A DNA stretch of 64,000 nt from Albugo candida (lineage: Eukaryota), in contig JBDOQK010000044.1 in the NCBI GenBank assembly GCA_040437565.1, positions 186,001 through 250,000 on the forward strand. The letters are read 5' to 3'. The notes beneath the pieces are model-generated. The model saw only the letters and a list, made by a program, of their open reading frames with translations, did no database searches and had not been told where the DNA came from. Of this stretch, positions 1 through 64,000 are shown in pieces. Position 1 is the stretch's first letter. Each line of letters begins with the position of its first letter. The position numbers and the translations under genes are program-made.

Positions 1-411
1 AACTCGTTACCCTTTCTTTCGTGTTCGCTAGAAGAAGTGGAAATTGTCGAAATGGAAGAGATTTTAAAAACAACTATTAACCTTGCTCACCCAGAAAATA
101 AAACTGCTCGTGAACAAGGAACCTTTGAAGATTCACCTGTCACTATAATGTTTAACAGTGGTGTAAGCTGTGATGTTGTTCGTCCAGGCTTGGTGAAGAA
201 CATGACACAATCTGGTGTCTCTCAAGTCACAGGCTTAAATGCATATTTAAATAAGGCTCGCTCCATAAAAAAAGGCGTTGCGATCACCCTATTGAATCAA
301 TATCGATTTCACAATTTACAAGTTATGGAATGGTCATTGGGACCTGCCCATAATGTCATCTTGGGAAAATCATTGTTTACCAATTCTCAACCTCAACATG
401 ATTGGCGCTCT
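1..411 (+). mobile_element. Ty3/gypsy retrotransposon fragment (protease region), degenerate
   Basis: ORF 37-411 (FNSGVSCDVVRPGLV...HNVILGKSLF...PQHDWRS) resembles a retropepsin with a degenerate D-S-G motif and the DVILG.PWL..P.IDW tail. It aligns by eye with the minus-strand gypsy protease at about 25640-26040 (FDGDAVCSVVRPGLV). It ends at an N gap. Confidence 0.7.
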
Positions 412-2410
412 NNNNNNNNNNNNNNNNNNNNNNNNNNNNNNNNNNNNNNNNNNNNNNNNNNNNNNNNNNNNNNNNNNNNNNNNNNNNNNNNNNNNNNNNN
501 NNNNNNNNNNNTGATAACAATTTCACATTTGCAAGAAAAAGAAAGAGGCAGTGTTTTTTAGAGAAAGAATCCGCTTCAAAGATCCAGGAACTTATAATGG
601 CATTTTGCATTCACTGTTACTGTCAGTTTTTAGAAACGGCTGAACTTCACGGATAAATGCTGATTCAGCTTGCCAAATCCCTCAACACGATGCTAGACTC
701 ATATAATTTACAAGATCGCATGCGTAAATTACCGTTCTTTGCTTTGATGCAGCTAGTACGGGATTCATTAGGTCCACGAAAATGTGGGTCAATTTTCCAA
801 TCATAGCACCCAGCATACCCTACTATATGCAGCTATTTCTCTTTATATCTACCATCATAACAATCTCAACACGGCATTATTTGCTCAGCATGCAAAAAAG
901 GACAGCAAGATTCGACAAAGATGCACCTACCGTTACATCCATGAAATTCTTGAACAAAATTTTTATTGAGCTTCCTCTAGTCTGGATGCAATCTTCTTAG
1001 AGATGGTAGAGACCACTATCTTTGTCCCTTCTCTACTTGAGCATAATATTTCTATAATCTACTTGAAGAAAAGAAGCGCCATAAGAGAAGTTTTGTCCAC
1101 GACGATTGCGCTACTGGATAGAATACTGATTCTATGCAAATAAAACAATTAGCGGAGTTGTGTACTATGATAATCCACAAAGCAGCGAATGTGATGCTCT
1201 TTAGATTCATATGCTGCGTCTTTCAATGAAGTGTGGAAGCACCTTGCGCAGAATTCTTAAATCTTCGGTTTTTATCTTTACTTAGCCCGAACACTGCGTC
1301 TAATTTTTGTTTACAACGAGTGTTGTGAGCTACGACCTACATAGCTTTATGATCGAGAAATGTGGATTACAAATCATGGGTCTAATCGTCGGAATACGAA
1401 AGCATTGCCTGGATAGACCACGATTGAAACGTATAGAGAATTGGCGAGATTTTAAGAAAACGTCATTTGCCAAGTCCTTAGTGCAGCGTTTAAGCACTAA
1501 CTCAGCGCGTACAAAGAAGAACATGAAATTTTCAAAGTTGCAAGCCTCATTCGTATCACATGGAATATGATCTCAAATCCATACAATACGATAAGACGAA
1601 TGGTGTCTTTTTGAGATTCAAAGCTGTTGCTAGAATATAATCAAACAGCTCGATCGAAAATACTGTTGAGTTTCGAGTTTCGTGCCGAGATGTGGTAGCT
1701 TCAGTGACCCTAAGGTATACATTAGGGTAGCAAACGCTTCTTGTTCCGATTAGGTTTGAGTAATCCCGTACAGGAGTTTTTTTGCAGGCAAGTCATGTTA
1801 TAGTCCTTTCATAAGTAAAGTGCTATAAAATATGTATGTGTACAAACATGACCAGATGCTCATCTTCAAAGTCATGCGGTGCACTCGATCAGAGCGAATA
1901 CAGTATTTTGGCACGTATCTATAAGTAGTTCGCATATCTCGGTACGTGATTATTATTGATTCCGCAATTCCATCAATTGTTTGCATGATCACAAGTTACC
2001 TACAACATGACTACATGGTTACTTTGATCTAAACGTATTGCAAGTGAGTCCATTCTTCACAAATATGAGCCAACAAACATGCTTAAAGCTGCTATCGGAG
2101 ACTCGTTGAAACTATTTGTATAGAACGTTCGCATTGGCTCCCAACTACGAAAGAAGTCGTCGGTGCCCCAAAATGCGAATTCTATGCGAACGATAGACTA
2201 AGCGAAGAAGCATCCCAAGGATTTTGATTCTTATTGATAAGATGTGAGGCTAGGAAATCTGAAGAATCGAAAGCATTTTATAGAAGCATCTGATGGGACG
2301 CTTTATGGAACGAGTCTAGTCCTGTTTACTATCCAGAGATGAACAATTTTATATAGTTTTCTCGGTGCATGTCATCATGTTTAGATGGTTGTAGATTTCT
2401 ATGAATCTGG

Positions 2411-3663
2411 TGCGAAGCTCAGCTTGAGCAAAGCATTCTTCCTGTTGTTCAATCGGAACATGCCGCGTCTTCGTATCCCCGGTTTGACCATATGGGATTT
2501 GAAGGATTCGGCGAAGCATTTGGCCACATCGTTCGGCCAGATACTGACAACTCGATGGTTGTATCAAAAAGCACGGTTGAAGAAAACCGATTAGAGAACA
2601 AGTAATCTCGCATCCCTTCAGCAACTATCATTAACGTACCGTCGACTAATCTACCTAGTTTCACTTCATCAAAGTCGTCATACCTAGGCGCAAAAAAAAA
2701 ATGCGCTACACTTACCTTATGGATACCTTCAGCATGCACTGATAGCACATGCCATAGATTACTTAAAAAAACTGCCCGGCACCTTTCGGCCCATACTATG
2801 TTTTGTGCCAAATATCAGCGTGTATGTACACTCTGATGTGTCAATAAGTCCTGTCATATCGCACTTTACCGCGCTGATTGACACATGTGTGATAAGTGAT
2901 TTGGATAGAGAAAATTTGTTTCATGCACGATAGGTGTAATAATGGCTCTTTTTTAGCTGCTATAAGTCGTCTGTGTTCGCCTGTGTTCGNNNNNNNNNNN
3001 NNNNNNNNNNNNNNNNNNNNNNNNNNNNNNNNNNNNNNNNNNNNNNNNNNNNNNNNNNNNNNNNNNNNNNNNNNNNNNNNNNNNNNNNNTGCGAAGCTCA
3101 GCTTGAGCAAAGCATTCTTCCTGTTGTTCAATCGGAACATGCCGCGTCTTCGTATTCCCGATTTGACCATATGGGATTTGAAGGATTCGGCGAAGCATTT
3201 GGCCACATCGTTCGGCCAGATACTGACAACTCGATGGTTGTATCAAAAAGCACGGTTGAAGAAAACCGATTAGAGGACAAGTAATCTCGCATCCCTTCAG
3301 CAACTATCATTAACGTACCCGTCGACTAATCTACCTAGTTTCACTTCATCAAAGTCGTCATACATAGGCGCAAATGCGCTACACTTACCTTATGGATACC
3401 TTCAGCATGCACTGATAGCACATGCCATAGATTACTTAAAAAAAACTGTCCGGCACCTTCCGGCCCATACTATGTTTTGTGCCAAATATCAGCGTGTATG
3501 CACACTTTGATGTGTCAATAAGTCCTGTCATATCGCACTTTACCGCGCTGATTGACATATGTGTGATAAGTGATTTGGATAGAGAAAATTTGTTTCATGC
3601 ACGATAGGTATAATAATGGCTCTTTCTTAGCTGCTATAAGTCGTCTGTGTTCGCCTGTGTTCG
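2411..3663. repeat. ~580-bp direct duplication flanking an N gap (probably uncollapsed haplotypes)
   Basis: 2411-2989 is repeated at 3090-3663 across the 100-N gap. The copies differ by several SNPs and a poly-A indel (cgcaaaaaaaaaatgcg vs cgcaaatgcg). Confidence 0.85.
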
Positions 3664-6600
3664 TCTATATCGTAAGGTATCAAACCATCAGTTTTCACCA
3701 GTTATGCATTTTCTGTTGCTGTACTGTATATCGTTCATGAATGGTCTGTCATTCGAAGCTTGACGTATAAGCAAAATTAGAAATTTCCATAAATGGGCAC
3801 TGATCTTAATCGTGCGTCTTCTGACTGGTGGGGTGTATCGATATTTTTTTCAAGACTACAGCGACACAACTGCTTGGAGAAAGTCACCCATTTAGTTTCG
3901 TTTTCATTACAGTACGGTTTTGGGTTGAAATGCTGCGACAAAGAGATTGAAGAAGAAAAAACGATGTTATCATACCTTCCATATTCCTCATACGCAGCTA
4001 CATATATGGAGATGCCGATTAACAATGGCTACATAGCCGTTCTCAGCTACTAACGGCAAATTACCGATCACATCAACAATGGTCTTCAATTAATCATGAT
4101 ATTGGCTCTCTTGAAGCAGTCATGCATTCACAGGCTTCTTTTACGAACACCCAACGATGAGCACGATTGCTTTGCCATTGGTCTTTTTGTAGTGCTCGCA
4201 TGCAACCGAGCATTCCCCCCGCAAGCTTGCTAGATCAACCGATTGGTTTCACCATCAGTCTCACCAGAGAAAAAGCATCTGATGTCGTCTTTCTATACCT
4301 GCTTCATCTATCATCATGTATACTTCAGCGTGAATTTGCTTTTATCCACTACGATCGTGCCAAACATAATGGACCATGAGGGCCGCCGATACCTTCAAGT
4401 ATGTGGCCTTGGATGCTCATAAATCTCCACAGCGGGACAAATCTCATTGCTTGTTAGAATGGATGATTTGTTTCATGCATCCGTATCCTAGATTTTCGAT
4501 TGGTAAACAACGACGAACCCTATCATGTATCAATCCAATCAGAGCAAATCTTTAAAGTCGTGGGCGTCTCTATGACGTCAACTCCGTATTCTGAAAACAC
4601 CTCGCACCTGTTTTCTTTCCTCTCAAATTTCAGTGTTTTAGCACAGTGTGATTTCAAAACACCAAGTCAAGTCGAATGATAGGGACAATGTCTTTTATTC
4701 GAGATTGCATCAACTGGAAGAAACGGATGGTAATAAGGAAAGCTTCTTTTCTCTTTCGATCGAGAGGATGGACTCCAAAGCTTCGGTAACCACACTGAAC
4801 CGTGGAGGATACATTAATCCATGTCAACTTGTTCTAAAGCGTTCCAATATAAGTAAAGCGATTCATTTGATGATAATGCCCAAGATCGCGTCTTGCTCAA
4901 AAGGTACTGACTTGATTCCATCTCCTCATTCGGGAGCGCATCACTGACAGTTTGAATTTCTTGAGTCCTACTTTTACTTTCACTCTTAGACCAAAACTTG
5001 TGCATCCGATACGTCAATTTTGTTAGTAAATTGCATTCTCGCCCAGTACGTGGTGCTGTAGAAGGAATGGGATGTCCTTAATGCTCGTTATGCCCATTAC
5101 ATTGATTATGAAGACAGAGCGACATCGCTGGAGGAGAATGAACCATACAACGCTCACTTCACTACTGCTATATAGCGTTAACTCTCATGCTGATAGGCTC
5201 AGTAACATCCATTTCATCTCGAACAATTGCGATTTCTAGCAAACTTTTCACACGGGTCAATAGAAGAACCGTCTCTTATTTGTTGCAGCTGATACAGATA
5301 ATATTTGTATATTTGTATTGCATATACATATGGCAATGCAGAATCGATAGCTTTAGTAGATTAATATATCGCAAGGTAAGCGTCGAAGGAAGTAACATAT
5401 ACCCAGTTCCCGGTGAGGCCATAAGTCGCGCTAAATGCTCCTTTTCGACTATTTGCCGGCGAAGTAAAATCGTCCTCTTCTTTTGTTCTACGGACAATGG
5501 AACGCTATGTGAAAATTTATAACGAGACGTAGCCATAAAGATTCATTCTTAGTATGAGAAAGCATCTTCACATTCGGAAGCTGTGGATGTAAGCACAATT
5601 GGCTTGTAAAACTCGAAAGATAAGATATAGATATAATAAAGCTGGCTGCTGCGACGTCCCAACCATAAGCATGGCTATTGTAAGATTGCCCCTTACACCC
5701 AGAAGAACGAGGCGAATGTCACAAGACCATTCGTAAAAGTCATTACATGTTTGAGAATTCTTTCTGGATCAAGCGATATTTTTCTTTCCCTTGTTTTGCC
5801 GCCATTTTGAATTGCTTGAGTCTCAGTTTTAAAGTGTGATGGGCCTAATACTGCTTTGAATTGAGACATGTTACATATTTTGATTTTACCATCATGGCAT
5901 CTAACCGCCAACACTTTTTTTATAGACTAGGCAATGCAGCAAAATTCATTCGCATCATTCAAGTATTTTCCACCGTTAGGTAAACGCAAAGACGCTTCAT
6001 GCGATAAGCCTTCTGCGGTTGTATTTTGGTGTGCTTAACATCATTCCCGGAAGATATGGTCTTGTACAGGAATTTTCTATCGCATCTAACTTCTAATCTG
6101 TACTCAATGATCTTCCGAGACGATTCTTGAGTGCAACAATCTCCTGTTCTTCGGCATCTCTCGAGTCATTTCTATCGTTTTGCTTTTTGGTTTGATTTTG
6201 ATTTTTGGCGGAGCAAAAACGGGTATAGCTGCTGAGAATTACTGCACAATCAACTTTGGCGAATAGTCTCCCAGTCAGCGACTTCATCTTCGATTCTCGC
6301 GCTGTGTCGCAGAAAAGCTTGTATCGAATTCTTCTCGTGCGTCACCACGACGTCCGATCCACCGTTTCAATTCACCAGCTTGATGACTAAATTTCATCTT
6401 CCTCAACATAAATCTACAATTGGTGTGTTCATTTCTATCGCAATCACAGATCGCTTTCTTTTCTCCAATTTTCTATGCGTAATTTTTTGTAAATCTGTCG
6501 TGTTTTCATCGAGTGTGATGAGCCGGATTAGTCGAGCTATTCAACATTCTTATTGTATGCAATGTTTTGTTTGAAAACGAGGCACTACTGCACGGAGGCT

Positions 6601-9322
6601 CTCAGTTTCTACATTGAGCCATTTTCGACCTGTGCACATTCATGTCTTCTATTCGGGGGACGTTGTGCATCAATGCCTTTGATTACCTTTTTGTATCGCT
6701 TCATACTATATCTTATTCTCATCGCTTATCGCTACACGGAGCAAGTTTCTTCATAAAGAATCGAAAGAAATTTCACCTGACTTGTCAATGTACCGCTTTC
6801 GTTCAGTATCGTTTCTTGCACATACCACATTCGAGTAAGATTTTGGTTATGTGCACTCTCGATCTCTCAATAGGACAGCATATGCATCAAATGTCCTTAT
6901 TTCCATGATTTCAAATCTTTATCGCCTGGTCAGAACCTCCAGTCTGATTCGCCGTACTTTGTCTACCATTGTGTAATACTTGTTTTTGGCCAAGACACAT
7001 CGTAAGATAATATTCCCTTTTTGTCACCTATAACTCTCTGAACCCAACGAAACCTTGATATTTTCTTTCAGCGCAGTCTTTCCAGCCTTTAAAAGAAGAC
7101 TCTGCTTTTTCAGAAATTAATTTGTATTTGGCCACATTCGTTAACATTACTTTTTTTCTGATCCGACTATATTTCGATCAGTAATGCGCTATATTTGCAA
7201 ACACATCTTTGGCTTGAGAATTGTATTTTAGGCTCTAATTTCGGTGTCCTAGCTAATTGATTTGTCGCATTTGTATTTATTTCTCTTGTTTTCTTTTTTT
7301 TTTGCCAGCTGCTGTACGTGATTCCGTCTAAAACCTTCTTCTATATATATGTCCCGACCTTGCCAGCTACTTGCATTTGACAGTTGGAAATGTTAACGTA
7401 CGTGATTTATCTCGAGTCAGATGCTTTCATGTTGCTGGCCAGATATCTAATTTTATGCTTGCTTACGGGGTTTTCATCCTACAGATTCCTCCTAGGCAAC
7501 CGCTCAACGGCTTTTGATACCGTGTTCCAAGATCTCTACCTCAATGTCATTTCTTCACAAAGCTTCCGATAATTTTGCTTTATCACAAGGCGCCTTCGAT
7601 TCAAGTCTTCTTCCTCTTCGTAGTAATAGTTCAAGGTATCATATCGATGGTCTTGCATACCGCAACAATCGAGAAGCTTGCTGGAGCTATATTTGCTTCA
7701 TGGTTGCAGATTACGATGGCTACAGAGGTCAAGCGTGTGGTTTCCATTTGACGAGATGCAACTCTTTATCTCGACATACGATAATAGCACCATCGACCAT
7801 ATCTTCGTTTTGAAATACTTCGCTAATAATTCACAAATTTGGGATTCTAAGTACGACACCGGCTGTCCCAGGAACGCCATTATTTATTCATCAGCTCTTC
7901 GTTTGATCGTTCTGGTCAGCGATTTCAACCATCAACCCTGCTGTAATACTCCGCATCATATCACGACGTAAAAGTTTTTATCGCTTTTTACTATTGACCA
8001 CCGCGTGCGACTATGAGCTCCCGTTTTATCAATTCTCGATCCTACGTGGCATTCTTTTTTTCAGGAACCATTGTCTCGGCTTTTGAGCGAGTACATTGGG
8101 ACCGAAATGTAAAGCCTTACTTATTTATCTTCCATCGCAGTCTAAACAAGCGTGTTGGTCTAGCTTTGCTTGACTGCTACTTGGAGACTTCACGTCTCAA
8201 GAAAGCAGCGCAGTTGAACGAGCATAATCACAACCACAGCAATATATTGCGTCATACGCTTACTGACGTTGTATACTTCGGCTATATGGTTGTGATCATG
8301 ACCTCATTGCTTGAAGCGGATACAATCAGTCTGTGTAGTTCCTTTATTGATCATTGTTTGTCCAGCAACTTTTTTTCGAAAAGTAAAACCACTGTCATCT
8401 CAGTGACGAAATTTCACCTTCGGCAATCGTATCGTTTTGTCGGCATTTGCGTCGAATCCCTACATCTTTTAGGACGAACCTCATAAACTAAAGAGTTTGC
8501 TCGTCCGCGCTTTTGAGTCACAGCCTTGTACGATTTCTTCCACTACATAAGTTCGATGTAAAAGAATTCTTTCTGTCCTCACTTCGAAGTCCATCTATTT
8601 TCGGGTTTGGTCAATGCTTTCTATAATAAACGAAGGGACTTGTACCGACATTAATTGTGATATTTCGTAGCTTCTCACAATCGTCACAATCGTCACACTC
8701 GTGCTATCATTTTTGTGCTGCCTTCTTCAGGACCAATTCAACACACTAAGGATTTCAGCGAATGCTTTTCGAGAACGTGGAACATCTCGCTACGAGTTCG
8801 AACTAACATCCTTTTCCGAACACTGCTCAACGTACAGAGCCATATGTTACGTTGTGTCTTCCGCTCCGTTCTCACAGCTACGCACTTCGAAATCAAATTT
8901 GGAGAGTCTTTTGCAATCCAATACTACTCGGGTATCATTGCGATGTTGCTACACACTACAATACGTCACTATACGCTGTATAATGGAGAATGATTGACAT
9001 AAGAAACTGAAAATGGGATCGCCAATTCCTACACGCTTACCTAGAAAGCGTTTTGACTCATGTATCGACATAGGGACGTCCCAGCTACCGACGCAGAACA
9101 TAGCCTGTAATACTGGAAGAAAGCGAGCTACGTAAAGGTACATGCTAATCAAGCGAATAGCTAAACTTTCATGCAGTTTCGTCACGTGAAAGAGTGTGAA
9201 CTCAGTGGGCTTGGTACTACCGCAACTACTTGTGCGTAATTTTGCGGCCGCAAACAGATGATGACTATTCGGTCTCGTACATATCTTAGTGCGACATTCC
9301 GAGGTCGACTTTATTCTACAAA

Positions 9323-10458
9323 TCAAGTATTCCTCTCTTTTCCATTTAAAAATGTTTTGCCATGCTTACCTTCGAAGCCGGCACGCTACACAGTAGTATC
9401 ACAAGTTGTCAATGGAATCGATCAAACGACACAACATACGTTTTATACCTGATGATCAATGGCACGTTTCTTTACTGCATTTTGCTTTGTACGTTGCTGT
9501 TGTTTCAGCGCTGTAGTGCGATCGTTCCAAGTTTTGGCACTTTTCTTTTTTTGCTTTTCTTTCTTCTTCAATTTTCGCCTTAACAGCACGGGGTCATCGC
9601 GCAATACTGTTCCTTTTGCTTGTTCGATTGCATGCTTCCACTGCCTAGAATCAACCAGGGCCTTGCCTTCCTCGGTTTTCTTCAAATCTTCCATGCGTTT
9701 TTGCTTCTTTTCGGCTTTCTTCAACAAGTTTTTGATTCCATGGATAGCTTGGCCGTTCCGCGTTGCTTTCTTTTTAGTTTCTTGTTGTTCTTCATCAAGT
9801 AATAGATTCCCGTACGAAAGATTGGTATCATTTTGACTCTTCGTACTCGTTTCAGTACTTGCTTCTTTTGGTTTGACACCCTCACTGCTGGTACACTTAT
9901 TCTTTATCGTAGAAGGGACTGGTTTGGATAAAGATTTCGTCTTAAGTCTCTTGTTCTGATCTGTCTGTTTACCTTCAAATTTAGCGGTACGCTTTTGACG
10001 TAGAGATTGTACTTTTGCAGCTAGTCGCTCCTTCAACGACTGTAAGGTATCATCACCAGATTGTGCCGCTCTCAAGGACTTCTTCTTTTCAGGAGTTTCC
10101 ACACCATCTAATTTACCGAGATTATCATAATCTGATGAATCACTCCCTTCCACCTGGTTTTCTTCAATCTTTTTCTCTTTTGCCGGATTGAATTTTGCTC
10201 GTTTGCTTGCGTTCTTTGTTGATACCGTTGACATCATAGCCTTCTGATTCTATATTCAAAGAAAACGTTTCATTTATCCTTACGATTGGTTGAGTTCAGA
10301 AGTACCTTGTGATATTTTTTTGATTTACTTGGCGCTGATTGCAACCAGCTCTTCTCATTATCCGTGGGAACGTAATAATTGGATGGAATCAACTCCTTTA
10401 AGTCTATAAAGAAAGCATCATTCATTGCAATTGCTATTGACAATTCCGAATGATTCAT
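9323..10458 (-). CDS. SURF6: SURF6/Rrp14 nucleolar ribosome biogenesis protein (3 exons, about 338 aa)
   Basis: Exons 10458-10306, 10249-9449 and 9385-9323, with GT-AG introns of 56 and 63 nt that keep frame. It has an N-terminal RRP14-like motif (FFIDLKELIPSNYY), a Lys-rich SURF6 domain (W..A..AKG..LRDDP.LL..KLKKKEKQKKKSAK.W) and the C-terminal RAGFEG motif in exon 3. Confidence 0.9.
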
Positions 10459-11844
10459 CGCTGCATCATTATTAGTTTCTAGTTCACCATAATTCGGCAA
10501 GGCGTGAAAACGCATACGTCCGAGTAGCATATTTGGATTGGTTGGTGGTCGCACTTAAGTTGTACCAATCAAAAGCGTACGTCAGCGCAGTACCACTAGC
10601 CAGGCTACAGTGAAGAGCAAAACACCATGCTGTCTTCTAATGCAAGTGCGTCGTGAGTAATGATTACGGTAGTCGTTGTGATAATGATTACGGCATACAA
10701 TATATTTTGTAGCTCAAGGAATATGCGTATCCATTCTGCTAAATCTATACCATCCTGCAAATGCAACAGCCGATTGTACAGATCCGATTACGTCTCATGT
10801 ATTGATATTTGTAGAGGTATCATTTCTGCGTTCCATTCATCGTTTTAATCCCACGTAGATCACAAAGTTTATTCATCTATCGGGATGCTGTTTCCGTGAT
10901 TTCTATCGATAATAGAATCAAATCACCATGTCTTACTTGTGAATATGCTGCGTATCAGTAGTGAAATTACAATGCCATCTTACAAAAGTATGTCATGTTG
11001 AGACTTTGGTAAGAGCGCTTTGATCAGACATTTCTACAAAGTAGACTATCGATGATAGATAATGAGCAAGCTCATAAGTAAGAGCCGTGATATCCAAAGC
11101 CACAACAGTTGAGATGAAGTGGCAACGATACCAATGTCCCCGATACGTTTGATTAAATTTTATTGGTAGAAAGGTATTCATCTGTGCACAGGGCAAGATG
11201 GCTTATTAGAAAACGTGTAAACTTTATGAATGCAGGACGAAACACAAACGTCCGCACCAAGTATGAATCGGTTCATTAATGTCTGAAGAGGCGGTATAAA
11301 TTTATTATGGCGTGCTTGCTGTGGCATACTTCTATGCTGAGCGCAAACGTCATCTGAGTGAAAGTAGAGGCAAGCAAAACGAATGAAAAGACCTCTGTGC
11401 TCCGAGATCAAAGAACTTTGGATATCCAGACTCATACTTTACTATCGGAAATGAAGAAGAGATTGGACGTGTTTATTGATTGCAGAAGCGATAAGACGGC
11501 TCCTTCCACGTCAATTTTGTATCTGTATCGAAGCTAAGCGTTTGTCTTCTTGTAATCGGAATCCCTTTCAGAATTTTATAAGAGATCTTTTCAAACTCTT
11601 CGATATGCCAACACATTGCTGAATGTGGTGACCTCTATGCTTCCTGGGAGTGCTTTGAAATCAAATTTGATCGGTTGCGCATTTTGATACGGGTCGTCAA
11701 GTTCTGTACGCGTCAACACGAATAGAAAATCAATACATATGGATACACATCTGAACATGAGTGTGAGTACAGTGCAAGGTGTCTATATTACTAGAATTAG
11801 ACTTACTTCTCTAGTTGCCTAGGCTATCTTAAATAACATACATA

Positions 11845-13106
11845 TAGTGCGAGACACCTATAACCATCAACTCCTGCTTTTTCGCGGCCAAATTCGAAAT
11901 TCTAATTTTATGCAGCCTATACTCTTAACCTGACAAAAACTTCTTTTTCAGCCAATCAGGATTAGTGTAGAGGGAAAGCCATACTCAAGTATTTCGTCCT
12001 GTCTGCTTTTGCTTGTATTTTCTGAGAGCTTCCTGCTTATGATGTACAACTCGGAAATAAAATACACGCAAACAATACGTTCTTGTTTGCGTGTATTTTA
12101 TTTCCGAGTTGTACATCATAAGCAGGAAGCTCTCAGAAAATACAAGCANNNNNNNNNNNNNNNNNNNNNNNNNNNNNNNNNNNNNNNNNNNNNNNNNNNN
12201 NNNNNNNNNNNNNNNNNNNNNNNNNNNNNNNNNNNNNNNNNNNNNNNNAAAGATGGAATGCGCCTCCGTTGCAATGACAAGTAACTTGGCTCAACAATAT
12301 GCTGTGCAAGAAATACGATTGACCACGAACATGACTTCATGGAGCAGATATGCATGTTGGGAGAACTAATCGTTGCTGCTGGACACATGATAATATTTTA
12401 TCCAAAGTTTCACTGTGAGTTAAACTTCATTGAGCACTTTTAGGGTGCTGCTCACAAAAACTGCGACTACAGCTGGAAAGGCATGGTTAGCACAGTTCCT
12501 AAGGCTCTGGAATCCGTCCCTTTCAAAACCATTCGACGCCATGCACAGAAATGTTTTCGATTCATGGATTTATATCGGAAGGGGTTGACGGGGAAGGCTG
12601 CTGAATACGCCGTGAAGAAAAACCGATGCCACCATCGAGCTCCCAAATCTATCATGATGGACATCAACGTGACTGGGGCATTTAATGAATGAATTTTACA
12701 TATGATCTCTAAAGAATACTGTATCTGTAATAAAATAGCAACGGGGATCGACTGTTTATACAGGTGCTAAGTGATTATATACGTTGTTGATTAGCTTGAC
12801 GTTGAGCGATTTGATTGGCTATAATGTGAGATTTGGTGTCCTCTGATTGGCTATCCTATTTTGGGGGCTCATTTTGGGCCGGCCAAAATCATGCTGCTCG
12901 AGGCAAACCCCTGTAAATCTCTCGGATCTAGAAATTCCATATCTTCGCCAAAAATAAACCAAACATAAATCTGCTCTGTAATCTTATAGCTTTCTATCTC
13001 TACTTCCCTGTGACAGAGCTAGATTTTGATCAAGCTAAATACTACTGGCTGTCATACAATTCGAACGACCCCTAAAATAGTTGATGGTTATAGATGTCCT
13101 GTACTA
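11845..13106 (+). mobile_element. IS630/Tc1-mariner-like DNA transposon, defective, TIR-bounded (contains an N gap)
   Basis: 28-bp TIRs (tagtgcgagacacctataaccatcaact / rc tagtacaggacatctataaccatcaact, 24/28 match), each flanked by TA. The transposase C-terminus at about 12350-12690 reads IIFYPKFHCELNFIEHF*...TIRRHAQKCFRFMDLYRKGLTGKAAEYAVKK. Confidence 0.85.
12010..12148. repeat. Perfect inverted repeat: 66-bp arms, 7-nt loop
   Basis: 12010-12075 is the exact reverse complement of 12083-12148, with loop tacgttc. The right arm ends exactly at an N gap. Confidence 0.9.
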
Positions 13107-13299
13107 TACATACAAAGTGGGAATATAAAACATATATACAAAGGCAGTATACTATACGTACGGATATACACATGCGTAGGATTATAACGAGGAAACCCAG
13201 TCTTGGATTAAGAACTTCTGATCAATAATGCACTATGTAGTAAGGATAATGAAGTATACAATTGCGCGTCCCTTATTGCACAAGTCCTGCGATTATGGC

Positions 13300-13894
13300 C
13301 AAACTGGTAGCACATTCCACATCTCGTTCGCTTGCACGTCACGTAACGTTCAATCCCAATCAATCAGACGATGATAGGAAGGCTCCGAATTTCCTTCAAC
13401 ACGCTACTTACCGAATCCACGTTTTATGATGTCAAAGTGTTGTATTTTGGACATGATGAGTATCCTGTTGACCAATTTTCACGCTCAACCTCCTGAAGCT
13501 ACAACAGCACATTGCTTTCCGGACTTGTGATATTCGCTTTCGCCTTCTCGTAATCTTTCGTTGTTCGTGAACGGGCGAATATCCACGCCAAATTCTTCAA
13601 CAACTTTTACTTGTATTTCTTTTTGAAATTTTCCATCGAATGCCGGAAGCAGAAAAATTGTGGGGCGTCGGGTGCCCATGTACGCATAGCTTTCATAGAT
13701 CCCTTGTCCCTATCCGATATCACGAATGCTGGAGATGGCTTGAGGTGAGAGAGTAGAACTTCAAAAACCAGCTCCAGTTATCTTCATTCGCTACCGACAC
13801 AAGCCCAACTCCGATAATTTGGATCTCGTTGTTTCCATTTCGAAAGAACGTAACAAGGAGGATCCCACCGATTGATGTCTTTACAAATGTGCCG
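13300..13894 (-). mobile_element. MULE/Mutator transposase fragment
   Basis: GTFVKTSIGGILLV...NGNNEIQIIGVGLVSVANEDNWSWFL, then after a frameshift SDRDKGSMKA, matches the MULE DDE core. The left boundary is approximate. Confidence 0.75.
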
Positions 13895-13994
13895 NNNNNN
13901 NNNNNNNNNNNNNNNNNNNNNNNNNNNNNNNNNNNNNNNNNNNNNNNNNNNNNNNNNNNNNNNNNNNNNNNNNNNNNNNNNNNNNNNNNNNNNN

Positions 13995-14690
13995 CTTTCA
14001 AAGACCGGATTGCCGTGGTCTCGCATTAAGGAGGTCAAAATTTTCCCATTTGGAGTACGGGTCAAGGACTGGCCCGTCTCCAGGACCATCGGGAAGGTTG
14101 CTTTCCGGATTTGGAAAGGTCTTGCTGCTTCCAATTTCGCAGACAGAACAGACCAATCCGGGTGCTCCCCATCAGCATATAGCTGCAGTATAGCCTCGAT
14201 ATCCGAGGCTTTTGGCTTTGAAAGCTCCACGCGAAATTTCGCCAGAGCTCTAGCTTGGTCCTTACGCAAGGACTCCTGCGACTTGATTATTTCTGCCAAA
14301 GTGGGACCTTTGGTGTCGTCCACACTTGCAGTTGCAGTTGCAGTTGCCTTTGGGTCACTCTGTGACGAGGTAACGACAGTACCGCTTGTACCACCGGTAG
14401 CACAGCCGACACCGGTAGTACCGGCATTACCCTGTACCGTCACACTGGGGTGGGGGTACTTTCCACGTCATCACATAAGGGTGATGACTCATCAACAATC
14501 ATGCAATCACTCAAAACAGGGGAATCATGAGGGTTGCCACGTCACTACAAGTAGACGCTAGCACCCTTAGTTGTGTCGATATGTCGACTTGGACCATTGT
14601 TTTCGAGAGGAAAGAGTTGAAAAAGGTAGTTTTTCGAGTTGTTTTGTAGAAAATTGGCGGGTAACGTAGTAGCCGGCAAATTGAGAAGTC
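13995..14690 (-). mobile_element. 5' end (UTR and ORF1-like N-terminus) of a LINE, same family as the element at 41.4 kb
   Basis: 14457-14690 is nearly the reverse complement of 41381-41616, which precedes LINE RT sequence. It is followed by an open frame from 14443 to the gap. Confidence 0.65.
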
Positions 14691-15199
14691 TGCTATGTTT
14701 CCTCAGCGGTATGAGAGTACGGCGATAATTACAGCGCTTTTTTCATTATGAAACCTTAGCTTTCAATGCGCTCACCAACTTCCTCCATCCACATCAACGG
14801 ACATGGAGAAACATGCGTGGTCGCACGGGTGATCCAAATAAAGATTCTGTGGATGCATAGATAACTCGCACACTTAGGTAGCACACAACAGACATAAACA
14901 CATCGCTAAGCAGGGATCTGTGCCAAGTGATTATTAGTAAAGCTTTAACTGCACCAGGTATCTATCTTACTGAAGCTATTCCTTACTCAAGTGATCTTCT
15001 GGCTTTGTATATGACGATAAACATTCAATGTGAACGAAAGCTCGCCGTTATGGAAATCGACTAACGTTGAAGTTTTTGCATGTAGAGTCTGGAGGCGATT
15101 TCATTTCTTAGGATGATGCGTGCCGTCTTTTCTACCTATCAAGGAGCATAATCATGCAAGTACTTAGGTTTAGAACGATTGGCGAATACATTAATTCTT

Positions 15200-15950
15200 C
15201 TCTAATATACTCCAGTCTTTTGCCTATGAGAACTACCAGCTGTCCGAGGGCTGACTCTGCGTCGAGCTTGTCTGTTCAAGGGATGGATGGTCGAGTCATC
15301 TTTCTGCCTGTCGTCACCAGAGTGTTTTGATTTTTTAGAGGGTATTCCCTTGGGTTGGATTCCATGACCACGTAGTCCGTCTCTGGACTCTTCCTTAAAC
15401 AACCTCACGAGAATGCTAAATCGTGTTCTTTGCTGAAATTCTGACGCCAGATAACTTATCTGCTGTGCTTGCTGATGTGCCAACTCATGGGCCACCATCA
15501 ATCCTAGCTGCTGAGCTTCCATTCTAATTCAGCATTGATTGATTCTGGAATTGCTCTTGCAATAGCTTAACAGCCACTAACAACTCCTCCTAGGATAATT
15601 TAGAGGCATCTCCCTCTTGTGAGCGCTCTTCCTTTTCTCGAATGAATCGAACCAAACCTGAACGGATCGGCTCTACGGTTCGTTGGATAGTCTCGGTCAC
15701 TCTGACCTTTCGCTCTCCTATAGGAGACCTCGCTAATTCACTCATACTAAATTCAAGTCTAAACGACTATAAAAGTAAAGAATTCTTTGTAGTGACTTCC
15801 GTGGTCGAAAATCAGTTCTCTTTCCCCTTAAGGCTCTCGAATCTAAAAAAAGTCCTAAATCACGAAAGTTTCTACATCCCTCGATCTTCTAGATCTCCAT
15901 CACTGAAATCTAGAAGAAGTATAGACAGGACGCTGTCCCTCTATTAACCC
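15200..15950 (-). mobile_element. Possible degenerate gag-like retroelement fragment
   Basis: Interrupted Gln-rich, coiled-coil-like frames (MEAQQLGLMVAHELAHQQAQQISYLASEFQQR) inside the TE cluster. There is no diagnostic motif. Confidence 0.3.
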
Positions 15951-15999
15951 AGGTTGCTATTCCGACGCATCTGTGCTGGTGAGAGTCGAGTTCATGAGA

Positions 16000-16430
16000 A
16001 GCTCGAGGGCTTGAGATGGGATACATCGAGCGGCTAGTTCACTCAGTACACATGTTTAGTAGGAATGCCACGAATATCCAACATGACCAAATCTCCAATT
16101 TTAAATCAACAACTGTACTTTTCTTGTCGTAGAAGTGTTTCTTGACGATCCCGACCTTGAAGTAAATGTTTTGTGCTTAGATCAATGATTTAATGACGAC
16201 GGCCTTGAAAGGGTTATGCGTACACAGAGATTTTATGTTGAACCTGGTTTGTGATGCTAAGATTACTTGGCATACTCAGCGGCGAAAGATGACATACCAG
16301 TTGATGCACTGAAGAGAGTGGCGGAGTTATATGCAGATAAATTCCCCTCAACTTAGCAAGAGAAGACTGTTGCGGAAAAAAAATCCTGACTATATGTAGA
16401 GGCACTACATTGCAAGAATTCTTTAAGAAC
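16000..16430 (-). mobile_element. Ty3/gypsy integrase C-terminal fragment
   Basis: NVLKEFLQC...AYNSATLFSASTGMSSFAAE, then KHFYDKK and FKIGDLVMLDIRGIP. These are typical post-catalytic gypsy integrase motifs. Confidence 0.7.
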
Positions 16431-19400
16431 ATTCAAGAAAGTTTTAGATGATGACTCAGAAAGATTATAAATTTGAGTCATGCTACTGAGTTACATTGGT
16501 AACATTACTTCAGGAATAATTGTAATAAGGCTTCCAAGTTGTACCTTGTGTTGCATACTCATCCGGGAAAAACCTTTCTGGAGAGTACCCACCCAATAGA
16601 TGCTTTGCGATAACTGCTGTACGCAGAATCTTCTGAAATTGAGGTGTGGGATCAGTATCGCCGATAAAATTGCGATATCTCTCATGTCATTTACGGTCCA
16701 CTTCGCTAATTCGGTTGTATCCTCTGTTGGTGTAGCTAGAAGAGCGAAAGCAGTGAAGCAGCACTGAATGCAACGAAAGTGAAGTTCAAGCAGCAAGCAA
16801 ATCCAAAGATGAACGGCGGAATGTTTTTCAACGGACGATATTTGCAACTTAATAAGCGTGGACACCAACAGGACGACTGAAGACAAAAGGCCAAGAGCAA
16901 TCAAGAATGCAAAGCCCGATAACACGGTGTGCATGCATTTATGGCAGTCCAAGGTCAAAAATAGATATATTGGCTTCTCGACAGTGGCGTGAGCAGTCAT
17001 ATAGATTATGTGAAGGGTAATTTTAAAACTTTCAAGCTTCTTTACAACCCAATCAAATTCTCGATTGCGCATGGCAGTAAAGGCGGAGCAATTGTTGTTG
17101 GCACAGTACCCATAATGCTCATAGACGGTGAAAGAGTCATCAACAATGATGTTTTGTTGTCCTAATTAAAACCAACGTCTATTACCGATTCGAGAACTAT
17201 TTTCAAAAGGTTTGAAGGTTTCGTTTTGGACTTAATTGATGCGAGATCCCAAGCTCAAGAGTTCTATCATTAGAGTGGCCATTACAGGAAAAATGTGTTT
17301 ACTTGAGGGAGTATCCGGGCCGTCGAAAGATCAAGCAATGATGGCAACTATGGTACATTATAATCAGTCTCAAAGAATCAAAGTATGGCATGCTCAGCTA
17401 AAACATTTTGCCAGAAACTAAATTTATGAATTGGACAAGTGTGGTACTGTTTTATAGGTGGAAAAAAGTCCCTTGCCTCGATAGTAATGATGAGGATCTA
17501 TGCATTGGATGCTTTAAAGATCGGCTAACACTGAATGTATTTTTGAAGATCATCGCAAAGGGGCCAAAGACGAATGAAGTACTACAGCTTGCCTGCAGTG
17601 ACGCCATGGACCGATGCCACCTCTTCTTCTGGCCGTTCAAAAGATCCCGTGACATTTGTCGATGAATATTTCAGGATTTGGGAACGTGTAAATCTAAAGT
17701 AAGTCGCAAGTGGTGGACTATTTCGTCGAACACAAGTCAACGATATCAACAGGCAAGTTTTGCGTGAATCTACGGAGAGTGATCATACACCAGACTACAG
17801 CTCCATATACCCGCAACAATATGGGTTGTCTGAACGGATGAACAGAACATTTATAGAGAGAGCAAGGACCATGTTAGAGCAATACTGCTGGTTACGTTAC
17901 GAGTTGATGAAAAAATAGTACGAACAGCGATGACACCAATGGAAGTATATTGTGGCATCAAGCCAGATATTTGTGATTTTCGTGTATTGAGTTATAATGA
18001 ATATCCCTATACTGATAAATTGAAGAGTAACTTTCAGCAAGAAGATCATGCTCGCTTATTTTTCAGATACGCGATCCATTCAAAAAGTTTAGCGCGGATA
18101 AAGCAGAATTGGCGAAAGTCGAGATTTCAAGAAAAGTACAACCATCGAAATAGATTCAAGTTACATACGCTCAGTGTCTGATACTAATATCAAAGCCTAT
18201 GCAAATACTCATGACATAGAGAGTGAGAATGTTTTGGATGATGTAAGTCAAAGTCAAAGTCAAACTCCAACAAATCGAGTTCGCAATAATGGATGTCGAT
18301 GAAGATGAGGGAAACCCAGCAAGAGAAAATAATCACTCAGTGACCAAGTATGATGACAGCCGGGTGAGTGCTGTCGAATATTGTGATAACGAGAATCTGC
18401 ATTAGGGTGATGAAGATCTACCAATATCAAAAGATGCTCGCAGTATTTTGCCGAGGTATAGGGAATTGACTCAAATAGCGAGCTTTATCTATTCTGCCCA
18501 GCGTAGAGTCTACTTCCTGATGAACGCACCTTTACCAACTTCTTTACCTTTCGTTGAAATAGTACCGCATGTAAGGGTTGAAAATGAAACATTTGATAAA
18601 GACCGTCGAGGATCGAAACGACTTCGAATTAATCCAGAACTGCATGTATTGAAAATGAAAACGCAGAGACATATTCGAAGCTATCATAAGCCACAACAAT
18701 ATCGAGAGGAAGCTCTTCAGATTCAACTAATCGAAAGGAACATGGGGATTGAGGAATGCACCCTCACATAAAAGACTTATCGGTTGCCGATGGATCTTTA
18801 CAATCAGTTGTATATGCGTGAATACATTCAGCTGTACACAGCTCGTCTTGCTGCACAAGGTTTTCGTCAGATTCCAGATATCAATTACAAGGAAACTTAT
18901 TCACCTTTTGTCAGTATGATCTCGATTATATTTTTTTAGCGTTATGCTGCCAGCTCGGGAAAGAAGTAAATCAGTATGATGTCGACACAGATTTTCTGAA
19001 TTGACACCTCGACGAAGAAATTTACATTTGAACTCCTTAAGGTTACAAAACAGAGTTTTGATAGGTTTTCAAATTGCAACAAAGTTTTATGGTGTGAAGC
19101 AGGCGTCCGCCGTATGGTACATAACTATTTCTGCAGTTTTGGGGATCAGCCTAAGTTTAAATAATGTCTTTTAGATGCTTTCAAATTTTTTCGAAAACAT
19201 CAAGCAGGAAATGTGTTGATTGCACTGTATGTGGATGATATGCTGATTGCAAGTAAGACGATACTGACGATTCAGCATCATCTTTCAAAATTGTTCAAAG
19301 TCAATGACTCAGGTGAAGCACGATGTATTCTGGGAATGGGAACTAGCTTACATACCAAGCAACAAAACTTCAATCTTATCCCAGCAGGCTTGTACAATGA

Positions 19401-20250
19401 AAATGATTGACACATTCAATCAAAAAGCATCATCTCCTGTATACAATCTGAGCGTTCCTGGAAAAAGATTGACCAAATGCAATGAAATATACCAAGATAT
19501 GAAAAAGCGATCTCATTGTTCAATGAGTAGATCATTGCTATATGTGGCGATATATACTAGAAAAGATGCAGCACTCGCTATTTGTCAACTCAGTCAGTCA
19601 TTGGAGAATCAAAGGTCAGAACATTGGGATGCAAGGACTCGGGTCTGACATTAGTTGAAGACGACTTCAGAATTCGTACTTATTTGTAAAAACAAATAGT
19701 CGGCTCTAGAAATAGTTTTTGTAAACACTATGCCAGTCTTTTTCAAATGTAGACTACAAAGAGACGTCTCAACAGCTGAAGCAGAGTACATGGAGTATCA
19801 ATGCGTCTTCAAGAAGTACTTTGAGTAAAATCACTGTTAACGTAAATGGGCCATACAATACAGACTGTAAATTATATATACGTTGATAATCAAAGTGCAG
19901 GAGCTATGGCACAAAACGATGGATATTATAGTCGTGCAAAATACGTCGACATTAGGCACCCTAATATGGGAACATATGAAGGCTGGAGACGTAAAGCTAA
20001 TATACACTACAACCAATCACCAACTGGCAAATTATTTGACGAAGCCGATTGCGAGTATGCAATTTTAAATCTTATTCCGAAGTCCCGGTTGGAAATTTCA
20101 ACTTGAGGGGGAACATTTATAGAAGTTTAGATGATGACAAAAGTGATTATATTAGGGTCCTTAGTAGTTGTTGCTATTCTAACTCCTAGACTTATATTAG
20201 CTTCGCTCTTTTATTCATGAATGGTGATATATGGTGCACTGACTTAACGT
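16430..20250 (+). mobile_element. Ty1/copia LTR retrotransposon, heavily decayed
   Basis: Domains occur in copia order: zinc knuckle (about 16840), protease WLLDSGVSSHI (about 16971), integrase PQQYGLSERMNRTFIERARTML (about 17810), RT (ARLAAQGFRQ, YGVKQASAVWY, LYVDDMLIA) and RNase H (STAEAEY, YVDNQSA). A polypurine tract ttgagggggaa at about 20103 precedes LTR-like sequence similar to 16428-16480. Confidence 0.9.
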
Positions 20251-20481
20251 TTTTTTTTTTGACCTCAAACATCTGCATCCGATCGGCGGAACAAATTTTC
20301 GATGATATGATTGTCTCGTGTCATGGCAACAATTACTAGTGTGAGTAACGTTGATAAAATTCCTTCAATAATAGTTGTAATGAGGCTTAGATTAGCTTTT
20401 TGTGAACTAAGGACCTTAACGTTAATATCACTTTTGTAATTTCTTCTTTCCGCACAAGACTTATCAAGGACCATGACTTAA

Positions 20482-23003
20482 GGGAATTGCTATTTCCACC
20501 CATCTTTCTGCTATTTCTACCCACAAATGTAACTTTTTGACCAATCAGATTATGACGTTATTGCCACACCAATTTTTACTATCTAAACCCACCTTTTTAT
20601 TATATGATTGGGCAAGATTAGTTTATGCAAATTCAGTTTTTCGTTTTACTTTGCTCACATGCATTTTGCCCACAAGATGAAAATAGTGTTGAGATCTTCG
20701 TGGGACATTTTCGGAGATCATGTTCCTCCCTGTTACATTTTTCACATCGCCGCTTAGGCTTCATTGCATAATCAAATGCTGACGGTTCGCGCTTTGTTGA
20801 GGAATTGAGAACCTTATTTTGGGCCTCAAGTGGACGTCCTTTCGCCTTCACGATAGATGGTTCAGCAAGGATTAAAAATTCCCACTTACCAATTCCGAAA
20901 ATCCTAGCATGAATGATTGACTGCTGGGCTGGCGAACAATTTAAATAGCGGCTTTCCAGTGCTTTCAAGTAGAGCTGAAAGGATGCGATGTTGTTCTGCA
21001 TGATGGAAACTTGGTTGGCCCCTTCCGCTATTGCACTGTAANNNNNNNNNNNNNNNNNNNNNNNNNNNNNNNNNNNNNNNNNNNNNNNNNNNNNNNNNNN
21101 NNNNNNNNNNNNNNNNNNNNNNNNNNNNNNNNNNNNNNNNNGGCGAACAATTTAAATAGCGGCTTTCCAGTGCTTTCAAGTAGAGCTGAAAGGATGCGAT
21201 GTTGTTCTGCATGATGGAAACTTGGTTGGCCCCTTCCGCTATTGCACTGTAATTAATGTCACCTAGGTGCCAAAGCTGGTGGATCAATGCTAGGGGTATG
21301 GGGCTGTTACAAATATCACGGATTTCATGCACACATGGTAATCCCATAGTACTCCGCAACGTACGACTACAGGCATTCTTCAAATCCTCTTCCGGTCTAT
21401 TGAATTGCTCTTCGATTTTTTTCAGAGCAAAAACGGAGACGCGTCCAACCAGCTGCTCATAACTTACACTACCAAGGAATACATGTGGGATTCGGATGCG
21501 CTCGCTGGCACTTTTTGCTTCAAGCTCCCGGGCTTGGTGCTAAATGGCTTGCTTCATTCTTGGCTGAACAAGATCCAGATTTCCAGTAGATTTTTGTAGG
21601 TACCGCTTTAAAGCTGAATGCGCTCCTTTAACCACCGACGTCGAAGTATTTCGAAAATGCATCGCCTTGTCTGTCCAGGCACGCACAAATTTTGCTTTAT
21701 GCGGAATCAGGTTTTCTCCAAATAGCTGACAACGTCCGATTTTCCAGCATACTTAATTTTAAATGTACTCTATCCTGCATCATAGTTTGCAATTGTCTTC
21801 AATCTACAAACATTTGTCCAACTTCCAAAAAATCCTCCCATTCCTCGTTTGTGCCAAATTCTTTCTTGCAATTCGCAGCTACATTTTTTTCGATGTGCCA
21901 CATGCATAGGAGATGTGAGTAGTCCGGAAGTATTTCTTCAATGAAACCAGCTAGTACGAAGTCGCGATCTGTCACCAGAACGTCTAGAGTTTGTACCAAC
22001 ATGTTTCACAACTGCTCAAGTGCCCATATATAATCTGCCTTCCCCTCCCCTGATAAAAATGCAAAGGCCAAGTAAAATGTTGAGTTCATTCCCGTTCGTC
22101 CAACAATGCTCAGCAGAGGCATCCTGAATCTGTTCGTTTTGTACGTACAATCCAAGAGAAGAATCCCACAATACCGGCGAGCTAAAAGGATGGATGTTGG
22201 ATGGGTCATGAACAAATGTGTGACGCGCCCATCACCGGTGGTTTTATCACTATACGTCCACGTGCTCGATGTGAGTTCATCCATCAAAGCCTGGATCGGG
22301 GACCTTCCTGCCAATTCCTTCAGACGACATTGAGCTTTGGCGGGGTAGAAGGTTTTCGCTGTAGCCAGAGATTCGGGAAATTCACGACGCAAAAGCGTTA
22401 GCCCCTGAAGTGCGGAGACTCCAGCTGATACGAGTTCCTGTACGCGGCCCTTTTCTTCTTCAGTCATTCTTCGGCATCATGGGTGCCCAGTCATACTCTC
22501 TGAAGGTTCATGATTGTGTTGGATGTTGCGCATTTTGACCTTCCAGCAACCATCTCCGTTTCTCTTTCCAAATGCCTCCCAATTACACCCCTGCAGTCTG
22601 GTTCCTGTTTTTCGTGTCTTTCCCTCAACGTTTCCAGCAGAGCGTCTCCTCAACTCCCCACCAAGATCACAAGCAAGCAAAACTCGCCTGTCTCCATCTG
22701 AACGCTTTATTGACACCCCATAGCCAGATTCACGACACACGTGGCGAACGTGTTCAATGAGCTTTTTATGTGTATTTTTTAAAAAATTAAATTTTTTTTT
22801 AGTGGCAAAAGATTGGTTGCAATTGATGGAATAGGACATTGATAAAGGTGGGTGGAAATAGTAAGAAGTTGGGTGGAAATAAAGCCCTAATCTGATTGGT
22901 CAGAAAGTCACATTGGTGTGGTAATAACGTCATAATCTGATTGGTCAAAAATATAAATTGGTGGGTGGAAATAGCAAAAAGATGGGTGGAAAGAGCAATT
23001 TTC
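20482..23003 (-). mobile_element. MULE/Mutator transposon, full-length with ~95-bp TIRs and a frameshifted FAR1-MULE-SWIM transposase
   Basis: The TIR gggaattgctatttccacccatc...gaccaatcagattatgacgttattgccacaccaat at 20482 is inverted at about 22912-23003. The transposase runs from ATG 22839: FAR1-like (...HNHEP), DCTYKTNRFRMPLL, VTDRD, CMWHIEKN, SWIM-like MGLPCVHEI and a C-terminal knuckle CEKCNREEHDLRKC. It has several frameshifts and one N gap. Confidence 0.92.
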
Positions 23004-26000
23004 TAACTTTAAAGCTAACTTAGAATCTCGGTGGCTGATAAAAATCGATGGTATCCCATGATGTCGAGCGACACAATCAAAGAAGTGACAAGCTGTCATA
23101 TGAGCATCAGCATTGCGATTGCACGCCCACAACATTTTGACTGTTTGGACAATTTGTCGGCAACTGTCATGATATTATCAAATTCGTTTCAATTGGATAA
23201 TACCGTAATATTTTCAGATTGTCAAGGATTTCATTGCGCTGTTTATCTGGTTGTTTAGGTTTCTTCCTAATCCGACCATGACCCCTGACCGTGTGAAGAT
23301 CACTTAAGTATGACTCCAAAGCTAGGGAAGCAGATATTTTCCAAGCTTATCGTTTGGGTGGGCCCAAACCGCAGCCCGTATCGCCGGGATCAAACTAATG
23401 ACCTCCGTCAGGGGGTCCGTGTGCTCAGTAGACTGAAAGGGGGCGCACCTTGTAATGTATTCTATAGAGACAACCAGCGCACAATTCTCCGAAATCGGTA
23501 TCGGAACTATTTTTCTATTCTTGCGAGCGAAGCTGTGTTTTCAGCGAATGCAAACAACTTTGCCCATAATCTCGAACAACTTGGTTAGATGCACGCCAAT
23601 ATTACCATTGAGCGATGGGTAAGAATGTTTGTTGAGAACCAGGAGCGCTGTAACGTTAGAATAATAAAAGCATGTGATGATAGAAGTTCGAAGATAATTA
23701 TCTTTTGTATTAGGTAGACACACGCGCATCATCATTTGTGACTCGAGGAAAAGCAGACCTTCGTGGTTGACATATAGTGGGTCTGAAATTTTATATCGTT
23801 CGGCATTATTCGGACAAGTACAATATCCATGGCAAATCCGTTGCAAACCGAAATGGACGAACCAAGCTAGCTCAAATTGTGAGATTCTTGTGCCACATGA
23901 TCAGCCACAGGAGAAGGCTCGGTAGCGCTTATCGAAAGCGAAGTACTTAATTTGTCATGTATATCGCCATTATCATCAACATCAGAGTCGCTGGTAGTAT
24001 CCTCCCTCTCAAGCGTATGAAAGCGTGAGGATGAACTTGCGCTATCAGGAACAGCGCACTGTTGAACAGATTCAAGTAGCGTTGACAATTCGGAATTTTG
24101 ACGCGATAAAGAAGCTCCAGCCACATTTAAAGGGCCTTGAACGTGAGGCAGCTGTAATAAAGATTGCGAAAGACCGTCAAGTATCGAGCCAGCTTTGGAT
24201 AACGTTCGGACGATGCAAAAATCCTTTGCATGAAGTATCCTCTGTGCTGGTGTCAGATCAATGAGCATAACAGTAATGACGCTTATTTTCCAATGCAGGA
24301 TTTCTTGCAAAAAAAAGCTTTTTCATGTGTCGGCCAATGAAGACCATGAATCCCGTGGTCTTAGGGAAAAGTGCAATGGGATGATCGCATCCAGAATGTA
24401 GTTGGGAGATAACACCACAATCACAATAACCAGAGGCGTCCGTTGTCACACTGAATCGTTTGGCATGATCTGGTAATTTAAAGACAGATGCGCTCTAAGA
24501 GAGTACTTATGTTGCTCAAACGCATGATAATTGACATCCTTCCATTCCCAAACATGCTCCAACTTGACGAGAGTACCAAGCGGCAATGCAGGAATTGCGT
24601 AGTCACGAATGAAACGATGAGAGTAACCAGCCAAACTTAAAAAACTTAATACTTGTTTTAGATTTGTAGGAGTCGTCCACTTCGTAATAGCTTCTGTATT
24701 AGTATTCACGGTAAGTCCCTTGAATAAGATTTTATGACAAAAAAACTTCACTTTCGAATAGCCAAAATGAGATTTAAACTGATGACAGAAGAAGTTCTCA
24801 TGCCGAAGGACTCCAGAACAGAATTCGAAGATGTTCAACATATTCATACAAAATACTGATGAACACACAAATGTCTTCTAGATAGATAACAATGTATCTT
24901 TATCTCGCAAAGTATTCGCATGAGACGAGACCAACCACCAGTGAAAGGTGGTATAATACTTGTGGCTTTTGGGTGCAATCCGCATTTGATCATAGCCTTG
25001 GGCCAGATCCAGAACTGAATAGATGACACAACCACACACCTATTCAAAGCCTTAGTCGATGCAAGGAGGTGATATCTTTGATTTTGTTTTGCGAATGGCG
25101 TAAGGATAATCAATGACCCGAAGAAGAGGTAGAAGTACATTGTCAGAGCGTACCCACTCGGAACGTAATAAGCTTCGCCAGTATTAAAATCCCTATCAGG
25201 TATGCCAAATATATTTGAAACCCATGGAGAATCGGAACTTTTGATACAACCTTTCTTGAGCTTGTCCGCAACAAATGTGTTAAGTGCATATTGTTCGACC
25301 TTGAATAGGTGAAACGGGGAATGGTTGCTTGTTACAGCATTTGGTTCCATAATAAGATCAAAGTCAAGACGACATGAAGGTGGAAACTCGTTAGGAAGTG
25401 TCTTCGGAAAGACATATTTCAACAACTTTGAAAGTGTAGTAATCGATCAAGGTACTCTATCACTCTCGGTCATTAGAGTGAAGATCTTGACGCTATATTC
25501 CTCAACGTACTCATGCTTCTTGATTTTGCGTTTGAAGTCAACTGCAGCAATATCACATCAATTTCGCTACTTTATCTCTAATAGTGCGTGTCATAGGCAC
25601 GCACTGATGCGGAAATGATATTCCATGAGAACTCCGATCAAGTTGAGGTTTAAACTTGGTAAGCCACGGCTAGCCCAAGATGACATCATGAGCAAAGCCC
25701 AATGGCTATTCCAGGAATTGTAAATTGTTTGAAATCTGTATCGATCAAATACGATAGTCGAAGATCTTTTTTCAATGAAGCGATCCTTAGTGAAAGTTCC
25801 GTCGACCTTGTAAATTCGGAGTCACTGAATTGTGTCCTTTTCTGCACCAAGCCGGGACGAACGACACTACAGACTGCATCTCCATCAAACGTAATATTGA
25901 AAGGTATTCCGTCACAAGTTCCTTGTTTGCAAAAAAGTTCATTCTCTGGATGCACCGGATTCATAGTAGACGTCAAAATCTCTTCTATTTCGGCAATTTC

Positions 26001-26400
26001 TAGTTCCTACCTTAAACTTGCAATAGAAGAGAACGAGTAAGTCACTTTAAGAAACTTGGAAGAATTGAAGCTTACAGCCGAGTGTTCATGTCGACTACCG
26101 TGAGATTGTTCCTCCTTAATCTCCATCATGTAACATTTCTCGATAATATGAACCGCTTTTTGATGATAGCCATATTTCATAGACAAAGAAGTTGCTGATG
26201 ATGAGGTGAGACGATTCTTTGCATATCTTGAGTCACTCTCTATTGGTTTTGGATCATTCTCCTTAGCGCGCGGTGCTAATAGTTACTGAAGTTGATTGTG
26301 CTAATTGAAATCTGCGAGTGATCGGTCGGTCTTGCGAGTATATTGGTATGCGGTAATTATTCCTGTAAACACGATGAGATCGACCATTCTTCAACGCAAT
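23004..26400 (-). mobile_element. Ty3/gypsy LTR retrotransposon pol region, decayed
   Basis: Domains occur in gypsy order: protease (about 25900), RT (SDSPWVSNIF; QVLSFLSLAGYSHRFIRDYA), RNase H (TTDASGY...DHPIA) and integrase (FFDCVARHHGIPSIFISHRDSK). It is cut at the MULE TIR. The right boundary is approximate. Confidence 0.88.
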
Positions 26401-27254
26401 CTTCATGACTTGTGAAACTGTGGCATACTCGCGGTTTTGTACATCTTCACGTGTGGGAATTACTAGTCCTCGCGTAAAGCAAGTTATTTAATCCAACTCG
26501 CACATTTCCGTTGCTGGCACAATAGCAACACGGAAATGTGAAATATAGACTTCGAAGTTTGAACAACTCCCTTGCTTATGTTCGTACAATTGATCACGCA
26601 AGCAATCTTACGGATTAGGGGGTACATATACATCATTTGTTTAAACGATGAAATCTTGCATGTCTTTATTTCTGGCATGTTCAAGTATACAAGCTGCAGC
26701 ATTCCCTTGGAAATTGGCGGTAATGATTGCCCAAAGTTGATCTAGGTGAGTGACATCACACCGCTAATAGTTCCAATACCGGCAGGAGAAAGCAGGGGAA
26801 GTAATCGAATCCAAGATGAGTCGTACAGCAAACCTTGTTTGGCGGATATTTATTTGGAAAAATGGAAAACTGAGTTTTCCATTTGAGAATCCCAGTTCAC
26901 CTATCCGATTGGCTTATCCAGTACTCTAAGTTTACAGAAACTATGTATGCATGAATTGTGGAGACTGTAATAACGCATCAGCGTATTTGGTGTGGCCATA
27001 GAGAATATTTTTGCTGCCATCAAAGCACAGCTTCTGAAAAAGCCATACATGAGGACATTCAAATTGGAGCGTCCACGAAAATTACGCGATAATGTACTGA
27101 ATTTAGAAAAGTAAGATGGATGCTCTGTAAACGAAGCGTGCGCAACTAGCCGACTTGGTCATATATAGCGAACTGGCTTTCATTTGGTTAAATGTTGAAT
27201 TCACTCCCTTTTTTATTCAGGGGGTAAACATAATTAAAATATCTATTTTTTTAT

Positions 27255-27977
27255 GGGAGCCGCTAACCAGCCTCATCACCCTTGAATACAGCACTGTAAG
27301 CTATGATTGCGAGTTATGATTGTCTAAAAAGAGTACCCCTATTTGAATATATGTTCTAAGAAGCGGTTTTACAGCATTAAGATTGGCTAGGTCTATATCT
27401 AAATCTACTGCTGCAGATTTTGCTGCTGCTGTTGGTGCTGTTTGCATTTGCTGCACAATGACAGCAAGCTGGCCATCGCAAGCAAGGCTAACTGCTGAAT
27501 TCACTGAGAGTAGATCACCTGCAATAAATGAATTGTCAGATAAATGTAACTTTTGCCAGCACAGTTAGCATACAATAAAAATTACCTGTTGACAGAGAGA
27601 TCCATTTCTGAGAGGAGCATTGACGCTCTCCACCCAAAAAGTTAGTACATGCCCATATGGCGCCTATTGTGTAAGATAGCACAAAAAACGCTCCTAGTAA
27701 ATCAGCCAAGCTGTCTCAAGGTAGCTCATCGAAGCAGCGAAGGTGGCATGCATTGCTGAAAGTTGGGTCTGATGAGTTGAAGTGTGATTTTATTGTATTT
27801 TATTCGGTTCCATCTATTCAGACCAATCAGAGGCCCCGATATCCATGAATTGATAAAGGGTGGGGCTGGATAATGATTCTCCTAATTTTTTTATATTCAC
27901 TCTGTTATATTTGTTTGAACCAATCAGAGGCCACCCATCTATAAATTTACGGAGGTCGGGGATGGTTAGCGGCTCCC
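27255..27977. mobile_element. Non-autonomous MULE-type MITE (~720 bp)
   Basis: Perfect TIR gggagccgctaacca / tggttagcggctccc, with a 9-bp TSD tttttttat / attttttat. Subterminal repeats contain accaatcagaggcc. Confidence 0.8.
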
Positions 27978-27991
27978 ATTTTTTATTTATA

Positions 27992-30764
27992 CATTGCACA
28001 CCACCTATAATCTGTAATTTTTTAGGCCTTAGTGAATTCACTGCTCTTCACGCAAAAATCATCGCATAACAAAAAAAGACATTTTATATGATATATACAA
28101 TCTAGCGCAAAAAACTTGGATTTCAAATTGGATGATTTTTGGATAACTTATAAGACTCTAAAAGTTGCCTTGTTTCTCTAGATTTAACTAGTATTTCCTA
28201 TCAAAGCGTAAAAGTTGGCCGCCATCAGTGGGCAAATTAGGGTGTAGGGTTTAGGATTTTAGTACAAGTGTTATATATTATCTTTATATTATACTTACAG
28301 CTTCATACAGTAGCTACTAAAGCATTGCTATCTGTGTGAACGGAGTCTGGAACTCTTCGATGTGATCGNNNNNNNNNNNNNNNNNNNNNNNNNNNNNNNN
28401 NNNNNNNNNNNNNNNNNNNNNNNNNNNNNNNNNNNNNNNNNNNNNNNNNNNNNNNNNNNNNNNNNNNNGTGAACTGAGTCTGGAACTCTTCGATGTGATC
28501 GGTACTTTTTCATAGCATATTCCGCGGCTTTTCCGGTTAGATCTTCCCGACACACATCCATATAAAGGAACCACTTTCTAGCATGGCGAAGGATTGTTGC
28601 GAGCGACAATGAGGCAAGTGCTTTCGGAACTGTCGCGACCAATCCTTTTCATGTGTAATCGCACTTTTCCCTTGCGTATCGTTTTGCTTCCCCCACAAAA
28701 GCTTTCTATGAAAAAATTAAATTCGCAATGAAATTTGGGGTAAAATATGATGAGTTGTCCCGCCGCGTTGATTGTCTCTTCCAACAAATCTTTTTGAGCT
28801 TTAAAGTCTGGCTGGTTCTGAATAACACTGCGGCCGCAGCAGCTACCTGTGTCACCACATTTACCCCGGCAATGAAGGTTTGTCGTCCTGAGGTTGCGTT
28901 CCTTTAGGAGGATCTTTATGCCTTTCAGTTGTCCGGCCAGAGGATGATCTGCGGGAGTACCATGGATTGCGATGTTTCATCTCCAAACATTCCATTCCGC
29001 ATCACCGGTTGCTTTCCTCCCGGTCCAAGATTCATCCGTTGAGACACGAGAGCATCTTCAGCAAATGCTGCGTGGCTAGTCCCATTGTCGAAAGCGAAGA
29101 GAGCTTTTGCGTTGGGAAACTGCGCATCGAAAATGGTAATTGCAGCATCCCGGACTTGCCTTTGAAGGTCTTCCGAAGTCCATTAAACATCATAGTTCTT
29201 GCCGATAATGTGATTATGCAAGCCTCTCCTGGAAGATTGCTGTGTTGAAGCTTTTTTTTTGCTCAAATCTAGTCGACCCCCTTGAATAAGACAAAATGTT
29301 AACTCTTGATCAAAGTAATGAGTTAAAAACTCTAAAATAAGATACTTACCAAAATCACTCAGGAAATTGCTGACATGTATCGATCTCCCAGCCCCCTTCT
29401 TCCGCAGTGGCTGTTCGCCATCAGGAAGCCATACCTTCTTCTGGCCATCATGGGCGGCAAATATGCTTTCATCATGCGTCACTAAGATGATGTCATCTCT
29501 GGCAGGCCAAATCTCCGATTCCATTTCCGGTCCAAAACATTTCGGCATAAATGGCTCAAAGAGTCTCATTCATTCCAAAAAATTGAGTACTATATGCCAC
29601 AACATCTTCTCGTTCATTGCGATCAACGTACATGCCTTTCTTCACTTCTGAATAGCGTAGTCCAAGTAACTTCATCCAGTGGGTCACAGTGCTGAGGTGG
29701 ATTGATGCGGTGGGATCAATTTCTGGAAGTATTTGCTCGTTGACATGCTTGGTAAAATCCGTTGGTACTACGCAGAACTTTTTGTTTCGAAGGTAAAGCC
29801 GCACATCTGCAATGACATCTTCATCCTCTAATAAACTGATTGTTTAAACATGCTTTCCCTGCTTGCCCTCGGGAAAATAACCAGTTTCAAGATATAAACG
29901 TCCCCAGCAACGAAGCATCTCGGCAAACCAACGCCCTTTTCCATTCGCCGCCGTAATTATTTGCGAGGCAGCAACTCTCTATTTTGCAATCACGATAGAC
30001 CGTTAAGAAATAAAATAAGATTGCGCTAGAGAATATGCAAATGAATTAACTTACCTCACTGCCACAGAGTATAAGCCTGAAGTATCCTGTAACAGAGGCA
30101 ATACGCAGCCGGATAATTGCCTCCTTTGATTCATTTTGTTTTCCCAGTTTCACAAACGCTCTACGAAGATTTTTGTGAGAATAAAGAGGTCTTTCACCTA
30201 TCGTGTCCTCGCTTTCAGAGTTTATAGGCTGACGCTGTGTGGCTTTTGCCTTGAAGTATGTCTCTAGCTTTCTTGAACCAATGGATGCTTTTCCTGCGCT
30301 TCTCTTTTGCACCGCTTCGTTCTGTCGGAATCTTCAAGGTACCGAAAAGGTCGTTTATAAGCAGAATCAATGTTCACAATAATGGTGTCCGTTTGCTCTT
30401 CCTCAAAATCCTCGAATTAAGCTTCTAAATCCGCCTTTATATGGCGCTCCTATTTTCGATAGTTGAACTTGATATATTTCCCGCTTTTTTCGTCTTATAA
30501 GCAGCCCTTTCATGTGACGTTGCTGTTTTGATGTTCGAGGCATGCTGCTTAGATCAATAGGCTGGCAGGAAAAAAGGAGTGTGTTTTGTTGTCAAATGAG
30601 AAGGATGGGTGGTATCAGGATTAAATGTGATTGGGGAAAAAGCTGTTCGGATGGTATTGGGGGTTGAATTTACGCCAATTATATTTGATGAAGGTTTATG
30701 TTTGATGATTCTTCAATTTCGGCCGCAAAAAATAATGATTACAGGTCATAGATGACGTGCACTA
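27992..30764 (-). mobile_element. IS630/Tc1-mariner-like transposon, near full-length, with an intron-containing transposase pseudogene
   Basis: 27-bp TIRs (20/27 match) flanked by TA. ATG at 30543. Motifs: KKGMYVDRNEREDVVAY, ILVTHDESIF (D1), LFAFDNGTSH (D2) and IIFYPKFHCEFNFFIE (E). Putative GT-AG introns lie at 30054-29979 and 29349-29281. Confidence 0.9.
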
Positions 30765-30770
30765 TATGTA

Positions 30771-31737
30771 GGGAATTGTTATATACACTCCCTTCTAAGT
30801 CCCGCTGCACACATTATTATACTTCTTATTTATATCTAGTGAAGTCTCATAAAGCATTGTTATATTGACTCCCTTTATGGTTAGATTCACTCCCTTTGAA
30901 GTCACGTGGCCACATTATTTTACATTCAAACTTATCATCTTGTTTAAGTGTCACACCCTGGTTTTATGCGAGCATACCGATGATTTGCTGAAACTCACTG
31001 GCAGGCTAAAAATTGGACCGATTGGGTAGACGTCTGCTATTTTTGGGAAATTTAGTAATCGTAGAAAAAACATATGATCACTCTTGCTGTATCAACTCAA
31101 TCAACTGTCCGCTATACGCCCCCCAAAATCACCTACATTTGTCCGAGGAACTTTATGCGCTTCTAAACGATTGTGAGCGTCTCAGCGGGGAGATAAAGAG
31201 ATTGTGTACCAGACCTTCACAATTTGCAAATGGGAATTTAAAAATACTTTCTCTTAGATGATACTTTTTTGTAGCTATTTGCTTTCCTTTTCTCAATAGG
31301 AAAGATATTTTCACTAGACTACAATTTGTTTCGCTTTGAATTTCTTCTCAGACAATTGGTCTTGCTTAGATTTGACATCACAATCTTACTGTTCGTTCTT
31401 TGTAAAGAAAAAAACCGTGGTTTTGCGTCGGCGCATTTTGATCAGCCTCAATTTGATTATAACGAAGAGAACGAGAGATGATCATAACGATCGTCACAAG
31501 AACTATGAAGCGTTATGTATCGTTCTCGAGTCGATCGGCCAATTTTAGACGATCGTATATAATTCTTCACAACGATGAAGATAAGGTAGTAGTGGAAAAC
31601 CAAAAGATTGGCAAATTGTATCGCTTGCGAACTTTTGAGCTGGTAGCTCTGATTATTATTCAATGTAAAGTAATGTGGGTCACGTGTTTTAAAAGGTAAC
31701 GAATCTGACGGAAAAAGGAGTGGATATAACAATTTCC
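30771..31737. mobile_element. Non-autonomous MULE-type element with GGGAATTG termini
   Basis: TIR gggaattgttatatacactc versus gagtggatataacaatttcc (18/20 match). It has subterminal ...actccctt repeats and the same terminal octamer as the autonomous MULE at 20482. Confidence 0.75.
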
Positions 31738-32649
31738 TAATTATGTATATCAATGTGTGCCGCGTGCCTTAAAAGGAAGTGAATATGAAAATTTGCTAAA
31801 TTTAAATAAAAAGCATACATAGCATAGTTATGTGTGCCGCCTGATTCAAAAAGGAAGCGAATTCATCAAAAGGTGAGTGAATATAACAATTCCTTTCATT
31901 TAGGANNNNNNNNNNNNNNNNNNNNNNNNNNNNNNNNNNNNNNNNNNNNNNNNNNNNNNNNNNNNNNNNNNNNNNNNNNNNNNNNNNNNNNNNNNNNNNN
32001 NNNNNCCCCTAAACTAAAAAAAGGAATCGGTATAGGAACAAACCTTAATTTTTCCCAGCTTACACACCTCCTCACTCACAAACATAGGATTAATGAAAAG
32101 CCACACATGTGGACATTCAAACTGACATACCATACTAATTACGCCATATTGTACAGAATGCAGAAAAGTATGATGTATCCTTTGTATACGAAGCGTGAAC
32201 AACTAGCCGACTTGGCCAAACATAACGAACTGGCTTTAGAATATTGCGACACACAAACAAGAATTATAGCTGTTGAGACATCGTTGATCAGAAAGAATAA
32301 GTTTTTCAAGATATGATAAATAGATGATGAATATTTTGGAACACTCGATGTTTTAGGTGTCATATTTCTTGTGGTAAATTGGAATTGTATTATGTAGAGA
32401 TCCTTAGTTCAAAACCTTAGCTAATCTAAGTCTATAACGCGGTTTTCTCTAGCACAGATTCTATACCGTTTGTAAAGACATTAGCAGCACTTACTTTACG
32501 CTTAATTATTCCGGTGATGTTCTTCACACATTCTCAAGAGAAAGTGCGTCTGTGCGAACCATGAATCTTTGAACGTATCTTTCAACAGGCTGTAAAGACA
32601 TCGGTGACGAGAAGAAGCAATTAATTCGTAACATGAGGAACAAATAATG

Positions 32650-33350
32650 CTTGAAGGAAATATATATCACGTTTGTGTTCATTCGTGTCGAATTTTTCGA
32701 CACAGAAACTAGACAAAGTTGTACATCTGAATTGAGTATTCCAAGATCCTACTTTCTTACACGATATGTCAATAGTCACACCAGTTTGTACAAACGTACT
32801 TGAGAATACCTGGTGATCAAGTCATTTTAACACGTTTACGGGCTTAGCCTAATTCGACGAAATAGTGTATTTTGTGTGGAGCTGCAGCATACTTTGTTTG
32901 ACATGAATACTCGGTTTCAGAAAAATCCACACATGTGCACTTTCCAATCCTTGCATCCACANNNNNNNNNNNNNNNNNNNNNNNNNNNNNNNNNNNNNNN
33001 NNNNNNNNNNNNNNNNNNNNNNNNNNNNNNNNNNNNNNNNNNNNNNNNNNNNNNNNNNNNNCACTTCGGGCATCCACAAGCCCTTTGCTGTCGTGTTGAG
33101 AATGCGGAAAAGTACAGTTGATCACTTGCGCACGTTTCGTGTGTAAGTAGTCCGATTGTCCATTCACACTGTCTAACTTGAACATCTTACGGTACACTAC
33201 ACTTATAATCATGAACAGATGAGCGAGGTGGCCAATTTTTGAAGTTAATAAATATTGTAGGGTCCCTCTATATGTGTGGATGAGACCCATACTGAAAGAA
33301 GCGTTGCCACTGAATCCGAGTGTTTGATCTTCGGTGCCCTATATTCCAAA
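32650..33350 (-). mobile_element. MULE SWIM-region fragment
   Basis: VDARIGKCTCVDFSETEYSC resembles the SWIM CxC motif of MULE transposases. It spans an N gap and the boundaries are approximate. Confidence 0.5.
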
Positions 33351-33849
33351 ATGTCACGTCCTAACTAACGACACGAAGAATGGTAGACTAGGGCCAAACT
33401 GGCTGTGGAAAGCAAGCGTCGAAAGATGGAGAAACATGCTTTGGTCGTGTCTGGTAGCTCTCATGACACCAGTTGTAGCACAGAAAACAAAACGAATACT
33501 TTAGCTTTTGGCCGCTGAAGAACAAGAAGCTGAATTCATTTCATAGAACATACAAAGGACGTTTCTGTCGGATTAAAAGCTTTGAAACCAGACGCGGTGT
33601 CGAATAGACCTTTCTGCTCTGTTTGTAACTTGGCACGCACCGTAAGACGTAAGACCACCGCAAACAGACGCGCTGATACTATTGATGGCCTTTGACTAAC
33701 TACTGGCCGCCCTGGTGAATTGAACGCAACCCGCACAAACAACGAAGACTGGAACTGTTTGAAGTTTTCCATTATACAGTGAAGAGACAGAAGAGTCTTC
33801 GTGACCATAAAGAGAGCTGGACACTGCCATTGAGCTGCTGCTGGCGGGG

Positions 33850-34900
33850 CAACCAGATCTTCCAGTATCCGCAAGCAGAAGAGGTTCGTAGGGTTGCTGT
33901 TTTCGATTTCTTGAGTCGTCTCAAAAGTACTCCTCGAAGCAAGTAAGCTAATCGGTGGGGGTGACGGCAAAGTAGCACGGCACACACGTTGTTTCCCCGC
34001 TTGATCACAATGTCCCTACAGGATGTCAAAGTGCTTTGTCTCGCCAAATACATTGACAGACCACATAAATATAAAGATTCTCACCGGTGTTGGGTATGCA
34101 CCATCATCCACAATTTCAGGTAGTACCACGCTGGGCCATATTCCTTATCAACGTCGTTCCGTGAAGTTCAAAAACACATCTATATGGATGGGCATGAGAT
34201 ACAATATGAACTTGGTTATCGTCAAATTTTCTTGAAACAAATGCGTACGTTATGTTAGCGTTTGTCAGCATTTAAAAGCTTCGATGGAAACTATGAGAAT
34301 ACTCGCGTTTCGTTGCGGGGGTTGGCCTGCGCCCTTTGATTTAAGTGAGAAATGAAGGGATCACCTTTGCCTTCCATGACGGCTTGAACTTCTTAGGCTG
34401 CCGACTGATGAGTCGCCTTTGTGCAAGAAAAGAGCAAGGACACTCCGCTTATGTCAGCGACTTCCTTAGCGATGTGGGAGGTCGCTTAGCGCTAAAAGAT
34501 TACAAATACGTGCATCTTCCCAGCATTCTTGATGCACTTTTGCGATTATGCGTCCAAGAATTCAACATGATGGTTGGTGAGAGGGTGAAGACTCGCTGAA
34601 GTAGGTGAGGAGGCGGCACTTCTCATTGCTGAAGCTCAGCTTTTCTAAAAGCAAGGAGATTATAACAATGCAAATTGGCAATGCGCCTTTGGCGTCTGAC
34701 GCCATTCGCGCGAACCTGATAAATTAGGGGCTTGGTGGAACATGCTCGCTTATAGAAGCACCACCTCGGGAGAGAAAATCTTCAGAGCATAATTCTTCCA
34801 AAAGAAGACCCAAACCTTGCTTATCGCGAACAACCGAAGGGCATCAAAATTGTTCTGCAGGAACGAGGACTGTGGCGGGCAGGTTTCAGGCTGAGCTGCA
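33850..34900 (+). mobile_element. Third, highly decayed IS630/Tc1-like transposase copy
   Basis: KHIYMDGHEIQYELGYRQIFLKQM (about 34171), KEQGHSAYVSDFLSDVGGRL (about 34430) and PKGIKIVLQERGLW (about 34835) are homologous to the 28-30.7 kb copy. No TIRs were found. Confidence 0.8.
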
Positions 34901-37696
34901 ATAGCTCTGCCATCTTTTTCCTGATATTCGAAATATGTGATAAGTGTGACCAGTGTCTCATTTACCTGTATAGAGCCAAAACCTCCCCACACACAGCCTC
35001 TTCTCTGTAACCGAAGATACCCATGAACTGGATAGATGAGTCAACATATTCCTCATTTTGCATTCCATATCTTCAACGTCGAAATTATCATCGAATGTTC
35101 ACATCGAAGGTGATGGTTCCGAATCACGCAACAAGAGCTGAATTTTCGAGTGGTCTTTGCAAAACCCGCTTTTTTTTAATTGCGTTGTTGTGACACAATT
35201 CTGAGTTCGCAATTTTCACTTATTATCATTACAGAGCCGATGGATTTTGATCGCGGAAAAACTCTGGAATCAATGTCAATTTTTGTACGGGATCCATTAG
35301 GAGCGTTTCGTCTAGACGGTAACCTACTGTAAGCACATTCGGGGATCAAATGGACGGACCGTTTTTCGCAATTAAACAAATCCAGTTCGTGCTGCATCGA
35401 AGAAGGAAGCTATGGAATGTCCAAAGACTAACAGTCCAACTCAATCTGTACATCGCATTTGATTGAGATAAATATATATGCTCATCACTCACATAGTGAC
35501 ATTCATGGCAGGTTGCAGGATTTATTTACGAGAAAGAAGATACAGCGAATATAAACGACAGCGTCAATTCATACTTTTGTTTGAACAACACACACAACGA
35601 CATCAACGCGGCTGCGATCAGCACGAATGAATTCATGGTTACCAGCTCTTTTGTTTGTTTGAATGGCACTTGACTGAATATGGCTGGGTGACGTTGCATT
35701 GATAACCTTTGTCACACTAGCAGTACTCTTTCTTTTGCATCCGGGTTCCAGATTATGTGCAATTTTATGAAGAAGTGTCATAGTTCCATGGCGAGTTATT
35801 CGGTCGATCGCAAGATGAGAACGCTTTATCGAGAAGATGGAGGACTACCTTGAGTTACATTCACGTCACACTTGTCGTATGTTGTTTGGGATCTGACTGG
35901 GCTAGCAATATTGTGCGTATGACACTATGAGCGATGCATGAACATCATGTCCCTTAGGTAGGATTGCATACAAAATTCTTAAGTTAATTATTGATACCAT
36001 GAAGGCTAGCAGTTTGACGCAAATATTATGAAGTGGAACTGTCACGGCAAGGCAAAATGTGCTCCGGACATAAGCTACGACAGTGAAGCTGATTGCAGAC
36101 TTTATGCACTACTAGATGCTTTTTAAATGCGCTAGACACGAAAGCTCTATATTTGAGAAGTACATTCATTATATTAAAGACCGGAAGATCTAATCTGCTG
36201 CAAATTTATCGCAGAAAAGTAATGGTGCTAGCCGTTAGACTCACAACGCTAGTGGAGTCGTGGTTGGAATCGATTGTTAAACAAAATTGTATCTGTTTGT
36301 TAGCAATCATCATCTACATGTCCAGATACCTAGTTCCAGGATTATTGATGATTGGCTTATCAGATGTGTTGTTTTCTTTGGAATTGAAAGACGTCAGCAT
36401 CTCCTCGAGTAGTTTCTAAAATGTGTAGAATTTTTGTCGCACTATGTGGCATGTCTAGATTCGGTATTGCTGGCTTGAAATATGTCAACCGACGTTAGAA
36501 ATTATCATGCCTTATACTCTATGCTATACATTCTTACCTGGAATAAAAGTATCCTTGAGAACTTACACATCTCATGGCAAAGAAGGCATTATCGTACACA
36601 GCATAGATATATTTTATGCGTTTTTCCCACATTTCTAATGCCCCTATGAGGATTGAACGTGTTTACCATCGTCTAAAACGCTTGTGTACGTATTGAGAGA
36701 ATAGTACAATACGCGCAGTTCGAAATTGAGTACATATTCAGTGATGCAAGATGTTTCTCCAGTCAGTAAATTGGGCCATCCGAATAGCAATGCAAATCGC
36801 TCATAGAACAAGACTTCTATCTGTAATGTATAATGATCGGTATAGTAAGCTGCAATATGTTACATTATATCTAAAATCCCAATACATTGGCGGCATTAGC
36901 CGACATATGAACGAATGTGCAGCTTGGAAATGAAATTTCTTTGCTACGTTTTTTTGCAAAAACTCTTCACTAAATGCATATTATTCAACAAAAGCGCACA
37001 GAAACTTGGCTGAAAGGTATCGTTGCAATTATACGTATTGAACCAAGCAAGCTTATGGATACCTATTTACCTGCGATACAACCAAACGTTAGAAATGTTA
37101 GGAGCATTGTTTCCAAGGCACAAATGCTCGATCAGGCTAGAAATTTCGAGATACTCTTTTCAAGAAGGTGAGCTCTCCAGCCGTTTCATTCATGCATCAT
37201 AAAAATAACATAATGTTCATGCTTATGTAAANNNNNNNNNNNNNNNNNNNNNNNNNNNNNNNNNNNNNNNNNNNNNNNNNNNNNNNNNNNNNNNNNNNNN
37301 NNNNNNNNNNNNNNNNNNNNNNNNNNNNNNNAGCTCTCCAGCCGTTTCATTCATGCATCATAAAAATAACATAATGTTCATGCTTATGTAAACTTAAGAT
37401 TGCCAGGATACAAGGTGGGCAATTCAAAGCATGCACTATTTAAACATGCCACGATTTTTAGGCTAAAATTAGCATTATCAGAGGAAGTGTTGTGTGAATA
37501 TAGCATATGCCGCTTGAAAAGTGTATTTACTGCAAAATACAGAGAGCTGCTGTCACTGGATATATGTTCACATCGCTGAGCAGTAAATTATGGATTATTA
37601 CGGTAGATTCTGGCCTTTTTCAGACGTGATTGTTCAACCGCGGGGTCGAACGCAGCTAATTGTTTGAACTGGTTGAGTGCAGAATAACAAAATTAT

Positions 37697-37829
37697 GTAA
37701 AGATGGCATGAAAAAGTTAGAATTATCTTTTGTTGTGATCTGACACTCCGACAATCTAAAGAGAGTAAAGATGGCATGAAAAAGTGAAAATTATCTTTTG
37801 TTGTGATCTGACACTACGACAGTCTAAAG
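37697..37829. repeat. Tandem duplication of a 68-bp unit (x2, few mismatches)
   Basis: gtaaagatggcatgaaaaagt...tcttttgttgtgatctgacact.cgaca.tctaaag occurs at 37697 and 37765 with no N gap between the copies. Confidence 0.85.
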
Positions 37830-40800
37830 TAAAGTAACGATTGCAAAAGATAATCGGTGGTCACGCACGAATTCGATGAGCACATTTTTTGAGTTTTATT
37901 GCCACTTTTGAAGCCTTCAGAAGCAAACTGCGTCTTAAATCTCAAAATTCAAATCAAGGATATAATGCTTCTAGATCAGCGACGTATGGAATAAAAAGCT
38001 GACTCTATGCCAGGCCGTAAAAAAACTTAACATTTTTTCACGTGAGGTCACGCAAGTCGAGCTCATGTCATACATATGCCTGACACTACTGAATTGTTTT
38101 CACTCAAAGCAGGAAAGCTGTCGTCTATTCCGCATTTTTTTACTAGTTATATTTGCAATATTTTCTCTATTCAAAATAAAATTAATTCTTGTGTGGTATT
38201 CGCTCATGAAATGTCGATCCTTTGTCACCGCAACCTGAATGAAATATTTGCTCCAAAAAATCCAAAAAAATAAGCTCTTTCGGTAGCCTCCTTGCTGAAC
38301 TAATGATCTAGATGTTTTCAATATACAATGAGATTCTTTTGGTCTGATTGTCCACTGTAAACAGTAATCGATTTGATAGCATGAAACCTTTTGTCTTCCA
38401 ACTCACTGTACGCCGCATATTCCAGCCATTTTAATTACACAGGCCATTACTTCTTAACTTTATGCAGTGTTTCTTTGCTTAAAATATAAGTTTCAATTAG
38501 TTTATCTCTAAGACGTCTAAATTCGCTGGATAAAATTACTTAAGTCTATTCTGTTCGGAATATTTTGCGCTCTTGATGTAGTATATACTTAGCTGAGGCA
38601 TTATCACTCTAAATTATTTCTCTAGATGGTCCCGATCATGGTTCTCGCTTCATGAAAGTGGGACCAGTAGAGTGCTCTAGTGTCCTTGCATTGAGCTTGC
38701 TTAGTACACATCCAGGAGCTCTTTTGGATGCCCGCAATGAGGAACGAGCGACATATTTTATCATTAGTCCTTGGCGATGTTTAGGAAACTGCCATGGTTC
38801 CGAACGCTTACCATTTCAACTTCTTAGCGCATTGATTTAGAAACTATACTTGATTAATGCATGTATTCGATAATTTGCTGGCACAAATGGCTGCGACGCA
38901 AGTGTATGTCGCAAAGTAGACATCGTATTTTGCTCCATGAAAGATTGTTAGAACAAACGAATCATACCTTTCGTGGAAAGGATTATTTAGCCGCGCTTAC
39001 GGTGAAAAAACAATTAATTTCGGTTTTAAACCAATTTTCTCTCCATTCCAGTACAGCATCACCTACCAAGTGAACACATTCAGTACTGGAGATCACATGA
39101 TGCATTTTGCGCTGATTTCGGTCCAAACTCATGATTCGATATGTTCACGATATCACCACGTCGGCATTCTTCTCTAATGCATTGTAATATAGCGTCCTCA
39201 TAGTGGAAGCAGACATGTTTTTTGTGGAACGGAAGTCAGTGGGATCTTACGGGCAGGATCGAACACAGCAGAAGCAATTCATGAAGATTTTGAATGCTCC
39301 GACACGGTTTTATACGTCTAAGCTTCATTTTGAGCAGAGGAAACGACCGACGAGTGCCTTTGATCATCTTCTATGTTTAAGAATAGCACTCGAGTCTGCA
39401 CGCAGTTTTAGGATGCGATTCGCTGAATTGTTTCGAATGAGATTTTCACGTAGCTTTTCTGGCGGAACAACATTCTGTTTTCACTGTGCTCTCGATATGT
39501 ATTTTGGGTTTTACAGCAGTGAAAGTGAATTCAGTCAGCCGTCAGATCGGTCTTCGTCGAAGTTTTTACGCCGCATATCCGGTTTAGTATGACATCCAAA
39601 TCTTGGAATAGCATCTTTTCTTTCCGACAGTATATCGAATTAACGATTTTAACGCTTTGCCCTAGATAAGCCATTGTCTATGTTGCTGTACATACCAAAG
39701 CGTGATGAAAGCGGGGTTTTGATATGTGCGACGAATTTTTCCAGCCTCTTCGAATGTGTTCGGAGACGTATACTACCAATTTATTCCGATGCAATTCCGA
39801 AATCCATTTCCATCTTACTACTTCGTGCAAGGTTGCTAAAAAAGTCACCAAAATATGTTTTTCGACTAAAGCGAGACAAGTTCAATTTAGAATGAGCTCT
39901 TTCCGTCGTGGACAATCTTTTCCGGCTCGACCAGGATGGTCATATATCGCCTTTTTTTACATAATTTTTCCAAACTCCGCGATTAATGGACAACTTTTGG
40001 ACGGTATTTTGCGGAAAATTTGATTTACATATGTTGCGATTCATTTTCTTTAAACGGATCGGGAGCGCAGATTTGTCGCCCATAGCACTTCGAAACCTAC
40101 TTTCCCTACCATCTCGGCGATATTTTGCACACTCGGCGTACATACCAATCTTTGCAACGGCAGTGCTATGATACTGAGCATTCGGAATAATTTGAAAAAA
40201 AGGATCAGTCATCACAACATACTGGTTCAGCATGGAGATATTCTTTGATCGGCCCCATGTGCTTCATCTTCGACGACGTTTGAAATTCTAACTCAGTAAT
40301 AAGTGGAGTTTTCACTCAGTACTAATTATTTTTAGTCCGCCAAACATCCGTCTGGTATTTTCGATACTAACCTTGCCTGTATGTTGATCATTTATTCTAG
40401 CTTAGGCATTAGAGATGTCATTTACGTCTAATTCTATTATTATAGGCAACTCCAACTTTGAGGGCGATGAGAACCAACTTAAAGAAAGATACTCAACATC
40501 GAATTATCTGAACGAAAGCAGGATTATATACGTAGATGATTAAAACCGAAGTGTTTCGAAATTATTAGATTACAAATAGAGGGAACGTTCGGACATTCTC
40601 TCGACGGAAAGTATTGGCAATGGTACCAGTAAAGACTTGCCAAGAAGATAATATAGTTATTACATCTTAGTTGTTTACGACATTGACGTGTACCTAACAC
40701 AGCGAAAAGTATTTCGATCTTAAAAGAGATTGGAATGAGAGATGATGGCATAGTTCAAGAATCATACAGAGCTAAATAGTCAGGATTTGAAGATGGTGAA

Positions 40801-41379
40801 CTAATCTACAAGCGTTCATGTAAAGATACGACTTTCTTGACACGAGAAAAGCGCAACTATTTTCGTGAAAAGGAGAAAATAAATGTCAGGAATAAAATTG
40901 TAATGTAACAAATGCACTTTTCTATGTACCAAGTTGACGTGATGGAAAGCGATGTTTTTGAATGCCGTTTCAGCTAGAATAATAAGTATCTACACATTGA
41001 TTATTCAGATACGTGCCAATCACATTTAGCTCCCAACATCGTTCTGTAAGAAACATGTGCAAAGATGACCGAATGGATAGAAGCATGCTCATATTAATAA
41101 AAGATTTGGAAACATTCTCAGCCCATTTACGTCTATAACCAAATCCAGTATTTCAATTTTCCTCATAGCATACACCTTCATGATGTTTTACGACAATAAG
41201 CCATGAGCACCAAATGGTGACCCTGTGATATTACAATATGATATCACATTATAGGGAGCCTCTATGGCCACAGACGCTAATACTACGGCCACAGACAATA
41301 CTACTTTTGCCAAGGATTTCATTACACTATTTATCTGGTTCTTCAACTACCTTCCTTATCCTATCATGAGCCGCTGACC

Positions 41380-43000
41380 GTGACTTCTCAATTTGCCGGC
41401 TACTACGCAACCCGCCAATTTGATACAAAACAACTCGAGAAACTACTTTCTTCAACTCTTTCCTCTCGAAAACAATGGTCCAAGTCGACATATCGACACA
41501 ACCAAGGGTGCTAGCGTCCACTTGTAGTGACGTGGCAATCCTCATGAGTCACCCTATTTGGGTGATTGCATGATTGTTGATGAGTCATCACCCCTGTGGG
41601 ATGACGTGGAAAGTACNNNNNNNNNNNNNNNNNNNNNNNNNNNNNNNNNNNNNNNNNNNNNNNNNNNNNNNNNNNNNNNNNNNNNNNNNNNNNNNNNNNN
41701 NNNNNNNNNNNNNNNNGGATGGACTACCAGCTGCATTTTATCAGCTTGATCCGGAAACGTTTGGCGAGTGTCTGAAGATCGTGTTCGAATATCAGCTGGA
41801 AATTGGAGTAGGATTCTACCTCGAGCATTATGCAGACGGCGATCGCTTCACTGTACAAAATCGAGTTTTGATCTAATCCGAGTAAACTGAGACTATCAGT
41901 CTCCTTTTGGCTCATTGGATAGCTTGAAAAATTCGTTGTAGACCGATTAAATCGTATTTTGCCAAAATCCATGCATTAAGAACAAAAAAACACATTTTTT
42001 GAACATCTGATGCATCATTGTGCTCGCGATTTTGTAAATATAAAGACTTAGTCGCTCATATGGCTGAGAAAGGTATGCAACTTTCTAAAAGGTTAAATAA
42101 GCTAATATGACTGAGTTACAGGGCGTACACTCTCTGCGCTTTCGAAATAAGAAGTGTAAAAAAAGCCACTATCGACTGGGTCTACTTTTCTAGAAATAAG
42201 TAATGTTCCGTCGTTATCCAAGATTTCATAACACCGCGGCATGCAGCGAAGGTTGAGGCGACCTCTACATCCTACTATGTTTTGTTAGAATCTAGCAGGC
42301 TACCAGTAAGTCTCCACCTGGTACCATTTATTGTGACGACAGCTTTTTTACATTGGTACCTTCATCACAATATACTGGAAAGAGTTTTATGTGTGTCAGA
42401 GCTTACAATGCAGCAGTAACGCAGCTAATCATCTGAAGCGATTGGGATCTCCAACTTTCGACAAAATATCTCGTTAAGTTTGAATATTTCAATTCGTCGT
42501 AAGCGCTGCATGAAATGCTGACGCGCGGTCTTGACACGATGTCAGAATTAGGTGCAGACCGAGCGATCACAGCTACTAAAACGCTCAAGGAGGTTTCTAA
42601 ATACCCATACGACTGAAGCTGCAAACGGTTGTCCAGGTGATAGACCTGGCTATGTCTAATTCACTTTGGCGTACAGTATCCATGGATGCTATCTCTAAAA
42701 GATATACCTAACTCTGCTTATCTTCAATTTCCTATGGCTTGATTCCGTGAAGCGATAGCTGTCAATGATATAATGATTGATTAGAAGATTGTGCGACTAC
42801 CTTGTTATCTCCACTCAATCTGGTGAAGAAATCACGTTACATCATGAATATGTAATAATCAGATTTGAGCCATATTTTAGTTGTCATTGTGCCGACAATG
42901 AACTTTGACCGTAGCCAAAATGTATAGCTCTTGTAACCAAATGACGTTATCATAGCTCGATACAGATTGCCGATATGAACAAACATACATCAAACAAACA
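41380..43000 (+). mobile_element. LINE (L1/Tx1-like) retrotransposon, decayed; N gap between the 5' end and RT
   Basis: DGLPAAFYQL...GECLKIVF (41717-41790) matches the PGPDGLPAEFY pre-RT motif, and a degenerate YCDD lies at about 42330. The 5' segment is shared with 14457-14690. The right boundary is approximate. Confidence 0.75.
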
Positions 43001-43968
43001 ACTTGAGCCTGCATCCCGTCGAATGCGACAATCCGAGATGCTAACAAACGTAAATGATCTTGCTTAACACCTTCGTTGCCACCATTAGATGCTACTGTTT
43101 GCCCTAATTAATGTTCCCTTACACTCTCTACGGCTTGAGATCGAGTACACTTTTACAAAATAGTGTGTTTAGTTGAGACCTTCCTAATGACAAAAGAACC
43201 TCGGCGAATGAGTAAGCTTTTTGCCGACATGCTAAAAAACTGTTCGCATGATGTAAGATGCTACTCATACTAGTCGCGATATATTAACCAGCTCATATGC
43301 AGATACAAACATACGGCTCTTGTGTAGCTCAAGTCGATGGATTGCTTAATCGGAACGCTTGTCAACAAGAATTTGCAAAAGTGAGATTGTGCTTCCAAAA
43401 GGCTACCAAAAATGTTAAGGCAGTATCTCGATGAACTGCGCAATCCAGCAGACCATATGGACCTCAGATGTATATGTATCTATACAAAATGATACACCTC
43501 AGGATGTCCTCATATCGCGAAATCCTACTTAGTTGCTCTTTATTGTTTACTTTGTTCGATAAAAAAGTATGAAAATGCTTTCTGGTTTACATAAGCAAAT
43601 TCGGATACTTTCAAATTCCGGTAATGGCGAAGAACGGTTCCATCAGATCGAATAGCGATGAGAAGCTTCAATAGAACATAATGTGTTGACAGACTAGTGC
43701 TTGACCACACAAATGACCCGATGCTGCATAGAGATTCAGGAATTAGTGGTCGGCAAACATCTGACATTATGTCCTTGGAAGCCACAACAAACCAGTACAA
43801 CCATTTGCATTCAACGCGCTCCAATGTAGACAAGTATGCAATCCCGATCCCAAACTTTGCATCGATGCAGCCGATAATTAAAAGTATATCTTGTTCACAT
43901 AATCCCCTCAGCGAGATACCGTTGCTTTTAATTCGTACCGGTTTTCTTCGGGTTCTGGCGCGTAAACA

Positions 43969-44888
43969 ATGAATTACGGCGAATATGATTCTCATGAGAA
44001 CAAATACAGTTACGGAGCGGGCGGCTTCATGGGCTCTAGTAATCAACCAAGTACGCAAAGCTTCGACAAAGGTGATGGAACGGAACGCAGTAACATCGGT
44101 GGCTCACGCGACTCACAAACACTCTTGCCAATAACGTTACGTCAATTACAAGCTCAAGATCAAGTAATGGATGACGTTTTCCGAGTTGACGGGCGAGAAA
44201 TCTCGATGGTGAAAGCAGTGGGAATTCTTCAGAATGTGATTCCTCACTCCACAAACGTTAATTTCCAATTGGACGATGGCTCCGGCATTATCGATGGACG
44301 GCTTTTTGTGGCGCAAGAGGACCTCGATCACGCAGACAACATCATGTCCCGCCTTCAGTAAGTTTTATCTCTTTTTTTTCGCTCCGTATCGCGTCCAACT
44401 GGCTATCACGCATTTGTAGTGATGGAATTTATGTCAGCGCTGTCGGTCAATTGCGTACTTTTCAAGGCAAAACAAGCTTCTCATGCTACAGCGTGGTCCC
44501 AATTGAAGATTTTAATGCAATGACTCATCACTTTTTGGAAGTTATGTACACGCACTGCTACAATACGAAAGGCAATTTACAGAAACCGAATCCTTCTCAG
44601 CATCAAGGCACTTCCACGGGAACACCTTGGGCACCATCGGGTTCAACGATCGATACAAATTCCGGTTTTGGTGCATTAGACTCGTCTGGTTTTTCGCCGG
44701 AACAGAAGATAGTAATAGACGTTTTGGGAGCGTGCACCAACGATGAAGGACTCTCTGTAGATCGAATATATGCTCAAGTACAACACCAAATGTCTGAAGC
44801 GGACCTGCAGAATGTGTTGGTGTATCTTACTAGCGAGGGTCATGTGTATTCGACCATTGATGAGAATCATTTTAAAAGGACAGCATAA
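43969..44888 (+). CDS. RPA2: Replication protein A 32-kDa subunit (2 exons, about 285 aa)
   Basis: Exons 43969-44357 and 44420-44888, with a 62-nt GT-AG intron. It has the N-terminal GGFM motif, an OB fold (TLLPITLRQL, LDDGSG, HFLEVMYTH) and a C-terminal winged helix (LTSEGHVYSTIDENHFK). Confidence 0.95.
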
Positions 44889-45112
44889 TACATTGGAAAT
44901 TACAGCTGCATTTACTACAGTATGAAAGCCTACTCATTCATGACTGCATTTCATCAGACAGACTTTGAATGCATCCATTATAGCAGTAATTGGAGTTTTG
45001 TGCCAAGTGGAAGGATGCAGACTTGATGGCTGGGACTTTGTAAGGAGTGGTCCCATTGCCAATCTCTACTGGTGGTAAAGTACCCGGCTTCTATCGGGCT
45101 CACTGCTCATAG

Positions 45113-48100
45113 TTATTGACTGAACTTTCCCCTCGTGATAGAATTCCGAAATGCTGTCGGTACAGCATGAGCTTTATCCAAAGTACTTGACGCAATGTAC
45201 GACTCTGCTAACGTGGTTTCTTCATCGCAGCTGAATGCAAATCCCGTAGTCCGTCGTGAATTTGGAAGAGATGCTTTATTCAGCCTAAACGGAGCATCGG
45301 GATAATAACTTGCTCCATTGTCGTTGAACGATGCGTTATAGACACTCGCTGAATAACTCGTCGAGTAACTTGCAACACTTTGTTGCCTTGCTGCACTTAA
45401 ATCTGACGCATTTTGTTGTCCGAGGAGCTGAAAGCCTGTGGATGGTGTGCACAAAGAAGACTCTGCTCTCGGCTCCTTCAAAGAAACATCCCTCGTCGCA
45501 TCTTCATCGATACCTCCAATCAATGGCATCTTTTGTTCTCTTTGTGTTCGCTTTCTCATTTTTAGCTTTAGCAAACCGTCATAATAATCGGTCTCTTGAT
45601 CCTCATCGATCGTCGTGACGCCATCCATCCGCATCGCATTCTTTTCAGATTGCATTGAGACTGGGGCTCCAGAATTCACTTTTTCAGCTATTCGAAGCCG
45701 TCTGAGCTGGGATTGAGACAACTCTTCCTCTTCTAGACTCGGTTTCTCGATGTCCATAATCACAATATCATTCGACATCATCGACAGCGACAACGTTTGC
45801 GTTTCTAACTCGTGTACAGAGATACAACGACTTGATTTTCCAACTTGCTGTTGCAGTATTTGTACTGCTGTTGGGTTAAACATCCGCTCATACTGCTTCC
45901 ATGTGAAATGACGCAATAGCGCAATGCACGTGCCAACAAACAAAAGCATCATATAAACATTTGAGTTGGCTGTTGGCACAAAACTCCCAAATTCGTCGTA
46001 ATTGATATTCACTGATGCAAAGTTCTCCACAGTCGTCCCAATATGTGCGATACAAAACCAAGCGAAAATGCTGGCAAGCCAACACGTGATAGAAAGCCAA
46101 TTCCACGTCTCCGCAATAAGCCATATCTTGCAATTGACTACCAATACTGTGAGTGTGAACGCACACATTCCAAATTCCACACGAGACTCATCCGTGTACA
46201 CTGTGCGGTACCCGAGGATCGTGACAAGAAATATAACAATGGATTCGTACACCGCCGCACTGACCCATCGAAAAAACTGATACAAATTGAAATCCATCCT
46301 CTGAAGTCCGCGTTGATACAACACAGGATACTTGACACTATACGCAGCAGGGAAATCTTGATCGAGTACTCCGGTCACCAAAATGGGAAGTCCTGTGAAG
46401 AATATGTTGTATACCTGTACTGCGAATTCCCAGTAAAGCTTGGAGCCTGAGGCTCCAGAGAGAAACCCGTACAGATACTGAGCCATAACAAGCGTGATAT
46501 TCTTGTAAAACATGTACAGAACAAGCTTTGAGATCCGACGATAATTCCATCGACCGTGGACGAGGAGGAGACGTTCCAAGAATCGGAATTGAGCAATCGC
46601 ATAATCACTGGAATTGACAGCCTGCATACCTTCCTGGCCAGATATTCCGATACCGACGTGGGCGGCTTGAATCATCGCGACATCGTTTGCACCATCGCCA
46701 ATGGCCAAGGTACGTAAATGAGGGAGACTCAACCGGACAAGGCGAACCATCTCTGCTTTTTGAGCCGGTGACACGCGATTACATATGACAACACTGCAAT
46801 GACGTGCGAACTTCATGAGATAATCAGCCGTAGAAGGACGTAGAGCTAATTCCAACGCTTCTCCATCAATGATAAGTGCAATTTTAGCTGTTTCTTGCTG
46901 AAGTAATCGTTCCTCGTGCTCACTAGTCACATATATCAATTTTTTGCGGAGGACTTCTTCCGTGGGGTAAGAAGTACAATTGAACACACTTTGCGTCACG
47001 CTGTTATCCAAAAGAGAGCACGCGTACCCGATATTGATTGCTGTTTCTTCCTTGTCACCAGTGAGCATCCATACATTGATTCCTGCCGCCAGTAAGCGAG
47101 TCAAACAGCTTGAAACGCCATCTTGAAGTTTGTCTTCGATTGCTGTCGCTCCAAGAAGCTCTAAATCACACTCAATTTCTTCCATAAGATTGTCAATAGC
47201 ATTCGATTTTCCTTCTTTACGACGCTCCATCTCACTGATGTCACTAATTGCATCGTCGTATTGCCGCTTCCACTTTTTATAAGCAGCTTCGGCTAACGGC
47301 TTACAAGCAATGGCAAGTGTTCGAAGTCCTTCATCAGCATAGAGCTCCATATATTCTTTCGTCTTTTCTTGTACGTGCTTTGCTGCTGTGTCTACATCGG
47401 CTTTAAGCCTCGGATAAACCATCATATCTGCACCTTTCGTGTACAAAACAAGTTCTCCGTTAGGCTTACGGACAATCACTGACATACGTTTCCGTGTGCT
47501 ATTAAATTCCAATACTTCTAAAACCTGAAACACTTGTTCTTTTCCCAAAATATTGACGACAGCTCTTCCAACGCTCCGAGTTTGGAACTTGAAGCCCATG
47601 AATCCCGCTCCTGCAACCAGAGCTTGCTCGTCCGGTGACGAAGCAGACAACCGAATCTCGCCAGACTCTAATCGCTCGGGTATGACTGTGTGGCAAATGG
47701 CCAAGTGCTCAAAGAATTGAATCGCTTTTTCGTGTTGTACTTTGTTCTCTGGATCACAATTATTTTCCAATAATTTAAACAATTTTGGATCCACGAAATT
47801 AACATAAGGCGTTGTGCTCGGTGGTTCTTCAGTAACAAATTCGTCTTTTTCCGCTTGTCCTGATGCACGGGCTCGTGCACGAGCTGCTCTTCCAACTTCA
47901 GTTGTTCCCGAACCATATGAGACGCCGTTGATACAGACTTTGCGAAACTCCATAACATTTCTGGTCAGCGTTCCCGTTTTATCGGAGAATATGTAAGATA
48001 TTTGCCCAAGCTCTTCATTGAGTTCCATACTCCTTACAATCGCAGGTGTATCAGTCTCTTCGTGATACATTTCTAGATCCCAGCTGATAAATTGAGCCTG

Positions 48101-49681
48101 AAGAAACTTGACAGTTGTCATCGACACATAAAGCGATATTGGAATCAATTGGTACAATAAAAGGAAATAGTAGAAAACCATTTGCACCGTCTGCTTCCAA
48201 CTGATGGAAATACTTTGATTATTCGCCACTGGAAGGTACCACAACCTTCCCAAAATACTTGTCTGCCAGATTCTGTTCACAAGCGCTGCTGCAACGCAAG
48301 CACAGAGTAAAAAACCGCAGAGCCAAAGAATCATTCGATTGATCATATGAAGCAAATCGCTTGTTTTTAAAGGAGCTGCACTTGTACTTTGCATTATTTT
48401 GGTATCATTGCCAGTGTTCAAAACCACTCCGTAAACCCATTCTGTGTTTCTTAATGTACATCCACGCAGTAGGATGTTCTTCATACTGATCGGTGAGACT
48501 TCTGTGCCGCATTCTTGACTCAATGCGATTTCTACTTTGCCCGTAAATTTGCTGATGTAAGGATTTGGGTCTTCGTATTTGACGTTTCCATTCAGAAGCA
48601 TGAGCTCTGACGGATTCACAAGCGAGCTCATTGTTGCCGGAATTGCTTGTCGAAGTTTCAAATTTGTTTCTCCATCCAAACTTTTCGTTTCCACATAACA
48701 AATTCCACTTGCGGCTTCGCCAACAGGCTCATTAACTGAAAGAATCAAAACGTCTGCCGGAATGATTTCACGATTCAGAATTTGAACGATATCGCCGACT
48801 CGAACTTCAGACCAGAGAGAGTCTACAAAATGACCGTTTTTAATGATATGACAATTGCGAGAATTTGCCTCTTTGTCGGCTTTATGTCGTCTCCGATCTT
48901 CCATAATTGCAAAAATCGCATCGATGCTCAGCACTGTGATCAAAACGGGAGCATTGGTCGGGTACCCGTACGTGTTACTGATACTTTTCACTGATTGTAA
49001 AATGCAAACGACGAGGAAAAAAAAGTTGGCCATTTTTGTGAAGCTTTGATACAGAAATTTCGGCAGAAATGTGAAAATCGTAAATTTCGATGTAATAATC
49101 ACGTTTGAAATAGTCGCATAAGGAGCGTTTCTCAATGGATCGTTAAAAAAGATCTGTCGACCCGATTGCGACTGCGTATTACTTTTCACATCTTTTGCAA
49201 TCTCGCTTGAGCAGACCGAGTTTGAGCATCGTTTTGTAGCTTCCGAAAGAGGTCTACCGGCAGAAATATGATTACCGCCACCTTTCAGGTCCGAAGAATT
49301 GAATTCGCAATTCGACCCGAGAGGATTTAATCCGTGATCTTCTCGACTTGATGCCCCAATATTGTCTTCGATGCTAGGAATCTTCGTATGTGTATACCCA
49401 TGCCGTCTTGCATTAAGTCGATCTAGCATGGAAGTGGGATTCTTTTCTCGAGCATCATCAGGTTTCAGAGAAGATTCTTGTGATGAAGTCGATTGTCTAG
49501 CTGGTGGATTAGGCAGAACAGGTAAGTTGTCCTGCGGTGCAGAGTTAACACTTGATAGACTTCCTAGGATAGCTGGACTATCACAAGTTGGAAGAGCAGC
49601 GTGATCCGCAGAAGATGGCGATGACAGATCACCGAGTAACTCTTGTACTTCATGACTAGTAGAAGCCCCACGATGGCTCAT
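45113..49681 (-). CDS. P4-type ATPase (phospholipid flippase), single exon, 1522 aa
   Basis: Motifs LDGETNLK, IPISLYVS, the phosphorylation site SDKTGTLT, SPDEQALV, KGAD, LTGDKEET, GDGANDV and GISGQEG, plus C-terminal transmembrane helices. Confidence 0.97.
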   Translation of the reverse strand: MSHRGASTSHEVQELLGDLSSPSSADHAALPTCDSPAILGSLSSVNSAPQDNLPVLPNPPARQSTSSQESSLKPDDAREKNPTSMLDRLNARRHGYTHTKIPSIEDNIGASSREDHGLNPLGSNCEFNSSDLKGGGNHISAGRPLSEATKRCSNSVCSSEIAKDVKSNTQSQSGRQIFFNDPLRNAPYATISNVIITSKFTIFTFLPKFLYQSFTKMANFFFLVVCILQSVKSISNTYGYPTNAPVLITVLSIDAIFAIMEDRRRHKADKEANSRNCHIIKNGHFVDSLWSEVRVGDIVQILNREIIPADVLILSVNEPVGEAASGICYVETKSLDGETNLKLRQAIPATMSSLVNPSELMLLNGNVKYEDPNPYISKFTGKVEIALSQECGTEVSPISMKNILLRGCTLRNTEWVYGVVLNTGNDTKIMQSTSAAPLKTSDLLHMINRMILWLCGFLLCACVAAALVNRIWQTSILGRLWYLPVANNQSISISWKQTVQMVFYYFLLLYQLIPISLYVSMTTVKFLQAQFISWDLEMYHEETDTPAIVRSMELNEELGQISYIFSDKTGTLTRNVMEFRKVCINGVSYGSGTTEVGRAARARARASGQAEKDEFVTEEPPSTTPYVNFVDPKLFKLLENNCDPENKVQHEKAIQFFEHLAICHTVIPERLESGEIRLSASSPDEQALVAGAGFMGFKFQTRSVGRAVVNILGKEQVFQVLEVLEFNSTRKRMSVIVRKPNGELVLYTKGADMMVYPRLKADVDTAAKHVQEKTKEYMELYADEGLRTLAIACKPLAEAAYKKWKRQYDDAISDISEMERRKEGKSNAIDNLMEEIECDLELLGATAIEDKLQDGVSSCLTRLLAAGINVWMLTGDKEETAINIGYACSLLDNSVTQSVFNCTSYPTEEVLRKKLIYVTSEHEERLLQQETAKIALIIDGEALELALRPSTADYLMKFARHCSVVICNRVSPAQKAEMVRLVRLSLPHLRTLAIGDGANDVAMIQAAHVGIGISGQEGMQAVNSSDYAIAQFRFLERLLLVHGRWNYRRISKLVLYMFYKNITLVMAQYLYGFLSGASGSKLYWEFAVQVYNIFFTGLPILVTGVLDQDFPAAYSVKYPVLYQRGLQRMDFNLYQFFRWVSAAVYESIVIFLVTILGYRTVYTDESRVEFGMCAFTLTVLVVNCKIWLIAETWNWLSITCWLASIFAWFCIAHIGTTVENFASVNINYDEFGSFVPTANSNVYMMLLFVGTCIALLRHFTWKQYERMFNPTAVQILQQQVGKSSRCISVHELETQTLSLSMMSNDIVIMDIEKPSLEEEELSQSQLRRLRIAEKVNSGAPVSMQSEKNAMRMDGVTTIDEDQETDYYDGLLKLKMRKRTQREQKMPLIGGIDEDATRDVSLKEPRAESSLCTPSTGFQLLGQQNASDLSAARQQSVASYSTSYSASVYNASFNDNGASYYPDAPFRLNKASLPNSRRTTGFAFSCDEETTLAESYIASSTLDKAHAVPTAFRNSITRGKFSQ

Positions 49682-50473
49682 TTTTTACCTAAGATTACTC
49701 GATGTGATTCAGGCTGGTAGTTGTACACTTGTACTATGGAACCACCTCCCATCTGACTATATAAATAGGATTGTAAATATAACCCCCAGCTATAGTCTGT
49801 CTCCCGCTTGGCTGCGACTCTCCCGTAATCTTCACATTATAGACAATCAGCCTCGCGGCTTATGATCTACACTAAATACCTATTCCGATCAGTCACAGGT
49901 GGTGATCTTTAAGCTTAATTAATCGTTTGTTTCCGCTATCTCTCCGACGCGAATGCCTTTAATACTTTTCAGATGTATTGGAAACCTGCTGAGTTACGGT
50001 CTTCATTGTTTTAGACGATGGAAATGTTAGAGTGAGACTTATTAAAACTCACGTGTCGCCACGTATTTACAACTACCCAACATATAGACGTAAAGTGATC
50101 CATCTCAGAAACCTCTTAATGTTCGTCTTTTAGATATTATCCATTCGCATTTGCGCCAACACAGCGCAGAGAATAGCTGTCGCTATAGTACGTGTATAGA
50201 GAGAGATCCGCTCCTCTTTGGGTATTGCCATTCTGATGCGATGCATTGACACGCGTACGAGAAATCCGTTGAAGGAAACAGAAATTGCACACAGAAACGA
50301 TAATAAAATACGTTTATAGATATACAATCCGGTGAATGAGAGACACGTTGTGCTCTGCGCATTGATCGCATTGCCATACCGTTTAATCGAATTGCGATGT
50401 GATTGTTTAAGTCGGTAAATGCACAGAGAAACGAAAAAATAGCAGAAAACCGCTTCAAAAGGATTGTATTGCA

Positions 50474-52179
50474 TCAATTCTCAGTCAATAATTCGCTTTT
50501 TTTTGCTATGTTCTCCATTGCAAATGTTTGTATAATTTTCATTTTGTGAAGAAAAAAATTGGTGTCAAAAGCGTACTGTTTTTTTGCTTCTTGTGACATC
50601 ATTTCGCGTTCTTTTGCCGATGTTTTCGAAACAAGTCGAGTCACAGCCTCACAGATTTCCGACGAATGAACATTTGCTGCGATACCTGGAGCATTCTTCA
50701 AGCCAAAAAGAACTCCATATTTTCCTCCTAACAATTGCTTCTCAGAGCTTTCATTCAAGACAGGAATCAAGATCCCTGATGTTGAGGTAACGAGTTCATT
50801 CATAGGCGGTGCATTCGATGTTATAATAACTCCTCCTGCTGCTCTTGCTTGGTTAATATAGTGTCCATAACCTTCCATCTTGCTGGGGCAAAGAAAGAAT
50901 GCCGAATGTGCTAATAGATCGCTGTAATCTCTGGACGATAAATCCTTCGTATACAGCTTGTAATTCGAATGATTTGTGCGTCTCCATGGGTATCGAGATA
51001 AAGCTTCCCATCTTAAAAGCTCCGGATCCAAGAAAATGTCGAGCGACGGCATCGAAGAATCTCTCTCCCAGCAAGAACATATTCTGTGTGTGTTCTTCTG
51101 GCAACTCCCTCCAGGCGTATGGGTAATTTGCACATTGTCAAAGTCTTTTTCAATACTGTTCACGAGGGATCGAGATATAGTAGCGATATTTGATGTCGTA
51201 TGTCGTGTGTAGAAAACGACTGTGCTTCGTGGATTTCCATTTTGCTGATACCATTTCGTGATACGTTGATACGCGTCGACAGTTTTGGCTAGAACGACAT
51301 TCGATCGCCACAAATGTTCAGCATTCAATTCATACATTTCGATATTTGGCATCAAGTAAATGGGTCTCTCCTGCCACTTTTCCATCTCGTTTAATCTGTC
51401 CCAATAATGATTGAAGAACAACACAGCTGTCGACGGACATATCTCAAAATACGTGAGATTTCTGTCATCCGCTGCATCATAAAAAGTCTCAGTGAACACC
51501 CAGCGCGGTAAAAGTCGCGTTTTGAGTCCTATGAAATGCTTCAACTTCAGCCCGATACGTGATGAATTAATAGTAGGATCCTACCTCGTAGATACGCGAG
51601 GGCGTCCTCACAATACCCGTGGCCCCTTAGACCTTCTGGGAAGTACACATCAATCGCCGAGCAGTCTCTTAATACTGAAAGCAAAGCCGAGTCGTTCTTA
51701 AAAACCAATGCGTCTGTAAAAGAACTTTCCATTTGCATTTGAATCGGTGTGATCGATCGGATGATAGCGTCTTTTTTAGTCATACAAATTTGCTGCAATT
51801 TTGCAAAGTATAGCGATTCTCCAAACGGCAATTCGTTCGTCCAATTCGTTTTCATAAGCGCTTTCGGATACAATTCGATGCGCCTATCCCAATCCAAAAG
51901 CGAAGTGTGAAGCGGTACGTCATACGTTCTCTCATCCAATACTTTCCGCAGCTCTTTTTCCGCAACTGAGTCGGAAAACGTGCCATTAAGTGGGAGATAG
52001 AGATCTATTGGAGGTGGATTCGTTTCATGGAATTCATACGCTGTCAAAGGTTCCGATGGGATTGTAAAGTAGAAAGAGGAGAGATTATATACTGTAATGA
52101 CAATCAAACACGTCAAAATGAGATATGTTCGATGGCGCTGAAAGCTTCGCCATAGAAATTTTGACGAGTTTTCTGTCAT
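50474..52179 (-). CDS. Type II membrane glycosyltransferase, GT-B/GT4-like (2 exons, about 549 aa)
   Basis: Exons 52179-51585 and 51528-50474, with a 56-nt GT-AG intron giving AYLRG|LKTRLLPRW in frame. It has an N-terminal signal-anchor (YLILTCLIVITVYNL) and the C-terminal GT-B motif CPSKMEGYGHYINQARAAG..ITSNAPPMNELV. Confidence 0.8.
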
Positions 52180-52212
52180 CGATTTACGATTGTGTTGTTA
52201 ATTGACAGGAAA

Positions 52213-52249
52213 AGGTCTCAGGTCTCAGGTCTCAGGTCTCAGGTCTCAG
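52213..52249. repeat. (AGGTCTC)5 heptamer tandem repeat in a divergent promoter
   Basis: Five perfect units starting 34 bp upstream of the glycosyltransferase ATG. Confidence 0.9.
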
Positions 52250-52492
52250 TTTACGTCTTTCGGTGCTAAAGAGACACGGAATCGATCAATTTGGCCAATC
52301 GAAACGGATCGCATTGACGCCTTTTTAACGGAATAAGGCTTTGAGGTTTCGGTGCTTTGTACTGTACATAATAAGAACATTTATACTTAGATTTCGAATG
52401 TAAACGAAAAATCGGATGTTTTTAGTATGCAATTCCGTTACTTTGCGGCTTGTTAGCGTTCAGAGTCTTTGTAAATAAGTGAATGTAGTTGA

Positions 52493-54655
52493 ATGCTTTC
52501 CAGTCTTATCGTAACGTATGAAGGATCAGCGCTGTCCTGCGATACGATTGACTTGACATACCGCTCAGCGTCTGCAAAGTCGGACAGTGCAAAGGACGTA
52601 GTTCTTATACGTTACCAGCGGCGATCGGGTGAGAGCGAGTCGTTGAAAAGTGTGTTACACGGACAAGGAAAAGTACTTTTCTGCACAGGTCTTTGCTATG
52701 AAGGGCACTTTGTGTACGGTAAAATGCACGGGCAAGGGCGGATGGAGTGGCCTAATGGCGCTCTATATGAAGGTGAGTTTGTTGCCAATATGATACAAGG
52801 AAAAGGGACGTTTACATGGCCAAATGGAAATCAGTATTCGGGCCACGTCAAAGCAGGGATACGACATGGAAAAGGAAGCTTTACTTTCAAAAGAGATGTG
52901 AATGGACCAAAGCCCGAACAATTAAATTTGGAAGAGGAAGTCAAATGCCAAATATGTCATTACGACGGTGAATGGAAAGAAGGGCTTTATGACGGGTGGG
53001 GCACACTTATTTATGATGTAGACGCACATCTTAGATACGAAGGAACGTTCGTACGAGGCAAACGCCACGGGCACGGAATTATATGCTATGCCAATGGAAA
53101 TTGGTACGAAGGTGCTTGGGCCGATGACCAGAAAAGCGGGTTTGGAGTCATGACATGGAAAACTGTCAAGCAATCATTGAGAAACACGGACGTATTAAAG
53201 TCTCACGCATTAGTCACACTGGAAAAGTATGAAGGTGAATGGAAAAACGATGTTCAGGACGGTATCGGTCGACTTGTCTATTTTCCAAGTGTCTCAGAAG
53301 GAGAGAATGTGCCCGATCCATCCTTCTCTTTGTGCAATTGGTATCAGGGTGAGATGAAGGAAGGCCTCCGCCATGGAATCGGGGTCTTCCACTATGAAAA
53401 TGGCTCGAGGTATGAAGGCGAATGGCAGTATAATGTTAAACATGGTTTGGGAATTTTTGTATCAGAAGATGGTCGCATCACTGTCGCACGATATCGACGA
53501 GATCACAATATCGAAGTGATCCATTCCAGTGCTTGTTCAATTCCTACAACGAATGCCGCCATGCTGGGTGGTCTCCCACTCTACATTGACGATCTCGGCG
53601 AAATTAACGCAATTTGGCGAAAATCATTAGTGAATGCGACACTCCGCTACAATGCCGACCTCAGCTCTTTGTATCGGACGTACAGCACCGAATTGAATGA
53701 TGAAATGAGTCGAAATCCACGACCTATGATGACGACTTCAGAATGTAGAGGTCTACTGCAGGATGCACAATTCGATTGCACCGAAGGTCATTTTGAAAGA
53801 TTGCTGAATCAAGTACGAAAATCCCAACGGAAACAGGCTGTAGCATCGTTTACAAAGTCTGTGGAAGGATCGAGCCTCATTCAGTCTTTGATCAAAGTCA
53901 TTCGATACTGTCAGGCAGTTCAATGGCACACTCCGATTGTGTCGATGAAATCGGTCATTTTGTATCGCGAATTTGTGGAGCTTTTGATTCGATTCACTTA
54001 TTACGAAAAAACAGAGAACTTGAGACTTTTTCATTCTGAGCCGACGTCTCTGCCGGAGGTATTCACACAATTTATTGAGCAGAGACTCTGTCCTTTGCAA
54101 AGTATCCGAAAGAAAGAAAGTGTTTTGCGAAAGCGATTGAAAAGCGTATCAGTGCAAAGAGTTCTTAAAAAGCACACAAATTCTCTCACAAAAGCGTTTG
54201 AATATTGTTATGAAAAACAATGTCCGATGCGCGTGCGAGAAACAGCCAAAGAGATGGAAATTGAGGAAGAGGAATTACTGTTTTTGGTTTGTGATAAAAC
54301 CGTATCAATTCGATCGCTTTTGGAGTTCCTAGTACAATTTAAAATACCAAGCAAAATGGAGCCATTTTTGGTCCAACAAATGACTCAAAAAGTTGGAAAT
54401 GTTTTATTTTGTCATAAGAGCGAGTGCAATGCGACTGAAAGCGCGTGTCAATGGATCAAAGATTTCTGCTTATCCGACCGATTGTCTCGCACGGATTTTG
54501 AAGAGGTGATAGCAGTAGTTGCATTCGATTCAATGAACAGCGGTGAATCCTCATCCGATTCACAATTTGCTGCAATTTTGGACGCCTTCATTGCAACTGA
54601 ATTCACACATTTTTCCATCGGAATGGAACCGGGTACCGTACCTTCCAGAATGTGA
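52493..54655 (+). CDS. RSPH10B: MORN-repeat protein, radial spoke head 10B-like (720 aa)
   Basis: About 10 MORN repeats (YEGxFxxGxxHGxG) follow an N-terminal LIVTYEG. A helical C-terminal region with ILYREFVELLIR matches RSPH10B architecture as I recall it. Confidence 0.7.
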   Translation: MLSSLIVTYEGSALSCDTIDLTYRSASAKSDSAKDVVLIRYQRRSGESESLKSVLHGQGKVLFCTGLCYEGHFVYGKMHGQGRMEWPNGALYEGEFVANMIQGKGTFTWPNGNQYSGHVKAGIRHGKGSFTFKRDVNGPKPEQLNLEEEVKCQICHYDGEWKEGLYDGWGTLIYDVDAHLRYEGTFVRGKRHGHGIICYANGNWYEGAWADDQKSGFGVMTWKTVKQSLRNTDVLKSHALVTLEKYEGEWKNDVQDGIGRLVYFPSVSEGENVPDPSFSLCNWYQGEMKEGLRHGIGVFHYENGSRYEGEWQYNVKHGLGIFVSEDGRITVARYRRDHNIEVIHSSACSIPTTNAAMLGGLPLYIDDLGEINAIWRKSLVNATLRYNADLSSLYRTYSTELNDEMSRNPRPMMTTSECRGLLQDAQFDCTEGHFERLLNQVRKSQRKQAVASFTKSVEGSSLIQSLIKVIRYCQAVQWHTPIVSMKSVILYREFVELLIRFTYYEKTENLRLFHSEPTSLPEVFTQFIEQRLCPLQSIRKKESVLRKRLKSVSVQRVLKKHTNSLTKAFEYCYEKQCPMRVRETAKEMEIEEEELLFLVCDKTVSIRSLLEFLVQFKIPSKMEPFLVQQMTQKVGNVLFCHKSECNATESACQWIKDFCLSDRLSRTDFEEVIAVVAFDSMNSGESSSDSQFAAILDAFIATEFTHFSIGMEPGTVPSRM

Positions 54656-54689
54656 TATTCGTATAGCTGTTTACGGTAATGAAAATATA

Positions 54690-56617
54690 ATGACGCAAGC
54701 GGTATCACCTGCCAAAGTATCTGCTGATGCATCGTGTTTTCCACTGCCTAAAAACTCCAAACCACCTCGAGACGGACCAAAACGTAACCGCAGCGTGTCC
54801 ATATCGATTATTTCGTGCCACCACCGTCGGCTTCCAAAACTTAAAACACGAAATCGAATGAAAAAACTACAGCTCCAAACACCTCAATCTTGCAATGAAT
54901 ATAACGACTCCACATCGACCTGCAGTAGTCCTACTCCGCCTAATCGCAACATAATAAGACATTCTTTCTCACAGTCAGCTGATACTCCAACTCGAGCGTC
55001 AGAGTCACAACTTCGAAATGCAATTCCAATGGAGCCAAAATCCACGCAGCCGCATCTTTTTTCTTTGGCAGATTTCATATATAAAGAGATTTTTGGTATT
55101 TACGATATCAAAGCGATCGACGGAGTCCACCAAGAGCGCGTCCAAAACTTTTTAACGATTCCATTTCACCTCGAATCAGTATGGCAATCATCTGACTCTC
55201 TGATTCCATCTTTTAATTATCTGATTCTCTGGATAGCTGATGATATTTGGGATATTTCTCGCAATGGACAGCTTTCTGTTCATTTTCACATACCTTCCAA
55301 TGCGTTTGTTCTTTGGATTCGGCTCTATTTTCGCTTCAAGTTCTCATATTCAGCGATTTTGTCGAACACATTTGTATGACGTTATGGTCGCTTGGCTTCT
55401 CCTTATTGGCGTCTTTGTCTTATTACAAGTCGATATGTCACGTGTATATCACGCCATCCGTGGGCAAGCAATGATCAAACTCTACGTTCTCTTTACAATG
55501 ATCGAAGTAAGCTGAAATTTATACTTACAGGCGTGAGGCCTTAGGCCCCGGCTTTTGAGTTTGACCGATTTTACATGGTAGATATTCGATCGGTTGTTCT
55601 GTTCGCTCGGTCAAGACATACTGGATTCACTGTATTACACTGCGAGATTCCAACCAAATCGCGTGATTCGCTTATTATTGGAATTCATTGTCGCCAGTCT
55701 TTATGTCGATATCCTCTCACAAAATTTCATTTTTTCGATACGGACCTCATTTGAATGTTTTCTTGACCACATTTCTACTTTTGCATTCGTTACTACTGTT
55801 TGTACAGGTCGTTACCGTCCATGTCGCCATCAATTCGAGTAATTCCTCGCTGTTGACGCTGTTAATTTCCAACAATTTCGCGGAATTAAAGGTACAATTT
55901 TTTGGTCTATTGATACGACTTCCAATTAAGTTATTCGTTTTGGCGGCAGAGCTGTGTGTTTAAGAAATTCGAAGAGCAAAACCTGTTTCAAGTGAGCTGT
56001 AGCGATATTGTGGAACGCTTCAAATTACTTCTTTTCCTCGTACTCATTCTGCTTCAATCAATGACACGCGACGCATTTTACGGAACGGTATGAAAACATT
56101 GCTTTCTCCTTAAGCTTTTACACACTCACAATCCACAAAGGCGATGGTAATGCTTGCAGAAATGGTCATTGACTGGCTCAAACACGCTTTCATCACGAAA
56201 TTCAATCAGATCTCACCGCTTGTGTACTCGAAATTCACGACCATTTTGTGTCACGATCTCACCGGCTGGCAAAACTCCAACACGATTCTAGATCATACGC
56301 ATCACGTGTCAAAGCGTCTGGGTCTACTATCCTTGCCTCTGGCTTGTGTGGTGATTCGAATGCTATTGAAAACAATGTGTTCCCGATTCAAACAAAATCC
56401 CTTCAACAGCGATGTATCCGATCCATTGGAAATACCTCATGGAATCGCGGCATTTGACATTCTCATTGCACCACTACTCGCAACTTGGAGCTACCTTCCA
56501 AGTATCCTCATCTTTTTCGTATCATTTCTCTGTCTGGCAGCTCTGAAAATGCTTTTGAGCTTATCGCTTTTCATTTTCGCCATAAACGCCAAACAAATTA
56601 ATTCACAGAAATCGTAA
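54690..56617 (+). CDS. TAPT1: TAPT1/POD1/Emp65 (DUF747) membrane protein (6 exons, about 537 aa; intron 3 is AT-AC)
   Basis: Exons 54690-55178, 55237-55506, 55582-55708, 55779-55891, 55950-56087 and 56141-56617. Motifs: YHAIRGQAMIKLYV, DRLFCSLGQDILDSL, LLISNNFAELKSCVFKKF, SDIVERF and DWLKHAFITKFN. The start codon is uncertain (54690 or 54858). Confidence 0.92.
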
Positions 56618-56713
56618 AACCAAATGCGTTTATATTTTTTCTACAGAAATTTCGTACAGCAATTGGGTCCTATCAAAGAATTTCTAACAATCAATTGATA
56701 CAATTTTTGCTCT

Positions 56714-59700
56714 TTAGGCAATTTGCAGTCGGGGAACACGACAAACGCCCAAATGATCGACTTGTTTATCCATTGGATTCGATTCCATCGCTGTGGCCAC
56801 TTCCAAATCCATTTGCGGGAAGCGTTTAGCAATCCGCGCGGTGATTCTTCTTCCATTAGAGCTGTTCTTCATCGCGTTCAAATGAGGACAAATGGCGGTC
56901 ACCAGCGCCATACATTGAGACTCGGCGCACACACACAATGCTCGTTGGACAACGTAATTGGCAAACTGATCCTGGAGCAATCGCTGCATCTTCGCACATC
57001 CAATTAATTCTTCGACATATCGTCTTCGGATGCGTTCAGGCGCTTTTTCCAAACACTTTTCCACGACATTAGAACTGAATTTCTGAACAGATAATTCAAA
57101 CACATGACCGAGAGGTTTTATCATAATCCCAATCGCTTCTTCGGCCGTGCAGGCGTCCAAAACATATTGCACGACATAATTACCGTAAGGATCTTGCATC
57201 AATTTCATTGCGTGATTTTCCACTTGTGCGATCAATTCCTTCTTTTGTAAGGTGTTGGCCGCGTCCAAACATCGCTGTAACACACAACATCCATGTCGAT
57301 GCGTTCCAACTGTCGTGCATTCTCGAGACACAGCGTCGAATATAAATTGTGTGGATTTCGATTGAAAATATTGTAAAGCTCGCTGAATGACGTGATTCCC
57401 ATTCGAGTCGATACACAAACGTACAGCGTCATCTTTCAATGCTTCCACAACCAATTCCGACAGATCCATTCCATTCTCTTCATTCGAANNNNNNNNNNNN
57501 NNNNNNNNNNNNNNNNNNNNNNNNNNNNNNNNNNNNNNNNNNNNNNNNNNNNNNNNNNNNNNNNNNNNNNNNNNNNNNNNNNNNNNNNACAGCGTCATCT
57601 TTCAATGCTTCCACAACCAATTCCGACAGATCCATTCCATTCTCTTCATTCGAATGCTCCGACTTTGTATTGGCACATATTTCCACCACTTTTTGAACAG
57701 AACGCGTTCCGTGCAAATTCAAAGCGGCAGCCATTAAATGCGGACAAACAGCACGCACAATTGCTAACCGTTGCCATTCATCCGCTCGTGCAATCAGTTT
57801 CTGGAACAGATAATTACCAAATGGATCGACCATCATTTCAGGTAAATGGTCGAGTGATTCCTGGAAGATAATTTGCCATAAAACTTTACGATCGTCGTAT
57901 TCCAATTGTTCTTGTAATAATCGACAGCCATTCTGATCTTTCGACATGGAGTACACTCTTCCTTTGATATCTTCTTCGGAAATTGCCGATAGATTGCAAC
58001 CAAGTGTGTTGGCACTCAAAGGACCGGATCGCGTCGTTGATACATGCGGCATACCATTACTGTTCTTACGGGAGACGTTTGGGTACATTTCAATCGATTC
58101 TTCGATGGCATTGGGATACATTCCGGGCGCGTCTGGTACCATACACGATGGAAGAGGTACGGGTGATTGCATCGCGTACATATTCTGAGGCGTGGGTCCA
58201 TGTGCGTATCTGCATTTATTACCGAGCCGACAATGTCCCTGGAGGTAAAATTTGCAGANNNNNNNNNNNNNNNNNNNNNNNNNNNNNNNNNNNNNNNNNN
58301 NNNNNNNNNNNNNNNNNNNNNNNNNNNNNNNNNNNNNNNNNNNNNNNNNNNNNNNNNNGCACTCAAAGGACCGGATCGCGTCGTTGATACATGCGGCATA
58401 CCATTACTGTTCTTACGGGAGACGTTTGGGTACATTTCAATCGATTCTTCGATGGCATTGGGATACATTCCGGGCGCGTCTGGTACCATACACGATGGAA
58501 GAGGTACGGGTGATTGCATCGCGTACATATTCTGAGGCGTGGGTCCATGTGCGTATCTGCATTTATTACCGAGCCGACAATGTCCCTGGAGGTAAAATTT
58601 GCAGAATTTGAGATTGCATGGAGGTAATCGATTGATATGAATCATGTTTGGATGTGGTAATGTATTCACAAATGTCGGAACGGGAACACGACGATACGAG
58701 TCGATTGACGGTGTCGACAGCATGGATGCATTTGGTCGAATTCTCACTGGGTACGGCATTGCAGTATTAAGGTCGTAATTTTCATGAAAGGATCTCGTGA
58801 GATGAGAAGGAACAGGAGCGAATGGAGGTGGGAAGTTAGCCGGATTGAGGTTCCATGGGACTACAGGGAATGGATACGCTTCCATTGTATTTGGATAGTC
58901 GTGATCGAGTGAGCGATTGTACTGAGTGGGATCATAATTTGGCTCATAATGAAAGAGTCGAACATCTGCGGGTTCATCGGTCCATTCATTGACAGGATTG
59001 AGTGAGGTGCGTTGTGAAGTGTCTTGGAGGTGTGCTTGTGTACCGGGTAAATGGCTCGCATGTGTGGTGAGGTCGGATCCTCTTGTTGAGTGAGAGAGAT
59101 TTCCATCGAGAGAGAACGTTGGGGGAAGGTAGATGGATCTTTGAGAGGTTGAAACACATGCTTTAGCGACATGGGTAGAAGCTGTATCGCCATTTTGAGT
59201 TGTGTGAGAGGGTATGGAGTCTGTATGAGCCTTTTCATCTTTCAAGTTCAACTTGAGAAAATGACTTCCTAATGCTTGACTTGGTGATTGCGAGAGAAAC
59301 ATTTCGATGCTGTTTTTGCGTGGATTGTGGTTTATAGCAATGGATTCCATCAAATTGCCACTTTTCAGTGTATTGAGAGCTTTTTTTGATTGAGTTGGCT
59401 CTAGTTCTAAGAATGAACTTGAAAATGATGAATTTGATGTGGATCGGTTCGAATGTGTACCTTCGTGCAACAACGATTTTAATGATGTTGACCGTGTGGG
59501 TGGTGCATTGAGGGACGACGGATGAGGAATTGGTTTTGCTGGAGAAGTAGTTGTGTATGGAACGGGTGCAAATAATGAGTTTGTTCCGTTTCCAAATGCA
59601 AAAAAGTTTGGCGAGGAGAGACTGAGTCGCGTTTCATTAGTACCATCTTCAGTATACGTATACTGATCGTCTGAAAAGTGATTCTCTCGAGAAGGAATCT

Positions 59701-59935
59701 GACTGGTTGGATGCTTTTGTTGCGTGCGTCCAAATCCATTTCGGTCTTCTTCCTTGAGATCGTCGTCTTCTATTTCTGTCGAATTGGTGCTGCATTCTTC
59801 CATTCCATTCGTTCGATGTTTTGTACGCGTGTTGTAAACCATTTCAAAGTGTTTTGAGGATGCGAGTGTTTTATCTAACGTATTGATCGGCAAAGTTGTG
59901 TGGTCGGACGAATTCATAGAGGAAGGCGCCATCAT
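56714..59935 (-). CDS. Pumilio/PUF RNA-binding protein with an upstream CCCH zinc finger (about 902 aa after collapsing two gap duplications)
   Basis: Eight PUF repeats (DQNGCRLLQ, DPFGNYLFQ, NLHGTRSVQ, DSNGNHVIQ, HRHGCCVLQ, DPYGNYVVQ, QKFSSNVVE, DQFANYVVQ) and CKFYLQGHCRLGNKCRYAH. Removing the two gaps plus the 66-bp and 247-bp duplicated flanks leaves one 2709-nt ORF. Confidence 0.9.
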
Positions 59936-60804
59936 TCCTCCTAGGCCAAATGTGCAATAATGAAAAGTATGGTACAGCGCGCAGCAACTGTGTAATTTAC
60001 AAGTGACAAATCCTTCTAATGTTTCGATTCGCTGATTGATTGATTTATGTGACGGTTTATAAAATTCACTCGAGTCGAAACGGGTGGACCAATAATTGAG
60101 GAAGGAGTGGTGGAGGGTGAGGGGTACCTCTTTCAAAAACGAGGATATTGCTTCAATGAGGGAAGGAAGATTGGCAATTGCTTCATGCACTGAAAGTCAC
60201 GCGCAAGAGAACAATGGCAGATACGAGTGATGAAACAAGCTGAGCACGGATGCAAAGACTATGCGTATGATCGACTGTACTGTTGATTTTTGACCGCGCT
60301 TTCGAACAACGAAGTGTCCTTTTTTATGTACAAACCACTTCTACCACATATATTTACATATTTATAAGTAGAATATGATTGGTTCAGAATCAAACATCAT
60401 ATTAGCAAGGAAAAAGGATTGGATAGAGAACGTGTAATGTAACCTGTAACCTGATCATTCTAGAAAATCAAATCAAAATCAAGTCATTGTGCTTATCTTT
60501 TCCATCCGACTGTTACCTTGCTTATTTTGTATCACTTTTGGCGGTCAATTTAGCCATGAAGATTTTGTTTCAATAATCCTCACTAATCTNNNNNNNNNNN
60601 NNNNNNNNNNNNNNNNNNNNNNNNNNNNNNNNNNNNNNNNNNNNNNNNNNNNNNNNNNNNNNNNNNNNNNNNNNNNNNNNNNNNNNNNNGATTTTGTTTC
60701 AATAATCCTCACTAATCTAATACAATTCTACAACACTCGCGTATCATAAAAAGTGACAGGTTTTTGCGTCACACTTTCAAATCAAAGCTTCCAAATCAGA
60801 AAAA

Positions 60805-63077
60805 ATGCCGATTTTCGGCGACACATTCAGTGCCAATGACGCGTTTAATGACACAATAGAGGACGACATCAATGCGAAAGCCCCTTCTATTGATTACTAT
60901 GCAATATTGGCACTTCCACGCGATGCGACGACCGCTGAGATTCGAAATCGATATTTAATGCTGTCACGTGAATTTCATCCCGATCGACTACGTCATCGGC
61001 TACAGCGCACTGACATCACGCCCGAACGTCTTGACGCATTAGAAGACTTTGCCACATTCACATTTCCGACTATCGATCGAGCGTATAAGATTCTTTGTGA
61101 TCCAACAAAGCGATTTGCTTACGATATGTATGGCGAAGAGGTACGCTTCCCACAATGCAATTGTAAATGTCACTATGGTGAGGTAGTTTATGTGATTTGA
61201 TTCAATTTAGGGTGTTCTTGCACTTGAAAATGACACAACAAATGACCTCAAAAGTCGTGAGGCACTCAATACTTATCTGAGATCCAAAGAAAAGGTACTC
61301 AGTTCAGTGAGGTGTTTCTCGACAATCCTTATTCCTTGCAATCTCTTTAATCCGATAGCTCGACCAATATATCCAACAAATCATCCAAGCTATGAATCAA
61401 GCAAAACTTCGAGCTTCGTTTATATCGCTCAGTGATGTAGTTATGCATGTTGATGCTTCCGACTTTTACAGCCATCCATTCCAAAGCATACGCAAATTTG
61501 GACAATCCGAGTACCAATCCATCACACGAACGGAAATGACAATGAGACAACAATTCGTTATTCCGATTAATAACAGCACTCGATGGACATTCGGGGCGTA
61601 TTTGATGGATCGTGAGAATTTGGCGATGGGAGGACTCACCTCACAAATCGCATACACTGGTTCCGATGTCACTCTTCCGTCTGTGACTTTCAGCACACAG
61701 ATGGGATGGAAACCGAAATGTGCTTTACAATGCTCACAACCAATCTCGCCGTATACTGCTGGCACACTCTCATGGGAATACGATGAAACAGGAATACAAA
61801 TTGGAGGAAGTGTACAACACGCACTCACGGCTCAGACTCACGGGCAAATGATGTGGGGAACACGTGAGGGACTGACACTCGGAGTTGCAAACGATACGAC
61901 CAATTACAAAACGTCATTTCGAATCGGTGTGGGAAGCCGCGTTTCTATGCTTATGACCGTTCAAGATGAAAATGGACAGTATCAAAGTGTTCCGATTGTG
62001 AGAAAAATGGCTGTTCCTCAAATTACATGTGCGGGCAAATATAATATTTCTCCCAAAACGAATATCCGAGGTTCTTTCTCGGGTGACTTGCTGTTACGAC
62101 AAATTAGTGTGAGCTTGGGTAGTGCGTTCAACGTCGCACAAAAAGCTAAAATAGCTATTGATGTCTTATTGGCGTACACTGGAGTCACATTTCAGTTTGG
62201 ATGCAAACGCGGAAATGTTCGTTTCGTTATACCGATATTCCTCGCACCGTTTTCTAACACAACCGCTTTGGGGGCATTTATTGCGGCTACGTCTCCTCAT
62301 TTTGTATCCGCAATAGTGGCTCAGATCCTCAAACCCAAATTGCAACATCGTCAACGAGTGATCCGAAGACAATTTGAGGATAACAGAAATCGGCAGATTG
62401 AAATTCAAAAGGATGTCGCGAGTAAACAGCAAATACTTATGCAACGTACTGCGTCTGAAAAACGTCAGCAAGAAATTGCAAGGAGTGTGGCAGCTCGAGA
62501 TTCCTCAAATCAAACACCAATGAACTCGGGTTTAGTGATCTTACTCGCTCGATATGGCTGCAGTGTTGAGGACGAGGGGGTGAAACACGACCAAAGTGAC
62601 GCAAGTATAGAGAACGAATGTCTGAGCTTTTCAGATCAAGAATCCGTCGAAAACAGTGAGGTTTTATATCAGGAAAGTGAAAACTTTGAGCGCGGTACCG
62701 TTTCCCAATGGACAGATGTGACCATTCCGATACAATTTTTTGTGCAGGTGAGCGATTTGTGTACTATAAGCGGCGGTAACTGAATTTCTTTTCTCCAGAA
62801 TGGTCGGTTAGAGCTCCCGGCACAATCGAAAGCGCACTTATTGGGGTTCTATAATCCTTGCGGTACCGCCAAACAAGATGCGTTAGTTCCGTCTCCGCAA
62901 TTGTAAGCATGTTCTCGTATTGTAAACTCTGTAGTATTGTGACGTTATGTATGTAACAGATACATTCGCTATGTATACAACGATCTAGTTTATGAGGTTA
63001 CATTTGAGGACCACGAGCAGGTGCAATTGCCGTCCAAGTTCGCACGCGTTATGGGATCCGCAAAGTTGGTACAATGA
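60805..63077 (+). CDS. DNAJC11: DnaJ homolog subfamily C member 11 (5 exons, about 676 aa)
   Basis: Exons 60805-61140, 61211-61294, 61359-62747, 62799-62902 and 62960-63077, all with GT-AG introns in frame. It has a J domain (FHPD), a beta-strand-rich core and a DUF3395-type C-terminus (DVTIPIQFFV...SKAHLLGFYNPC...LYIRY). Confidence 0.92.
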
Positions 63078-63129
63078 GGATACAGCGGTAACAATAAAGT
63101 TCGGATTTACAACAATGGGGCTGAAAAAA

Positions 63130-63666
63130 TTACATATTTGTCCAGCTGCTACTTCTTGCTTCACAGTTCTCGATATTATGATCAATAAAAGCACGAATTT
63201 TCAGCTCAAGCTCAGAGACAGTACTTTGAGGGACTGATGCTACAACTGAGAGTGAGCTGCAATTTGCTGTCATTTGAGTGGTACCTGTGAAGGTGTCTTT
63301 CATTTCTTTTACAATATCTTCCACTGAAACGTTTTGAATATTTTTGCGTTCATGTATTTCTGTAATTTGATGCAGTTTGATTGCGAGGTGTTGCGTGACA
63401 AGAAATTGAGTATGACACACCTTTACACTGTGCCTTTATTCCTTCAATCCATCCATACTCGATCAAACGCTCTTTTAGCAGTCCTTTGAGTTGGAGGCGC
63501 TTGTTTGATGTCAGAAACCGACGAGTCAATCGTGGCGCTAGATCCGTATCGCATAGATTGTGCGATGTAGGATGCCTTTTAATACGTTTTAGTAATTGTG
63601 TGTTTTCTACTCATTTGCTCGCATTGTTACTCACTCTTTCGACTCCATTGCGAGATTACGCTCCAT
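63130..63666 (-). CDS. ENY2: ENY2/Sus1 (SAGA/TREX-2 component; 4 exons, about 123 aa)
   Basis: Exons 63666-63635, 63575-63421, 63359-63285 and 63239-63130. The protein LKGLLKERLIEYGWIEGIKAQCKE..VSVEDIVKEM..ASVPQSTVSELELKIRAF matches the ENY2 signature. The ORF track captures only its last two exons. Confidence 0.85.
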
Positions 63667-63735
63667 ATTCCTTATAACATAACTGTTCTTAACACACCGC
63701 TCTGATATCTGATGGGTCAGCCCATCGACAACCCG

Positions 63736-64000
63736 TCAATTACCGGTTTTATAAGCATGCCGGGCGTCGGTGATTATGTCGAATGCGCGTTGCAAGAACA
63801 CCGCTCCATTGTAACAAATCTACTGGAATCCATCAACACTGCGTCATTGTACGTGTCTCACGCATACCAATGCCTCATTTTCCAATTACATTTACGTTTA
63901 CGTTTAACAAAGACCTCCTTCGACGATAACAAACATTCGGTTACGCTCTGTTCAAGAACAAGTGCATCGGTTACTGGAATCCGATCGTCGACTCGCAACC
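63736..64000 (-). CDS. 3' end of an unidentified gene running off the window (partial)
   Basis: An open frame LRVDDRIPVTDALVLEQSVTECLLSSKEVFVK, a probable intron, and a last exon ICYNGAVFLQRAFDIITDARHAYKTGN*. No family was recognised. Confidence 0.45.

What the first reader, a model, noticed from the sequence alone, without database searches (positions are those of the whole stretch)
55709..55778. Probable U12-type (minor spliceosome) AT-AC intron in TAPT1
Seen in sequence: the frame jumps between ...VASLYV and LHSLLLFVQ. The 70-nt interval starts ATATCCTCT (U12 donor consensus RTATCCTT), carries TTCTTGAC about 12 nt from the end (U12 branch consensus TCCTTRAC), ends in TAC and contains no AG. 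Splicing it gives SLYV-V-LHSLLLFVQ, restoring the DUF747 helix. An in-frame GT-AG alternative (55705-55807) also exists; it would delete VVLHSLLLFVQ and is probably what a gene finder would call. Inference: this compact genome retains a functional minor spliceosome, which is known from some oomycetes.
Basis: partly seen in the sequence, partly recalled or inferred. Interest (0 to 1): 0.72.

Follow-up and report, generated by a model that had tools for sequence, protein, structure and literature searches.

The report
Minor-spliceosome AT-AC intron in Albugo TAPT1
The 70-base interval is a real intron of the rare "minor" (U12-type, AT-AC) class in the TAPT1 membrane-protein gene of the white-rust pathogen Albugo candida; it is removed exactly as predicted, and it is an expected kind of intron for an oomycete, though the public gene model misses it.

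Summary
The window is Albugo candida. Transcript-like contigs from 3 of 3 runs of one study join 55708 to 55779, skipping 70 bases with AT..AC ends. They also remove the four GT-AG introns of the gene. A DNA contig keeps all five introns. The intron starts ATATCCTCT, has TTCTTGAC with its A 12 bases from the end, and holds no AG. Splicing gives unbroken Pfam DUF747 cover (profile 51-92, junction codon, 94-130). It also restores a segment with an invariant His that is conserved in oomycete, fungal and animal homologues.

The in-frame GT-AG alternative appears in no contig. The deposited protein skips exon 3 and is fused to the upstream MORN gene.

Gene-model errors at the same codon in Thraustotheca, Lagenidium, Globisporangium, a Mucoromycota fungus and two chelicerates suggest an ancient conserved position. 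TAPT1 is a known minor-intron gene in human and maize.

Minor snRNAs could not be sought because no genome is held. U12 splicing is already known in oomycetes, so this is a new member of a known kind, of modest interest.

The parts
54690..56617 (+). TAPT1/DUF747 coding region of Albugo candida, six exons. The start codon is either 54690 or the in-frame ATG at 54858. The stop codon is 56615-56617.
   Evidence: Exon translations hit Pfam PF05346 DUF747 in profile order. There is a 100% match of exon 6 to an A. candida protein. The spliced model is an open frame of 537 aa from 54690. Transcript contigs start at 54682-54689 in two runs, so the 5' end and true start codon are uncertain.
55179..55236 (+). 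Intron 1, GT-AG, 58 nt
   Evidence: Joint 55178^55237 in contigs of X1, X2 and X3; not in the DNA contig X6.
55507..55581 (+). Intron 2, GT-AG, 75 nt
   Evidence: Joint 55506^55582 in X1, X2 and X3.
55582..55708 (+). Exon 3 (IFDRLF…VASLYV plus the first base of a Val codon). It is omitted from the deposited protein model.
   Evidence: Pfam DUF747 profile positions 51-92. Present in the transcript contigs. Absent from P0001.
55709..55778 (+). U12-type AT-AC intron, 70 nt, phase 1
   Evidence: Joint 55708^55779, 'skips 70, AT..AC', with no shared letters at the joint, in X1, X2 and X3; the DNA contig X6 is continuous. No AG inside.
55709..55717 (+). 5' splice site ATATCCTCT. It matches the U12 donor consensus ATATCCTTT at 8 of 9 positions; position +8 is C instead of T.
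   Evidence: The consensus is as given in PMC2846911.
55760..55767 (+). Branch-site motif TTCTTGAC. It matches the U12 consensus TCCTTRAC at 7 of 8 positions. The presumed branch A at 55766 is 12 nt from the last intron base.
55779..55891 (+). Exon 4 (last two bases of the Val codon, then LHSLLLFVQVVTVHVAINSS…AELK)
   Evidence: Pfam DUF747 profile positions 94-130; transcript contigs.
55892..55949 (+). Intron 4, GT-AG, 58 nt
   Evidence: Joint listed as 55889^55948 'cut +2' in X1, X2 and X3, which is 55891^55950.
56088..56140 (+). Intron 5, GT-AG, 53 nt
   Evidence: Joint listed as 56086^56140 'cut +1' in X1, X2 and X3, which is 56087^56141.
55705..55807 (+). Unobserved in-frame GT-AG alternative (103 nt) that encloses the AT-AC intron. 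It would delete V-V-LHSLLLFVQ, including the invariant His.
   Evidence: The sequence and frame fit. No such joint in any of the 4 runs laid. Its donor GTCGAT differs from the GTA… donors of the 4 confirmed GT-AG introns.

Best explanation
Window 55709-55778 is a U12-type (minor-spliceosome) intron of the AT-AC subtype, in phase 1, inside the DUF747 domain of the Albugo candida TAPT1 gene.

Shown: the pre-mRNA is cut exactly after 55708 and before 55779. The resulting mRNA encodes …VASLYV-V-LHSLLLFVQVVTV…, the conserved form of the protein.

Inferred mechanism:
- A U11/U12 di-snRNP recognises the donor ATATCCTCT and the branch motif TTCTTGAC together.
- The A at 55766 is the branch point, 12 nt from the 3' end.
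- U4atac/U6atac.U5 then joins, U6atac replaces U11 at the donor, and two transesterifications remove the lariat.

If the intron is retained, the frame runs into a stop 44 codons later. Correct minor splicing is therefore needed for a full-length protein.

The intron most likely descends from an ancient U12 intron at this same codon in TAPT1 genes of other eukaryotes.
For: (1) Junction. The joint 55708^55779 has AT..AC ends, skips 70 nt and has no microhomology. It sits in one contig each of runs X1, X2 and X3, and the same contigs also lack the four GT-AG introns. The DNA contig of X6 is unspliced.

(2) Motifs. The donor ATATCCTCT and the branch motif TTCTTGAC 12 nt from the end, with no AG in the intron, are seen. 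This is the only site in the 64 kb window with the full composite. EST-supported Phytophthora AT-AC U12 introns have the same layout: ATATCCTTT… TTCCTTAAC… AC (supplement 2 of PMC2846911).

(3) Protein.
- Pfam DUF747 profile positions run 51-92 in exon 3 and 94-130 in exon 4, leaving exactly one position for the junction codon.
- In the alignment, 13 of the 16 other oomycete proteins (P0002, P0004-P0010, P0012-P0016) have …YVVLH[SA][LM]LLF[AT]QVVT….
- The His is conserved in fungal, nematode and arthropod homologues: 146 of 161 aligned rows have no indel in the 32-residue window, and 108 of 118 arthropod-centred hits keep Y-x3-H-x6-Q-x3-LNVAxN.

(4) Position conservation, inferred from mis-modelled proteins at the same codon.
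- Thraustotheca reads 'YV|DIL', Lagenidium reads 'YV|DIQ', and Globisporangium has an 11-aa deletion.
- Jimgerdemannia reads 'YM|RILS…', a 36-aa insertion.
- Nymphon striatum reads 'YV|SIL…' and Centruroides reads 'YV|CIP…'.
- D-I-L, R-I-L and S-I-L are what N|ATATCCT or N|GTATCCT gives when read through in phase 1.

(5) Literature. TAPT1 is a validated U12-intron gene in human and maize (passages of bioRxiv 10.1101/2020.07.18.209528). It is a human U12/U2 twintron gene (PMC3564746, section 3). Minor snRNAs and U12 introns are known in Phytophthora, Hyaloperonospora and Saprolegnia (passages of PMC2396436, PMC2846911 and PMC10639083).
Against: - Dependence on the minor spliceosome is not shown. 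No whole genome is held and the window has 0 Rfam matches, so no U11, U12, U4atac or U6atac of Albugo was seen, and no minor-specific protein either.
- The donor departs from the strict RTATCCTT rule at +8 (C for T), and the branch motif departs at one position (T for C).
- The composite motif alone arises by chance in about 1 of 6 windows (48 of 300 simulations).
- The three spliced runs belong to one study. Their RNA nature is the tool's guess, supported only by the five spliced introns. They are contigs, not reads, so isoform proportions and retention cannot be judged.
- Conservation of the position rests on protein models, not on DNA of those species. Some anomalies carry no U12 signature: Timema P0369, Strigamia P0360 and Parasitella P0073 (which reads 'GKL', as from GTAAGC). 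One distant metagenomic relative (L001, 39% identity) has no intron here.
- The papers read do not give the position of the human or maize U12 intron.
Confidence: 0.92

Rival explanations
1. It is an AT-AC intron removed by the major (U2-dependent) spliceosome. Such introns exist as a rare class.
For: The AT-AC ends and the junction do not by themselves say which spliceosome acts. No minor snRNA of Albugo was seen. The donor and the branch motif each have one departure from the U12 consensus.
Against: U2-type AT-AC introns carry U2-like donors, not TATCCT (recalled knowledge: Wu & Krainer 1997, not read here). This donor has the full TATCCT core, plus a U12-type branch motif at the canonical 12-nt distance. 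The four U2-type introns of the same gene look quite different, with GTA… donors and …AG ends. The same codon appears to hold GTATCC- or ATATCC-type donors in other lineages that have minor spliceosomes.
Confidence: 0.04
2. The gene is spliced, wholly or in a meaningful share, through the enclosing in-frame GT-AG intron 55705-55807. That would make the site a U12/U2 twintron like human TAPT1, and the AT-AC form only one of two isoforms.
For: The GT-AG pair exists and keeps the frame. Human TAPT1 is listed as a U12/U2 twintron (PMC3564746). Contigs drop rare variants (text). The Globisporangium ultimum protein model has exactly this deletion.
Against: No joint 55704^55808 appears in any of the 4 runs laid. 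The product would lack the invariant His and 10 more conserved residues. The donor GTCGAT is unlike the four confirmed donors of this gene. The Globisporangium deletion is more simply a gene-finder error.
Confidence: 0.08
3. The junction is an artefact: reverse-transcriptase template switching, a mis-assembly, or an intron-less DNA copy.
For: Only assembled contigs from a single study were seen, and the RNA label of the runs is a guess.
Against: The joint shows 0 shared letters on the two sides, so there is no repeat for template switching. Three runs give the same joint. The same contigs remove four canonical GT-AG introns precisely and continue into the native flanks. The product is the conserved protein.
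Confidence: 0.01

Closest known systems
U12-type AT-AC introns of Phytophthora sojae and P. infestans (Russell et al. 2006, recalled, not held; Bartschat & Samuelsson 2010, PMC2846911, passages and supplement 2)
   Same: Same class and same layout: an ATATCCT… donor, a TTCCTTAAC-like branch motif 10-15 nt before a terminal AC, short length, and an oomycete host.
   Different: The host order is Albuginales. The gene is different: the flanks of the three listed Phytophthora introns per species do not fit TAPT1. At 70 nt it is shorter than the Phytophthora AT-AC intervals listed in that supplement. Donor and branch motif each depart from the consensus at one base.
The U12-type intron of human TAPT1 and its maize homologue GRMZM2G347645 (bioRxiv 10.1101/2020.07.18.209528) and the human TAPT1 twintron (PMC3564746)
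   Same: It is the same gene family and the same intron class. An enclosing U2-type alternative is also possible at the Albugo site.
   Different: Whether the position is the same could not be checked: the passages read give no position, and no animal or plant DNA was available. Use of the U2-type alternative was not seen in Albugo.
Pan-eukaryotic minor-intron catalogue (Larue & Roy 2023, PMC10639083; passages, and one supplementary file searched)
   Same: It reports small numbers of minor introns plus minor snRNAs in Phytophthora and dozens in Saprolegnia, some at positions shared with distant species.
   Different: Albugo does not occur in the main text or in the one supplementary file held (0 occurrences). 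Other data files of that paper were not visible and may include it.
U2-dependent AT-AC introns
   Same: AT-AC termini.
   Different: Those lack the TATCCT donor core and the U12 branch motif. This intron has both.

Membership tests
U12-type (minor spliceosome) intron, AT-AC subtype | AT at the 5' end and AC at the 3' end, used in vivo | tested here: met
   Joint 55708^55779 with ends AT..AC in 3 of 3 spliced runs.
U12-type (minor spliceosome) intron, AT-AC subtype | Donor consensus /RTATCCTT | tested here: met
   The donor is ATATCCTC(T). Positions +1 to +7, including the TATCCT core, match. Position +8 is C, not T, so the strict '5' rule' quoted in PMC2846911 is missed by one base.
U12-type (minor spliceosome) intron, AT-AC subtype | Branch-site consensus TCCTTRAC about 10-15 nt upstream of the 3' splice site | tested here: met
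   TTCTTGAC at 55760-55767 matches 7 of 8 positions. Its A is 12 nt from the last intron base.
U12-type (minor spliceosome) intron, AT-AC subtype | Splicing depends on U11, U12, U4atac and U6atac snRNPs | not testable with these tools
This is inferred from the motifs.
U12-type (minor spliceosome) intron, AT-AC subtype | The organism encodes minor snRNAs and minor-specific proteins | not testable with these tools
   No whole genome is held and there are 0 Rfam hits in the 64 kb window. These components are known for Phytophthora and Hyaloperonospora (PMC2396436).
U12-type (minor spliceosome) intron, AT-AC subtype | The position is shared with U12 introns of orthologues | tested here: inconclusive
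   The evidence is indirect. Read-through or deletion errors fall at the same codon and phase in protein models of 3 other oomycetes, 1 Mucoromycota species (R-I-L-S) and 2 chelicerates (S-I-L, C-I-P). No DNA of these species was seen. The position of the human and maize intron was not found in the papers read.
TAPT1 / DUF747 (Pfam PF05346) membrane protein | Match to the Pfam profile above the gathering score, across the protein | tested here: met
   Exons 2-6 score 31.5 to 119.7 bits each (cut-off 25). They cover profile positions 3-50, 51-92, 94-130, 131-170 and 191-313 of 315.
U12/U2 twintron | Both a U12-type and a U2-type intron are spliced from the same position | tested here: inconclusive
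   The U2-type pair 55705-55807 exists in frame. Its joint is absent from all contigs laid, but contigs can hide rare isoforms.

The most novel reading that the evidence does not exclude
The Albugo intron is a surviving copy of a U12 intron that already sat at this exact codon and phase of TAPT1 in the last eukaryotic common ancestor. On this reading it is still present in oomycetes (AT-AC subtype), Mucoromycota and arthropods (GT-AG subtype), and by extension in the known human and maize TAPT1 minor introns. It would be one of the few minor introns kept even in a reduced obligate-biotroph genome, perhaps because slow minor splicing, or a nested U2 alternative (twintron), sets the level of this ER membrane protein.
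Probability: 0.45. Interest if true: 0.45.

Novelty: new member of a known kind. Interest (0 to 1): 0.3.

Why it matters
The finding gives transcript-level proof that Albugo candida, an obligate biotroph with a compact genome, still performs AT-AC, U12-type splicing. This extends a feature known from Phytophthora, Hyaloperonospora and Saprolegnia to the Albuginales. Four searches found no paper reporting U12 or AT-AC splicing in Albugo: 'Albugo'+'U12' (2 papers), 'Albugo'+'spliceosom' (21), 'Albugo'+'AT-AC' (4), and 'oomycete'+'U12-type'+'minor spliceosome' (9, none naming Albugo).

It also exposes a concrete annotation error. The deposited protein is fused to the neighbouring MORN gene and lacks exon 3 and the conserved His segment. 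Matching errors appear in other oomycete, fungal and arthropod TAPT1 models. This shows that gene finders without AT-AC or U12 models systematically damage this gene.

The apparent sharing of the intron's codon and phase across three eukaryotic supergroups would add a well-anchored example of an ancient minor intron.

For a specialist none of this is surprising.

Tried and rejected
- **Whole genome.** It is not held, so the search for U11, U12, U4atac, U6atac and minor-specific proteins could not be run. Rfam on the window found nothing.
- **Sequencing runs.** The look-up of sequencing runs listed no holder on record as RNA. The RNA nature of X1-X3 rests on their five spliced introns. Only X1, X2, X3 and X6 of the 11 listed runs were laid.
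- **Metagenome scan for relatives' DNA.** It returned 1 locus (L001, 39% identity, 61% GC). That locus has no intron at the site, so it says nothing about oomycete intron conservation.
- **Cluster members.** The listing of cluster members on the deposited protein did not complete because the database is switched off. Whether another public Albugo model is correct is therefore unknown. The word-based search listed only P0001 for Albugo.
- **Papers.** Russell et al. 2006 is not held. 'At1g67960' (8 papers) and 'Phytophthora'+'U12-type'+'conserved position' (0 papers) gave nothing on the intron position. bioRxiv supplements are closed; they may give the primer and intron positions for human and maize TAPT1.
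- **Indel count.** It was off by one residue because of an alignment gap, so only individual rows (P0206, P0212) were used from it.
- **Signature regex.** It gave 20 matches, of which 4 are at the junction. The other 16 lie elsewhere, mostly in a conserved 'Y-x-DIL-C' motif of exon 6, and are unrelated.
- **Earlier-findings look-ups.** They returned nothing on this genome or on TAPT1.

Full report
**What is there**

The window comes from Albugo candida. Exon 6 of the gene in question is 100% identical to an 'unnamed protein product [Albugo candida]' (P0001).

The + strand from about 54690 to 56617 encodes a TAPT1/DUF747 membrane protein. Translations of exons 2 to 6 each pass the Pfam PF05346 cut-off. 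They cover profile positions 3-50, 51-92, 94-130, 131-170 and 191-313 in order.

The finding's coordinates are exact:
- 55709-55778 is 70 nt long. It begins ATATCCTCT and ends CTAC.
- It contains no AG.
- TTCTTGAC lies at 55760-55767, with its A 12 nt from the last intron base.
- The reading frame shifts between …VASLYV and LHSLLLFVQ.
- Joining 55708 to 55779 creates a G|TT valine codon in phase 1.

**Is it more than chance?**

The motifs alone are only moderately unusual. RTATCCTY has 11 matches in the window against 6.8 expected. The full composite (donor, then a branch motif 9-15 nt before a terminal AC or AG, within 40-300 nt) is found once in the window, at this site. It turned up at least once in 48 of 300 Markov simulations. 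Other evidence decides the matter.

**Transcript evidence**

Eleven public runs hold the gene, and none is on record as RNA. I laid four of them. In X1, X2 and X3 (one study, 'RNA?' by the tool's guess) a single contig per run covers the gene and lacks five intervals:

| Joint as listed | True cut | Bases skipped | Ends |
|---|---|---|---|
| 55178^55237 | same | 58 | GT..AG |
| 55506^55582 | same | 75 | GT..AG |
| 55708^55779 | same | 70 | AT..AC |
| 55889^55948 (cut +2) | 55891^55950 | 58 | GT..AG |
| 56086^56140 (cut +1) | 56087^56141 | 53 | GT..AG |

The AT..AC joint has no shared letters across it. The contig of X6 runs through all five intervals unspliced.

Removal of four canonical introns in the same molecules shows that these contigs are spliced RNA. 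So the predicted junction is real.

None shows 55506^55808 or the MORN-to-TAPT1 joint implied by the deposited model.

Limits of this evidence: it comes from one study, and from contigs rather than reads. Rare isoforms and intron retention cannot be judged.

**Protein evidence**

The AT-AC product reads …EFIVASLYV-V-LHSLLLFVQVVTVHVAINSS….
- In the alignment, 13 of the 16 other oomycete proteins read …YVVLH[SA][LM]LLF[AT]QVVT…. These are P0002, P0004-P0010 and P0012-P0016.
- Fungal, nematode and arthropod homologues keep Y-x3-H-x6-Q at this place. 146 of 161 aligned rows have no indel in the 32-residue window. 108 of 118 arthropod-centred hits match the strict pattern.
- The GT-AG alternative would remove 11 residues, including the invariant His.
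- Retention of the intron gives a stop 44 codons on.

The deposited protein P0001 (1071 aa) is wrong in two ways. It fuses the upstream MORN-repeat gene (52493-54655) to TAPT1. It also jumps from …LFTMIE straight to VVTVHV…, omitting exon 3.

**Which spliceosome?**

The TATCCT donor core and a TCCTTRAC-like motif at 12 nt from an AC end are the hallmarks of U12-type introns. EST-supported Phytophthora AT-AC introns printed in supplement 2 of PMC2846911 have the same layout.

The four U2-type introns of the same gene start GTA… and end …AG.

Two departures must be stated. Donor position +8 is C, not T, so the strict 'RTATCCTT' rule quoted in PMC2846911 is missed by one base. The branch motif has T where the consensus has C.

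Dependence on U11, U12, U4atac and U6atac is an inference. No genome is held for this window and the window has no Rfam match. Minor snRNAs are reported for Phytophthora and Hyaloperonospora (PMC2396436). Minor introns are reported for Phytophthora and Saprolegnia (PMC2846911 and PMC10639083).

**Is the position old?**

I had no DNA of other eukaryotes, so I used gene-model errors as a proxy. Errors fall exactly at this codon in several models:
- The Globisporangium ultimum model has the 11-residue deletion.
- Thraustotheca clavata reads YV|DILFNF and Lagenidium giganteum reads YV|DIQF. D-I-L is what G|ATATCCT gives when read through, just as Albugo's own frame reads VDILSQ.
- The Mucoromycota fungus Jimgerdemannia flammicorona has a 36-residue insertion starting YM|RILS, as from C|GTATCCTTTC.
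- Parasitella has an insertion starting GKL, as from G|GTAAGC, which is U2-like. Mucor velutinosus, Acaulospora and Umbelopsis models are also disturbed here.
- A profile search seeded with nematode proteins found P0206, which reads YV|SILLLW and then skips the next exon. A follow-up search names it 'Protein TAPT1 [Nymphon striatum]', a sea spider.
- The scorpion Centruroides model reads YV|CIP and skips the same exon. Spodoptera exigua and Tigriopus models break at the same point.

In all these cases the break follows Y-[VM] plus one base. That is the same codon and phase as in Albugo.

Some evidence does not fit, or adds nothing:
- Timema (P0369) and Strigamia (P0360) are disturbed here without a U12 signature.
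- A distant metagenomic relative, L001, has no intron at the site.
- The back-translated bases are my inference, not observed DNA.

TAPT1 is a validated U12-intron gene in human and maize and a human twintron gene. The passages I read do not give the position of that intron.

**Novelty**

U12 introns and minor snRNAs in oomycetes have been known since 2006-2008. No paper in the library links Albugo with U12, spliceosomal or AT-AC splicing. The searches were 'Albugo'+'U12' (2 papers, both unrelated), 'Albugo'+'spliceosom' (21) and 'Albugo'+'AT-AC' (4). Albugo is also absent from the text and the one held supplement of the pan-eukaryotic survey; other files of that survey were not visible.

This is therefore a new, well-supported member of a known kind. 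It carries a useful annotation correction and a probable case of deep positional conservation.

**Verdict**

Interest is modest.

Noticed in passing
window 52493-56617 (+): The deposited A. candida protein P0001 (1071 aa) fuses the upstream MORN-repeat gene (ORF 52493-54655, 7 MORN matches) with TAPT1. The transcript contigs show no joint linking the two genes, and two of the three start at 54682-54689. The fusion looks like an annotation error.
   Followed up: partly
window 60084-60148 (-): There is a second AT-AC-like candidate: ATATCCTCG … TCCTCAAT, then 12 nt, then …CCAC, 65 nt in all. It lies upstream of the first ATG of the long ORF 58016-60196 (minus strand), probably in a 5' leader. 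Its branch motif is weaker. There is no transcript check.
   Followed up: no
window 57489-57588, 58259-58358, 60590-60689, 21042-21141, 37232-37331, 28369-28468: Six of the 13 runs of exactly 100 N have the same sequence repeated on both sides of the gap. These are overlapping contig ends joined with a spurious gap. Three of them break up the minus-strand gene(s) at 56714-60196 and duplicate protein segments in the ORF list.
   Followed up: partly
window 56714-60196 (-): Convergent with TAPT1 is a long minus-strand coding region with Pumilio-repeat-like and CCCH-zinc-finger-like stretches. This is judged by eye from the ORF translations. Its 3' end abuts the TAPT1 3' end, and the contigs of X2 and X3 run across both genes.
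   Followed up: no
proteins P0003, P0011, P0017, P0024, P0073, P0206, P0303 (other organisms): Public TAPT1 models of Globisporangium, Lagenidium, Thraustotheca, Jimgerdemannia, Parasitella, Nymphon and Centruroides are all damaged at the same codon. This suggests a systematic gene-finder failure at a non-standard intron.
   Followed up: partly
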